A DNA stretch of 47,800 nt from Spirochaetia bacterium. GTDB lineage: Bacteria; Spirochaetota; Leptospiria; Turneriellales; JAOUFE01. The notes beneath the pieces were generated by a model. The model had not been told where the DNA came from and did not search any database. It was given only the letters and a program-made list of their open reading frames with translations. Position numbers and translations under genes: made by a program. Of this stretch, positions 1 through 47,800 are shown one piece after another. Location of the stretch: assembly GCA_029858425.1 (NCBI GenBank), contig JAOUFE010000001.1:1-47800 (forward strand), in the 5' to 3' direction. Within the stretch, counting starts at the first letter, position 1, and the number at the start of each line of letters is the position of its first letter.

Positions 1-119
1 ATAGCTCCGCGCCAGAAGGAGCGCAGGAAACCGCAAAAGATAGCTCCGCGCCAGAAGGAGCGCAGGAAACCGCAAAAGATAGCTCCGCGCCAGAAGGAGC
101 GCAGGAAACCGCAAAAGAT
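1..119 (+). repeat. Perfect 39-bp tandem repeat, 3 copies plus a short partial 4th, in frame within the CDS (13 aa per unit)
   Basis: The unit ATAGCTCCGCGCCAGAAGGAGCGCAGGAAACCGCAAAAG occurs at 1-39, 40-78 and 79-117 with no mismatch. The window starts inside the array, so more copies may lie upstream. Confidence 0.95.
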
Positions 120-689
120 AGGGTTGCTCAGGAAGAATTACCTTCCAACGAAAGCCCCGCCGAAGAATCCAAAGAAGACGAAAAGCCTGAGCCTCCGAGA
201 CAGCAAACATCCAGAGATGAAGAAGAGGAAATAAGCGGTAAAGTTCAAGAGCCAGAAGAAGAGCTTGGAGAAGGAATTATAGAAAAGTCTTCATCGCTTT
301 CTTCACTTGAAGATAGTGAAGTCGAAGAAGATGAGGAAGAAAAGAAAAAAACTCCCGAAATTCAGGAAATTCGGGGCGTTCTGGAGTTAAAGGAACCTGA
401 GCAGGAAGATACTCCGTTTATTACCATAACTTATGATTTTAATAAAATTCCCCATCATTTTTATCTCTCCAAAGATCATCATATTCTGGAATATGCATAT
501 TATAAATATAAACCGATGCTTGTAAAGGCTCAGAGATTTATTCGGAAAAAGCAAATAACCAAGGCGCTGAACTATTACAGAGTTATCCGTGATCAGCAAA
601 TACCTGATGTAATGCGCGTCATGGTAGACAAAAACATCCAGGACATTTCAGAATACCTTGAAAAATATCTAATGGCTCGACCTGGTTAA
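1..689 (+). CDS. 3' part of a gene for an acidic repeat-containing protein of unknown function (5' end lies outside the window; codons start at nt 3)
   Basis: Frame 3 is open from nt 3 to TAA at 687-689. It is absent from the ORF track because it has no in-window start. Translation is (SSAPEGAQETAKD)x3, then an E/K/S/P-rich acidic stretch, then a non-repetitive C-terminal part (...PFITITYDFNKIPHHFYLSKDHHILEYAYYKYKPMLVKAQRF...). The stop overlaps the next start (TAATG). Confidence 0.7.
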   Translation, partial: SSAPEGAQETAKDSSAPEGAQETAKDSSAPEGAQETAKDRVAQEELPSNESPAEESKEDEKPEPPRQQTSRDEEEEISGKVQEPEEELGEGIIEKSSSLSSLEDSEVEEDEEEKKKTPEIQEIRGVLELKEPEQEDTPFITITYDFNKIPHHFYLSKDHHILEYAYYKYKPMLVKAQRFIRKKQITKALNYYRVIRDQQIPDVMRVMVDKNIQDISEYLEKYLMARPG

Positions 690-1483
690 TGAATTATCAA
701 AATTTTATTTTTCCGGTATTTTACGGATTCCTTTTTTCCAGCATAGCATCGTTTGCCAGGGTTTTCACACAACGCGCTAGAATGGCCTTTTATGAGAGTA
801 GCCGAAAAAAAATCAATGACAAATGGAAGTTTATACTTTCAGGAAGATCCAGATGCGATCATTGCCAGGAAATCATAGCTCCGGTATATTTAATACCCAT
901 TCTCGGTTATATTATCGCAAGAGGAAAATGCTCTCGTTGCAGCTCCAAAATTTCCAAAAATTACATTATAGAAGAAGTTTTGGCATTTATGTACGGATTT
1001 ATTTTTTATAATTTGAATAGCGCAGCGATGCCGCGGCTTGTGATTATGCCATTATATTTTTTTATATGTTATTATATTTCCAAAATAGACTTCTATTATT
1101 TTTTAATACCCGGCGAATCCCTTCTCTCTTTTGCCGCATTATCGGTTTTTGAATATATATATATTTTCCATTATCCGGATTTAATCTTGTCTCTGAGTAT
1201 TCCGCTTACCTGGTTTGCATTGCTGCATCTGGTCAACTATCTGATGCCAGGAAAACTTGGATTGGCGGATATTCATTTAATTTTAATTCTCACCTTTGCA
1301 TCCGGATACCCCCACTCTATTCATCTTCCGAGCCTGGCTTCTTTTGTAGCTATTCCCTATTTTTTCATTAAAAACAAAAATATGCCCTGGAAGGATGCCA
1401 GAAAAACAAAAATTCCTTTTGGGCTTTATTTATCCCTTGCCTTCCTGTTGCTGAAATTAATTCCGATGTCTGATATATTTTAA
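689..1483 (+). CDS. Prepilin (type IV leader) peptidase-like, A24 family membrane aspartyl protease
   Basis: N-terminal CxxC...CxxC module (CDHCQEIIAPVYLIPILGYIIARGKCSRCSSKISKNYIIEEV) is typical of PilD-type peptidases. The protein is polytopic and hydrophobic. Candidate catalytic Asp motifs are SKIDFYYFLIP and GLADIHLILIL. Confidence 0.75.
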   Translation: MNYQNFIFPVFYGFLFSSIASFARVFTQRARMAFYESSRKKINDKWKFILSGRSRCDHCQEIIAPVYLIPILGYIIARGKCSRCSSKISKNYIIEEVLAFMYGFIFYNLNSAAMPRLVIMPLYFFICYYISKIDFYYFLIPGESLLSFAALSVFEYIYIFHYPDLILSLSIPLTWFALLHLVNYLMPGKLGLADIHLILILTFASGYPHSIHLPSLASFVAIPYFFIKNKNMPWKDARKTKIPFGLYLSLAFLLLKLIPMSDIF

Positions 1484-1488
1484 ACCAT

Positions 1489-2856
1489 ATGACATCGAAT
1501 ATAAGAAACCTGGATCATACTACGGAAATGGATCTTACGGCCAATATCCCCCCTATATTTCTGAAAGCGGCGCTATATGTTGAAAAAATTCTTCTTCAAA
1601 AAGGATTTGAAGTCTATCTTGTAGGGGGTTCGGTACGAGATCTTCTTTTAAATAAAAAAATATCGGATCTTGATTTTACGACCAACGCCCATCCCGATGA
1701 AGTCAAAAAAGTGTTTCCAAGGACGATACCTGTCGGGGAACAATTTGGCACCATACTTGTCATGTTTCATCATATCCCGATTGAATTAACAACCTATCGC
1801 AGCGAGGGCGTTTACAAAGACGGCAGGCGTCCTGAATCTGTTACTTTTGGCAAATCGCTTTATGAAGATGTGATTCGCCGGGATTTTACAATAAATGGGC
1901 TTGCCTATCAGATTTCCAGCAAACTGCTGATTGATTATGTGGGAGGCCGAAAAGATTTAAAGGCGGGAATCATAAGAACCATCGGCGATCCGGAAGAGCG
2001 GTTTCAGGAAGATGGTCTGCGCCCCATTCGAGGATGTAGAATCATGGCGAATCTGGGATTTAATCTTGAAATCGACACAGAAAAAGCAATGAGTAAAACC
2101 CTTGATATTATCAGCAAAATTGCCCCGGAGCGATTTTATGATGAATGGAGAAAAACGCTTAAAATTCGGCAAAAACATCAGTATTGGAATATTTTAAAAA
2201 AAACCGGTATTTTTCAGTTATTTTTCGGAGAATTTCAAGGGTTATTGAACAATGAAACGAGGTGGAATAATCTTTTGTTTTGTATTGAACATTCCATGCC
2301 GCGCAATATGGCGATTTACACAGCGCATTTTTTTTATCAGGAGATGTGCCAGGAAGACCGCTACGAGATTCTGGACAAAGAAGCATTAAGAAGTGTATTA
2401 AAAGATTTTTATAAGCGCAACCGGTTTCCAGCCAAGATTCAAAAGCAATGTACGGGGCTGTTAACATCGCCCATACTGGGAGTACTCGATGCTTCTCAGG
2501 GATCTGCTCTCAATATTTTGAGTTTAAAAAAGGCTTTAAGTAAAATTGCCTTTAATGACTGGTTTCTTCATCTACGGTTTATCAAGGAAATACTATATAG
2601 ACATTATATCAATAAACCGGATGAACTTGTGAATATTATGAATCAAATCATTCATACCATCCGCAAATATCGCAAAAAACAATTTGCCTTGTATTTATCT
2701 GAACTAAAAATAGACGGAGACGATATTTCAAGAATGGGTGTTCATGGCGTAAAAATTGGACAATTACTTCAACAATCTCTTGATTTTGTTATCCAATACC
2801 CTGACAAAAACAATCCTGCCGATCTAAAAAATTTTATGAGACACCATCTTGAATAG
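1489..2856 (+). CDS. cca: Class II tRNA nucleotidyltransferase / poly(A) polymerase family protein (CCA-adding type, no HD domain)
   Basis: Head-domain motifs GGSVRDLLL...DLDF, RRDFTINGLAY and FQEDGLRPIRGCR. Confidence 0.8.
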   Translation: MTSNIRNLDHTTEMDLTANIPPIFLKAALYVEKILLQKGFEVYLVGGSVRDLLLNKKISDLDFTTNAHPDEVKKVFPRTIPVGEQFGTILVMFHHIPIELTTYRSEGVYKDGRRPESVTFGKSLYEDVIRRDFTINGLAYQISSKLLIDYVGGRKDLKAGIIRTIGDPEERFQEDGLRPIRGCRIMANLGFNLEIDTEKAMSKTLDIISKIAPERFYDEWRKTLKIRQKHQYWNILKKTGIFQLFFGEFQGLLNNETRWNNLLFCIEHSMPRNMAIYTAHFFYQEMCQEDRYEILDKEALRSVLKDFYKRNRFPAKIQKQCTGLLTSPILGVLDASQGSALNILSLKKALSKIAFNDWFLHLRFIKEILYRHYINKPDELVNIMNQIIHTIRKYRKKQFALYLSELKIDGDDISRMGVHGVKIGQLLQQSLDFVIQYPDKNNPADLKNFMRHHLE

Positions 2857-2862
2857 ACTTTA

Positions 2863-2956
2863 GTGTCTGCCAGGAACTTCGATATTCACGTCAAAATGTA
2901 ATAAAACGCGCTAATTTAAATCATTCTGACTGAATTTCGAGTTCCTGCATGAGCTC
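2863..2956 (+). repeat. Palindromic intergenic element, copy A (minimal form)
   Basis: Arms 2873-2898 (GGAACTTCGATATTCACGTCAAAATG) and 2922-2945 (CATTCTGACTGAATTTCGAGTTCC) are imperfect reverse complements. The element fills the whole convergent gap between the cca stop (2856) and the DUF2892-like stop (2958). Related copies are at 18081, 29163, 39313 and 40467. Confidence 0.7.
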
Positions 2957-2957
2957 T

Positions 2958-3194
2958 TTAGCGGGATGTTTTTTTACTTTTTCGCCCACGCACTCCATAT
3001 AAAGGACAATAGTTAATAAAACCTGTGGTAAGAGGCAATAATCCGATCAAGGCAATTGTTACTCCCATCAATTCTCCATTTTTACCGCCAAAGTAAAAAA
3101 GACCAATACCCACAAGCATAAACCCTGCTGCTATTCGAATCAATCTTTCTCTGGAACCCATTGTTTTTCTGATTTCTTCGCCTATTGTATTCAT
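2958..3194 (-). CDS. Small membrane protein, DUF2892/YgaP-like
   Basis: Two hydrophobic helices (RIAAGFMLVGIGLFYF, VTIALIGLLPLTTGFINYCPLY). I prefer the internal ATG at 3192-3194 (MNTIGEE...) because the longer track ORF (to 3263) would overlap the mfd 3' end. Confidence 0.6.
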   Translation of the reverse strand: MNTIGEEIRKTMGSRERLIRIAAGFMLVGIGLFYFGGKNGELMGVTIALIGLLPLTTGFINYCPLYGVRGRKSKKTSR

Positions 3195-3237
3195 AACTAC
3201 ATAATACTTTTTTTTATTATACGGGACAACAATATTT

Positions 3238-6200
3238 TTAGAGAAGAAATTCCAGCACGGCATTTATTTCCCGCAGACTTTCTCCTGTATTTTTAGAATT
3301 GGGAATAAAATTCATCTGTCTGGGGTTTTTACTGTCCGGGAAAAATCTTTTATCGTTTTGAATAAGTTTTACAACTCTCTGCATATCGAGGTTCAATGTC
3401 GGCGAGGCTGTAAGAGATATTACTGAATTTTGAACAACAATTTTTTCAAACCGGAGCTTCTTGCCTGCGAGCCTGAGTTTTTCCTGATAAAACATGGATT
3501 CTACGGTTTCCGGCGGTTTCCCGAATCTGTCAGATATTTCCAGAGTTAAATCATCCATTTCGTTAAAGCTCGTCACAGACGTGAGTTTTTTATAAAACTC
3601 CATTTTTTGACGAATATCGGAAATATAGTCATCCGGAATATAATAATCCTGGGGAACAATAACAGCGCATTCAAAGTCTTCTGCTTTTACTTCATTTTTT
3701 AACTCGGCCAGTTTTTCATGAAGCATATTTACATATAGCTCAAAGCCAACCGCCATAATATCCCCGCTCTGCTCGGCGCCAAGTATATTGCCCGCTCCGC
3801 GTATTTCTAGATCTTTCATGGCAATTTTAAATCCATCCCCCAGCCCATCATATTCCATAAGCGTATTTAAACGTTTCTGCGACTTTTCGGTCATCACCTG
3901 CGCCGGAGGATAGAAAAAATAGGCATAAGCCTGCCTGTCTGACCGCCCAACGCGCCCCTTAATCTGGTAGAGTTGACTAAGACCAAAGTTTTGTGAATTT
4001 AGCACGATGAGCGTATTTGCATCTGGAAGATCGATACCAGATTCAATAATTGTAGTAGACAGGAGAACATGAAACTTCTTGCTGTAAAAATCCAGCGTTC
4101 GCGTCTCAATTTCATCTTCTGTCATCTGGCCGTGAAGGACAAGAATATCCGCCTCCGGTACCAGGTTTTTTATTCGCGCTGCCTGTATCTCAATTGTTTG
4201 AACCTTGTTATGTAGAATAATTACCTGTCCATCCCTTTCAAGCTCCTTCTTTATGGCTCTGATTAACAAATCGTCGTTGTCTTCGAGAACATAGGTTTCT
4301 GTCTTGAGACGATTCCTCGGAGGAGTTTCAATAATCGAAAGATCGCGGATACCAACCATAGACATTTGCAATGTCCTGGGGATGGGGGTAGCTGTCATGG
4401 TCAGACAGTCTACATTGGCTTTAAAATTTTTTATATGCTCTTTGTGCTTTACGCCAAACCTTTGCTCTTCATCCACTACCAGGAGTCCCAGATTTTTCCA
4501 ATGCATTTGTTTGTTTAATACCGCGTGAGTTCCGATTACAATATCAACCTCGCCGTTTTTTATATCATTTTTTATTTTTGTCAACTCCGATGAAGTTTTA
4601 AAGCGGCTCATCATTTCAATTTTAACAGGATAATTCTCGAATCTTTTGCAAAAGTTGTTATAATGCTGAAAGGCAAGGATCGTAGTCGGGCATAAGATAC
4701 AAACCTGACGCCCGGCCATTACCGCCTTAAATGCAGCTCTGATCGCAATTTCTGTTTTTCCAAACCCCACGTCGCCGCAAATCAGCCTGTCCATTGGACG
4801 CTCAGACTCCATATCTTTTTTCACCTCATGAATAGCCTGAAGCTGGTGCTCTGTTTCTTCAAAAGGAAATGCGGCTTCAAATTCTTCCTGAAAGCGGCTA
4901 TCGGATGGATAAATAATCCCCCGGGCATTTTCACGTCTGGCATAAATCTCCAGCAGTTCAAGCGCCATTTTTTGAAGAGATTCACTTACCTTGCTTTTTG
5001 TTTTACTCCATCCCGATTTTTTCCCAAGATGATCCAGTACCGGCGTATCTGTTGAGCCTATATACTTGTGCACAAAGTGCAGTTGCTCAATAGGCACATA
5101 AAGTTTGTTTTTTTCGGAATACTCAATTTCTATAAAGTCCCGTTCAAAACCAGCAACACTCATCCTGCGCAATGCTTTAAATTGGCCTATACCATAATTG
5201 ATATGAACCACATAGTCGCCGCTTTTTAAATCGGAAAAACTGGAAATTGCCGATGTGGCGCTTTTTTGTATTTTATTTATCCTTGAAGATTTCCCAAATA
5301 AATCTTTTTCGGTAATTAATACAAAGGTTCTGGTTTCAAACCCGGTATCAAACGGAGCCTCAATTACATATAAATCCGCCAAGCCGGAACCATACCCAGA
5401 CAAAATATGCTGCAAGCGATCCAACTGAATTTTGCTTTTAACGCTAATAAATATTTTCTTTTGCTGAAATGCACCTTTTTTTACATCGTCAATCAAACCG
5501 GAAACCCTGCCCTTGTACACAGGAGAATGCCGCATCTCCAAATTCGTTTCATCCGGACTTTTTGCAGGATTTCCGGACATTTTTTTAGGAAGAACAGAAA
5601 GCTTCATACGTCTGGAAATGATGTTTTGAAACTCATCGGAAGATAAAAATAATTCATTTTTATCCAGCATAATTTTCTTTTCGCTGCGATTTCTTAAAAA
5701 AACAATTTCATCTTCAATTTTATTAAGACGCTCCAGAATTCTTTCATCTTCCCAGGAAAGCAATATACTGGAATGGTCTGGTGATTTTTCTTTTCCCTCT
5801 TTAAGGAAATCCAAAAAGGAACTTGTTTTGTATATCAAGGGAAAAATATCCCATAAACCTCCAGATTCCCGCTCGTCCATTTCCCTTGTGGAAATTATGG
5901 GCGGAATCATAAAATCTTTTCCCCTGAAGAAAGCGAAAAGCTCATTGCCGAGTTTTTCCAAATCTTTTTCGTTAATGGTCAAGTCATGGCATGGAAATAT
6001 ATTTGCTTCCTGAAGACTTTGCATCGATTTCTGGGTGTCTGGATCAAACATGACTATTCTCTCCAGATCATCGCCAAAAAAATCCAGCCTGACCGGATTC
6101 AAGTAAAGAGGAGAGAAAATATCCACGATATTTCCCTTGACGCAATATTGTCCGTAATTCTGAACAATATCAGTTTTTTCATAACCCATATCGGTCAAGA

Positions 6201-6792
6201 AACCGGATAATAAATTAAAATCGTACTTTTCAAAAAGATTAAATTTCAGAGCCTTCTCTTCAAAAGAATTTCTATCGGGAATTTTTTGTACGAGGGCATC
6301 GACTGATGTTATAATTATTTTTTTTTTATTATCTGAAAGAATATTGGATAATGTTCGCGCTCTTTCGGCCTCTTTTCGCGAATCCGGTTTTGAATATGTA
6401 AAGGGAAGAATACCCCACGAAGGGAAAAAAAATATATTGCCCGAGTCGCCTTGAACAGGTTCGCCTGAAATATTATTCTGCAAATATACAAGCTCCTCAT
6501 ACAATCGGGAAGCTGAAAGATCATCCACCGTCAGGAAAACAAGATTTTCATGAGGAATTTTTAAAAAGTTTTGGAAAATATAATATAAAAAAAAGGAAAT
6601 GGATCCTTCCAGTATTCCACTAATCCAGTTTTGATCGCTCAAGCGGTTTGAAACAACTTCATTTATGAGATATTTTATTGTTTCAAAATCTTTTTTAAAT
6701 TCACGATCAAAATATGTATATAATAACTTAATGGAGTCCGTTGAGATATGTTCGGAAGATTTTACTGGAGATCTGTCTTTTTTTTCCGGCAT
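3238..6792 (-). CDS. mfd: Transcription-repair coupling factor Mfd
   Basis: 1184 aa. CarD/TRCF motif GDYVVHINYGIGQF, helicase Walker A GDVGFGKTE, and VDEEQRFGV. Confidence 0.95.
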   Translation of the reverse strand: MPEKKDRSPVKSSEHISTDSIKLLYTYFDREFKKDFETIKYLINEVVSNRLSDQNWISGILEGSISFFLYYIFQNFLKIPHENLVFLTVDDLSASRLYEELVYLQNNISGEPVQGDSGNIFFFPSWGILPFTYSKPDSRKEAERARTLSNILSDNKKKIIITSVDALVQKIPDRNSFEEKALKFNLFEKYDFNLLSGFLTDMGYEKTDIVQNYGQYCVKGNIVDIFSPLYLNPVRLDFFGDDLERIVMFDPDTQKSMQSLQEANIFPCHDLTINEKDLEKLGNELFAFFRGKDFMIPPIISTREMDERESGGLWDIFPLIYKTSSFLDFLKEGKEKSPDHSSILLSWEDERILERLNKIEDEIVFLRNRSEKKIMLDKNELFLSSDEFQNIISRRMKLSVLPKKMSGNPAKSPDETNLEMRHSPVYKGRVSGLIDDVKKGAFQQKKIFISVKSKIQLDRLQHILSGYGSGLADLYVIEAPFDTGFETRTFVLITEKDLFGKSSRINKIQKSATSAISSFSDLKSGDYVVHINYGIGQFKALRRMSVAGFERDFIEIEYSEKNKLYVPIEQLHFVHKYIGSTDTPVLDHLGKKSGWSKTKSKVSESLQKMALELLEIYARRENARGIIYPSDSRFQEEFEAAFPFEETEHQLQAIHEVKKDMESERPMDRLICGDVGFGKTEIAIRAAFKAVMAGRQVCILCPTTILAFQHYNNFCKRFENYPVKIEMMSRFKTSSELTKIKNDIKNGEVDIVIGTHAVLNKQMHWKNLGLLVVDEEQRFGVKHKEHIKNFKANVDCLTMTATPIPRTLQMSMVGIRDLSIIETPPRNRLKTETYVLEDNDDLLIRAIKKELERDGQVIILHNKVQTIEIQAARIKNLVPEADILVLHGQMTEDEIETRTLDFYSKKFHVLLSTTIIESGIDLPDANTLIVLNSQNFGLSQLYQIKGRVGRSDRQAYAYFFYPPAQVMTEKSQKRLNTLMEYDGLGDGFKIAMKDLEIRGAGNILGAEQSGDIMAVGFELYVNMLHEKLAELKNEVKAEDFECAVIVPQDYYIPDDYISDIRQKMEFYKKLTSVTSFNEMDDLTLEISDRFGKPPETVESMFYQEKLRLAGKKLRFEKIVVQNSVISLTASPTLNLDMQRVVKLIQNDKRFFPDSKNPRQMNFIPNSKNTGESLREINAVLEFLL

Positions 6793-6798
6793 GATACT

Positions 6799-7332
6799 CT
6801 AATGGCGCTTCTTTTTCTGCATATAATATGTTCTTTTAAAATTTAATCCATCCTTTCCGCCTGAAAGTAGAATCTTCTGCCTTGCCGCAATCTGCCTGTA
6901 TGCTTCGTATGCTACTACGGATACAGCATTTGCCAGATTTAACGATCGAACCCCTTCTCCCCACATGGGAATGCTTACGCTATAATTCAGAAAATTTATC
7001 AGCTTTGGCGGAAGTCCCCTGGTTTCATTTCCGAAAAGCAATATATCATCTTCCAAAAAGGTAAAGTCCCAATACCGGACAGGCGATGCCTTCGTAACGG
7101 AAATGATTCTACGCAATTTATACTTGCTGAAATAATTTTTAAAGGATGAAAAATGTTCAAAACTTAACTTGTCCCAATGGTCCAATCCGGCTCTCCTGAG
7201 ATCAGCCTGATTCCATTTTATGGGCGTCTTGCCGACAATGTGGAGATCGCAATCAAGAGCTACGCATAAACGGGCAATATTGCCTGTATTGGGAGGAATT
7301 TGGGGTTTATAAAGCGCAATGGAAATCATCAA
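6799..7332 (-). CDS. trmL: tRNA (cytidine/uridine-2'-O-)-methyltransferase TrmL (SpoU family)
   Basis: IALYKPQIPPNTGNIARLC, FGNETRGLP and SLNLANAVSVVAYEAYRQ match the TrmL pattern. Confidence 0.85.
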   Translation of the reverse strand: MMISIALYKPQIPPNTGNIARLCVALDCDLHIVGKTPIKWNQADLRRAGLDHWDKLSFEHFSSFKNYFSKYKLRRIISVTKASPVRYWDFTFLEDDILLFGNETRGLPPKLINFLNYSVSIPMWGEGVRSLNLANAVSVVAYEAYRQIAARQKILLSGGKDGLNFKRTYYMQKKKRH

Positions 7333-7342
7333 TAAATCAATA

Positions 7343-7969
7343 CTATTCTATTTTTTCAAATATTTTTTCTTTTTGATTATAGTTGTAAACAGTTCCGGTT
7401 TCAATTTCGTAATACCAGCCCAAAATATTTAACTGTCCATTAGAAAACCGCTCTTCAACCAGAGGGTAAGTTAAAAGATTATTCATTTGTTCTATTATAT
7501 TTTCTTCCTCAACAAGCCACTCATAATCATTTTTAATATCGAAATCTTTTACAATGGATTCAGCTTTGATTTTGGCATTTTTAACCAGTTCAAGCCATTT
7601 CTTTGTATGGGGGATTTTATCTAATTCTTCGTCATTAAGATACAACGCTTTACAGCCTCCACAATTGGAATGACCGCAGACAATTATATTTTTTACATCT
7701 AAAATAATTAGCGCGTATTCAATCGCCGATGTTGTTGACAAGTATTCTGAAGAGGCGCGATAATACGGAACCACATTGGCAATATTTCGGACTACAAACA
7801 AGTCTCCGGGAAGACTTTTGGTAATCAACCCAGGCACAACGCGCGAATCTGAACAACCAATAAACAAGGTATGCGGTTTTTGAACAGTACCAAGTTTTCT
7901 AAACAACTCTTTGTTTTTTTCAAAATCATTTTTACTGAATTCCTTTACTCCATCAAACAAAAATTCCAT
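7343..7969 (-). CDS. Beta-class carbonic anhydrase
   Basis: Zinc-ligand motifs CSDSRV and GHSNCGG. Confidence 0.85.
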   Translation of the reverse strand: MEFLFDGVKEFSKNDFEKNKELFRKLGTVQKPHTLFIGCSDSRVVPGLITKSLPGDLFVVRNIANVVPYYRASSEYLSTTSAIEYALIILDVKNIIVCGHSNCGGCKALYLNDEELDKIPHTKKWLELVKNAKIKAESIVKDFDIKNDYEWLVEEENIIEQMNNLLTYPLVEERFSNGQLNILGWYYEIETGTVYNYNQKEKIFEKIE

Positions 7970-8064
7970 TGAAAGTCCTTAATATATTATAATTTTTCAT
8001 TCGCACATTTTAAAACATACTCTTTAAAATATCGGAGCAACTGCCCGATCCGGCATAGAATCTG

Positions 8065-8928
8065 CTATTTATTTCGTGATCGCCTGTCAATCCATTGTAT
8101 TAAATCTTTAAATACCTGCTGATTGTTTTTTTCATTGTAAATTTCATGGTAAAGATTATCATAAATAATCAGAGTCTTGTCTATGCTTCCGCAATTTTCA
8201 TAAAATTGAATCGTTCCTTCGGGATTTGAAATTCCATCGCTGGCGCCGTGGGTCATCAAAACCGGAATTTTCATTTCAGATGCATGCTCCAGGCACCATT
8301 GCCCTTTTTTGACTATTTCATCGGCAACCGAAATTTTAATTTTACCATGAACTAACGGATCATTCTTGTAGGCTTGAACCGTCTCTAAATCATGCGATAT
8401 ATATTTTAAATTCAAACCAACATTGGCTCTTATTTCGGGCATAAATCTGGTCACAAGATTTCCAATGGCGCGTTTTATTCTTGTAACTGGAGTAAACTGA
8501 AAAGCCAAAAGCGATCCGTTGACAATTAGCGCCCGGATATTGCGTTCATTCTTTGATTCAAGACAATACGAAAGAGCTATCAAACCGCCAAGGGAATGTC
8601 CAAGCAAGAAAGGCTTCTCCATTTTATACTTTTTTTGTACATAAGCTATAAATGATTGCAAGTCTTTTACAAAAGAATCAAAAGCTGGCCCCGCTCCGCG
8701 AATGCCTTTTGACAGACCGTGACCCCGCATGTCAAAAATAAACAAAGAATATCCGGTATTCTCAAAACTGTCCAATACATTCTGGTAACGCCCGGAATGT
8801 TCGCCAAATCCATGCTGGATTACAATACATTTTTTTGGAGAATATTTTTTACTTATATAAGCGCGATAATGCAAATCTAAACGATCTACGCTTGAATTAA
8901 AATTTCCAGTTATCATTTTAAAGGCCAT
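8065..8928 (-). CDS. Alpha/beta hydrolase (lysophospholipase / monoacylglycerol-lipase-like)
   Basis: HGFGEHSGRY and nucleophile elbow GHSLGG. Start is placed at the ATG at 8926-8928 (MAFKMITG...), which avoids the 32-nt overlap of the track ORF with the upstream gene. Confidence 0.75.
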   Translation of the reverse strand: MAFKMITGNFNSSVDRLDLHYRAYISKKYSPKKCIVIQHGFGEHSGRYQNVLDSFENTGYSLFIFDMRGHGLSKGIRGAGPAFDSFVKDLQSFIAYVQKKYKMEKPFLLGHSLGGLIALSYCLESKNERNIRALIVNGSLLAFQFTPVTRIKRAIGNLVTRFMPEIRANVGLNLKYISHDLETVQAYKNDPLVHGKIKISVADEIVKKGQWCLEHASEMKIPVLMTHGASDGISNPEGTIQFYENCGSIDKTLIIYDNLYHEIYNEKNNQQVFKDLIQWIDRRSRNK

Positions 8929-8929
8929 A

Positions 8930-11026
8930 TTACTCCCAAATTGTATCATTAACTTTATCAAATGATTTGCTTGTCAGGGCAAAAATTCCATTCCACCCAT
9001 CTTCAGGAGGCGAGTCAATCAACAGTCCGCATCTTTTAATGAACACCTGAACCACATTATCGTCGGGGCATTTTTGCGAAACCTTCAGAAACTCCGCGCG
9101 AGCTTGTTCAAATTTTCCTGATTTATAGAGTTCACGAGCGGCCTGGAAATCCGAAATACCCGAAAATTTCTGGTTTTGAACATGAGATTCATTTGTATTG
9201 TATATTTCAAAAATATCAATTTGGTGACTTTTCCCTTTTAAATATACGCTGTCAATTTCTCTAAATAAAAATTCATGCGAACTTTTTAAAGCCTGAATAA
9301 CACTACTGCTGGCCAGTATGGGAGTATTGTAGAGTTTGGTTAAATCTTCTATTCGACTGGCAATATTAACATTATCGCCAATCACCGTATATTCCATGCG
9401 AACCGACGAACCTATGTTTCCCGCAAGGACGCTTCCGGTATGTATCCCGATTCCCATTTTCAGGGCGGGCAGTTTTTCCGTTTCAAATGCCAGATTTAGA
9501 ATATCGAGAGCTTTTGACATGGCTATGGCAGATCGTATGGCATTATCACAATGATTTGGAGATTCCAGAGGTACGTTAAAAATGGCCATTACTGCATCTC
9601 CAATATATTTATTTACCAGTCCATGATTCAGGGAAACTTCGTGCGAAAGAGCTTCCAGATACCGGTTTAATATTTTTACAATTAATTCTGGATTATGCTT
9701 TTCCGATAATTCCGTGAATTTGCGAATATCGCAAAATAATATAGTAGCAATTTTTTCCTTACCGCCCATTTCCAGATTACCCTTTAGCATATAGTCCCTT
9801 ATGGCCGGGTCTACGACCTTTCCAAAAGTTTCGGAAACCCGCTCTTTCTCCAGTTGAAGAGTTCTGATTCGATGAGCCAGACCAAACGACAGAATGGTGA
9901 CTTCAAATGCATTCCCGATTTGCATGGAAAAAGGTGTAATAAATGGAATAAAAATATTGGCTGTTTTGGCGCCAAAAATCATTGCTCCAACCAAAAAAAA
10001 TATCCAGGCAAGTAAATAGTATCGCGCTGATTCGCTTCTTCTGGCGGACATAACGCCGACAATGATTTGAAAAATACTCATTCCAATCATCAAAGCAAGC
10101 GTAATCTGAATTCCATAATAAAAACCGGAAGACCAGAGCACCACAACCGGCACAAGCGCAAGGACAATGAAGCCCATAAAAACACGATACAGGCGCGGAA
10201 ATTCTGATTTTACGTTCAAATAACTTGTTGAGAAGAGAATTACAGAAATCATTGCCATGGCTCCAAAATATATTCTTAAATTGCGAAGCATCTCATAATT
10301 CGATGTGTTGATTAGCTCATCAAGATAACCATCCAGTCCTGCCTGCACAATTCCATAGCTAAGAATATAAAGGACATAAAACAAATAACTTTTCTCTCGT
10401 ACCGTCAGAAAAATAAAAAAATTATAAAGAAACATTACAAGGAGAATACCATAGTATAGACCGCTAAAAAACATTTCAATATAGTTCATTCTGGCCATCG
10501 TCAGGGCTGTAATTATTTTGACCGGAAGTTCCATGGTTTCATCGGTGGTTACCCTGAAATAGAAAGTATTTTCATCATCAGCCGCAACTTGTATTGGGGT
10601 AATGATTTTTCGATGCAGTATCGGTCGTTTTTCAAACGCAAAATCCTTACCAAGCTTTATTTCCCTGAATTTACGATTATCGGAAGTTATATAAAGAGCA
10701 AGATGCTCCAAATGCGGAAATTCAAATAACAGATAAATGTCTTTTGTTTTTTGTGTATTATTTATTAACGTAAACTTTCCCCAAATTGCAGATTTTGTAA
10801 AACCAAATGCCGGGTAAGCGCCCTTGTTTAGAACAAATTTATTGCGATATTCCGGACTCACAATGTCCTGAATTGTCAGGCTGGCAGATTTATCTTCATA
10901 CAAAGATAAAAATTTTACCAAATCCGGTTGATTCTTATTATCGGAAGAAGAGACAATCAGCGAATTCCCATATACATTACATACAACGGTGAAAAGAAAT
11001 ATAATGCCAGTAAAAATATTTTTCAT
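8930..11026 (-). CDS. 7TMR-DISM receptor fused to a class III adenylate/guanylate cyclase
   Basis: Signal peptide, extracellular 7TMR-DISMED2-like module and seven hydrophobic helices (ARYYLLAWIFFLVG). Cyclase motifs are ILFCDIRKFTELSE, GDAVMAIF, IGIHTGSVLAGNIGS and YTVIGDNVNIASRIE. Confidence 0.85.
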   Translation of the reverse strand: MKNIFTGIIFLFTVVCNVYGNSLIVSSSDNKNQPDLVKFLSLYEDKSASLTIQDIVSPEYRNKFVLNKGAYPAFGFTKSAIWGKFTLINNTQKTKDIYLLFEFPHLEHLALYITSDNRKFREIKLGKDFAFEKRPILHRKIITPIQVAADDENTFYFRVTTDETMELPVKIITALTMARMNYIEMFFSGLYYGILLVMFLYNFFIFLTVREKSYLFYVLYILSYGIVQAGLDGYLDELINTSNYEMLRNLRIYFGAMAMISVILFSTSYLNVKSEFPRLYRVFMGFIVLALVPVVVLWSSGFYYGIQITLALMIGMSIFQIIVGVMSARRSESARYYLLAWIFFLVGAMIFGAKTANIFIPFITPFSMQIGNAFEVTILSFGLAHRIRTLQLEKERVSETFGKVVDPAIRDYMLKGNLEMGGKEKIATILFCDIRKFTELSEKHNPELIVKILNRYLEALSHEVSLNHGLVNKYIGDAVMAIFNVPLESPNHCDNAIRSAIAMSKALDILNLAFETEKLPALKMGIGIHTGSVLAGNIGSSVRMEYTVIGDNVNIASRIEDLTKLYNTPILASSSVIQALKSSHEFLFREIDSVYLKGKSHQIDIFEIYNTNESHVQNQKFSGISDFQAARELYKSGKFEQARAEFLKVSQKCPDDNVVQVFIKRCGLLIDSPPEDGWNGIFALTSKSFDKVNDTIWE

Positions 11027-11150
11027 AATACCATTTATATTGCTTCTAATCTATGATCAAGCAAGTTTTTTCTCAAACCGATTTTTGTTATTGACACTCT
11101 ATTTTAAGCTTTAAATTCAAAATTATCCACAGGCGTAAAAGGAAAACTCC

Positions 11151-11501
11151 ATGAATAATGAATCCATTGCAAAGCTTGTAACGTACAATCTGGAGAATAT
11201 AACGGTCATTGAAATTGAGGGCAATATTCAACAAACTGAATCAGAAGAGCTGGAAGAAATTCTGCATTTGTTTTATGAGGAAAAAAAAGTGAACATTGTA
11301 ATTGATATGAAAAAAGTTTCCAATATTTGTTCCAGCGCCCTTGGTTTAATGGTGAATTATAAAAAACTTTTAAATGAAAATGGCGGAGATTTAAAAATGG
11401 TGATCAACTCACCCCAGGTTTTTGAACTCTTCAAAATAACCATGATGGACAAGGTCTTTGATACACTCGATAATATTCAAGAGGCTGAAAATGCCTTTTA
11501 G
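11151..11501 (+). CDS. STAS-domain protein (anti-sigma-factor antagonist type)
   Basis: 116 aa. VIDMKKVSNICSSALGLM resembles the SpoIIAA/RsbV phospho-serine region. AAGGA lies upstream of the ATG. Confidence 0.8.
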   Translation: MNNESIAKLVTYNLENITVIEIEGNIQQTESEELEEILHLFYEEKKVNIVIDMKKVSNICSSALGLMVNYKKLLNENGGDLKMVINSPQVFELFKITMMDKVFDTLDNIQEAENAF

Positions 11502-11511
11502 CGATAAATAA

Positions 11512-12504
11512 ATGGTCTCTGAAAACGATCTGTTAATCGAAGTAAAAGATTTACGTAAAGAATTCAAGGTTCTAAAAAAAAATCCCGGCCTTGCAGGTGC
11601 GCTCAGATCGCTTTTCTCGCGAAATTACCAGATAATTGAAGCTATCAAAGACATCTCATTTTCGATTCATCAGGGAGAACTGGTCGGATATGTCGGACCC
11701 AACGGGGCTGGAAAGTCCACAACCATTAAAATACTATGCGGGATTCTTTTTCCGACTTCCGGAATTATTAAAGTTGCGGGATTTACTCCAAGTATTGATC
11801 GCAGAAAATTTGCAATGAAGCTGGGCGTAATGTTTGGGCAAAGAACCCAACTTTGGTGGGATTTGCCTGTCAGCGAGTCTTTTGATTTATTAAAATCTAT
11901 ATATAAAATCGAAATAAACGCTTATAGGAAAAATCTGGAATTTTTTAATGATATATTTGGTTTGTCTGAATTTTGGGGTCAGCCTGTCAGAAGGTTATCC
12001 CTCGGCCAGCGGGTTAGGGCAGATCTGGCCGCCGCCCTCATACATGATCCAAATGTATTATTGCTGGATGAACCAACAATTGGGCTTGATGTTCTGGCGC
12101 GCTCGCGATTTCGGGAATTAATAAAAATGGTAAACAGGGAAAAAAAAACTACCATTTTACTTACGAGCCATGACCTTGGCGATATTGAAATGATCGTGCA
12201 CAGGTTGATTTTAATTGACAAAGGGGCTGTCAAATATGACGGCACGTTAAAAAAATTCCTGAAAGATTATGGCGGACAAAAAAATTTATTGATAAATTTT
12301 TCAAGCCCGCCCCGGATAGTGAGGCTTCCCGCTGGAGCTGAAATCCTGAATCTTAAGGATAATTTTCTGGAAATAAAAATAGATACAGCGCATATTTCCT
12401 ACCATGATTTGCTGAAAGTTTTGCCCAAATGGGGAAATGTTATTGATATTCAGCTTGAAAGCGATTCCCTGGAAACCATACTCTCGGATTTATATAAAAA
12501 ATAA
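11512..12504 (+). CDS. ABC transporter ATP-binding protein
   Basis: Walker A GPNGAGKST, signature LSLGQRVR, Walker B LLLDEPT. Confidence 0.9.
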   Translation: MVSENDLLIEVKDLRKEFKVLKKNPGLAGALRSLFSRNYQIIEAIKDISFSIHQGELVGYVGPNGAGKSTTIKILCGILFPTSGIIKVAGFTPSIDRRKFAMKLGVMFGQRTQLWWDLPVSESFDLLKSIYKIEINAYRKNLEFFNDIFGLSEFWGQPVRRLSLGQRVRADLAAALIHDPNVLLLDEPTIGLDVLARSRFRELIKMVNREKKTTILLTSHDLGDIEMIVHRLILIDKGAVKYDGTLKKFLKDYGGQKNLLINFSSPPRIVRLPAGAEILNLKDNFLEIKIDTAHISYHDLLKVLPKWGNVIDIQLESDSLETILSDLYKK

Positions 12505-13280
12505 TGGAAACCTTTATAAAGTGGGCGTTTAAAAGTTTTCAAAGAAATCTGGCATACCGACTGGAGTATTTCGTTTCCATTTTTAATGCATTGCTATATA
12601 TATTTATTTTTACTTCGGTCTGGAAAGCCTTGTTTCCTGAAACAGGAACCCGGTTTGGCATGAGCCGTCAATTGATGATAAATTATGCAGTATTTGTAAC
12701 GCTGATTAAAACCACTCTTGTTAAATCGCGAGACTTGATTGGCGAGCGAGTCCGAAGCGGAGAAATCGCTCTTGACCTGATCAAGCCGTTTCCTTTACCG
12801 CTGATGACCCTTGCCGATGCGATTGGATCGGTAATCTTTCAAATATTTTCAAGATCCATACCTTTAATTCTGGTATCTGTTTTAATTTTTCACATAACGT
12901 CGCCGGCCGGCATGGATAGTTTCTTTTTCCTCAGCTATCTACTGGCATTTTTAATTTTTAATTCTATATTGTTTATCTTTGGGGTTGCGTCTTTCTATAT
13001 CACCGAGAATTTTCCGTTATGGCTTTTAAACTCGGCTGGAATATCCCTGCTTTCAGGCTCCATTATACCGCTGGAAATTCTGCCTGTTGTTGTGCGAAAA
13101 ATCGCTCTTTTTACTCCCTATCCGTATATTTTTTACATACCCACCATGAAACTATTGCGAAATGAATACCCGATAGATTATGCCATTTTAAGACAGGTGC
13201 TGTGCCTGTGTATTACCTACGGCATCGGACTTGCCATGTATCAGGCAGGGAAACGAAGGCTGCAAATTCAGGGCGGTTAA
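12504..13280 (+). CDS. ABC-2 type transporter permease
   Basis: Six hydrophobic segments. The start overlaps the ATPase stop (TAATG), suggesting translational coupling. Confidence 0.7.
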   Translation: METFIKWAFKSFQRNLAYRLEYFVSIFNALLYIFIFTSVWKALFPETGTRFGMSRQLMINYAVFVTLIKTTLVKSRDLIGERVRSGEIALDLIKPFPLPLMTLADAIGSVIFQIFSRSIPLILVSVLIFHITSPAGMDSFFFLSYLLAFLIFNSILFIFGVASFYITENFPLWLLNSAGISLLSGSIIPLEILPVVVRKIALFTPYPYIFYIPTMKLLRNEYPIDYAILRQVLCLCITYGIGLAMYQAGKRRLQIQGG

Positions 13281-13331
13281 AGATTCTTGTTGACGCGACA
13301 AAATCTTGTCTGGGCATAACATTAAATATAT

Positions 13332-14861
13332 ATGAACAATCCATATTACCTTACAACGCCTATATATTATGTTAACGCGAAACCTCATCTGGGGCATATT
13401 TATACGACGATGCTTTGCGACGTAATGGTTCAATACCAGAAACTATTGGGTAAAGATGCAATGTTTCTTACCGGCGTGGATGAACATGGCGATAAAATTG
13501 TTAAAGCAGCTGCCTCGGCATCGCTGTCTGTTCAGGATTATGTGGATTTAATTTCAGGCGAATTCCAAAACGTATGGAAGAACCTTCACATCCAGAATAA
13601 TGATTTTATTCGTACAACTGAAGAGAGACATAAAAAAGTCGTACAAAATATTTTACAAACACTTTTTGACAAGGGTGATATCTACCTGAGCCAGTACGAA
13701 GGTTATTATTGTTTTGGATGCGAGAGATATTTAACTGAAAAAGAAATGGACTCAGAAGGCAAATGCCCCGACCATCAGATAGAACCGGAAATCATAAAAG
13801 AAAGCAATTATTTTTTCAAGCTGCAAAAATATCTTCCCAGATGGGAAACCATGCTCAAGAATAATAGCAACCTGATTCAACCAGATCAATACTATAAAGA
13901 AATTCTGGGAACCATTCATGAGTTAATGAAAACCGGAGAAGACCTGTCCATTTCAAGACCGGTAAAACGCCTGCAATGGGGAATCCCCATTCCATTTGAC
14001 GAGCAATTTGTTACCTACGTATGGTTTGATGCTCTGGTAAATTATATATCCGCTCTGGATTATCCGGATGGAGAAAAATTTCATACATACTGGCCGCAAG
14101 CCCATCATATGATTGCCAAAGATATCCTCAAGCCACATGGAATATTCTGGCCCGCCATGCTGATGGCAGCCGATATAGAAATATTTCAAAATCTTTATGT
14201 CCATGGATACTGGCTTGGTTTAAACGATTTAAAAATGTCCAAATCCATGCAGAATGCCTTTAATCCTCTGGATTTAATTCATTCTATAGGTCTGGATTCA
14301 TTTAGATATTTTCTTATGAAAGAAATGACTTTTGGGAGCGATTCAAAATTTACCGATGAAGCATTAAAAAATCGTCTGAATCAGGATCTTTCCAATAATC
14401 TCGGCAATTTAATCCAGAGAACGCTTTCCATGATTAAAAAATATTGCAACGGGAATATACCTCCAAAAAATCCGGAAATGGATTATATCATAAAGCCAGC
14501 GAATTTGCTATCGGATGCAAGCAAAAATTATCACTCATGTATGCAAACCTTTCAATTCAGCAAGGCGCTCGATAATATTTTAGAAATTATTGACTTATTA
14601 AATAAATCCATCGAGGAAAAAAAACCCTGGGCGCTTGCAAAAACCAATGATCCGGAATTATTACCTTTTTTGCGACTCCTGATGGATGGCATTGGATTTT
14701 GCATGCATTACATGAAACCATTTCTTGCAGAGAAATTCCGGTTATTTACGGAAATCACGGGTTTAACTGTTAGAGAAAACTTTCCAGGAAAATTACAGGA
14801 AATATTATATAACGAAAGTTTGCCTGAAAACTGGGAGATCTTATTTCCCCGAATAGATTAA
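13332..14861 (+). CDS. metG: Methionine--tRNA ligase (short form, no C-terminal tRNA-binding extension)
   Basis: HIGH-type motif PHLGHIYT, KMSKS motif, and knuckle CFGCERY...CPDH. Confidence 0.95.
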   Translation: MNNPYYLTTPIYYVNAKPHLGHIYTTMLCDVMVQYQKLLGKDAMFLTGVDEHGDKIVKAAASASLSVQDYVDLISGEFQNVWKNLHIQNNDFIRTTEERHKKVVQNILQTLFDKGDIYLSQYEGYYCFGCERYLTEKEMDSEGKCPDHQIEPEIIKESNYFFKLQKYLPRWETMLKNNSNLIQPDQYYKEILGTIHELMKTGEDLSISRPVKRLQWGIPIPFDEQFVTYVWFDALVNYISALDYPDGEKFHTYWPQAHHMIAKDILKPHGIFWPAMLMAADIEIFQNLYVHGYWLGLNDLKMSKSMQNAFNPLDLIHSIGLDSFRYFLMKEMTFGSDSKFTDEALKNRLNQDLSNNLGNLIQRTLSMIKKYCNGNIPPKNPEMDYIIKPANLLSDASKNYHSCMQTFQFSKALDNILEIIDLLNKSIEEKKPWALAKTNDPELLPFLRLLMDGIGFCMHYMKPFLAEKFRLFTEITGLTVRENFPGKLQEILYNESLPENWEILFPRID

Positions 14862-15925
14862 TTCAAAAGAATATCTGCAATTGCCTGATGAGCATTCAGG
14901 GGAAAAGAAATTCTATCCGGATTATTTTTTGTGGATATTTTTTTTTGATTACTTTCAATAATACTCATAACAATACCGGCTGCCTCAAGGGCATTAAATG
15001 GTTTTAAATTTATTGTATGATATTGACTTGATACATTTGACAACGTCTGGGCATTAAACAGTTGATGGTTGGCGGCAGCATACGGATATGGAATAAAAAA
15101 CGCCGGTGTTTGAGACCAGAGTATTTCATAAAGAACCCCGCTTCCGGATCTGGAAATAATGTACTCAGAGGATTTCATTTTTTCCGGAATATCTTCGATA
15201 AAGGGAAAAATATCATCAGCTGATCTGGCGCCGGTTTTCATCAGTTCGAAATCTTTCTGACCTGTTGAGACAATAAACTTCCAGTTTTTAAAAAATTCCA
15301 GGCGGGACATCTCAAGATATAAACTATTAATGTCTTTAGCTCCCTGTGAGCCTCCCAAAAACAATATTGTTTTCTTTGACTTTGTTGCTTTCGTTTTTTC
15401 AGGACGCCAGTTTAAAAAATTTTGTCTGAGCGGATTGCCGACAAGTATTTCATTTTTTTTATAAGCGCCCCGCGGAAATGACAAAAATACATGTGTTGCT
15501 TTCCTGGAAAATAATCGCGTAATAAAACCGGCTCTGGAATTTTGCTCATGCATACAATACGGAATTTTTTTAATGACTGCAAAAAGCAATGCGGGGAATA
15601 CCGGGTATCCTCCAAATGCACAAACAAGATCTGGTTTGTCTTTTTTGAATAAATGCTTCATAATCTTCCAGCTATAAATTATCTCTCCGATAAATCTATA
15701 TAGCAATGCGAAGGATTTTGGAATGGGAGAGGCTTTATAAAATACCACATTTGTATAATTTTTTTGAAGATTTACAATAGAGGGATAGCCCTTGTTTTTT
15801 TCCAGAGATAAAAATAATGGATGTGCATTTCGATGTGTCAATTCCTGAAAAATCGAAATGGCTGGAGATATATGCCCGCCGGTTCCACCGCAAACCAGCC
15901 AGATATTTTTCGCTCCGGATTTCAT
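14858..15925 (-). CDS. murG: UDP-N-acetylglucosamine--N-acetylmuramyl-(pentapeptide) pyrophosphoryl-undecaprenol GlcNAc transferase MurG
   Basis: GGTGGHISPAISI near the N-terminus, and GGSQGA. Confidence 0.9.
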   Translation of the reverse strand: MKSGAKNIWLVCGGTGGHISPAISIFQELTHRNAHPLFLSLEKNKGYPSIVNLQKNYTNVVFYKASPIPKSFALLYRFIGEIIYSWKIMKHLFKKDKPDLVCAFGGYPVFPALLFAVIKKIPYCMHEQNSRAGFITRLFSRKATHVFLSFPRGAYKKNEILVGNPLRQNFLNWRPEKTKATKSKKTILFLGGSQGAKDINSLYLEMSRLEFFKNWKFIVSTGQKDFELMKTGARSADDIFPFIEDIPEKMKSSEYIISRSGSGVLYEILWSQTPAFFIPYPYAAANHQLFNAQTLSNVSSQYHTINLKPFNALEAAGIVMSIIESNQKKISTKNNPDRISFPLNAHQAIADILLN

Positions 15926-17191
15926 TTATGGGTGCGTATGAATACCAAGGGCAAATTCTGAATCCTGTATCAGAGATCGAGCTCGCAAGATCAAGGCATC
16001 ATGGCTGTTTCCGGTTTTTTCATTTTTTACTTCATAAAGTAAAGTATTTAGAATTTTACCCATAAAAGGCCCCTCGGTCAACCCCATATCCATAAGATTC
16101 CTCCCGTTTATTTCCAGATCTGTTACCTTTAATTCCATATCTTTCATAATGACATCGTCAATATGATCGATTAATTTCTGAAGTTTTTTGGGGAATGGGT
16201 TTGTTTTTCCCGATCCTACCCGGTCTGACTTCCTGAGTAAGATTAAATTTGCGAGGTCTTCGCGGGAAACTTTCCTTAAAAATCTTCGAATTGCCTTGTC
16301 TGACCATTCATCGGTATAATGGAACATATGATTGCGTACATAATATTTAATTTTCATGCCAAGCGGTTTTGGAATTCCAAATCTTTTCATTACCGGTACA
16401 AGCATGTGGGATGAGACAATTTCATGATTATAAAATGTAGCTTCTCCGTTTTCCTTTACTCTTCTCGTGGGAACTTTTCCAATATCATGTAAAAGCGCTG
16501 AAAACCTCAAGACAATATCCGGAATTTCCATCGAATCGCAGGATCGTACAAGATGTTCAAATATATCATATTTATGATATTTGTTCTGGGACAAATTTTT
16601 GCCGGCAGCTACCTCCGGTAAAATTTTTGTCAGGATGCCCAGTTCATCCAGAAAGAAAAAACCGGCGGAAGGTTTTTTGGATAAAACAATTTGTTCAATG
16701 TAGAATCTGCGGTTTGCAAACGGGATCTCTATAAAATTATCATTAATATGTAAACTTTCCGGTTTTGCGCAGGAGATATCCGGAAAACAAGAGATGAAGC
16801 CAGCAGCGCTCAAAGCATCATCTGTTTGAATTGTTTGATTTAAAATAATATTTTGCCCATCAATGCGATAGCCATGGGTTGCAGGAGGAAAACATTTTGA
16901 AAAATGAATTCCAACGGATCTGTTTTCTGTACTGTAAACGACCAAAAGCGCGCGGTCAAGATGATTTTCCGAATCTTGTTTCCATGTTGCGCTTAATTCG
17001 AGGTATTTTTTTTCCTCAAGCATAAATCTGACCGGAAAAACAAATAATTCTTCAAAAGTTTTACCATCTTCCAATTCTTTGAAGGCCTGGTTTTTTTCAA
17101 CTGAATCCAGCGATAATGCCAGATTCAAAATATTTTTTTGATTGGGTGACAGGAAGAGATCCAGGGCAGCATTCTCAAATTTAAGAAACAT
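15926..17191 (-). CDS. HD-domain phosphohydrolase resembling the body plus HD part of CCA-adding enzymes, with an unassigned N-terminal ~170 aa
   Basis: FFFLDELGILTKILPEV, QNKYHKYDIFEHL, ALLHDIGK and FYNHE. The stop abuts the murG start with no gap. Confidence 0.7.
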   Translation of the reverse strand: MFLKFENAALDLFLSPNQKNILNLALSLDSVEKNQAFKELEDGKTFEELFVFPVRFMLEEKKYLELSATWKQDSENHLDRALLVVYSTENRSVGIHFSKCFPPATHGYRIDGQNIILNQTIQTDDALSAAGFISCFPDISCAKPESLHINDNFIEIPFANRRFYIEQIVLSKKPSAGFFFLDELGILTKILPEVAAGKNLSQNKYHKYDIFEHLVRSCDSMEIPDIVLRFSALLHDIGKVPTRRVKENGEATFYNHEIVSSHMLVPVMKRFGIPKPLGMKIKYYVRNHMFHYTDEWSDKAIRRFLRKVSREDLANLILLRKSDRVGSGKTNPFPKKLQKLIDHIDDVIMKDMELKVTDLEINGRNLMDMGLTEGPFMGKILNTLLYEVKNEKTGNSHDALILRARSLIQDSEFALGIHTHP

Positions 17192-17193
17192 GA

Positions 17194-18015
17194 TTAAAAA
17201 TTGCTCTTTTGAAAAACTAAAAAAACCGTATCAGAAAACGCACACTTTGTCTGAATTTTGCTGTAGAAGTACTTCAAAAAAAATATATCTCCTCGAGGAA
17301 ATCTTTCCGGATGAATTCCCTCCGGATATATACTCATCAATTTAAATCCAAACATGCTGCAAATCTTTTTAATGCCGCTGCGGGTATAATCAATAAAATG
17401 ATCGGCTGGATGATTTTTTATCCATTCATTCATATGAAAATACAACCCTGGTCCAAAAGCATAGGGAATGGAAAGAATTAAAAACCCGTTATCTTTGATT
17501 AGCTTTGAAAAAGCCTGCCAGACTTGCTTTTGCGAGACAAAATGTTCTATGACATAAAATGCTCCAACGACATCATATTGTTCAGAAGATTTCTTCAACA
17601 GAGAAAAAAAATCTCCCTGGATTGTCCTGTTCCCGCAGGAATTGGCGTATTCTGTCATATATTTGGAAATTTCCCATCCCCTTGCCATCATTCCTTCTTT
17701 TTCTGCAATTTCCAGAAAGTACCCGGCAGCGGAACCTATTTCAAGCAATGTTTTATTCCTGAAATCAGGAACATATTGCGATAAATACTGCAATCGCTGC
17801 CGCATTTTTGATTGAATATTTTTTTTATCATCAAAATAACTTTTTCCGTATTGTTTTCTGTATTCGCCCTCAAAATAATTATCTTCGTAGACAATTTTTT
17901 GATAATGGGCATTAAATATATTCTTGCATGCAGGGCATTGATAAAAATGAGCACGCCATTGTTTTAATGGCTTATCGCAAAATACACACTCGTTGTTTTG
18001 TGAATCTCTGCTCAT
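17194..18015 (-). CDS. Class I SAM-dependent methyltransferase with N-terminal zinc-ribbon
   Basis: CVFCDKPL...CPACKNIF, then SAM motif I LLEIGSAAGYF and DVVGAFYVIEH. Confidence 0.75.
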   Translation of the reverse strand: MSRDSQNNECVFCDKPLKQWRAHFYQCPACKNIFNAHYQKIVYEDNYFEGEYRKQYGKSYFDDKKNIQSKMRQRLQYLSQYVPDFRNKTLLEIGSAAGYFLEIAEKEGMMARGWEISKYMTEYANSCGNRTIQGDFFSLLKKSSEQYDVVGAFYVIEHFVSQKQVWQAFSKLIKDNGFLILSIPYAFGPGLYFHMNEWIKNHPADHFIDYTRSGIKKICSMFGFKLMSIYPEGIHPERFPRGDIFFLKYFYSKIQTKCAFSDTVFLVFQKSNF

Positions 18016-18063
18016 TTATGGAAATCCATCCAAATCTCCCGAAAATGCAGAAGAGAGGTCTTG

Positions 18064-18080
18064 TCCATTTTTTAATATTC
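18064..18080 (+). repeat. 17-bp direct repeat TCCATTTTTTAATATTC, left copy flanking element B
   Basis: Identical to 18207-18223. Confidence 0.9.
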
Positions 18081-18206
18081 GAGCTTGGGCCGGAACTCGT
18101 AATTCAGTCAGAAAGATTTAAATTAGCGCGGTTTTGGTGCGCGAAGCGCCCCAAAACCGCGCATTTTAATACATTCTGACGTGAATATTGAGGTTCCAGC
18201 CTAAGT
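18081..18206 (-). repeat. Palindromic intergenic element, copy B (inverted relative to A, with an extra GC-rich inner hairpin)
   Basis: The reverse complement aligns to copy A along both arms (GGAACTCGTAATTCAGTCAGAAAG ... CATTCTGACGTGAATATTGAGGTTCC). The centre carries GCGCGGTTTTGGTGCGC-GAA-GCGCCCCAAAACCGCGC (18126-18162), in which 16 of 17 positions pair. Copy A lacks this insert. Confidence 0.75.
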
Positions 18207-18223
18207 TCCATTTTTTAATATTC
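18207..18223 (+). repeat. 17-bp direct repeat TCCATTTTTTAATATTC, right copy flanking element B
   Basis: Identical to 18064-18080. Confidence 0.9.
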
Positions 18224-18255
18224 TTTACACAAGGTTCAAAAAAATACCTGTTGGC

Positions 18256-19017
18256 TTGAATTGGGGGAATATGTATAAGTTAGTTTTGCTGCGACACGGC
18301 GAAAGCCAATGGAATAAGGAAAACCGGTTTACCGGATGGAAAGATGTAGATCTTTCCGAAAAGGGGGTTCAAGAGGCAAAAAATGCTGCAATGCTGCTCC
18401 GGCAGGAAGGTTTCAAGTTTGACCTTGCCTATTGTTCTGTGCTAAAGCGCGCCATTCGTACCCTCTGGATTATTCTCGATGATCTGGATTTAATGTGGAT
18501 CCCCATATTTAACCATTGGCGACTCAATGAAAGACACTATGGAAATCTTCAAGGTCTTAATAAATCGGAGACGGCCAGCCAGTACGGAGAAGACCAGGTT
18601 TTTCAATGGAGACGAAGTTTTGACTACCCGCCTCCAGCGATGGAAGTAAATGATGATCGATCCCCGGTAAAAGATGAAAGATATTCAAAGGTGGACAAAA
18701 GATTATTGCCTGTCGGAGAAAGCCTCGAATTAACTATTGAACGTGTTTTGCCGTTTTGGGCTGATCAAATTGCTCCATCAATTCTCTCCGGTAAAAAAGT
18801 CATTGTTGCCGCCCATGGAAATTCACTCCGCGCTCTGGTTAAATATCTGGACAATATGAGCAACGATGAGATTCCCCTTTTTAATTTTCCCACGGGAATA
18901 CCTCTGGTTTATGAGCTGGATAGCGAACTAAAGGCAATAAAGAAATATTTTCTGGGAAATTTAGATGAAGTAAAAAAAGCCCAGGAAGCAATACAAAATG
19001 AAGGTAAAAAAAAATAA
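18256..19017 (+). CDS. gpmA: 2,3-bisphosphoglycerate-dependent phosphoglycerate mutase
   Basis: [20 protein letters not shown] and AHGNSLRAL. The track start at 18256 is TTG. The ATG at 18271 ([11 protein letters not shown]) is the more likely start. Confidence 0.9.
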
Positions 19018-19038
19018 ATGCAAAGAGGTAAATTGTGT

Positions 19039-20481
19039 TTATTTTCCGATACAAAACCGGCTGAATATTCTTCCTAACAAATCTTCATTACTGATTTCGC
19101 CTGTAATTTCTGACAGATTAGAAACAATCTGATTTAGATTTTCAACAATAATTTCGCTACTGACATCTTGAATCAAACAATAGATGGCTTCATCGAGGCC
19201 TAATTGTATTTTTTCCATGATCTCCATTTGCCATTGCGCCATGGAAAGAGTTTCTGATGGGGGAATCATATTTTCAATGATCTCCTGAAGTCTGTCAAAC
19301 AAACTATCGAGACCAAATAGTGTTTTAGCGGAAAGAAAAATCATATTTTTTTCCCATTGGTTAAACACAAGATCGTTGCTATGATCCGATTTTTGGAGAA
19401 ATTGTGTCCAGAAATCTGCCTTGTCTCTATTTTGTTCCCATTCCGGATGAACAATATCCCATTTGTTTAAGACAATAATAGATCGATGCAGGTGGTCAGG
19501 ATGTAAAAATACGTTTAACTCGTTAAAGAGGCTGTTTGACGGTTTTTCCGACGAATCAATCAACAGCAGTCTCAAATCAGCTTCATGATATTTCTCAATC
19601 GTTTTTTCCATTCCCAGTTTTTCCACTTCTTCGTGCTGAGTTTTTCGGATGCCGGCTGTATCGACAAGCACAACGGGCATCCCGGATATTTCCATAGGCG
19701 CATCTATATAATCGCGCGTGGTGCCTGGTATCTCGGATACGATGGATCTGTTTTTGCCTGTCATGGCATTCATTAATGAAGATTTCCCCGCGTTGGGAGC
19801 CCCGATTAAAACAATTTCAATCCCGTTTTTAAATAAAAAATTTCTTCTGGAATGATTGATCAATACCTCAGCTTCATCCTTAATTTTTCTTAAAATTTCA
19901 ATCTTGCGATCCTTGCCGGCAAATTCAAGACCTTCATCTGAAAAATCCAGTTCCGCAGTAAAATCGGCAGTAACGTTAAGAATATTCGAGCGAAACTGGT
20001 TTAACCTTTTCTTTAACAAACCTTCTTTTTGCAAGATTGCCCTGTTGATCTGACGCTCGCTTCGCGCCTCTACAATTTCCCTGATTGCTTCTGCCTGGGT
20101 TAAATCTATTTTTCCGGCCAGATAGGCCCGATAGGTAAATTCCCCCGGATGTGCCTCGCGAAATCCTGTTTTAAACAAAATTTGAATTATTTTTCTAAGA
20201 ATAAGCGGATTCCCATGGCCTTGTATTTCAGCGTATTCTTCCCCGGTAAAAGACCTGTGCTTATGGAATATTAGAACAATCACATCGTCGATAATATGAT
20301 TTTCCCATATTATTTTGCCGTATACTGCGCTGGAAGATTCAATATTTTCCAGGGAGAGTTTTATATTTTTGGGCTGGAATATTTTCCATAACAGGCTGTG
20401 ACAATTATTTCCAGAAAGACGAACTATTCCAATGGCGCTGTGTCCGTTGGGGGTGGCCACAGCACAAACGGCGTCATTCAT
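19039..20481 (-). CDS. mnmE: tRNA modification GTPase MnmE (TrmE)
   Basis: G1 GAPNAGKSSL, G3 DTAGIR, G4 NKWD, C-terminal CIGK. Confidence 0.95.
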   Translation of the reverse strand: MNDAVCAVATPNGHSAIGIVRLSGNNCHSLLWKIFQPKNIKLSLENIESSSAVYGKIIWENHIIDDVIVLIFHKHRSFTGEEYAEIQGHGNPLILRKIIQILFKTGFREAHPGEFTYRAYLAGKIDLTQAEAIREIVEARSERQINRAILQKEGLLKKRLNQFRSNILNVTADFTAELDFSDEGLEFAGKDRKIEILRKIKDEAEVLINHSRRNFLFKNGIEIVLIGAPNAGKSSLMNAMTGKNRSIVSEIPGTTRDYIDAPMEISGMPVVLVDTAGIRKTQHEEVEKLGMEKTIEKYHEADLRLLLIDSSEKPSNSLFNELNVFLHPDHLHRSIIVLNKWDIVHPEWEQNRDKADFWTQFLQKSDHSNDLVFNQWEKNMIFLSAKTLFGLDSLFDRLQEIIENMIPPSETLSMAQWQMEIMEKIQLGLDEAIYCLIQDVSSEIIVENLNQIVSNLSEITGEISNEDLLGRIFSRFCIGK

Positions 20482-21275
20482 CAGCGCATGGGTTGTTCTT
20501 CGCCTGACTTGTCATGTGAAAAAAAAGAATCGTTATGATCAGGTTGTTTTTCATCAAATTCATTGTCTGGCAAATCATCCGGAAATTGATTAAAATTGTC
20601 TTCGGGAATAACCGCATCATCTGTCATTTCCTTAGGGTCTCCCTGTTTCAGTTTTATCCGAACCCTTTTATATACTCCCATACCTTCCGATTCGGTAACT
20701 ATATCCTCATCTTCCTGAAGCGCCATATGAATAATTCTTCTTTCATATGGATTTAAAGGTTCCAGAAGTTTGCTCCTGCGGGTTTTCTTGACTGCCGAGG
20801 CTATTTTTATGGCAATGTCTGTTAAATACTTTGCCCGACGATCGCGATAGTTTTCAATATCCAGTAAAATCTTTGGCGGTTCGCCCAGAAATTGCTGCAC
20901 AATCAAGTTTACTATAAACTGGATTGCTTCCAGCGTTTTTCCTTTTTTGCCAATAACATAGCCTGCATGTTCGGAGGACATTTGAATATAGGTTTTACCT
21001 TCATCATTCTTTTCTATGCCATGCACTTCTACGCCGTATCCCATTTTTTCGGTTACTGAAATTATCGCACCCTTCATTACTGCGTCCACAGGCGTTTTGT
21101 CCTTGATTGCGAACACACGGTAAGTGGATGGATTTTTAGATCCCATTCCAAGAAATCCCCCGCTCCCTTTTTTATGTAATTGAACAGTAATGTCGTCTAT
21201 TGCGATGTGTAAAGCTTCAGAGGCCATTTTTAAAGCATCTTTGTCGTTTGCCGAATTAATTTCAAGTATCTGCAT
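20481..21275 (-). CDS. jag: Jag/KhpB-type RNA-binding protein (KH + R3H) with acidic C-terminal tail
   Basis: KH motif GKKGKTLEAIQFIVN and R3H motif YERRIIHMAL. There is a 1-nt overlap with mnmE. Confidence 0.85.
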   Translation of the reverse strand: MQILEINSANDKDALKMASEALHIAIDDITVQLHKKGSGGFLGMGSKNPSTYRVFAIKDKTPVDAVMKGAIISVTEKMGYGVEVHGIEKNDEGKTYIQMSSEHAGYVIGKKGKTLEAIQFIVNLIVQQFLGEPPKILLDIENYRDRRAKYLTDIAIKIASAVKKTRRSKLLEPLNPYERRIIHMALQEDEDIVTESEGMGVYKRVRIKLKQGDPKEMTDDAVIPEDNFNQFPDDLPDNEFDEKQPDHNDSFFSHDKSGEEQPMR

Positions 21276-21302
21276 TTTCTTCTCCTCTTTAATAAATAAT
21301 AT

Positions 21303-23021
21303 TTACTTTTTTTTGCCGACAATGGGATCCGGTTTCGACCGGTTCGTCAATGCCTGTTGAAGTACGGACAAAATATTGTACAAAATCCAGTATAAAACAG
21401 CCCCTGACGGAAAAGACCAAAACATGACAACCATGACTACTGGCACAACCTGTGCCATCAGCTTTTGATTCTTGTCCACAGAAACCATGGTAAATTTGGC
21501 TTGCAATATCTGACTCACCAATAATATAATGGGAAGGATATTTACATGAAATCCACCAATAACCGGCAATGTCTGGCTGAACACATAAACAGTATCGGGC
21601 TCTGAAAGATCATTAATCCAGCCCTTGATAAAAGGAGATCCCCATAACTCATAGGAATCGGTAAATGCGCTTATCAGGGCAATCAAAACAGGAATCTGTA
21701 TAATCATGGGAAGGCAACCCCCCATCGGGTTTGCTTTGTTTTTCTTGTAAACCTCCATGGTTTTTCTTTGTTTTTCCTGCGGATTGTTTTTATACTTCTC
21801 GTTTATTTCTTTAACCAATGGCTGCAGCTCTTGCATCTTCTTCATAGATTTGGCCTGAGCCTGATTTAAGGGGAAAAATATTCCCCGAAGACCAATTACA
21901 AGGAGAATAATGGCAACACCATAATTGGGAATAATCTTGTACAGAAGCTTCAATATTACGACAAGAAAATCGCGAATAGGAGCCGTAACCCCAAAATCAA
22001 AAGCTTTGTATAATTCCTTGTTCAATAACTTCAAATTCTCCATACGCTGAGTCATATCTGGTGTAAGGTTGAAAAACTTGTTTACTTTTGGTCCAGTATA
22101 CAATAAAAAACTATAATTTCCTTTTTGGTGCGGCTCAATAATTTGAGGAGCTAAATGCGCATGCATTTCATTTTTCATATGACTGTTAATAACAATAGTT
22201 ACCGCATCTGCTTTGGTTAAGGGTTGAATAGTCATAATCATAAACCGTGAACCCATTCCAAAATACTCAAGATTCCCTTTTTTTGTTTCAATGTCGCCGG
22301 TTTTGGATTCTTTTTTTGAACAAAGCAAACTGCTGACGCCGTCTCCCCCCGTAGCTGCTTTCAACGCAAGGGAAGTATATTTATCATCCATATAGTAAAA
22401 GTCTTTCAGGTTTTTTTCAAAATTGGTTGAATTATTTACAGGAACCGGTCCAATGTCATTTATGGGGATAAAGTACAATTCAGGTATGTAAAGTTTTTGA
22501 GCAGAATTATTTTCAATGCCCCATGAGAAATTCCAGTAATGCAAAATCTTGTCAAATTTATATGTTTTTACTATGAGAACAGGATAAGTTCCCTGATTTG
22601 TTTTAACCATTACATCCAGCGAGGCTTTAACTATAATTTCCCTGGAGTTCCCGGTTAGCTGAAGTTTATATTGACTGTTTTTAAACATGTCCGATGAATC
22701 CGGCGTTTTATATACGTTAAAATAAAACGGGTCGACTGTAACAAAATCAACATTATTTTTTATCTTGTTTTCTTGATCCTTATGGCGCAATGATCGAATA
22801 CTGCCCCCTTTTGAATCTATCTCAATATTAAAATAATCTGTTTCAATTTTTTGAATTTGTTCGCCCTGTTTCTTTGAACCCGATGGTAGAAAATCCATCA
22901 CGGTAGCCGCTCCCTTTAAATCCAGGGTTATGGGAGATGGTTCAGGTTCGGCAAATATAATACCCGATGTAATAATAAATAATAAAATTCCAAATTTTAA
23001 CTGAGTGACGCTATTTTTCAT
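21303..23021 (-). CDS. yidC: Membrane protein insertase YidC (long form with periplasmic domain)
   Basis: 572 aa. NPMGGCLPMIIQIPVLIALI and SGAVLYWILYNILSVLQQ. Confidence 0.9.
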   Translation of the reverse strand: MKNSVTQLKFGILLFIITSGIIFAEPEPSPITLDLKGAATVMDFLPSGSKKQGEQIQKIETDYFNIEIDSKGGSIRSLRHKDQENKIKNNVDFVTVDPFYFNVYKTPDSSDMFKNSQYKLQLTGNSREIIVKASLDVMVKTNQGTYPVLIVKTYKFDKILHYWNFSWGIENNSAQKLYIPELYFIPINDIGPVPVNNSTNFEKNLKDFYYMDDKYTSLALKAATGGDGVSSLLCSKKESKTGDIETKKGNLEYFGMGSRFMIMTIQPLTKADAVTIVINSHMKNEMHAHLAPQIIEPHQKGNYSFLLYTGPKVNKFFNLTPDMTQRMENLKLLNKELYKAFDFGVTAPIRDFLVVILKLLYKIIPNYGVAIILLVIGLRGIFFPLNQAQAKSMKKMQELQPLVKEINEKYKNNPQEKQRKTMEVYKKNKANPMGGCLPMIIQIPVLIALISAFTDSYELWGSPFIKGWINDLSEPDTVYVFSQTLPVIGGFHVNILPIILLVSQILQAKFTMVSVDKNQKLMAQVVPVVMVVMFWSFPSGAVLYWILYNILSVLQQALTNRSKPDPIVGKKK

Positions 23022-23109
23022 TTTCTTACTGGATAATTAATTATCATTAGATTGCTCGTAAATTGTTTTTTATGTGGCAGTTGAGCCTGATTTGGGGAAA
23101 ACAGAACCG

Positions 23110-23145
23110 CTGAAAACAGGAAGGGTCTGCTGAGTCTGTTTTCAG
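23110..23145 (-). terminator. Candidate intrinsic terminator or hairpin just downstream of dnaA
   Basis: CTGAAAACAG (23110-23119) and CTGTTTTCAG (23136-23145) form a perfect 10-bp inverted repeat. On the minus strand the stem is followed by CGGTTCTGTTTTCCCC, so the U-tract is only moderate. Confidence 0.3.
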
Positions 23146-23155
23146 GCACAGGCGC

Positions 23156-24571
23156 CTATATTTTTTTTTGTGTTGTAATGATATTCAAGAGCTGCTTTAT
23201 GTTTTCCATAAAAATTGCGTCGGAATCCATTTTCATCTTTATGTTTTTTTCTGCGTTTAAAACTGTTGTATGATCGTTTCTTGCAAATGCATTTGCAATA
23301 TTTAGAAGCGTCATTTCAGGGATCGCTTTTCGCGCAAGATACATTGCCAGATGCCTGGCCAGCACAATTTTTTCAACTCTGCTTTTTCCAAGAATATCTT
23401 CATTCCTTACCGCCATATTAATCGAGACTTCCCTGACAATATCTTCAATGGAGATATCTGCTTTTTGTTCCACAGACAGTTCCTGCAAAACCTGGCGAGC
23501 AAGATCAAGATCTACTTTTTTGTTTGTAATCTGGCAGCTGAACTTCAGTTTTATCAGGGCAGCCTCAAGCAATCTAACCTGACTTTTTTCATGCGTTGCA
23601 ATAAAGCGCACAACATCCCGGGGAACATCAAAGTTAATCTCATTGGATTTTGAAATCAAAATAGCCTCGCGAGTTTCGAGATTTGGCGGCTTGATATCAA
23701 CAATTAAACCGGATTGAAACCGGCTGATCAACCGGTCTTTGAGCATGGCAAGTTGTTGCGGTGGCCGGTCTCCGGAAATAATAATTTGCTTGTTATGCTG
23801 GTAAAGATGATTAAAAGTATGAAATATCTGTTCCTGGGTATACTCGGCTCTTTCGCTGATAAATTGTATATCGTCTATCAACAAAATATCCGCGCTCCGA
23901 TATTTCTCCTGGTAGCCCGCTTTGGATTTTGTCTGAAGAGCTTCAAGAATGTCGCTTTGGAAGGCTTCAGACGGAACATACAAAACCTTCATCCATGGGA
24001 AATTTTGATTCACGGAGTTGGCAATTGCCATCATTAAATGAGTTTTTCCGAGCCCCACTCCGCCAAAAAGGTATAATGGGTTGTGAAATTTTTTTGGAGC
24101 TTGCGCCGCACCTAACGCCGCCATATAGGCATATTCATTGGAAGGGCCTTTTACAAACCTTTCAAAGGTATAGTTCTTGTTAATATAACTTTTCGCGTTA
24201 TCCGCCGGAGATAACCGGGGGGCTTCGACGTGTTTCTCCGAAAAAATATTCAATTGCTTTTCATTTTTCGGGTTTTCCTGGACTGGTGCGTTTGTTTTTT
24301 CCGACACCTTGAATTGTACCCTGATTTCCCTGTTGGATACCTCCCTTGCAAAAGAAGTAATTATTTTATAATATCGATTTTTGACATGTGAAAGAATTTT
24401 TTCATCAGCACTGGTAATAATCAGCCTTTCATCATTCCATTCCAGCGGTCTTATATCATTAAAAAATATTTCAAAAAACTGCCGCGGGATTTCTTTTTCA
24501 AGTTTTTCATAAAACTTTCCCCACCGAACCTCTTCAGACTCGGTATAATTGCCTTTACCAGCGCCTGTCAT
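23156..24571 (-). CDS. dnaA: Chromosomal replication initiator protein DnaA
   Basis: Walker A GGVGLGKTHLMMAI, Walker B LLIDDIQF, domain IV DHTTVLNAEKNI. Confidence 0.95.
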   Translation of the reverse strand: MTGAGKGNYTESEEVRWGKFYEKLEKEIPRQFFEIFFNDIRPLEWNDERLIITSADEKILSHVKNRYYKIITSFAREVSNREIRVQFKVSEKTNAPVQENPKNEKQLNIFSEKHVEAPRLSPADNAKSYINKNYTFERFVKGPSNEYAYMAALGAAQAPKKFHNPLYLFGGVGLGKTHLMMAIANSVNQNFPWMKVLYVPSEAFQSDILEALQTKSKAGYQEKYRSADILLIDDIQFISERAEYTQEQIFHTFNHLYQHNKQIIISGDRPPQQLAMLKDRLISRFQSGLIVDIKPPNLETREAILISKSNEINFDVPRDVVRFIATHEKSQVRLLEAALIKLKFSCQITNKKVDLDLARQVLQELSVEQKADISIEDIVREVSINMAVRNEDILGKSRVEKIVLARHLAMYLARKAIPEMTLLNIANAFARNDHTTVLNAEKNIKMKMDSDAIFMENIKQLLNIITTQKKI

Positions 24572-24769
24572 ATTGATTTTTCCCCTCTGACATGTAAATC
24601 CACTCCGGATGTACGGGGTAAAAAAGTCACATCGACAAGCCTATTTTTGAATCGGTTCACAGATTTTTTTTCCCCAAATATCCCGTCAGGTGTGTAATAA
24701 AGAAACTGCTTTATGTCACATTTGGGCTCATTTTGATTGACTATCCATGGAAACAATCAATTTAGTTCC

Positions 24770-25816
24770 ATGGGTTATACGGATGTTTTTTTCCTTACGT
24801 TTATTTCTCTTCTTGGTATGCTGCTGATATACCTGTTCATACGCAATCAGGTTGCAGTTATGATTGATCAGAAAATGAAAGTTCTTTATAAAGAGAAAAT
24901 AGCTTCGGATGTGCAGAATATATATAGAGAACTGGACAACTATTCATCTATATTGGACAGCCGTATCGGAAGATTGAAAAATCTTACAGAAAGGCATGAA
25001 TCGTCTCTGAAATTATGGGAAAATATCCAAAAAGAATTAAGAAAATCCAAAACAGGGAAGGAACTACTCAACTATATGGAAGAACAGAAACTACAGTCTC
25101 CGCAAAATCCGCAATACCTTGCCGACTTAAAGAAAGAAATAACCGATGAGATCAAGCTGTTTGTCTCGAAAAAACTAAATATTGTTCCGGATACGGTTCA
25201 AAGGACTTCCCCTCCAAAATCGATTGATTATTCCCGCGAGAAAACCAGGTCGCCTGTCGAAGACGTAAATATTGCCGAATTAATTATCCAGGAAATGGGA
25301 GAAGAAGCGGTTTTGAAGAAAACAAGACAACCTCCCGCAAGACAAATTGAATCATTCAAACTGCCAAAAAGACCCCAAATGGATCAAACTCCCGATAATT
25401 CCGGAGGTTTCCTGAAAATACTGGGGGCTGTCGGAAAAACATTAAGCCCGTTGTTTTTAAAGTCAGCCTCTCCTTTCCTGGACAGTCAGGTGAACAGCGC
25501 CTCAAAAATTCCTGAAAAAATTTTCAACGACCTTATAAAAAAAGAAATGAAGCAAACAGAATCGCTTCCTCCTCTGCATGCAGATGCCCCTGAACCAGTT
25601 AAAACTGGTTTTCCAGCTCAAAAAACCATGGAGCCTGAAGAGCTCGTCCGGCTGCTTGAAGAGTTAAGAAACTCCAAAGGTAGACCCGAAGCGTTAAAAA
25701 AGTTAATGAGACAGGGATTCCAGTTAAACCAGATAGCCGATATATCGAACATCCCTTTTAGCGATCTTGAGCTTACAAAAAATTTATACAATTTGTCTTC
25801 GGAAGGAACTCCGTGA
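24770..25816 (+). CDS. Membrane-anchored coiled-coil protein with a C-terminal HTH-like segment (function unknown)
   Basis: One N-terminal TM helix (VFFLTFISLLGMLLIYLFI), a charged coiled-coil region, and the C-terminus LMRQGFQLNQIADISNIPFSDLELTKNLY. I prefer the ATG at 24770 over the TTG at 24737. Confidence 0.6.
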   Translation: MGYTDVFFLTFISLLGMLLIYLFIRNQVAVMIDQKMKVLYKEKIASDVQNIYRELDNYSSILDSRIGRLKNLTERHESSLKLWENIQKELRKSKTGKELLNYMEEQKLQSPQNPQYLADLKKEITDEIKLFVSKKLNIVPDTVQRTSPPKSIDYSREKTRSPVEDVNIAELIIQEMGEEAVLKKTRQPPARQIESFKLPKRPQMDQTPDNSGGFLKILGAVGKTLSPLFLKSASPFLDSQVNSASKIPEKIFNDLIKKEMKQTESLPPLHADAPEPVKTGFPAQKTMEPEELVRLLEELRNSKGRPEALKKLMRQGFQLNQIADISNIPFSDLELTKNLYNLSSEGTP

Positions 25817-26787
25817 GCGTTGAAGAAAAAAAAATTTTCCTGGCTTCTCCCCGCGGATTCTGCGCAGGGGTTGAAAGAGCCATTGAGATTGTTGAAATTT
25901 CACTAAAATTATTCGGCGCTCCACTCTATGTGCATCATCAAATTGTGCATAACCGTCATGTAGTAGAAAAGTTTTCATCAAGGGGAGTAATATTTGTGGA
26001 TTCCATTGAAGAAGTCCCCGATGTTGCTCATGTCATCTTCAGCGCACATGGAGTAAGTCCGCAAATTAAAATACGCTCTATTGAAAAAAAACTGGAAATT
26101 ATAGATGCCACCTGCCCTCTTGTTACAAAAGTTCATCTTGAAGCAATCAAATATTCACAAGATGGATTTCATATTTTGCTTATTGGTCATAAAAATCACG
26201 CAGAAACAATTGGCACATTTGGAGAAGCCCCCGATAAAATACATATTATAGAGAACTGCCGGGATATTGAATCTATGGAATTTCCACCTGACACAAAACT
26301 TGCCTACCTGACTCAAACAACGCTTTCCATTAGCGACGCCAAAGATTTAATTACGGCTTTAAAAATAAAATTTCCCCAGATACAATCTACCGGTTCGACA
26401 GGCATTTGCTACGCAACGACAAACCGTCAGGAGGCAGCGGCAAAAATTGCTCAGGAGGTGGACGTTGTATTTGTCATAGGGTCGCAAAATTCATCCAATT
26501 CAAATCGTCTGAAAGAGCTGGCTGAATACTTGGGTAAACCCGCATACCTGATTGATGACGAAAGCAATATTTATCCTGACTGGATTTCCGGGAATATTCG
26601 CAAAATTGGCGTTACCGCCGGGGCATCGGCGCCGGAAGAACTTGTAACGAGAACTGTAAACCGCCTGCGCAATGAATTTCAATTCACAGAGATTGAAGAA
26701 ATGAAAATTAAGGAAGAAAATATAGTTTTTAAATTACCTCAAGAACTTCTCAGGTCTGCTCAATTTGAGCATCGCAAAAGGACATGA
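25813..26787 (+). CDS. ispH: 4-hydroxy-3-methylbut-2-enyl diphosphate reductase IspH (LytB)
   Basis: ASPRGFCAGVERAI, TCPLVTKVH and ICYATTNRQ (three Fe-S cysteines). The GTG start overlaps the previous stop (GTGA). Confidence 0.95.
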   Translation: MSVEEKKIFLASPRGFCAGVERAIEIVEISLKLFGAPLYVHHQIVHNRHVVEKFSSRGVIFVDSIEEVPDVAHVIFSAHGVSPQIKIRSIEKKLEIIDATCPLVTKVHLEAIKYSQDGFHILLIGHKNHAETIGTFGEAPDKIHIIENCRDIESMEFPPDTKLAYLTQTTLSISDAKDLITALKIKFPQIQSTGSTGICYATTNRQEAAAKIAQEVDVVFVIGSQNSSNSNRLKELAEYLGKPAYLIDDESNIYPDWISGNIRKIGVTAGASAPEELVTRTVNRLRNEFQFTEIEEMKIKEENIVFKLPQELLRSAQFEHRKRT

Positions 26788-28676
26788 AACTGGATCGCCG
26801 TCAGAAAAATATTCCCGGAATTATCAAAGTATTCCCGATCTTATTTTTATTTTATTTTCCCGGATTGCGCGTTTGGCCAAAAAATATCGAAAGTGTAGAT
26901 TATAAAGTTGAATTGAAATTATCCCAGTATTCCAACCAAAAAAAATATGAAGCTGTTATTTTTCTGGGTAATGCTTTTTTTCAAAAAAGCAGAGACCCGA
27001 ACAAGCAAATAGAAGAATACCTGCTAAATGGATATGAGCGTCAAATTGAGGCTCTGATTTATGCGCGCCAGGCTGCGGTCTTATATAAAAACAATCAAAT
27101 ATTACCGGCGCAAAAAACCATTGATGCTGCCTCTGAGAAATCTCCGTTTTCGGATATTATTTTGCAATTAAAAGACAAGATAGATTCTGCGGCAGAAAAA
27201 ATAAATCAGACAATAAATCTTTCTGTATCGCAAAAAGCAGAACTTGAAAAACTGCTAACTGAAGGCCGAAACTCTCTGAACCGGGAAAAAAACAGGGAAG
27301 CCCTTGATATTTTTAACAAGGCGCTAAATATCAGCCCGTCCTCTCCGGAAGCCATTGAAGGATACAACCTTGCTCTCAGCAGAACCAAAAGCGCCGCAGA
27401 TAAAATCGTTGAACTTCTGGCAAGAACAGATAAATTTGTTCTGGAGAAAAAGTATCCGGAGGCGCTAAGCGTTCTGGAAGAAATATTTACTTATGACTCC
27501 GCCAACGCAACGGCAATAAACAGAAAAAAAGAAATCAACAATCTAATTAAGCAAATGGCGCAAATTTCTCAAAAGCAGGAACTGGCCAAAGAATACCTTC
27601 AGTCTGGAAATAATTTGGCAGATCAAAATGAGTACGCCCAGGCCATAGAAAAGTACAACCTTGGTTACGGGATTCTTCCTGACTATACAAACTGGAAAAA
27701 ACTGATCCAGGATACAGAAAAAAAGCAAAAGGAAAACGAGGAAAGGGCATTTTCCAAAAGTCTGGAAGATATTGCAAAAAGTTACCAGAAGGGAATGTAT
27801 TATATCGCATCTGAGGAATTTTCCAAAGCAATTACTGAATTTGAAATTGTAATAAATATTTCAAAAAAATATGGCCAGGAACAGACAATTAAACAGGCTG
27901 AGGAATTTCTACAAAAAGCCCGCGACAATTTTAAGCGCAAAGAAGAAGAAATTGTAGGAGAAACAAATCCTTATTACAAAATGATAAATAACACCAAGAT
28001 CCTGGGAATAAACGCCTTTAGAGCAAACAATTTTACTGTCGCAAAAGAGTACTTTGGTTCTATTCTGGAGCTTTTCCCCAAAAACCGTTTTGCCATGATT
28101 TACTATCTGAAATGCGACATGGAATTAAACCCTGGATCTGCCTCTAAAATCATTAATCAGTTCATGCAAGACATAAAAAGTGATATGGAAAAAGAACCAT
28201 CTGAAGCAAAGCGCCTGCTGGGCATTGCGATGGATCTTGATCCAAAAAACCCAGAACTCATTTTACTTTCCAGGAAAATTACCCGCACAAGCCAAAGCAT
28301 TATCAAGAAATCAGATCTTCCCCCAGCAACGCTTGAACAATGGTATTCGCAGGCCTTCAATGCTTTTACCCAGGAAAATGACGCCCAAAAGGCCAATGAT
28401 TTGCTTACGAAAATTATTAACGAAGACCCCACATTTGTAAAAGCAGTTACACTCAAAGCCAGAATAGAGGGAAGAACCCGAATTGTAAAAACCCGAACCA
28501 TCGCGCCAGAAGCCCAAAAATTTTACTCGGAAGGTTTATGGCATTACGGACAGGGACGAATTCAAGAAGCAAAAAACTCCTTTGATCAGGCAATTAAAAT
28601 TGATCCGGATTACCAAAACGCTGTCAACGCAAGAGAAAAATGTATAAAATATCTCCAGCAAGCTAAGGGGAGCTGA
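26784..28676 (+). CDS. TPR-repeat protein with N-terminal membrane anchor or signal
   Basis: 630 aa with repeated A-x-x-x-F/Y...A...P TPR-like units (ALDIFNKALNISPSSPEAIEGY, AKNSFDQAIKIDPDYQNA). There is a 4-nt overlap with ispH. Confidence 0.7.
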   Translation: MKLDRRQKNIPGIIKVFPILFLFYFPGLRVWPKNIESVDYKVELKLSQYSNQKKYEAVIFLGNAFFQKSRDPNKQIEEYLLNGYERQIEALIYARQAAVLYKNNQILPAQKTIDAASEKSPFSDIILQLKDKIDSAAEKINQTINLSVSQKAELEKLLTEGRNSLNREKNREALDIFNKALNISPSSPEAIEGYNLALSRTKSAADKIVELLARTDKFVLEKKYPEALSVLEEIFTYDSANATAINRKKEINNLIKQMAQISQKQELAKEYLQSGNNLADQNEYAQAIEKYNLGYGILPDYTNWKKLIQDTEKKQKENEERAFSKSLEDIAKSYQKGMYYIASEEFSKAITEFEIVINISKKYGQEQTIKQAEEFLQKARDNFKRKEEEIVGETNPYYKMINNTKILGINAFRANNFTVAKEYFGSILELFPKNRFAMIYYLKCDMELNPGSASKIINQFMQDIKSDMEKEPSEAKRLLGIAMDLDPKNPELILLSRKITRTSQSIIKKSDLPPATLEQWYSQAFNAFTQENDAQKANDLLTKIINEDPTFVKAVTLKARIEGRTRIVKTRTIAPEAQKFYSEGLWHYGQGRIQEAKNSFDQAIKIDPDYQNAVNAREKCIKYLQQAKGS

Positions 28677-29073
28677 AATGATAAAAAGATTTTACTTTTT
28701 TCACAATGTCATGGTTGCCGCGCTTGTCGCAAGGCTCTACGGCTGCAATTTCAAAGTTCGATCCTTTAACCATTGCCATTTCTTTTTTTAATTGTTTTTT
28801 GGCCTCCCCGGGTCCAAAGATATAAACCTTTCCATGTTCTATCATCTTCATAATGTTTTGATAAAAAGTATGGTACTGATGTTTTCTCCGTTCATCTGCT
28901 TTTTGTTCCTTGACAATCGACTGAGCCACACAGGATCCTGAAGACTTCCATCCTCCAGAATGACGATAATGTTTTTCTGCTCCAGATTGAACTTCTTGTA
29001 CTTGACAATCTTCGCCTTCAAGGCTAACCAGAACAGCTTTTTGGTGATCAAGCCAAATTCCACTTTTTTTCAT
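28663..29073 (-). CDS. Hypothetical 136-aa protein
   Basis: Clean ATG ORF with protein-like composition (IWLDHQKAVLVSLEG...VYIFGPGEAKKQLKKE). No motif is firmly recognised. Confidence 0.5.
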   Translation of the reverse strand: MKKSGIWLDHQKAVLVSLEGEDCQVQEVQSGAEKHYRHSGGWKSSGSCVAQSIVKEQKADERRKHQYHTFYQNIMKMIEHGKVYIFGPGEAKKQLKKEMAMVKGSNFEIAAVEPCDKRGNHDIVKKVKSFYHFSSP

Positions 29074-29162
29074 AGTATACCTTCTTTACTGACAATGTAT
29101 TGTCTTCCCGAGCAAAACGGCAATAATTTTTATAATTTCAGGAGGTTTAAACAAGAAAGACA

Positions 29163-29212
29163 GAGCGTGGGCAAGAACTTCCATATTCACGTCAAAATGT
29201 GGTAAAAAGCGT
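29163..29212 (+). repeat. Palindromic intergenic element, copy C (left half only)
   Basis: GAGCGTGGGCAAGAACTTCCATATTCACGTCAAAATGT matches copy A 2873-2899 at 25 of 26 positions in the core, and carries the shared end motif GAGCKTGGGC..GAACT. It ends 6 nt before the stop of the 967-aa TPR gene. Confidence 0.55.
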
Positions 29213-29217
29213 AGTTT

Positions 29218-32121
29218 TCACAGGTTTTCGAGAAACTTGCTTTCCGGAAAACTTTCTTTAAGTTTATCCTTGTATGTTTTATATTCATTGTTTTTTCCGG
29301 CCTGTTTAAAACAGGTTGCCGCTTTAAACAGAGCCTTTTCAAAAAGGTCGTGATTGCCCGAGTATAAATAAATTATTTTTGTATACTCTCTTGCCGCCAT
29401 AAGGTAGTCCTGCTTTGCAAACTGAATTTCTCCAAGATAATAAAAAGCCCAGGCGGCATAATATTCTTCATCCGTTTTTTGAACCACCTGCTTGAAGAAT
29501 TCCGATGCTTCGCCGTATTTTTGGGTTTCATAATATCCAAGCGCAAGGTAATACCGGGGCGCCACAGTAAGTTCTTTTATCGGGAGTAAAGACTTCATAA
29601 TCTCCGCAGATTTTGCATAATCTTTGTTTATTAAATAGACCCGTCCTTCCTGCAAACCCAAAGATGCCAGTAAAATTTTATCATCTGCTGATTTTTTTTT
29701 CTGCGTCTCAATAACCTCAAGCGCCGCAGAAGTATTTCCTCCGTCAATATACAATTGTACAATTTGCATGATGATTTTTAACCGGAATGGAGCATATTCT
29801 TCGGCATTACTGGTTAAAAGATCGCTGGCAATCGACAGCGCTTCTGATATATCTCCGGATTCCGAGTACATTTTAATTCTTTGAAATGAAACATCGATCT
29901 TTTGCTCAATTTTTTCCGAGTCCTTGATTATCATCTTGTAAATATTGTCTGCCTTTGAATAATTTTTATTTTTTCTGTAATAAGTACCCAGATTTCTTAA
30001 TATCTCGCCCAGATAAAGAGAATCCGGTTTGACTTTTTTGAAGTCTTTATATAGTTTTTCAACTTCTCCCGGATTTCCTTTTTCAAGCAAAGCATTGGCA
30101 AGGGTATAATTGGTTTCCTCTACAGAGTTGGATAAAGGAAATTCTCTCAAAAAACGTTTAAAATAGGTAATGGCATCATCGTTTTTTTTCATGGCATACA
30201 AAGTTTTTGCATAATCCAGCAGCGCTTTTTCCCGAAAAATATTTTCAGCCGGCGCCTTTCCATAAACATTCATAAACTCCGCCAGAGCTTCTTCGTATTT
30301 ATTTTTATTGTATAAACTCCAACCTTTAAAATATATAGCTTCTATTTGTCTTTTTCCATCCGGATACATTTCAAGATAATTATTAAAACTTTCAAGAGAT
30401 TTTAAAAAATCATTTTGCCTGTAATACACCCATGCAATTTGAAATTTTGCTTCCTGGGCGGCATCTTCATGGGGAAATTTTTTAATGATGCTGTTGTAAT
30501 AATTTACGGCCTGATCAAAAGCCCGTAAATTGTACATACAAGAAGCTATGGCAAGATGAACCTCTGATTTTTGCCTGTCCGTTTTTGCCGAAGCCTCGGC
30601 TCTCCTGAACGTATCCGAAGCGCGCGCATATTGCTTTAACTCAAAATAACTCCAGCCCACACCCATTTGGGAGTCAAAAAATCTTGAATGCGCGGGGAAA
30701 AAACGGATAATTTTGCTATAACTTTGCAGCGCTTTTGTATAATCGGTCAGGGCATAGTAAACCTCTCCATCAAGAAACCAGGCGTCCTGCTTCCATTTTG
30801 ATTTAGGATATTTCTCTTCAAGCTGACTGAGTACTTCAAGCGCAACGTTATACATTTGTCCTTTGAAATGACTCTGGGCTCTCATATACATTGCCTCTGG
30901 AGCCAAATCCGAAGCCGGAAATTTTTCGTACAATCTCTCAAAGGCCATTGCCGATCTTCTGAAATCGCCTGTCAAAAATAAAAGGTTTCCTTTTTTTTGA
31001 AGTATGGCAACCTCCGCATCGCTTTCTACTCCGAATCCGTCCAGAATCCGGTCATATATATCAAGCGCCTTGCCTGTCTGGCCTGTTTTTTGATAGCAGT
31101 CGGCAAGAAGTTCCAGAGATTGGGCATAAAATTCAATATTGGAATAGTTATCAATAACCTGAATATAATTCAAAGCTGCTTCCGCAAAATCTCCCTTCAT
31201 TTGAAGGATTTGTCCCTTCCGAAAATATACCGATCCTGTATCGCTCCACTTTGGATACAACTCCAGTATCTTGTTTAAATATTCCAGAGAATCATCCAGC
31301 GCGTTTAATTTGTATCGTGTCAAAGCAAGTTGATACATGGCCTCTGGCGCCAGATCTTTCCCTGTATACTTGTCCAGTACTGCAAGGAACTGTTTTTCAG
31401 CTTCCTTATATTTTTTTTCAGCATAGTATGTTTTCCCGATCCAGAGTTCGGCTTCCTGGACTTCCGTCGAATCTTCCATCGTCTGAATCATTTTTTGAAA
31501 CTGTTTGCGAGCCAGACCAAAATCTCCGTTATTATAGCGTGAAATTCCCAACTGGAGCGCCATTTTGGGCGCCACATTGCTTGCCGGGTACATCTCAAGC
31601 GCTTTCTCAAACTCGGCTACGGCATCGTCATATCGCTTGAGTATATTATAAATATAACCAATGGTATAATAGGCATACGCGGCATGTTTGTCTTCCGGAT
31701 ATTTTTTCACAAAATCATAGTGGCTTTGCAAAGCGCTTCGATAATCTTTTAAATAATAGTGGCATTCCCCGATCCAGTATTCGGCGCGAGAAGAAAATTC
31801 GGACATTGTATAATCGCGCAAAAAAACCTTAAACTCAAAAAGAGCAGAGTTGTAATCTTCTTCATAATAATACGTCAATGCAAGGTAATACTGCGCATCG
31901 TCGGCATAATCGCCCGTATGATCTTTGTGAATAATTTCCTGAAGCAACAGTCTTGCGCTGTAATAATTGCGTTCTTTAAATGCATTCATGGCCGCCTGAA
32001 AAGCTTTGCGGCTCATAAAATCCTGGGATGAAACTGCAGGAGAAAAAAAATACAGAGACAAAATAATCGACAAATAAAATATTTTGAAAATGTTTTTTAT
32101 GCAACCTCTGTTATAAAACAT
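29218..32121 (-). CDS. Large secreted TPR-repeat protein (YbgF/BamD-like repeats)
   Basis: 967 aa with a signal peptide (IFYLSIILSLYFFSPAVSS). Many Y-x-x-A/G TPR pairs run throughout (AQYYLALTYY, EYWIGECHYY). Confidence 0.8.
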   Translation of the reverse strand: MFYNRGCIKNIFKIFYLSIILSLYFFSPAVSSQDFMSRKAFQAAMNAFKERNYYSARLLLQEIIHKDHTGDYADDAQYYLALTYYYEEDYNSALFEFKVFLRDYTMSEFSSRAEYWIGECHYYLKDYRSALQSHYDFVKKYPEDKHAAYAYYTIGYIYNILKRYDDAVAEFEKALEMYPASNVAPKMALQLGISRYNNGDFGLARKQFQKMIQTMEDSTEVQEAELWIGKTYYAEKKYKEAEKQFLAVLDKYTGKDLAPEAMYQLALTRYKLNALDDSLEYLNKILELYPKWSDTGSVYFRKGQILQMKGDFAEAALNYIQVIDNYSNIEFYAQSLELLADCYQKTGQTGKALDIYDRILDGFGVESDAEVAILQKKGNLLFLTGDFRRSAMAFERLYEKFPASDLAPEAMYMRAQSHFKGQMYNVALEVLSQLEEKYPKSKWKQDAWFLDGEVYYALTDYTKALQSYSKIIRFFPAHSRFFDSQMGVGWSYFELKQYARASDTFRRAEASAKTDRQKSEVHLAIASCMYNLRAFDQAVNYYNSIIKKFPHEDAAQEAKFQIAWVYYRQNDFLKSLESFNNYLEMYPDGKRQIEAIYFKGWSLYNKNKYEEALAEFMNVYGKAPAENIFREKALLDYAKTLYAMKKNDDAITYFKRFLREFPLSNSVEETNYTLANALLEKGNPGEVEKLYKDFKKVKPDSLYLGEILRNLGTYYRKNKNYSKADNIYKMIIKDSEKIEQKIDVSFQRIKMYSESGDISEALSIASDLLTSNAEEYAPFRLKIIMQIVQLYIDGGNTSAALEVIETQKKKSADDKILLASLGLQEGRVYLINKDYAKSAEIMKSLLPIKELTVAPRYYLALGYYETQKYGEASEFFKQVVQKTDEEYYAAWAFYYLGEIQFAKQDYLMAAREYTKIIYLYSGNHDLFEKALFKAATCFKQAGKNNEYKTYKDKLKESFPESKFLENL

Positions 32122-33448
32122 GTCTGGACAAGTCTTCGTTTTTCATCACCCCATCAAGCTGCTTCCTCACATACTCTTTATCTACAATGACTTCATCTTC
32201 AAGATATTTTTCCGCATTAAATGAGATTTCTTCAAGAAGTTTCTCCATAACTGTATGAAGTCTTCTGGCTCCGATATTTTCAGAACGGGTATTCATTTCA
32301 TAGGCTATTCTGGCAATTTCCAGAATTCCGGTTTTTTCAAAGTTCAACGCTACACCTTCGGTAGACATCAATGCCTGATACTGTTTTGTGAGAGCATTCC
32401 TCGGGTTATGCAGTATTGAAAAATAATCGTCTTCTGTCAGGGCTTCCAGTTCAACGCGAATGGGAAAACGTCCCTGAAGTTCCGGGATAAGATCAGATAC
32501 CGAAGACATATGAAACGCGCCTGCCGCAATAAACAAGATATGATCAGTTCGTATGGATCCATATTTTGTATTCACAGTTGACCCTTCAATTATTGGCAAA
32601 ATATCTCTTTGCACGCCTTCTCTGGAAACATCAGGCGACCCTTTTGATCCGCGCGAAGCAATCTTGTCAATTTCATCAATAAAAATAATTCCATTTTGTT
32701 CTACGCTTGTAATCGCATCCAGTTTTATTTTTTCCATATCCAGAAGATTTTCCGTTTCTTCTTCAATCAAGATTTTCCGGGCGTCTTTTATTGTCATTTT
32801 TTTGTTTGTCTTTTTTTTGGGCATCATATCGCCCAACAGCGACTGCATTTGATTTTCCATGTCTTCCATTCCAGGAATAGCCATTATTTGCATCATGGGT
32901 TGTGAGGATGTTGCCGCTTTGATCTCGATTTCACGATCTTCAAGATTACCGGCATGGAGTTTGCGTCGAAACATTTCCCGGATATCTTCCTCTTCTTTTG
33001 TCAGAGAAGCATGATCGGAATGATCTGCTCCGCTTAACAATATTTCAAGTATTCTTTCTTCAGTCCGATCCCGGGCTTTTTCAGCAACCATTTCCTGGTG
33101 TTTTTGCCTCACCATTTTTATGGCAACATTTACCAGATCGCGGATCATGCTTTCCACATCGCGTCCTACATAGCCCACTTCGGTATATTTTGTGGCCTCC
33201 ACTTTGATAAACGGCGCATCAACAAGTTTGGCCAACCGCCTTGCAATCTCTGTTTTACCTACTCCGGTAGGCCCCATCATAATTATATTTTTAGGATGAA
33301 TTTCCTCCTGAATGGGGTCATTCATCAAAGACTGGCGGCGCACCCTGTTTCTCAGAGCGATGGAAACCGCTTTTTTGGCCGCTGTTTGCCCGACAATAAA
33401 TTCATCGAGGCTTTTAACAATTTCTTTTGGCGTATGTCCTGCAAGCAT
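32111..33448 (-). CDS. hslU: ATP-dependent protease ATPase subunit HslU
   Basis: MGPTGVGKTEIARRLAK and IIFIDEIDKI. Confidence 0.95.
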   Translation of the reverse strand: MLAGHTPKEIVKSLDEFIVGQTAAKKAVSIALRNRVRRQSLMNDPIQEEIHPKNIIMMGPTGVGKTEIARRLAKLVDAPFIKVEATKYTEVGYVGRDVESMIRDLVNVAIKMVRQKHQEMVAEKARDRTEERILEILLSGADHSDHASLTKEEEDIREMFRRKLHAGNLEDREIEIKAATSSQPMMQIMAIPGMEDMENQMQSLLGDMMPKKKTNKKMTIKDARKILIEEETENLLDMEKIKLDAITSVEQNGIIFIDEIDKIASRGSKGSPDVSREGVQRDILPIIEGSTVNTKYGSIRTDHILFIAAGAFHMSSVSDLIPELQGRFPIRVELEALTEDDYFSILHNPRNALTKQYQALMSTEGVALNFEKTGILEIARIAYEMNTRSENIGARRLHTVMEKLLEEISFNAEKYLEDEVIVDKEYVRKQLDGVMKNEDLSRHVL

Positions 33449-33449
33449 A

Positions 33450-34007
33450 TTATTCTTTTAACTCCAAAACGGTAATATGGTGATTCGTGTAAACGCAAAT
33501 TTCAGCAGCAATCTCAAGAGACTTTTTTACAATCTCCGCTGCCGATAAACTTTCCGTTTCAAGATACGCTCTGGCTGCGGCAAGAGCGTAGTTTCCTCCT
33601 GAACCAATGGCCAGAACATTGTCTTCTGGTTCAATGACATCGCCGGTTCCGGATAAAAGAAAAATTTTCTTCCCGTCTGAGATTAGCATCATGGCTTCAA
33701 GTCGACGCAGCAATTTATCCATGCGCCAGTCTTTGGCAAGCTCTACGGCGGAACGCAGCAAGTTTCCACCGTATTTTTGAAGCTTGGCCTCAAAAAGCTC
33801 CAAAAGCGTAAAAGCATCTGCGGTAGCTCCCGCAAAACCGGCAATTACTTTGTCGTCGAATATTTTTCTGACTTTCATGGCATTACCTTTCAAAATGGTT
33901 TGCCCCATAGAGACCTGACCATCGCCGCCCATGGCGACCACGCCATTTTTTTGGACGCAACAAATCGTAGTTCCATAAATTTTATTTTCATCTGTATGTC
34001 GCATCAT
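33450..34007 (-). CDS. hslV: ATP-dependent protease subunit HslV
   Basis: GTTICCV, GDGQVS and GSGGNYA. A 12-aa extension precedes the conserved TT. Confidence 0.9.
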
Positions 34008-34936
34008 TAATCCTTTTTAGCATGGGGATGACAACTTCGGAACGTGTTCTGAAGTTTTTCCCTCGCAACCTTTGTGTAATTTTGCGTGGTGGATATGCTG
34101 GAATGTCCCATCATTTCCTGCACCACACGGATATCAGCCCCCGAGTTTAGCAAATCTGTGGCAAAGGAATGACGCAAGGCATGCGGCGTAATTTTTTCGT
34201 CTCCGATCAAATTCAGCCTTCGCTTTTTTAAAACATATGCCGCGCCTTTTCTTGTGATTCGCGCGCCGTGGTAATTTGTAAACAATGGGGCTTCTGACAT
34301 GACCCATTCATTTTTTTTTAAATCAGAACGCAAGGACAAATAATTATTCAAAGATGTTTTTGCAAGGTTTCCAATAAACACCACCCTTTGTTTTCCGCCT
34401 TTTCCGGAAATTACAATAGACCCTGAAATGTCGCCGGTTGAGCTGAATATATGCGCAATATTCAAGTTTAGTATTTCAGAAATCCTCATTCCCGATGAAT
34501 ACATAAGCTCCATAAGAGCTTTATCCCTGGCCTGAATCCAGAAATTTTGCCCGCTGTTATTTTCAAGCATGGTTTCCATTTCTCCCGGGCGAAGAGGCTT
34601 TGGAAGAGGCCTTCGTCCGGCTGGAACTCTCATTTTACCAATTGGATTTATCTCAAGATATCCCATTTTCTCTGAGTAGCGATAAAAAGACTTTATCGCG
34701 GCAGCTTTTCGCGCCTGCGATGAACGGATAATCTCCTTACCGTTGTGATTTAAAATATGACCCAAAAAAGCGTAAATTGTTTTGACATCTATAGCCTGCC
34801 AGAGAATTTGCTCTACATCGATAAATTCAAAAAACTGGGCAATATCTGTTTTATAGGCAAGCAGAGTATTTGGAGAACTGTTTTTTTCATACCGGAGATA
34901 CTCCAGAAAAGACTTTTCTGTTTCTTGGCGAGTCAT
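34007..34936 (-). CDS. xerC: Tyrosine recombinase XerC/XerD family (CodV-like position upstream of hslVU)
   Basis: Catalytic residues lie in SGMRISE (R), HALRHSFAT (H-x-x-R) and [12 protein letters not shown] (H...Y). Start is placed at the ATG at 34934-34936 (MTRQETEK), just after the topA stop. Confidence 0.85.
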
Positions 34937-34949
34937 AAAACTTTCCCGA

Positions 34950-37099
34950 TTATTCCGGTCCGGTACTTTGCTCCACCACAAATTTGCAGTCTGGATTCTG
35001 ACAGGTAACAGTAATACCGGTTTTGCGCACTTTTTGGGACATTATGGATCTGCATTTAGGGCACGGCGTTTCCGAAGGAGGATCCATCATAATAAACTCA
35101 CAGCCGGTTGATGCGTAGTTTTCACAACCGTAAAACTTTCTTCCCTTTCCTTTTTTGGAGGATTTGGAAACCACCTTTCCCTTGCAAAGCGGACAGATGC
35201 CCACAGGAATACTTTCTGTATATCTGCAGCCTCCGACAAAATTACTGCATCCGATAAAATAACCATTTTTACCAAGTTTTTTTTGCAAAGGATTGGAGCA
35301 CAATGGACAATCCCTCCCAATCGGTACACGAGTGATATGACTCATGTCCTCGATATTTTCCGAAGCACTTTTCAGGACACCTTCAAAAGGAGTATAAAAA
35401 TCACGAAGCATATGCTTCCATTCTGTTTTTCCCCTTGCAACCTCATCCAGCGTCTCTTCCAACCCTGCCGTAAATTGAATATCGACAATATCCGGGAAAT
35501 GTTTTTGTAAAATATCATCCACCAGCTTTCCCAACTGCGTTGGTTTTAACTGACGCCCTTTCCTCTCAATATAACTTCTTTTATCCAGCGTCCCGATCGT
35601 GGGCACATATGTGGCCGGGCGTCCTATCCCGGACTCTTCCATAATCCGGATCAACGAAGCTTCGGTAAAACGTGGAGGCGGCTGGGTAAATTTTTGTTCA
35701 GGTAAAAATTGTTGCAGCTGAACCTGATCCCCTTCAAAAAATGCGGGGATATAACCTTTTTTTGCCTCGCCTGTCGGGAAAACAGCCCGAAACCCGGGGA
35801 ATATCTGACGACCTTCAGAAAACCGGAAAAGATACCTTGCATCTTCAGATATAATTTCAATGGTAGCCAGTTCATCTATTCCTGGCGTCATCTGGGAAGC
35901 TACAAAACGGCTCCAGATTAAATCATACATTTTAAACTGATCTTTGGTTAAAAAACAGCCATTTTTTCCGGGGTATTGTTCACATCGGTAGGCCTGATCG
36001 CCTCATGGGCATCCTGAGCGGACTTGCTTACGCTGTATTGTACCGGAGCAGAGGGCAAATAACTCTCATCAAAATTTTCCCTGATATAATTCCTGGCCAT
36101 ATCGAGGCCTGCCTGCGAAATTCTCGTTGAGTCCGTTCGCATGTAGGTAATTAAACCGGTAGGCCCTGAACTTTCAATTTCCACGCCTTCATAGAGCGAC
36201 TGGGCGATGGACATCGTTTTTTGAGCGCGATATCCAAGCCGGGTAGATGCATCCTGTTGAAGACGACTGGTAACGTATGGCGCCTGTGGCTTAATCTTTC
36301 GTTCAGCGCTTTTTCGGGTGACCACCGAAAATGACATTTTTTTGCAGTCGGTTTCAATGATCTTCATTGCATCCTGAGAGGCTATTTCTGATTTTTTACC
36401 ATCAAGCTGGGCAAGTTTGAATCGAACTTCCCTGTCTTTGTCTTTTGACTTTTCGGATTTCCATGTAGTATCAATTTCCCAGTACTCGCGCGGGATAAAA
36501 CTGTCTATTTCCTTTTCTCGATCCACAATAATTTTCAGCGCAGCTGATTGCACCCTTCCGGCCGAAAATCTTCGGGAGCTGAATTTTTGCTGCAAAATAG
36601 GAGAAATACTGTAACCCACGAGTCGATCCAATAGCCTTCTGGCCTGTTGGGAATTTACCCGCAATTGATCAATGGAACGCGGGTGGGCTATGGCATCCAG
36701 TACGGCGGTCTCCGTAATTTCGTTAAACTCTATTCTTTTAATATCATTATTTACGAGAGACAATGCATTTTTTAAATGCCAGCTAATGGCTTCGCCTTCA
36801 CGGTCAGGGTCGGTGGCAAGCAAAACCCGCATGGAGGCTTTGGCATATCTTCGCAGTTCCGCCAGAGTTTTTCCCTTGCCGCGAATGGTGATGTATTGCG
36901 GTTGAAAATCATTGACAATATCAATTCCCATGCTGCTTTTTGGCAAATCAATCAAATGCCCCTTTGAGGATTCAACGCGAAATTCCTTTCCAAGAAATTT
37001 GGACAGGGAGCGTATTTTAGTTGGCGACTCAACAATGATTAGCGTCTGGTTCTTTTTTTCTTTGCGGCTTTTTTTATCAATCTTGTTTTCTGCATTCAT
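34950..37099 (-). pseudogene. topA: DNA topoisomerase I, reading frame interrupted by a 1-nt frameshift at 35950-35955 (ORFs 35948-37099 and 34950-35930)
   Basis: The N-terminal ORF has TOPRIM LIIVESPTK, DPDREGEAISWH and the active-site GLITYMRTDS. It ends ...AHEAIRPTDVNNTPEKMAVF*. The C-terminal ORF starts [17 protein letters not shown] and carries three Cys4 zinc ribbons. One extra T in the T6 run would give ...[20 protein letters not shown]..., the expected continuous TopA junction. Confidence 0.9.
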
Positions 37100-37124
37100 T
37101 TAAACCAACATTTTTAATTTTTTT

Positions 37125-38120
37125 TTACAAGTTTATCACGTTAAAATGCGTTTCGGAATCTTTGCGTTTCCATACAGCTTTTTTCATGTCCGCCGAAATT
37201 GTAGAGCCAATAATTTTATCCTGCACTATGGCGCTGCTGCTAACCGCCTTGGACGCAATGGCCGAGGCAATTCTCAGTCCTTCAAAAGACATCGTTTTAT
37301 ATTCAACCACGCCTATGCGGAGGTCTAACTCGGAAAAATTTAACTCTCCGGTAAAGTACTTTTTGTAAAGCCTTAATAAATATCGCCTTGGAATATATCC
37401 GCTGACCATACCTCCGGAAATTTCAATATATAAAAACATCCTTCTTTCGGCTTTCCATCGCCCGGAGAACAGATTTTCAATTACATCCTGGCGTCCGGAT
37501 TTAATGGCAACGGCAATTAAATCATTTGCGCGCATCAAACGCATTATCCCTCTCATAAACATATACAACAGCATAACGCCCCAGAAAAAGGCATGGAAGT
37601 AGAGAAAATCAGGACTCAACCATATCTTGGTAAAGGCCATGTCCGGTTTTTGAACTTTGTATGTAAACGTCCACAATACAGCCTCTTGATTTTTTTTCTG
37701 ATGGCAGATCAAACAAGGCTGAGAAGCGTTTTCAATATATTCTACTTTATCGTCAGGTAAATAACGATATGTATTGATTTCGCTTTTTTTTACTTTTTCA
37801 ACAAACTCCATCGTTGTTTGAATACAAACATCGCCAAATTCTTTTTTTATTTTTTTTTGCTGAAGGGATTTGCATTTGAATAATGGTTTCCATACAAAAG
37901 GTTCGGCGCCGTTCAATTTTAAATTCATGAGTTCCTGACGCCGGATATCCAGAGCTTTCTCATACAAAATTTTGCTCGGATCAAATTTTTCTTTTTGATA
38001 AAGATAATACACGATAAAAACAAACAAACAATATACTGCTATAAGGGATGCGAATACATACCATGGCCATAAAAAAGGATGAAAAAAACGATGCCTGATT
38101 ACCCGGGAATTTCCCCACAT
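37125..38120 (-). CDS. Two-TM membrane protein with a periplasmic CXXCH (c-type haem) motif and an unassigned cytoplasmic C-terminal domain
   Basis: TM1 is about aa 16-41 and TM2 about aa 169-190. CLICH lies at aa 136-140 (nt 37701-37715, TGT TTG ATC TGC CAT on the minus strand). The gene starts 5 nt after the sigma-factor stop. Confidence 0.6.
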   Translation of the reverse strand: MWGNSRVIRHRFFHPFLWPWYVFASLIAVYCLFVFIVYYLYQKEKFDPSKILYEKALDIRRQELMNLKLNGAEPFVWKPLFKCKSLQQKKIKKEFGDVCIQTTMEFVEKVKKSEINTYRYLPDDKVEYIENASQPCLICHQKKNQEAVLWTFTYKVQKPDMAFTKIWLSPDFLYFHAFFWGVMLLYMFMRGIMRLMRANDLIAVAIKSGRQDVIENLFSGRWKAERRMFLYIEISGGMVSGYIPRRYLLRLYKKYFTGELNFSELDLRIGVVEYKTMSFEGLRIASAIASKAVSSSAIVQDKIIGSTISADMKKAVWKRKDSETHFNVINL

Positions 38121-38125
38121 ATAGA

Positions 38126-39130
38126 TTAACCGCCAGGCAAAAAGGCTTCCAGTTCTTTTTTATGCCCGTATTTTTGAAGCTTTAGCAAGGTTTTTTTTTC
38201 AATTTGCCGCACTCTTTCTTTGGATAATTTAAATTTTTTCCCGGCCTGGGTAAGAGACAGGCGAGGTTTCCCGTTTAAACCAAAACGATATTCGATAATC
38301 TCCCTTTCGGAGACAGTAAGTTCGTCGAGAATAACGTTAATGACCTCATGTAATGCCTGATTCATGGCTTCTGATTCGGGAGACTCGTATTTGCTATCTT
38401 CCATGGTAGACATCTGGGTATTTTCAGAGTCATTGCCCAGCGGCGCGTCAAGGGAAACATAATCGGAGGATATTTGCTTTAACCATTTGACCTCTTCCAG
38501 GGGGATGTCGACTCTTTCGGCAATTTGAGCCATGGTTGGTTCATGTCCAAGTTCATTTTCAAGTTCTTTCTGGATCTTCTCTATGCGATTTAAATCAATA
38601 GTTCGGTTCATGGGCAGACGAATAATAGATGCTTTCTGATTTATGGCCAGAATAATTGCCTGACGAATCCACCAGACAGCGTAGCTGATGAAATGAAATC
38701 CCATATCCGGATCAAAACGTTCTGCGGCTTTAATTAAACCCATATTTCCTTCATTTATCAAGTCAAGCAGGCTTATCCCGTATTTTTGATATTTTTTTGC
38801 CACCTGAACCACAAAGCGCAGATTGGCTACCACAAGCTTTTCCTTGGCATTCTCATCGCCGGCAATGGTCAAACGGGCAAGTCTGTCCTCTTCTTCCCTC
38901 GTTAATAGCGGTATTTTATTTATTTCTTCAAGATACCATTGAATGCTCGATTCAATGTGCGTGTGTTTTCCTGGCTTGTCCGGAGGCTCCAGATCGTCTT
39001 CCAGAGGCGGCACCAGATCGCCCACATCGGATAAATCTGCCCCGATTAAAGGCGATTCTTCATCAGGCGATTCCGCCGTATCGCTCTGGATTTTGTCCGA
39101 TTTTAGAGTTTTTTTTATTTTTTTTGCCAT
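38126..39130 (-). CDS. RNA polymerase sigma factor, sigma-70 family (RpoD/RpoS-like, group 1/2)
   Basis: YLEEINKIPLLTREEE, NLRFVVQVAKKY, EGNMGLIKAAERFD, YAVWWIRQAI and region 4.2 LSKERVRQIEKKTLLKL. The N-terminus is acidic. Confidence 0.9.
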   Translation of the reverse strand: MAKKIKKTLKSDKIQSDTAESPDEESPLIGADLSDVGDLVPPLEDDLEPPDKPGKHTHIESSIQWYLEEINKIPLLTREEEDRLARLTIAGDENAKEKLVVANLRFVVQVAKKYQKYGISLLDLINEGNMGLIKAAERFDPDMGFHFISYAVWWIRQAIILAINQKASIIRLPMNRTIDLNRIEKIQKELENELGHEPTMAQIAERVDIPLEEVKWLKQISSDYVSLDAPLGNDSENTQMSTMEDSKYESPESEAMNQALHEVINVILDELTVSEREIIEYRFGLNGKPRLSLTQAGKKFKLSKERVRQIEKKTLLKLQKYGHKKELEAFLPGG

Positions 39131-39312
39131 GATCTATCCAAGCGGTCAATAATTTCTTTTGGCCTGACATCTATTGATTAACGGCTCAAAAAGCCGCTTT
39201 CTTAAACACGCAAATTTCATTTGTAAGGGCGTCTGTAACATGGAATCGCAGATTTTATTTGCGGATATTCCTGTAAAGGTATTTATTTTGAAAAAGGAGT
39301 AGGAGCCTCGCT

Positions 39313-39529
39313 AAATGTAATAAAATGCGCAGTTTTGGGGTTGTCAAGAAAGAAAAAATATCACCACGACGCACCAGAGCACACGGAGAAACTACGGAAA
39401 AATGCGTTTTGAGGCGTTTGTTCATCAAAATCTCCGTGGTTCCGTGGTTCATTGCCGACTTTTTAGACAACCCTAAAACTGCGTGAGTCTAAATCATTCT
39501 GACTGAATTTTCAGTTCATGCCCAAGCTC
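39313..39529 (+). repeat. Palindromic intergenic element, copy D (composite: core plus right arm, left arm missing, interrupted by a nested insert)
   Basis: AAATGTAATAAAATGCGCAGTTTTGGGG [insert] CCCTAAAACTGCGTGAGTCTAAATCATTCTGACTGAATTTTCAGTTCATGCCCAAGCTC aligns to the reverse complement of copy B and to the right arm of copy A. Confidence 0.6.
39340..39471 (+). mobile_element. ~132-bp nested mini-element with 13-bp imperfect terminal inverted repeats, sitting in the loop of copy D's inner hairpin
   Basis: The ends are GTTGTCAAGAAAG (39340-39352) and CTTTTTAGACAAC (39459-39471), whose reverse complement GTTGTCTAAAAAG matches at 11 of 13 positions. Internal inverted motifs are CACGGAG (39382-39388) and CTCCGTG (39432-39438), plus a tandem TCCGTGGT x2 (39433-39448). 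Confidence 0.45.
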
Positions 39530-39555
39530 TGAAACGCAAGCTATGAAACGCAAGC
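39530..39555 (+). repeat. Direct repeat TGAAACGCAAGC x2 (period 14) abutting element D
   Basis: 39530-39541 and 39544-39555 are identical and separated by TA. Confidence 0.8.
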
Positions 39556-39585
39556 CCCAATGCAATTGGTTCAAGCTCCGAATAG

Positions 39586-40449
39586 CTAATACCCCAACTT
39601 GTGCAGTACAAAAACCAGTACAGAAAAACACAAGCAATAAACGCCAAAATAATGCCATTTCCCGTTTTCAAGCCAGCGGGAAAGCAATTTTAGTGCAAGC
39701 ATACCGGATACAAAACTCATCAACATCCCGAATATTGCAGGTGAAAACAAAGCGGTCATGGCAGCCATATCAAGGGCGGCATTTTTTTGTTCCTTTACAA
39801 GCCTCATAACTTCACGTAAAATTACCGGAGGAGTAAGCACTACGGCCAGAGCAAAACTAAATTCTTCCGCTTTTTGCTTTATTACCCCAAGAACAAGCCC
39901 TGTGGAAATAGTCGCTCCTGACCTTGAAAACCCGCGAAACGGCAAACAAATTCCCTGAACCATTCCAATCCATGTCGATTCTTTTATGCCAATAATCTTG
40001 TCTGTCGCAGCTTTCCTTCTGGTTATCAATCCTGAAAAAATTATAAAAATCCCCACGCTGCTTAGAGCCAGCGCAATCCAGTCAAGGTTGCCAAAAATAT
40101 CTTCAATTTCCGCGCCCGGAGACTCTTTTAAGACAACCCTCTCAATAAAATATTTTAACGATAAACCGACCAAACCGGTAAATAGTGTCGCAATTGCAAT
40201 AAGCTTGACGCTTTCTGCAAAAACCTTCATGGATGAAAAAAAACTTTTCATCCATGATTTCCAGAAGAAAAATATTACAGCAAACATTGTACCGGTATGC
40301 AGCATCACAAGTAAAAACGTCATTTCAGGACTGGTCGGATCAAGACCCATCAGTTTTGCCGCTACAATTACATGGGCTGAACTGGATACCGGCAACAACT
40401 CTGCCGCACCCTGAATTAATGCCAGAATAGAAATATTGAATATAGTCAT
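39586..40449 (-). CDS. uppP: Undecaprenyl-diphosphate phosphatase UppP (BacA)
   Basis: AAELLPVSSSAH, PFRGFSRSGATIS and eight hydrophobic segments. Confidence 0.9.
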   Translation of the reverse strand: MTIFNISILALIQGAAELLPVSSSAHVIVAAKLMGLDPTSPEMTFLLVMLHTGTMFAVIFFFWKSWMKSFFSSMKVFAESVKLIAIATLFTGLVGLSLKYFIERVVLKESPGAEIEDIFGNLDWIALALSSVGIFIIFSGLITRRKAATDKIIGIKESTWIGMVQGICLPFRGFSRSGATISTGLVLGVIKQKAEEFSFALAVVLTPPVILREVMRLVKEQKNAALDMAAMTALFSPAIFGMLMSFVSGMLALKLLSRWLENGKWHYFGVYCLCFSVLVFVLHKLGY

Positions 40450-40466
40450 GTCATTCCTTTGCGCCT

Positions 40467-40537
40467 GAGCTGGAACTCGAAAATTTTGGGACGCCTCGTC
40501 AATGCTAAATTCATGTTCAATGATTTATTTTAAATTT
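40467..40537 (-). repeat. Degenerate partial copy (E) of the palindromic element
   Basis: GAGCTGGAACTCGAAAATT, then ~21 nt, then AAATTCATGTTCAATGATTTATTTTAAATTT. Compare the reverse complement of copy A, GAGCTCATGCAGGAACTCGAAATTCAGTCAGAATGATTTAAATT. Confidence 0.35.
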
Positions 40538-40682
40538 AACCGGGGGGCAGCGCAGGCTCTTTTGACGAAGTCAAAAAGCCGCAGCGGGGGGGCCGGAAAT
40601 TTACATATCTCAAACCAGCATTGCGCCGCATCTGCCCCCTTTTATTCTTGACACGGCAATATCGATTCCGCACATAAAATTC

Positions 40683-41309
40683 ATGAGCAAAGCAATGGAT
40701 TATCTTCTGGAAGTCAGAGGGGAAGCGCTGATACCCTATTTCAGCTTTTTAAAAGAAGCGGGGAAACACCTTGATGTAAAGACAAGAGATCTCATTTCGG
40801 TAATTACAAAGGTTGACGCACAGACCGAGAAAGGACTAAAACAATATCTGAACCGGGCTCTTGCCAACGGCTGCGCCGCCAACGAAATTATCGACGCCCT
40901 GCTCATGGCCTTTCCAACGCTGGGTTTGACGAAAATTATCTGGGCCATAGATATTATTTTAAAAATGGATCTGCCTGACTTTACGCCGGATATGCTACAA
41001 CACAAACAGGAATGGATCCGGATATGCGCTGCCGATGAAATTTCTTCAGGAACGGTTCAGCATTTAAAGGTTGAGAAGAGGAATGTATTTATTTACCGGG
41101 AAAACAACTCCTTTAAGGTTTTTGACAGCCATTGCCCGCACCGATCTGAAGACATCAAGCTTGAGGCTCTGGATCAGTTTACCCTGACATGCCCGCGCCA
41201 CAAATGGGAATTTGATATTAGGACCGGACAATGCCTGAAAAATGGATCACACCCTCTAAGATCGTTTACATGCAAAGTCGAAAATAATACGTTGTACGCA
41301 TTTTGGTGA
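40683..41309 (+). CDS. Fusion protein: carboxymuconolactone-decarboxylase (AhpD-like) domain + Rieske [2Fe-2S] domain
   Basis: The N-terminal part LDVKTRDLISVI...ALANGCAANEIIDALLMAF is CMD-like. The C-terminal part has CPHRSEDI...CPRHKWEF (CxH...CxxH Rieske ligands). Confidence 0.75.
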   Translation: MSKAMDYLLEVRGEALIPYFSFLKEAGKHLDVKTRDLISVITKVDAQTEKGLKQYLNRALANGCAANEIIDALLMAFPTLGLTKIIWAIDIILKMDLPDFTPDMLQHKQEWIRICAADEISSGTVQHLKVEKRNVFIYRENNSFKVFDSHCPHRSEDIKLEALDQFTLTCPRHKWEFDIRTGQCLKNGSHPLRSFTCKVENNTLYAFW

Positions 41310-41310
41310 A

Positions 41311-43371
41311 ATGCGGTTTCCATTTTCCATTAGTTCCCTGTTTTGCAGCCTCCTGATCTTGTCAGGATTTATGTCCCCGGTAAGAGCGGGATTTGTTGTC
41401 AATATTTACGATGCCATGGGAAAATATCGCCTTGGTCATTATCTGGAAATACTTGAAGATCCATCCCGCCAGATGACCTTTGAACAAATTTCATCGCCAA
41501 AGGCCAGGAATCTGTTTGTTGAAAGTCAAAGCGAAATTCCCAATTTTGGATTTTCCGATTCCGTATTCTGGGTGCGTTTCCGATTGCTGAATTCGGCGAA
41601 ATACTCCAAAGAATACTACCTGGAATTTTCACAGCCGCTGACAGATCATATAACAATATACTATCTTGACGAAAACGGTAGTTATAAAACCAAAAAAGCG
41701 GGAGACAACCTTCCTTTTCTGAAAAGGGATATTGACTTTCACAATTTCATATTTCAGCTTCCCGTTCATTCCGGCATGAATACATACTATTTGCGCATCG
41801 ACACAACAAGTTCCGTTACCATCGATATGAAACTTTTCAGTCATGCGGCTCTGCTGGATATGATGAACAGCGTAAAAACCTGGCTTGGATTTTACTACGG
41901 AATTATGATGGTCATGCTTCTCTACAATTTATTTATTTATCTGACTTTTCGCGACATAAATTATCTGTATTATGCTACCTATATTTTATCGTTTATTATT
42001 TTTCAATTTACCCTCAATGGATTATCATTTCAATACCTGTGGCCAAACTCTATCTGGTGGGCCAACCAGAGTCCCGCCATTTTAATGGGGATCATCAGCC
42101 TTACCGGGCTGATTTTTACCCGCTATTTTCTGCGTACCTGGGAAAACGCTCGTTTATGGGATAATGTACTGGTTGCGTTGAGTATTCCAGTTGGGCTTTC
42201 TATCATTGTTTCCGTGTTCTCTTATAAATACGGTATTCGATTTGGAACCATCATTGGCCCTGTTTTACTGGCGACAATGCTGATTACCGGTTTTGTCTGC
42301 CTCCTTCGGGGTGACCGGGCCGCAAGATACTATTTGCTTGCCTGGTCTTTTTTTCTGGTCGGTTCGATTCTCAAGGCGTTGCAGAGTAACGGAATTGTTG
42401 CCTCAACTTTCATTACGATTTGGGGACAACAAATAGGGTCTGCCATTGATGTCACCCTTTTATCCCTTGCCATGATGGATCGATTTAACCTGATAAAAGT
42501 TGAAAATGAAAAAAACCAGTTTGAGCTTATTGAAATAGAGAAACTCCAGAGCGAGTCTCTTGAAAAAACTGTCCAGACAAGAACCAACGAACTTTTAATT
42601 GAACGTAACAAGCTACAATCCCGCAATAAAATTATGGAGTATGAAATTTCCCTTGCGCGATCTATTCAACAAAAAATGATCCCGGTTGAAATAAAACAAG
42701 GCAATATAGCGGCCATGTACCATCCCATGATTATGGTGGGGGGAGATTTTTACGACATCATCAGTTTTAAAGATTCCAGCAAAACCGGAATCTTTATGAG
42801 CGATGTGGCCGGACATGGCGTTCAGGCGGCGTTTATTACTTCGATGATTAAAACAGTTCTGCTGCAATCGCGCGACAAACTGGGAAATCCGGCTGAATTA
42901 TTAGCCCACATCAATGACTTTCTGACCGGCTTGAATATTCAGGGATTTATCACAATATATTATGGTATTTACGATCCTGCTGATCGCAGCCTGATCTTTT
43001 CCAACGGTGGGCATCCTTCGCCCTATATTATTTCCGATGATGTTCGAGAATTAAAAGGATATCGAACGATTCCTGTAGGCATCATGGACAACGAGGGTAT
43101 GAACCGCATGGGAAGAATTTTCCAAAATGACACCCGCCAGCTTCCCCCAGGGAGCAAACTTTTGCTTTATACCGATGGTATAACAGAATGTACTCCGGTA
43201 TCCGACTGGCATAAAAGTTTTGACCAGCATGGACTAAAAGAGGTATTCCTGAACCACAAGGACGAACCCTGCCATATTTTTTTAAACAGTTTATTCAACA
43301 GTCTTGTCAACTTTCGGGGAGATAATGCTTTTTCGGATGATATCTGCGCTGTTTGCCTTGATATATTGTAG
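41311..43371 (+). CDS. 7TMR-DISM receptor fused to a PP2C/SpoIIE-type serine phosphatase (RsbU-like)
   Basis: Signal peptide, 7TMR-DISMED2-like module and seven helices (ARYYLLAWSFFLVG), then a coiled coil. Phosphatase motifs are VGGDFYDI, MSDVAGHGVQAAF, NGGHPSPY, LLLYTDGITE and DDICAVCL. It starts 2 nt after the Rieske gene stop. Confidence 0.85.
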   Translation: MRFPFSISSLFCSLLILSGFMSPVRAGFVVNIYDAMGKYRLGHYLEILEDPSRQMTFEQISSPKARNLFVESQSEIPNFGFSDSVFWVRFRLLNSAKYSKEYYLEFSQPLTDHITIYYLDENGSYKTKKAGDNLPFLKRDIDFHNFIFQLPVHSGMNTYYLRIDTTSSVTIDMKLFSHAALLDMMNSVKTWLGFYYGIMMVMLLYNLFIYLTFRDINYLYYATYILSFIIFQFTLNGLSFQYLWPNSIWWANQSPAILMGIISLTGLIFTRYFLRTWENARLWDNVLVALSIPVGLSIIVSVFSYKYGIRFGTIIGPVLLATMLITGFVCLLRGDRAARYYLLAWSFFLVGSILKALQSNGIVASTFITIWGQQIGSAIDVTLLSLAMMDRFNLIKVENEKNQFELIEIEKLQSESLEKTVQTRTNELLIERNKLQSRNKIMEYEISLARSIQQKMIPVEIKQGNIAAMYHPMIMVGGDFYDIISFKDSSKTGIFMSDVAGHGVQAAFITSMIKTVLLQSRDKLGNPAELLAHINDFLTGLNIQGFITIYYGIYDPADRSLIFSNGGHPSPYIISDDVRELKGYRTIPVGIMDNEGMNRMGRIFQNDTRQLPPGSKLLLYTDGITECTPVSDWHKSFDQHGLKEVFLNHKDEPCHIFLNSLFNSLVNFRGDNAFSDDICAVCLDIL

Positions 43372-43401
43372 AAAATTTAGGGTTGCTTTTTTACTTACTT
43401 C

Positions 43402-44289
43402 TTGAAGTTTGTCAAAGATATGCCTTACTTCCCTTTATCGGAACACGAAGACAAAAAATTGTATTATATCGACGAAGGCAAAGGCGATGTCCTTTTTTTA
43501 ATCCACAACTGGTATCAAAACGGGAAAATTTGCTATGCGCCATATGTGGATCATTTTTCAGAGAAATACAGGGTAATTATCCCCGACTTGCCGGGACACG
43601 GCAGGAGCTTTAAGGGGAGAAACCACCACTATTCCCTGAAAAGCACCATATCCATCCTGACGATTTTCCTGAAGCAGCTAAAAAAAGAAAAAAACACCAT
43701 ATATCTCCTGGGAAGCTCCATGGGCGCATATATTGCGCTCAGCATATCGCTGCGCTATCCGGAACTGGCTGAAAATCTGATTTTGATTTCCACGCTGGTC
43801 GACTTTAATGTAAACTCTACCGAAATTGAAAAAATGCTGAGCCATGGTCCGGCGTTGCTGCACGCAAACCTGACCTATAGGGCTGTACGCGGACTATTCC
43901 CGTTTGACGGCAGAAAAAACAAATTCTGGCAAATCAATGGAAAAATACCCGGAAAATGGAAGCACTATAATCAAGTTATGGAAAATCATCCCATTTATGC
44001 CGCTCGCGATTACATGGAAAGTTTTCTCGATGCATCTATCAAAGAAGATTTTCCTAAAAACAACAAACCTACATTGATGATTTATGGTGAAAACGATCAA
44101 TTGACGCCTACGGATTTTGCGAGTTCCGTAGCGAGCAAAATGCCGAGAGGAATTTTGCGTATTATCGAGGGTAGCGGACACCATGTTTATCTAAAAAAAC
44201 CCGACCGAATATTTAAACTGGCAGATGAATTCCTGGAAGAACATAAAAAACGCTATTTTAAATGGCTGAAAATGTTCTGGCGAAGATAG
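43402..44289 (+). CDS. Alpha/beta hydrolase
   Basis: LFLIHNWYQNG, nucleophile elbow GSSMGA, and GSGHHVYL (His). Confidence 0.75.
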   Translation: MKFVKDMPYFPLSEHEDKKLYYIDEGKGDVLFLIHNWYQNGKICYAPYVDHFSEKYRVIIPDLPGHGRSFKGRNHHYSLKSTISILTIFLKQLKKEKNTIYLLGSSMGAYIALSISLRYPELAENLILISTLVDFNVNSTEIEKMLSHGPALLHANLTYRAVRGLFPFDGRKNKFWQINGKIPGKWKHYNQVMENHPIYAARDYMESFLDASIKEDFPKNNKPTLMIYGENDQLTPTDFASSVASKMPRGILRIIEGSGHHVYLKKPDRIFKLADEFLEEHKKRYFKWLKMFWRR

Positions 44290-44383
44290 AACATTAAAGA
44301 TGAATATCTGGCCGGGCTCAGGTGGAAACCTTAATCTTTGCAAAATTTGCTTGTCGAGGTATTTCTATATTTACTCCTCTCTC

Positions 44384-45607
44384 ATGCAACTATCAAACCG
44401 TTTAAATGCCATTGAAGCAAGTCCGACCCTGGGGCTGACCGCTCTGGCCAATAAATTAAAATCTGAAGGAAAGGATGTTGTGGGTTTTGGCGCAGGGGAG
44501 CCTGATTTTGATACGCCGGATTACATTAAAGAAGCAACCATTGCTGCATTAAAAGAAGGCAAAACAAAATATACGCCTGTTCTGGGTGTCGAAGCCCTTC
44601 GCAAGGCTGTCACAGAATTCATCAAGCGCGACATTCTCCTGGATTATAACGCCGCCGATGTGGTGATATGCTCCGGCGGAAAACAGGTTTTGTATAATAT
44701 TTTTATGTCGATTGTAAACCCCGGTGATGAGGTGATTATTCCAGGGCCATATTGGGTGAGCTATAAAGACATGGTAATGCTTTCTGAAGGGAAACCGGTT
44801 ATTGTAAATACCAGCTTTGAAAGCGGCTTCAAAATGACAACTGATCAATTGCAAAGCGCCATAACCGCCAAGACACGAGCAGTAATAATCAATTCACCGT
44901 CAAATCCAACAGGAGTTGTTTATTCCAGAGATGAGTTGAAGTCCTTTGCCAATATTCTGGAAAAATATCCGGACATATGGATCATTACAGACGATATCTA
45001 TGCCAAATTAATTTATGATGACAACGAATTTTTTAACCTTGCCATGCTTGGCGAAAAACTTCGTGATCGAGTCATTATTGCTGACAGTTTTTCAAAAGCC
45101 TTTTCCATGACTGGATGGAGACTGGGCTATGCCGTAACAAAAAATCCAGGTCTTGTCGCTGCGCTTGAAAAGATTCAGGGACAAAGCACTTCCAATGCCA
45201 CGAGTTTTGTGCAGTATGGCGCTATTGCGGCTCTAAAAGGAGATTTATCGTTTGTAGATAAAATGCGTGATGCGTTTCAAGAACGACGTGATTTTATTGT
45301 AAAAACCCTTTCCATGATGCCGGGTATAAAGGTACATAATCCTGGCGGGGCTTTTTATGTTTTCCCGGATATCAGCGGTCTGGTTCAGAAGCCCCGCTTT
45401 ATCTCCTTGATGGAAAAATACAAGGAAAAAACCAGCTACAGCAAGGCATTTAGCAGCGCTCTTCTGGGGGAAAAACTGGTGGCAATGGTTCCGGGCATCG
45501 CTTTTGGCTATGATATGGGAATGCGTATCAGTTATGCTATATCCATGGAACAAATTAAAAAAGGCATGGAACGTGTCGCAGAATTTGTAGATATATGCCA
45601 AGGATAA
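44384..45607 (+). CDS. Aspartate/aromatic aminotransferase, PLP-dependent class I
   Basis: GAGEPDFDTP, NSPSNPTG and SFSKAFSMTGWRLGY (PLP lysine). I prefer the ATG at 44384 (MQLSNRLNAIEASPT) to the track start at 44300. Confidence 0.9.
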   Translation: MQLSNRLNAIEASPTLGLTALANKLKSEGKDVVGFGAGEPDFDTPDYIKEATIAALKEGKTKYTPVLGVEALRKAVTEFIKRDILLDYNAADVVICSGGKQVLYNIFMSIVNPGDEVIIPGPYWVSYKDMVMLSEGKPVIVNTSFESGFKMTTDQLQSAITAKTRAVIINSPSNPTGVVYSRDELKSFANILEKYPDIWIITDDIYAKLIYDDNEFFNLAMLGEKLRDRVIIADSFSKAFSMTGWRLGYAVTKNPGLVAALEKIQGQSTSNATSFVQYGAIAALKGDLSFVDKMRDAFQERRDFIVKTLSMMPGIKVHNPGGAFYVFPDISGLVQKPRFISLMEKYKEKTSYSKAFSSALLGEKLVAMVPGIAFGYDMGMRISYAISMEQIKKGMERVAEFVDICQG

Positions 45608-45655
45608 ATATTTGTTGATATCGTATACCTGTTTTGGATACAGGAATGGATAATT

Positions 45656-47800
45656 ATGCTTAATCCAGAATTTCTAATGCGCCCTTTTTTTCTAAAACGC
45701 AATGTTTGCGTCATTTCTACCTTATTATGTATCATAACCTTTTCGAATTGCGCCTCTACAAGGAAAATAACCCGTAATTCTTCTTTTGACTACCAGAATA
45801 TTTACAAAAAGCAATATGAAGAGGGAAACGGAGGTCTAATACGATTAACCTTGAATAAAGGCGAAACATATAGCGGATCCATAACCCCCGATGGCAAATA
45901 TTTAATTTACACAAGCAACCAGAAGGGCAATTTTGATATATACATCCGCCCCCTGTCTGGCATAACCAACATCCCGATACTTCGAAGCGCAACGAATGAG
46001 ACCGATCCGGTTGTTAGCCCAAACGGTAAGCTTATTGCGTTTATTGACGATGAATTGGATCCGGGTGGAGACCTGACTATTTTAAAATTTGACCCCGCCC
46101 GGATTTTCAAAGAATATCAGGCAGCCGGGCAGCCTGCCGTAGATGCGTTATATCTTAATCAAAAAGTATATTTAACCAATGATCCCCATAATATTTCCCG
46201 TTTCCGGGATTCCAACCCGGCATGGTCGCCCGACAGCAAATGGCTTGCCTATTCCACAGACAAGCCATTGTCAAATGGTTCCGGAGAAAGTTTTGGTTCT
46301 ATCCAGAATGTCTGGATGCTTTCCGTAAAGAATCCAGGGAAAGCCATACCGGTGACAACCGACGGCGGGCTTATGCCGTGTTTTTCCCCAGATGGAAAAA
46401 AAATATTGTATGCAAACGACAGCGATAAAAAAGGGACATTTCATATTTTTGAAATCGACATAACTTCTGGTAAAAAAAATCAACTGACTTACGAAAATAC
46501 CATTGATATTTACCCGAATTACAGCAATGATGGAAAAAAAATTGTCTTTACCAGAATTTCAACAGATACCAATGATGATGGCACAGTCGATTTTAAAGAC
46601 AATGGGCAGGTGATGATACAACCGCTTGCTCAAAATGACGCAAGAAATTCATCGGCCATAGAAATGACATTTAAGAATCAAAATGTATTTAATACAAAAG
46701 TTACGCAGTTTCTAAACGGATCTATTTTATTTGCCATTAAAGAAGGAGACAATATTAATCTTGCATTAATACCCGAAGAAGGAATATTCCCGAGAAAAAA
46801 TTCTGCAACAGATCAACTTCAATATGCAAAAGATATGCCTGAGAAATCCGGTCTCAAGTCAAACCGTGAAATGGCCATGAGACTCCTGGATTTTAGAAAT
46901 CAAACAGACCCAATAAATAAATTTGTCGCTAACCTGAAAGATTTTGTTTTATTAGATAATGAAGGAAGCGGCAATACTTCGGCAAAAGAAAGGATCTTGC
47001 AGACGATCAGACAAAAAATCAGCGACAATGTGCCATTTGAAAAAATATTGCTTGATGTTTACTACAAAAGAAATCCAGGTGAGTTACCGGACAACTATTC
47101 CTTTCAGTTTTCAGGAGGCAGTTTAAAGAACTATCTGAACGAAATATTTAAAAATCCAGCAAGAGCATCACAGTCTCGACTTAATGGAGAAGAGAAAAAT
47201 ATTTCCTCCCTCGATACGTTGCCCTTGTACGATCAAACTACCCTTGGCTATCTTTTTGAAACTTACGGAAACATACTAAAGAAACAGGGCGCCCTGAGTT
47301 TGTCCCGGGAAGTATTCCAAAGTATTTTGTACAATTTTCCAGGATATTACAATAGCGCGCTGATTGTCCTGGAACAGGGAAAAGTCTCCAATCAGGAGTC
47401 CGAAATTCCGGAAGAGTATTTATATTTGCTTGAACCCAAAAAAAACCCGCTTACGGTTCATAACTATGTACCGTCCGAAAATATTTCAAATTCGGACTCC
47501 TCACCTGAACCAAAAAGCCGATCTCTGGATATTAAAATAAACCCGGAAATTACGGCAAAAGCGGAAAACGAAATATTTGTTTTTTTCAAGAAAGTATACA
47601 AAAACAATGATGAGCAGATCATTCAATCCATGGAAGAAAAATACAGCGAATCCAGTTTTCCTTTTCTTGCAAATTTACGTCTCCTTGCAAAAGCTGAATA
47701 CCTCAATGATACTCAAAAATATTCATTATCGTCCGGAGTAATGCAGAAAATAAATGCAAATTCGCTTCAGGATGAATGGATGTTTCGATTATTCACCAAC
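45656..47800 (+). CDS. TolB-like PD40 beta-propeller lipoprotein with a long C-terminal extension (3' end lies outside the window)
   Basis: The frame is open from ATG 45656 (alternative ATG 45677, MRPFFLKRN...) to the window end, exactly 715 codons. It is absent from the track because it has no stop. A signal peptide ends ...LLCIITFSNC (possible lipobox Cys32). PD40-type repeats include SPDGKYLIYTSNQKGNFDIY, SPNGKLIAFID, WSPDSKWLAYS, FSPDGKKILYA and SNDGKKIVFT. Confidence 0.75.
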   Translation, partial: MLNPEFLMRPFFLKRNVCVISTLLCIITFSNCASTRKITRNSSFDYQNIYKKQYEEGNGGLIRLTLNKGETYSGSITPDGKYLIYTSNQKGNFDIYIRPLSGITNIPILRSATNETDPVVSPNGKLIAFIDDELDPGGDLTILKFDPARIFKEYQAAGQPAVDALYLNQKVYLTNDPHNISRFRDSNPAWSPDSKWLAYSTDKPLSNGSGESFGSIQNVWMLSVKNPGKAIPVTTDGGLMPCFSPDGKKILYANDSDKKGTFHIFEIDITSGKKNQLTYENTIDIYPNYSNDGKKIVFTRISTDTNDDGTVDFKDNGQVMIQPLAQNDARNSSAIEMTFKNQNVFNTKVTQFLNGSILFAIKEGDNINLALIPEEGIFPRKNSATDQLQYAKDMPEKSGLKSNREMAMRLLDFRNQTDPINKFVANLKDFVLLDNEGSGNTSAKERILQTIRQKISDNVPFEKILLDVYYKRNPGELPDNYSFQFSGGSLKNYLNEIFKNPARASQSRLNGEEKNISSLDTLPLYDQTTLGYLFETYGNILKKQGALSLSREVFQSILYNFPGYYNSALIVLEQGKVSNQESEIPEEYLYLLEPKKNPLTVHNYVPSENISNSDSSPEPKSRSLDIKINPEITAKAENEIFVFFKKVYKNNDEQIIQSMEEKYSESSFPFLANLRLLAKAEYLNDTQKYSLSSGVMQKINANSLQDEWMFRLFTN

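Follow-up and report, generated by a model that had tools for sequence, protein, structure and literature searches.

What kind of element is the imperfect palindrome that occupies the gap between two convergent genes close to the start of this stretch of spirochaete DNA (47.8 kb, the whole of which we refer to as the window), and how did its relatives come to be scattered through other spacers of the same DNA? We think it likely that the palindrome, here named E1, represents a non-autonomous DNA transposon (a MITE family) of one uncultured Leptospirales-like spirochaete lineage. The window itself contains no transposase gene, as the original prediction had stated: it encodes a CCA-adding enzyme, Mfd, DnaA, YidC, MnmE, GpmA, HslUV, a XerC-like protein, TopA, a sigma factor, UppP and others, and the XerC-like gene, in a topA-xerC-hslVU cluster, is the only recombinase gene found.

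A profile built from full-length E1 copies gave nhmmer matches to four copies in the 47.8-kb window, A to D (E-values from 4.6e-40 to 4.7e-10), and a repeat search of the whole window connected the same four by stretches of 54-63 nt at 75-88% pairwise identity. Three matches to each arm core (18-19 nt) are present in the window at up to 2 mismatches; the chance expectation per arm core was 0.13-0.14 matches at up to 3 mismatches, and three were reached in 0 of 100 shuffles. Copy A (2862-2956, + strand; E = 3.9e-20, profile positions 7-127) is a short variant of about 95 bp, with both arms and their tips and without the apical GC hairpin, occupying a 101-nt gap between the convergent stop codons at 2854-2856 and 2958-2960, at distances of 6 nt and 1 nt from them. 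The full-length form is seen in copy B (18081-18208, - strand; E = 4.6e-40), which is 127-128 bp long, has a 17-bp apical GC hairpin, and lies between the divergent methyltransferase and gpmA genes. Copy C (29163-29218, + strand; E = 4.7e-10, profile positions 2-56) is a left half only, broken within the apical hairpin; it abuts the stop codon (29218-29220) of a gene for a 967-aa TPR protein, and the DNA downstream of it bears no relation to the element. Copy D (39302-39529, + strand) is a long form. It retains the whole right arm with its tip, and the apical stem; the left arm has lost 10 nt and its tip is degenerate, and the profile matches copy D in two pieces (39471-39528, E = 6.6e-13, and 39302-39341, E = 2e-4).

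A fifth site, E (40463-40498, + strand), may be a strongly degenerate remnant comprising a tip and the 5' half of the apical stem. Local alignment found two collinear pieces there (16/20 against the tip and 13/15 against the apical stem; score 20, p = 0.056 against shuffles), and with no profile match at E <= 10 it is not counted as a member. The original prediction had described a dispersed repeat with a unit of about 95 bp in at least five copies. Its dispersal is upheld for A to D at the positions given above, by the profile matches and by the arm-core counts against shuffles; the fifth copy is not, and the unit has to be redrawn, the canonical E1 being about 127 bp and A an internal-deletion variant of it. 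Adjoining the putative remnant E, in the divergent spacer between uppP and a Rieske gene, is a G-rich quasi-palindrome (40541-40596, CCGGGGGGCAGCGCAGGCTCTTTTGACGAAGTCAAAAAGCCGCAGCGGGGGGGCCGG) that is single-copy across all the DNA fetched, and the uppP coding sequence itself includes a perfect 13-bp hairpin with a 5-nt loop (40227-40257).

The canonical unit is non-coding and forms one long imperfect palindrome, with arms that pair over their entire length, inverted tips of about 16-20 bp (GAGCWTGGGCATGAAC) and a GC-rich apical hairpin of 17 bp, in the order GAGCATGGGC-ATGAACCTCAATAATCAGATCAAAATGTATTAAAATG-CGCGTTTTTGGGGCGC-TTCG-GCGCCCCAAAAACGCG-CTAATTTAAATCATTCTGACTGAATTTCGAGTTCAT-GCCCAAGCTC. 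The tip at one end matches its complement at the other, so that the imperfect terminal inverted repeats proposed for the element are indeed present. There are two left-arm subtypes (AATAATCAGATCAAAATG and AATATTCACGTCAGAATG) and three size forms (about 95, 127 and 255-260 bp), none of which contains an ORF. The short forms, A and L074, have lost part or all of the apex, and the long forms (D, L035, L062 and L070) carry, in place of the apical loop (CGCTTCGCG), a palindromic module of about 140 bp, which we call E2. The loop of 3-4 nt is found in both orientations, GAAG and TTCG. Seven members (C and six others) are half copies, left halves as well as right, and all of them break in or beside the apical hairpin and continue into unrelated DNA. 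The modular nesting that had been noted, with no inner hairpin in A, one in B and an interrupted one in D, was correctly perceived except in one particular: the insert in D takes the place of the apical loop and does not simply split the hairpin.

When folded as DNA, full-length E1 gives one long hairpin of -41 to -44 kcal/mol (z about -11.6). That the arms fold on each other was part of the original prediction, and is borne out both for copy B (-40.9 kcal/mol, z = -11.7) and for the shorter hairpin of copy A (-16.4 kcal/mol, z = -4.5); an RNA fold of the region of copy D (39296-39532) gave -82.1 kcal/mol (z = -5.6). Across 13 full copies, analysed by RNAalifold and by explicit counting of pairs, 93.5% of stem cells are paired, a value that falls to 26-41% when the partner columns are slid. 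Six stem pairs show compensatory double changes (among them five of UA to GC and four of GC to AU), and 19 stem cells are changed on both sides, compared with 9.0 +/- 2.1 in shuffled alignments, none of 500 of which reached 19. Compensatory changes among the copies maintain the palindrome, a result that is supportive rather than conclusive because the copies share ancestry and were found with the right arm as seed.

How far does the family extend? Searching about 200 kb with the nhmmer profile revealed 27 copies or fragments on 15 contigs, of which 23, on 14 other contigs of the same metagenome, lie beyond the window. A scan of JGI metagenomes with a 19-mer from the right arm gave 58 loci, and true E1 was found among them only in Ga0224495 (3300022208; 15 loci, 16 exact matches); the other matches, about 40 in number, are conserved coding sequences that have only the 19-mer in common with E1, and were rejected on inspection and by their nhmmer scores. 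Proteins of the window were found only in the ENA assembly ERZ27296335 and the Logan run SRR7132115, and one protein is identical between ERZ27296335 and Ga0224495, which shows these two to be assemblies of the same material. The Ga0224495 loci resemble the window in tetranucleotide composition (r = 0.99) as closely as the two halves of the window resemble each other (0.98), the values for relatives being 0.80-0.93. In view of the shared sample and signature, we have regarded these loci as belonging, with the window, to one genome or population, which is probably true of the contigs that bear E1. One Logan contig terminates inside copy B, a typical repeat break, and E1 explains contig breaks in this population and can serve as a binning marker for contigs of the organism.

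All 27 members are intergenic, in agreement with the claim that the element is found only between genes. They occupy about five convergent, seven divergent and 14 tandem junctions, approximately what intergenic DNA would offer by chance, so there is no sign of selection for the position of a terminator or a promoter. The window probably includes the replication-origin region, because dnaA (23156-24571) adjoins yidC-jag-mnmE (the whole group at 21303-24571, - strand); the spacers around dnaA contain no E1 copies.

The most direct evidence that E1 has moved comes from copy B, which differs from a copy on another contig (L073:6415-6541) at one of 127 positions (99.2% identity), the flanks of the two being unrelated. 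Near-identical copies are thus present at unrelated sites, and horizontal transfer between organisms can be discarded as their source, since they come from the same sample and have the same composition. The flanks also carry direct repeats that are specific to each copy. Taking as the measure the longest direct repeat abutting both ends of an element, and as the null the pairing of flanks from different copies, we obtained a mean of 5.9 nt, compared with 3.0 nt in the shuffled left/right pairings, and the observed mean was reached in 0 of 5000 permutations. In a fixed-register test, a signal appeared only at 4 bp after ...GCTC or, equivalently, at 5 bp after ...GCT; this 4-5 bp register is perfect in four or five of 15 copies, the expectation being about 0.06 or fewer. 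Examples are CATC, AGTA, CTGTT, CATG, CGTC and GTTAA. The boundary of the duplication may be set at 4 or at 5 bp, because in four copies the sequence continues past the 4-bp repeat with one or more bases that also match the tip of the element.

The flanking target-site duplication that is a hallmark of MITEs is present in E1, and its length is not uniform. The clearest single case is again copy B, where a perfect 15-bp direct repeat (CATTTTTTAATATTC) abuts both ends (18066-18080 and 18209-18223; 17 nt from 18064 if the tip of the element is included). Copy L059b has a duplication of about 11 bp (9/11 matching), copy A a possible one, CTTTAG, at 2858-2863 and 2956-2961, the register of which is ambiguous, and copies L059a and L028 no recognisable one. 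In L024, L073, L084a and L043 the left flank mimics the right tip of the element. No nucleotide motif shared among the flanks was found. An empty site was not recovered: contigs with identical proteins from the same sample carry the same insertions, and the spacers of the closest relatives, at 54-59% protein identity, are not alignable.

These relatives do, however, give some indication of the age of the family. The best named relatives of the MnmE protein of the window come from metagenome-assembled genomes (MAGs) of a 'Spirochaetia bacterium' (58% identity), a member of the Leptospirales (47%) and one of the Leptospiraceae (43%), and the contigs of relatives bear genes of the OmpL37 and TP_0789 types. 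Seven related lineages were screened over 8-22 kb around mnmE (in L081, around the methyltransferase gene) at 54-59% protein identity. Copies of E1 are absent from most of them; E1-related elements were found in one of the seven (L084, from JGI 3300036766, with an MnmE 57% identical to that of the window), where two intergenic copies of a diverged sister family (L084 7287-7411 and 18376-18501) occupy non-orthologous sites and are flanked by 5-bp duplications, CCGTC and GTTAA. The presence of this sister family in a relative indicates that the family is older than the species represented by the window. Its tips (GAACTTAGGCATGAAC) and apical hairpin (GTTTTTGGGGCGCTTCGCGCCCCAAAAAC) are almost as in E1, and its mid-arms are unrelated, on which grounds tips and apex look like functional modules; with the mid-arms replaced and the rest conserved, the two families make up a natural series bearing on what the mobility of a palindromic MITE needs. 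Among the other relatives, L093 and L094, from different JGI samples, have identical MnmE proteins and different genes beyond gpmA (thioesterase and desaturase genes in one, rpmI-rplT in the other), which is a local rearrangement between close strains.

How might E1 have spread? We suppose that a transposase encoded elsewhere in the genome would bind the conserved tips and make staggered cuts, usually with an offset of 4-5 bp, at which the element would be inserted; this would generate the flanking duplications. Insertions would survive only between genes, purifying selection confining the survivors to spacers; the palindrome would be retained because a hairpin, or two matching ends, is needed for mobility; copies that are co-transcribed would also form a stable RNA stem-loop; and copies would decay through deletions around the unstable apex of the palindrome. 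The identity and type of the transposase, its action in trans and any effect on neighbouring genes are steps that we infer. In about 200 kb of DNA from the same population there was no cognate autonomous IS or transposon with E1 ends, and an all-against-all comparison of ORFs over the same extent revealed no multi-copy ORF. The half copies were considered as possible ends of a larger transposon and rejected, the DNA past their breaks being unrelated and the interval between C and D consisting of housekeeping genes; no transposase gene lies beside them, the adjacent ORFs encoding CinA, a GGDEF-EAL protein, MarC, a cytochrome c7 and so on. Classical DDE transposases yield duplications of fixed length, so the variable lengths seen here count against the MITE reading. 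A less classical mechanism is conceivable in view of the non-uniform duplications, the mimicry of the right tip in the left flank of four copies, and the reversals of the apex and of E2.

One such mechanism is suggested by the long forms. In copy D, module E2 (39342-39469, - strand; profile match E = 5.5e-36) is an imperfect palindrome of about 130-140 bp, with ends TTGTCWARAAAG, that replaces the apical loop. More generally, E2 ends in TTGTCTAAAAAG and CTTTTTAGACAA and carries repeats of the CACGGAG type. The three other matches to its profile (L035, L062 and L070) each lie within an E1 copy, the module in D being inverted relative to them, and no stand-alone E2 was found in about 470 kb of fetched DNA searched with the profile. 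Having inverted ends of its own, and occurring only in E1 apices, in both orientations and with differing arm subtypes, E2 might be a second mobile element specialised to enter or take the place of the apical loop of E1, with E1 itself moving via a hairpin or single-strand intermediate and not through classical cutting at its tips, as the near-invariant apex, the reversals of the loop, the breaks in half copies and the non-uniform duplications could suggest. We regard this combination as unlikely; if true, it would make E2 a hairpin-targeting parasite of a parasite.

A related alternative, which seems to us very improbable, is that E1 is an element of the REPIN/REP type, an inverted REP doublet moved as single-stranded DNA by RAYT or by an HUH (Y1) transposase of the IS200/IS605 type; that such an enzyme would recognise the hairpin and not the terminal repeats is, to our minds, just as doubtful. 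The features that invite the comparison are largely those of the palindrome: E1 folds over its full length into a single hairpin, similar in size to REPINs, that is preserved by compensatory changes, the apical GC hairpin is the module best conserved between the sister families, both the apical loop and E2 are found in either orientation with respect to the arms, and half copies are broken at the apex. To these may be added an excess of G-T over A-C (20 to 9, on one strand) among the non-Watson-Crick stem cells, a weak signal. Transposition by HUH (Y1) enzymes, however, produces no duplication and places the insertion 3' of a fixed tetra- or pentanucleotide, whereas E1 has copy-specific flanking duplications, and its flanks share no insertion motif. 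Nor was there a RAYT or TnpA gene in the approximately 200 kb of fetched loci, which fall far short of a whole genome, and divergent spacers, in which REP and BIME elements are depleted, are not under-represented among the E1 junctions.

Could E1 have spread with no classical transposase at all, by a process that leaves the duplication length unfixed, such as fill-in of variable staggered breaks, template switching at palindromes or a route involving RNA and reverse transcription? The irregularities of the flanks would be at home here, as duplications range from about 4 to 15-17 bp, those of the near-identical B and L073 copies differ greatly in length, and the left flank resembles the right tip in the four copies named above; the reversal of the apex between copies would fit as well. 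Against this, the 4-5 bp register suits most of the copies in which it can be measured, and several IS families catalogued in ISfinder are known to give duplications of variable length. There is no poly-A tail or similar mark, no reverse transcriptase gene was seen, and conserved inverted tips are what one would expect if a protein recognised both ends. We give this possibility little weight.

There remains the question of whether the hairpin is there to serve its host. No terminator-like site or sigma-70 promoter consensus was found inside A, B or D. On either strand the apical stem is flanked by T5 (5') and A5 (3'), runs that pair with each other and extend the stem and so do not constitute a U-tail; an intrinsic (rho-independent) terminator can be rejected, as no site in A, B or D combines a GC hairpin with a U-tract, and the statement that the element is not simply a terminator accords both with this and with the near-chance distribution of junctions. 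In Rfam 15, where the original prediction had suggested looking, the window has no match at gathering score, four copy-bearing loci match tRNAs only, and the D region has no match at E <= 1. Two tRNA genes (6685-6756 and 6766-6849) follow the near-twin of copy B on L073 (6415-6849), which lies about 145 nt upstream of them. That E1 is a structured element selected by the host (a hairpin that stabilises or processes mRNA, a bidirectional attenuator or a protein-binding site), with spread a secondary matter, is the most improbable of these proposals: its hairpins are stable and show covariation, many copies (A, L072, L062, L035 and L059a) begin within 1-30 nt of a stop codon, A exactly fills its convergent gap and the apical hairpin is conserved across the sister families, but the element has no U-tract, terminator or promoter consensus or Rfam match, uses junctions roughly in proportion to their availability and in both orientations relative to transcription (8 to 4), includes many truncated or decayed copies at a median pairwise identity of 78%, and is absent from most relatives and at non-orthologous sites.

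If E1 is a MITE, as we favour, does it belong to a known family? The original prediction had placed it with MITEs or Correia-like elements. The first assignment is well supported by the 27 members, the duplications and the twin copies B and L073; the second is appropriate by analogy only. The Correia elements of Neisseria (CREE/NEMIS) and E1 are alike in being non-coding, about 100-160 bp long, abundant and intergenic, with long inverted ends, in having length variants, in forming a hairpin when co-transcribed and in having no transposase of their own. Correia elements, however, generate a TA duplication and possess an IHF site and a defined repeat of 26 bp, whereas E1 duplicates 4-5 bp, occasionally far more, of no fixed sequence, has a spirochaete host and is unrelated in sequence; its tips do not appear to match the Correia 26-bp terminal repeat. 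By these likenesses of form E1 is an analogue of the Correia elements and not one of them.

The ERIC (IRU) elements of enterobacteria offer a comparably close parallel: they are imperfect palindromes over their whole length of about 127 bp, found between genes in transcribed positions, with shorter forms arising by internal deletion and longer forms carrying inserts at fixed internal sites. E1 shares the unit of about 127 bp, the whole-length imperfect palindrome, the intergenic and presumably transcribed location and the deletion and insert variants, and differs in its tips and in the phylum of its host. A full E1 copy had no blastn match at E <= 0.01 in 5,426 complete E. coli genomes, and hence none to ERIC or to REP. 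REPIN and REP elements are likewise long intergenic hairpins of two inverted halves with compensatory change, from which E1 is set apart by its flanking target duplications and by having no conserved 5' tetranucleotide.

Among elements with duplications of similar size are the TIMEs, which are non-autonomous and have 38-bp terminal repeats and 5-6 bp duplications (PMC4133298). The commonest duplication of E1, 4-5 bp, is compatible with theirs. The repeats of TIMEs resemble the ends of the Tn3 family, whereas the tips of E1 do not start with GGGG and its duplications are not AT-rich as a rule. The string GAAC...TCACGTYAA in E1 does resemble the Tn3 end; the resemblance is weak and missing from the other E1 subtype and from the sister family, so we have set it aside, and no Tn3-family transposase was seen. 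The Leptospirales have been reported as the bacterial order most enriched in MITEs, with a median of 154 per genome and about 90% of copies intergenic, in a census that covered isolate and reference genomes (PMC11602168). E1 and the MITEs of that order share a host clade at the level of order or phylum, and E1 looks like a new, lineage-restricted family of the ordinary bacterial MITE kind, not a new kind of system.

Searches of wider collections are in keeping with a restricted distribution. Among 185,579 GTDB species representatives, an 18-mer from the left arm matched 18 times, always as a singleton in an unrelated taxon and never beyond the seed, and we attribute these matches to chance. 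The right arm, apical hairpin and E2 core were each sought in IMG/VR and gave nothing real; plasmid, phage and E. coli genomes yielded no blastn match to E1 or its long form, and a full-text search for published sequence matching E1 or E2 strings turned up unrelated primers only. Because MITEs are common and the Leptospirales are known to be rich in them, E1 opens no long-standing question. What it adds is a well-delimited MITE family in a poorly sampled branch of the spirochaetes, described here with its consensus, subtypes, short and long variants and a sister family.

Finally, we draw attention to three other features of the window. At its very start (1-121) is a perfect 39-bp tandem repeat of at least three units, a coding repeat (SSAPEGAQETAKD) that continues upstream in L001 to about position 6389 and lies in a 606-aa acidic protein without a Pfam domain. 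The topoisomerase I gene (34950-37099, - strand) is divided between two ORFs, one (35948-37099) encoding the Toprim domain and the first half of the core and the other (34950-35930) the second half and the zinc ribbons; the break, near 35930-35950, may reflect a frameshift, stop codon, pseudogene or assembly error. Two paralogous receptors of the 7TMR-DISM type (8930-11026, - strand, and 41311-43371, + strand) differ in their output domains: one carries an adenylate/guanylate cyclase domain, the other a SpoIIE/PP2C phosphatase domain.

Follow-up and report, generated by a model that had tools for sequence, protein, structure and literature searches.

An odd insertion of an ordinary DDE-type MITE between divergent housekeeping genes of a Spirochaetia genome

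In the window, that is, the whole 47,800-nt stretch of DNA analysed here, a palindromic element that we refer to as copy B lies between two divergent genes and is flanked on both sides by the same 17-mer. To the left is a class I SAM-dependent methyltransferase gene (17194-18015, minus strand; Methyltransf_23, E = 9.6e-16) and to the right a gpmA-like phosphoglycerate mutase gene (18271-19017, plus strand; His_Phos_1, E = 5.6e-36). The locus raises the question of how a direct repeat of this length came to bracket the element. A sequence-only reading had proposed that the repeat is a target-site duplication (TSD), and that its oversized length hints at an insertion mechanism of a different kind.

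We found that TCCATTTTTTAATATTC, the 17-mer, occurs at 18064-18080 and 18207-18223 with no mismatch between the two copies, exactly as had been described. The window contains no further match even when two mismatches are allowed (0.07 matches expected; none of 100 shuffled sequences had at least two), and the whole genome (2,645,563 bp) contains the exact sequence at these two sites only, which also holds for the inner 15-mer. The unambiguous flanking duplication is the 15-bp sequence CATTTTTTAATATTC (18066-18080, repeated at 18209-18223), and 17 bp is the maximal reading, as the two bases TC that open the right 17-mer are also the end of the right terminal inverted repeat (TIR) of the element. 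Both junctions are identical in the ENA assembly ERZ27296335 (contig k141_686839) and in two Logan contigs of SRR7132115, a strain that differs from this genome by two SNPs in the methyltransferase leader. Because both junctions recur in these two other assemblies, the direct repeat is real and not an assembly artefact. The flanks are AT-rich, repeats tend to break assemblies and the Logan contigs do end inside the element, but with a repeat pair that is unique in the genome and identical in three assemblies we consider the probability of a chance match or an artefact to be negligible.

Copy B itself is an intact, non-coding element of 128 bp on the plus strand, extending from 18081 to 18208. 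The earlier length of 126 bp is superseded because the family consensus ends in CTC, which places the last two bases within the right 17-mer. The left TIR, GAGCTTGGGCCGGAAC, occupies 18081-18096 and is directly abutted at its first base by the left copy of the repeat, and the right TIR, GTTCCAGCCTAAGTTC, occupies 18193-18208. Between the repeat copies the single-stranded DNA is predicted to fold into one long hairpin (-39.3 kcal/mol, z = -7.9). At its centre is the GC-rich hairpin with a GAA loop noted previously (18126-18162), which has arms of 17 nt with a single mismatch and recurs in most of the family's 128-bp copies.

A blastn search with the element against the genome, in which the window is contig C70, returned 203 loci, approximately 70 of them near full length and the others single arms. 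Defining a complete copy by the presence of both terminal 16-mers with at most 4 mismatches each, we obtained 55 complete copies that fall into size classes of about 66, 95 and 128 nt; the family further includes mini-hairpins of 36 nt, in which a 4-nt loop separates the two ends. By consensus the element begins and ends with GAGCTTGGGCATGAAC...GTTCATGCCCAAGCTC, giving 16-nt TIRs with the terminal bases GAGCTTGGGC...GCCCAAGCTC, from which the sub-type of copy B is distinguished by its GAGCTTGGGCCGGAAC terminus, and the element is self-complementary over its whole length. For each complete copy we checked whether the k bases directly preceding the element recur as the k bases directly following it, and permuted the flank pairs to obtain the expectation. 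An exact 4-bp flanking repeat was found in 18 of the 55 copies, compared to a mean of 0.17 and a maximum of 3 in 5000 permutations, and the signal is confined to the 0/0 register. Because of this excess, seen in register only, the family is a bona fide non-autonomous MITE that makes a 4-bp TSD, which answers the question, posed with the original observation, of whether other copies carry flanking duplications at all. The duplicated 4-mers are varied (TTGA, GATT, CAAA, AGTA, TTAA, TACT, CCGG and others), and the 18 canonical insertion sites revealed no wider target consensus and no hot spot. The family thus shows several features by which prokaryotic MITEs are recognised: the element is non-coding and, at 128 bp, below the usual limit of about 500 bp, and it has dispersed copies, TIRs and a characteristic TSD length, from which copy B itself deviates with 15-17 bp.

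A search for longer elements with the MITE TIRs at both ends yielded no consistent size class above 200 bp. Rfam has no entry for the family; the only matches were to eukaryotic microRNA hairpin families, at 24 bits where the cut-offs are 195-245 bits, and we dismissed these as generic hairpin matches. Of 40 relatives, only a same-genus MAG showed the family, in few copies, one of which is flanked by the TSD TCAC. This 128-bp copy is on a contig of 2590 nt (JAOUFY010000126.1) and its right flank is nearly that of the copy at C85:1-140 of the present genome, while the methyltransferases of the two genomes are only 59% identical; the near-shared flank is either a shared insertion or the product of a mis-binned contig.

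Three further members of the family are found in the window, all on the minus strand. Copy A (2864-2956) is without the central GC hairpin, its arms being joined directly, and has CTAAA flanks and a degenerate right end. The other two are a right arm only (29156-29218) and a left arm only (39475-39530), the latter running on into another repeat. Such single arms, in the window at 39380-39475 and in many half-elements genome-wide, often run into a second repeat family (...GGGTTGTCTAAAAAGTCG...CCACGGAG...), which indicates composite or nested elements. Separately, three perfect tandem copies of a 39-bp unit are present at the window edge (1-121).

Against this background, of the 55 intact copies only copy B has a long flanking repeat (15 bp in the strict reading, 17 bp with the TC), and this repeat abuts both termini exactly, as do the TSDs of the other copies. 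The closest relative of copy B in the genome is C114:31984-32111, with 99.2% identity, and the two form the closest pair in a family with a median pairwise identity of 78%; the sub-type consists of these two copies only. The twin ends in AAGTTC as copy B does and continues with a canonical 4-bp TSD, TACT, in flanks unrelated to those of copy B. Because the twin has other flanks and its own 4-bp TSD, the 17-mer is target sequence and not a sub-family variant, which upholds the view that it belongs to the flank: it is absent from every other copy, the twin included. The high identity of the pair relative to the family median also places copy B among the youngest insertions, an age that fits the perfect, undecayed state of its repeat.

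Two other copies have irregular flanking repeats. The full-length copy at C57:4429-4556 has an 8-bp repeat, GATATTGT, with a 1-nt offset at one end, which may be a second non-canonical TSD. At C114:9533-9649, a 5'-truncated copy of 91 nt lies between direct repeats of 13 bp (AAGGCTAAATGAT), whose final 6 nt are the element's own sequence at the truncation point; the copy looks like a one-ended or repaired insertion joined through this microhomology. Both cases show that off-rule events occur in the family.

Next we considered which transposase may move these elements. The genome encodes two IS1182-family transposases (C84:22454-23977 and C95:1078-2655; NF033551, 346 bits against a cut-off of 270 bits) and IS1182-like transposase fragments on C41, C124 and C132. 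The inverted repeat of the C95 element, 23 nt long and perfect, starts GAGCCTGTGCGCC and is in register with the MITE TIR; C41 and C132 have an element end in common, and their homology begins precisely at GAG (GAGCCTGTGCCGGAAC in C41, GAGTTTTGGCCGGAAC in C132). Overall, the IS1182-like ends match the MITE TIR at 12-14 of 16 bases in register. The left TIR of copy B agrees with the C41 end (C41:2123) at 14 of the 16 positions, for which the estimated chance over the sequence scanned is about 0.01. We therefore assign the family provisionally: most probably, it is mobilised in trans by an IS1182-family DDE transposase. The 220-contig MAG contains no IS with TIRs identical to those of the MITE, and its two full IS1182-like copies have no obvious TSD of their own. 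IS5-like elements (C115, C123) were rejected as partners, their ends (TAGGGYACCTCTAAAAACCC) being unrelated to the MITE ends.

The vicinity of the IS1182-like elements also contains MITE-like sequences. At C84:22312-22347 and C124:119-154, 36-nt mini-hairpins (MITE end, 4 nt, MITE end) are found 15-25 nt upstream of IS1182-like left ends, which suggests either that the IS targets these hairpins, in the manner of IS1272, or that the hairpins belong to the IS end. The C95 element (983-2761), with its perfect 23-nt TIRs at 983-1005 and 2705-2727, is directly followed by the MITE-arm-like sequence ACCTCAAATTCAGCC, and it looks as if the IS had replaced a MITE terminus.

In ISfinder, the direct repeats of the IS1182 family range from 0 to 60 bp. 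A MITE derived from an IS1182-family element and flanked by 4-bp direct repeats has been published in Methanosarcina acetivorans, with ISMac2 as the partner (PMC3852290). As in the family described here, these MITEs are small (160-169 bp, compared to 128 bp), non-coding and multi-copy, with TIRs, 4-bp direct repeats as the norm and ends like those of IS1182-family elements of the same genome. The present family differs in that it resides in another host phylum, is unrelated in sequence, folds over its full length into a single hairpin whose centre is GC-rich, has members of four nested sizes (36, 66, 95 and 128 nt), and includes, in copy B, a 15-17-bp duplication. IS1272/TnSha1 of Staphylococcus shares with our elements the transposase family of the likely partner, IS1182, whose members are known to target palindromes and to leave target duplications that are irregular or absent (PMC5678879, PMC4923244). 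IS1272 itself targets and replaces hairpins and leaves no duplication (PMC5678879; PMC4923244, after Siguier et al. 2015), whereas the present family makes 4-bp TSDs and the reconstructed target of copy B is not a hairpin.

Other intergenic repeats are more distant. The Correia elements of Neisseria (CREE/NEMIS) and the ERIC elements of enterobacteria are likewise intergenic palindromic repeats of about 100-150 bp that can occupy promoter regions or 5' UTRs. Correia elements duplicate TA and have a 26-bp TIR of their own; the present family differs from them by its 4-bp TSDs without consensus and by unrelated sequences. REP/BIME elements, which are palindromes of 20-40 nt with no TSD and are associated with the RAYT Y1 transposase, differ from the family, which has TIRs and 4-bp TSDs. 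The IS1202 group shows that target duplications of 16-17 bp occur in DDE elements, so that the length seen at copy B is compatible with DDE chemistry; in that group, however, a long TSD (16-28 bp) is the rule, the termini are TGT...ACA and the transposase is TnsB-like with 394-507 aa (PMC10132070). With GAG...CTC termini and a 4-bp rule, our family does not fit this group.

Because the family makes flanking duplications, a TSD is the best reading of the repeat at copy B, and the sequence-only reading was right in this respect. Its second suggestion, that the length betrays another mechanism, did not hold: because the norm is 4 bp, a length typical of DDE transposases, and the ends resemble those of the IS1182 family, the length is better taken as the mark of one aberrant event than of a different mechanism in the family. 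In our judgement, copy B is probably a single recent insertion in which the ends were joined to the target 15 nt apart instead of 4. In a normal move of the family, the two 3'-OH ends would attack the target strands 4 nt apart, and repair of the gaps would leave the 4-bp TSD. At copy B, we infer that a putative IS1182-family partner joined the strands 15 nt apart in one step, either because the two ends were joined in an uncoordinated manner or because the attack occurred one helical turn out of register on the A-tract-rich spacer. Repair of this wide stagger would have duplicated CATTTTTTAATATTC, and the additional TC match would be a coincidence with the TIR terminus. For DDE-type integrases, uncoordinated end joining is known to yield irregular duplications or deletions (PMC2857682). 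What speaks against such an event is that a stagger of 15 nt departs strongly from the norm and occurs in only 1 of 55 intact copies.

The same duplication could be reached by way of two canonical insertions, if two alleles with this MITE inserted 11 bp apart (TSDs CATT and ATTC) had been joined via homologous recombination within the element. Either end of the 15-mer (its first 4 nt and its last 4 nt) could pass for a normal TSD, and the family is abundant, with about 200 loci in the 2.65-Mb genome and a norm of strictly 4 bp, but this route requires a rare two-copy sub-type to have inserted twice within 11 bp, where a target consensus or hot spot is not apparent, followed by recombination and fixation, and all three assemblies contain the 15-17-bp form only, so we regard it as unlikely. 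Repair could also have acted after a single canonical insertion, with palindrome-provoked repair or replication slippage copying approximately 11 nt of flank across the element. Long palindromes are fragile, the element is a very stable hairpin, and the microhomology at C114:9533-9649 implies that repair-type events occur at these elements. At copy B, however, both TIRs are present and the element is intact to its last base, the duplication abuts both termini precisely, and no simple slippage path leads across a 128-bp insert while leaving the insert untouched, all of which makes a later repair improbable.

Two further explanations were considered. A tandem pair of the 15-17-mer, for example a doubled promoter or operator, may have existed before the MITE landed at its junction without a TSD, in the way that some IS1182-family members such as IS1272 insert (PMC5678879, PMC4923244). 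This would require a base-precise insertion at the repeat junction by a family that makes 4-bp TSDs, none of which is present at copy B; the 17-mer is found nowhere else in the genome and a comparable spacer is absent in relatives, and we find the idea quite implausible. Alternatively, copy B may have been cross-mobilised by a transposase that makes long TSDs, for instance of the IS1202 group (16-28 bp) or of the IS481 type. DDE families with TSDs of 16-17 bp exist (PMC10132070) and the genome encodes four rve-type transposase ORFs, but these are 330-360 aa long compared to 394-507 aa for the IS1202-family enzymes (PMC10132070), those families end in TGT...ACA where the MITE ends in GAG...CTC, and the twin of copy B has a 4-bp TSD; we give this explanation very little credence indeed. 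All four accounts are rated low because they need more steps or do not agree with a repeat that abuts both intact termini exactly. An IS1272-type duplication of a target hairpin was likewise rejected as the source of the length: the reconstructed 112-nt spacer has no significant structure (z ~ -1).

The single wide-stagger insertion, which we prefer, presupposes a spacer with one copy of the 17-mer, and in the pre-insertion sequence that we infer for the site, the 17-mer lies in the middle. Adjacency of the methyltransferase and gpmA genes is absent from 20 relatives, in which the nearest methyltransferase is 59% identical; the homologues of the methyltransferase indicate Leptospirales/Turneriella as relatives. 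Metagenome contigs scanned for exact matches to the right junction or the empty site gave none, a protein-guided scan of such contigs recovered only a relative with 24% identity, and a search of 5.8 billion proteins returned no homologue with an identity below 100% and above 58%. Apart from this genome, the same proteins are found only in the assemblies ERZ27296335 and SRR7132115, where the site is filled as well.

The sequence-only reading had further proposed that the insertion split and duplicated a promoter shared by the two genes, placing the repeat copies 48-49 nt from the divergent ATG codons. The distance is correct for one copy (48 nt), the other being 47 nt from its start codon. The promoter proposal, drawn only from the -10-like hexamers TAATAT and TATTAA, found no support in a sigma-70 consensus scan of 17950-18330, which returned no promoter-like site and no terminator on either strand. 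A related idea, which we offer tentatively and consider rather unlikely, is that on bent A-tract DNA the transposase may use a second joining register, shifted by about one helical turn (4 + 11 = 15 bp), and that the insertion may have been kept since, through the duplication, each of the divergent genes has an intact copy of a shared AT-rich core promoter to itself. One may speculate that a normal 4-bp insertion at this site would have cut the shared promoter. If this were true, oversized-TSD insertions of MITEs would allow overlapping divergent promoters to be separated with their function preserved.

Taken together, these results identify copy B as an odd insertion of an ordinary DDE-type MITE between divergent housekeeping genes, and they contain no evidence that copy B matters for host physiology. 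For annotation, the boundaries of the element and its 4-bp TSD rule are now fixed, and for the MITE family, which takes up much of the intergenic DNA in an uncultured Leptospirales lineage, there is a first pointer to a transposase family, IS1182. For transposon biology, the locus offers a clean off-register insertion, with 15 bp at copy B and 4 bp at its twin, within the same family and genome. Natural outliers of this kind can reveal how strictly IS1182-type transposases keep to one geometry of target capture.
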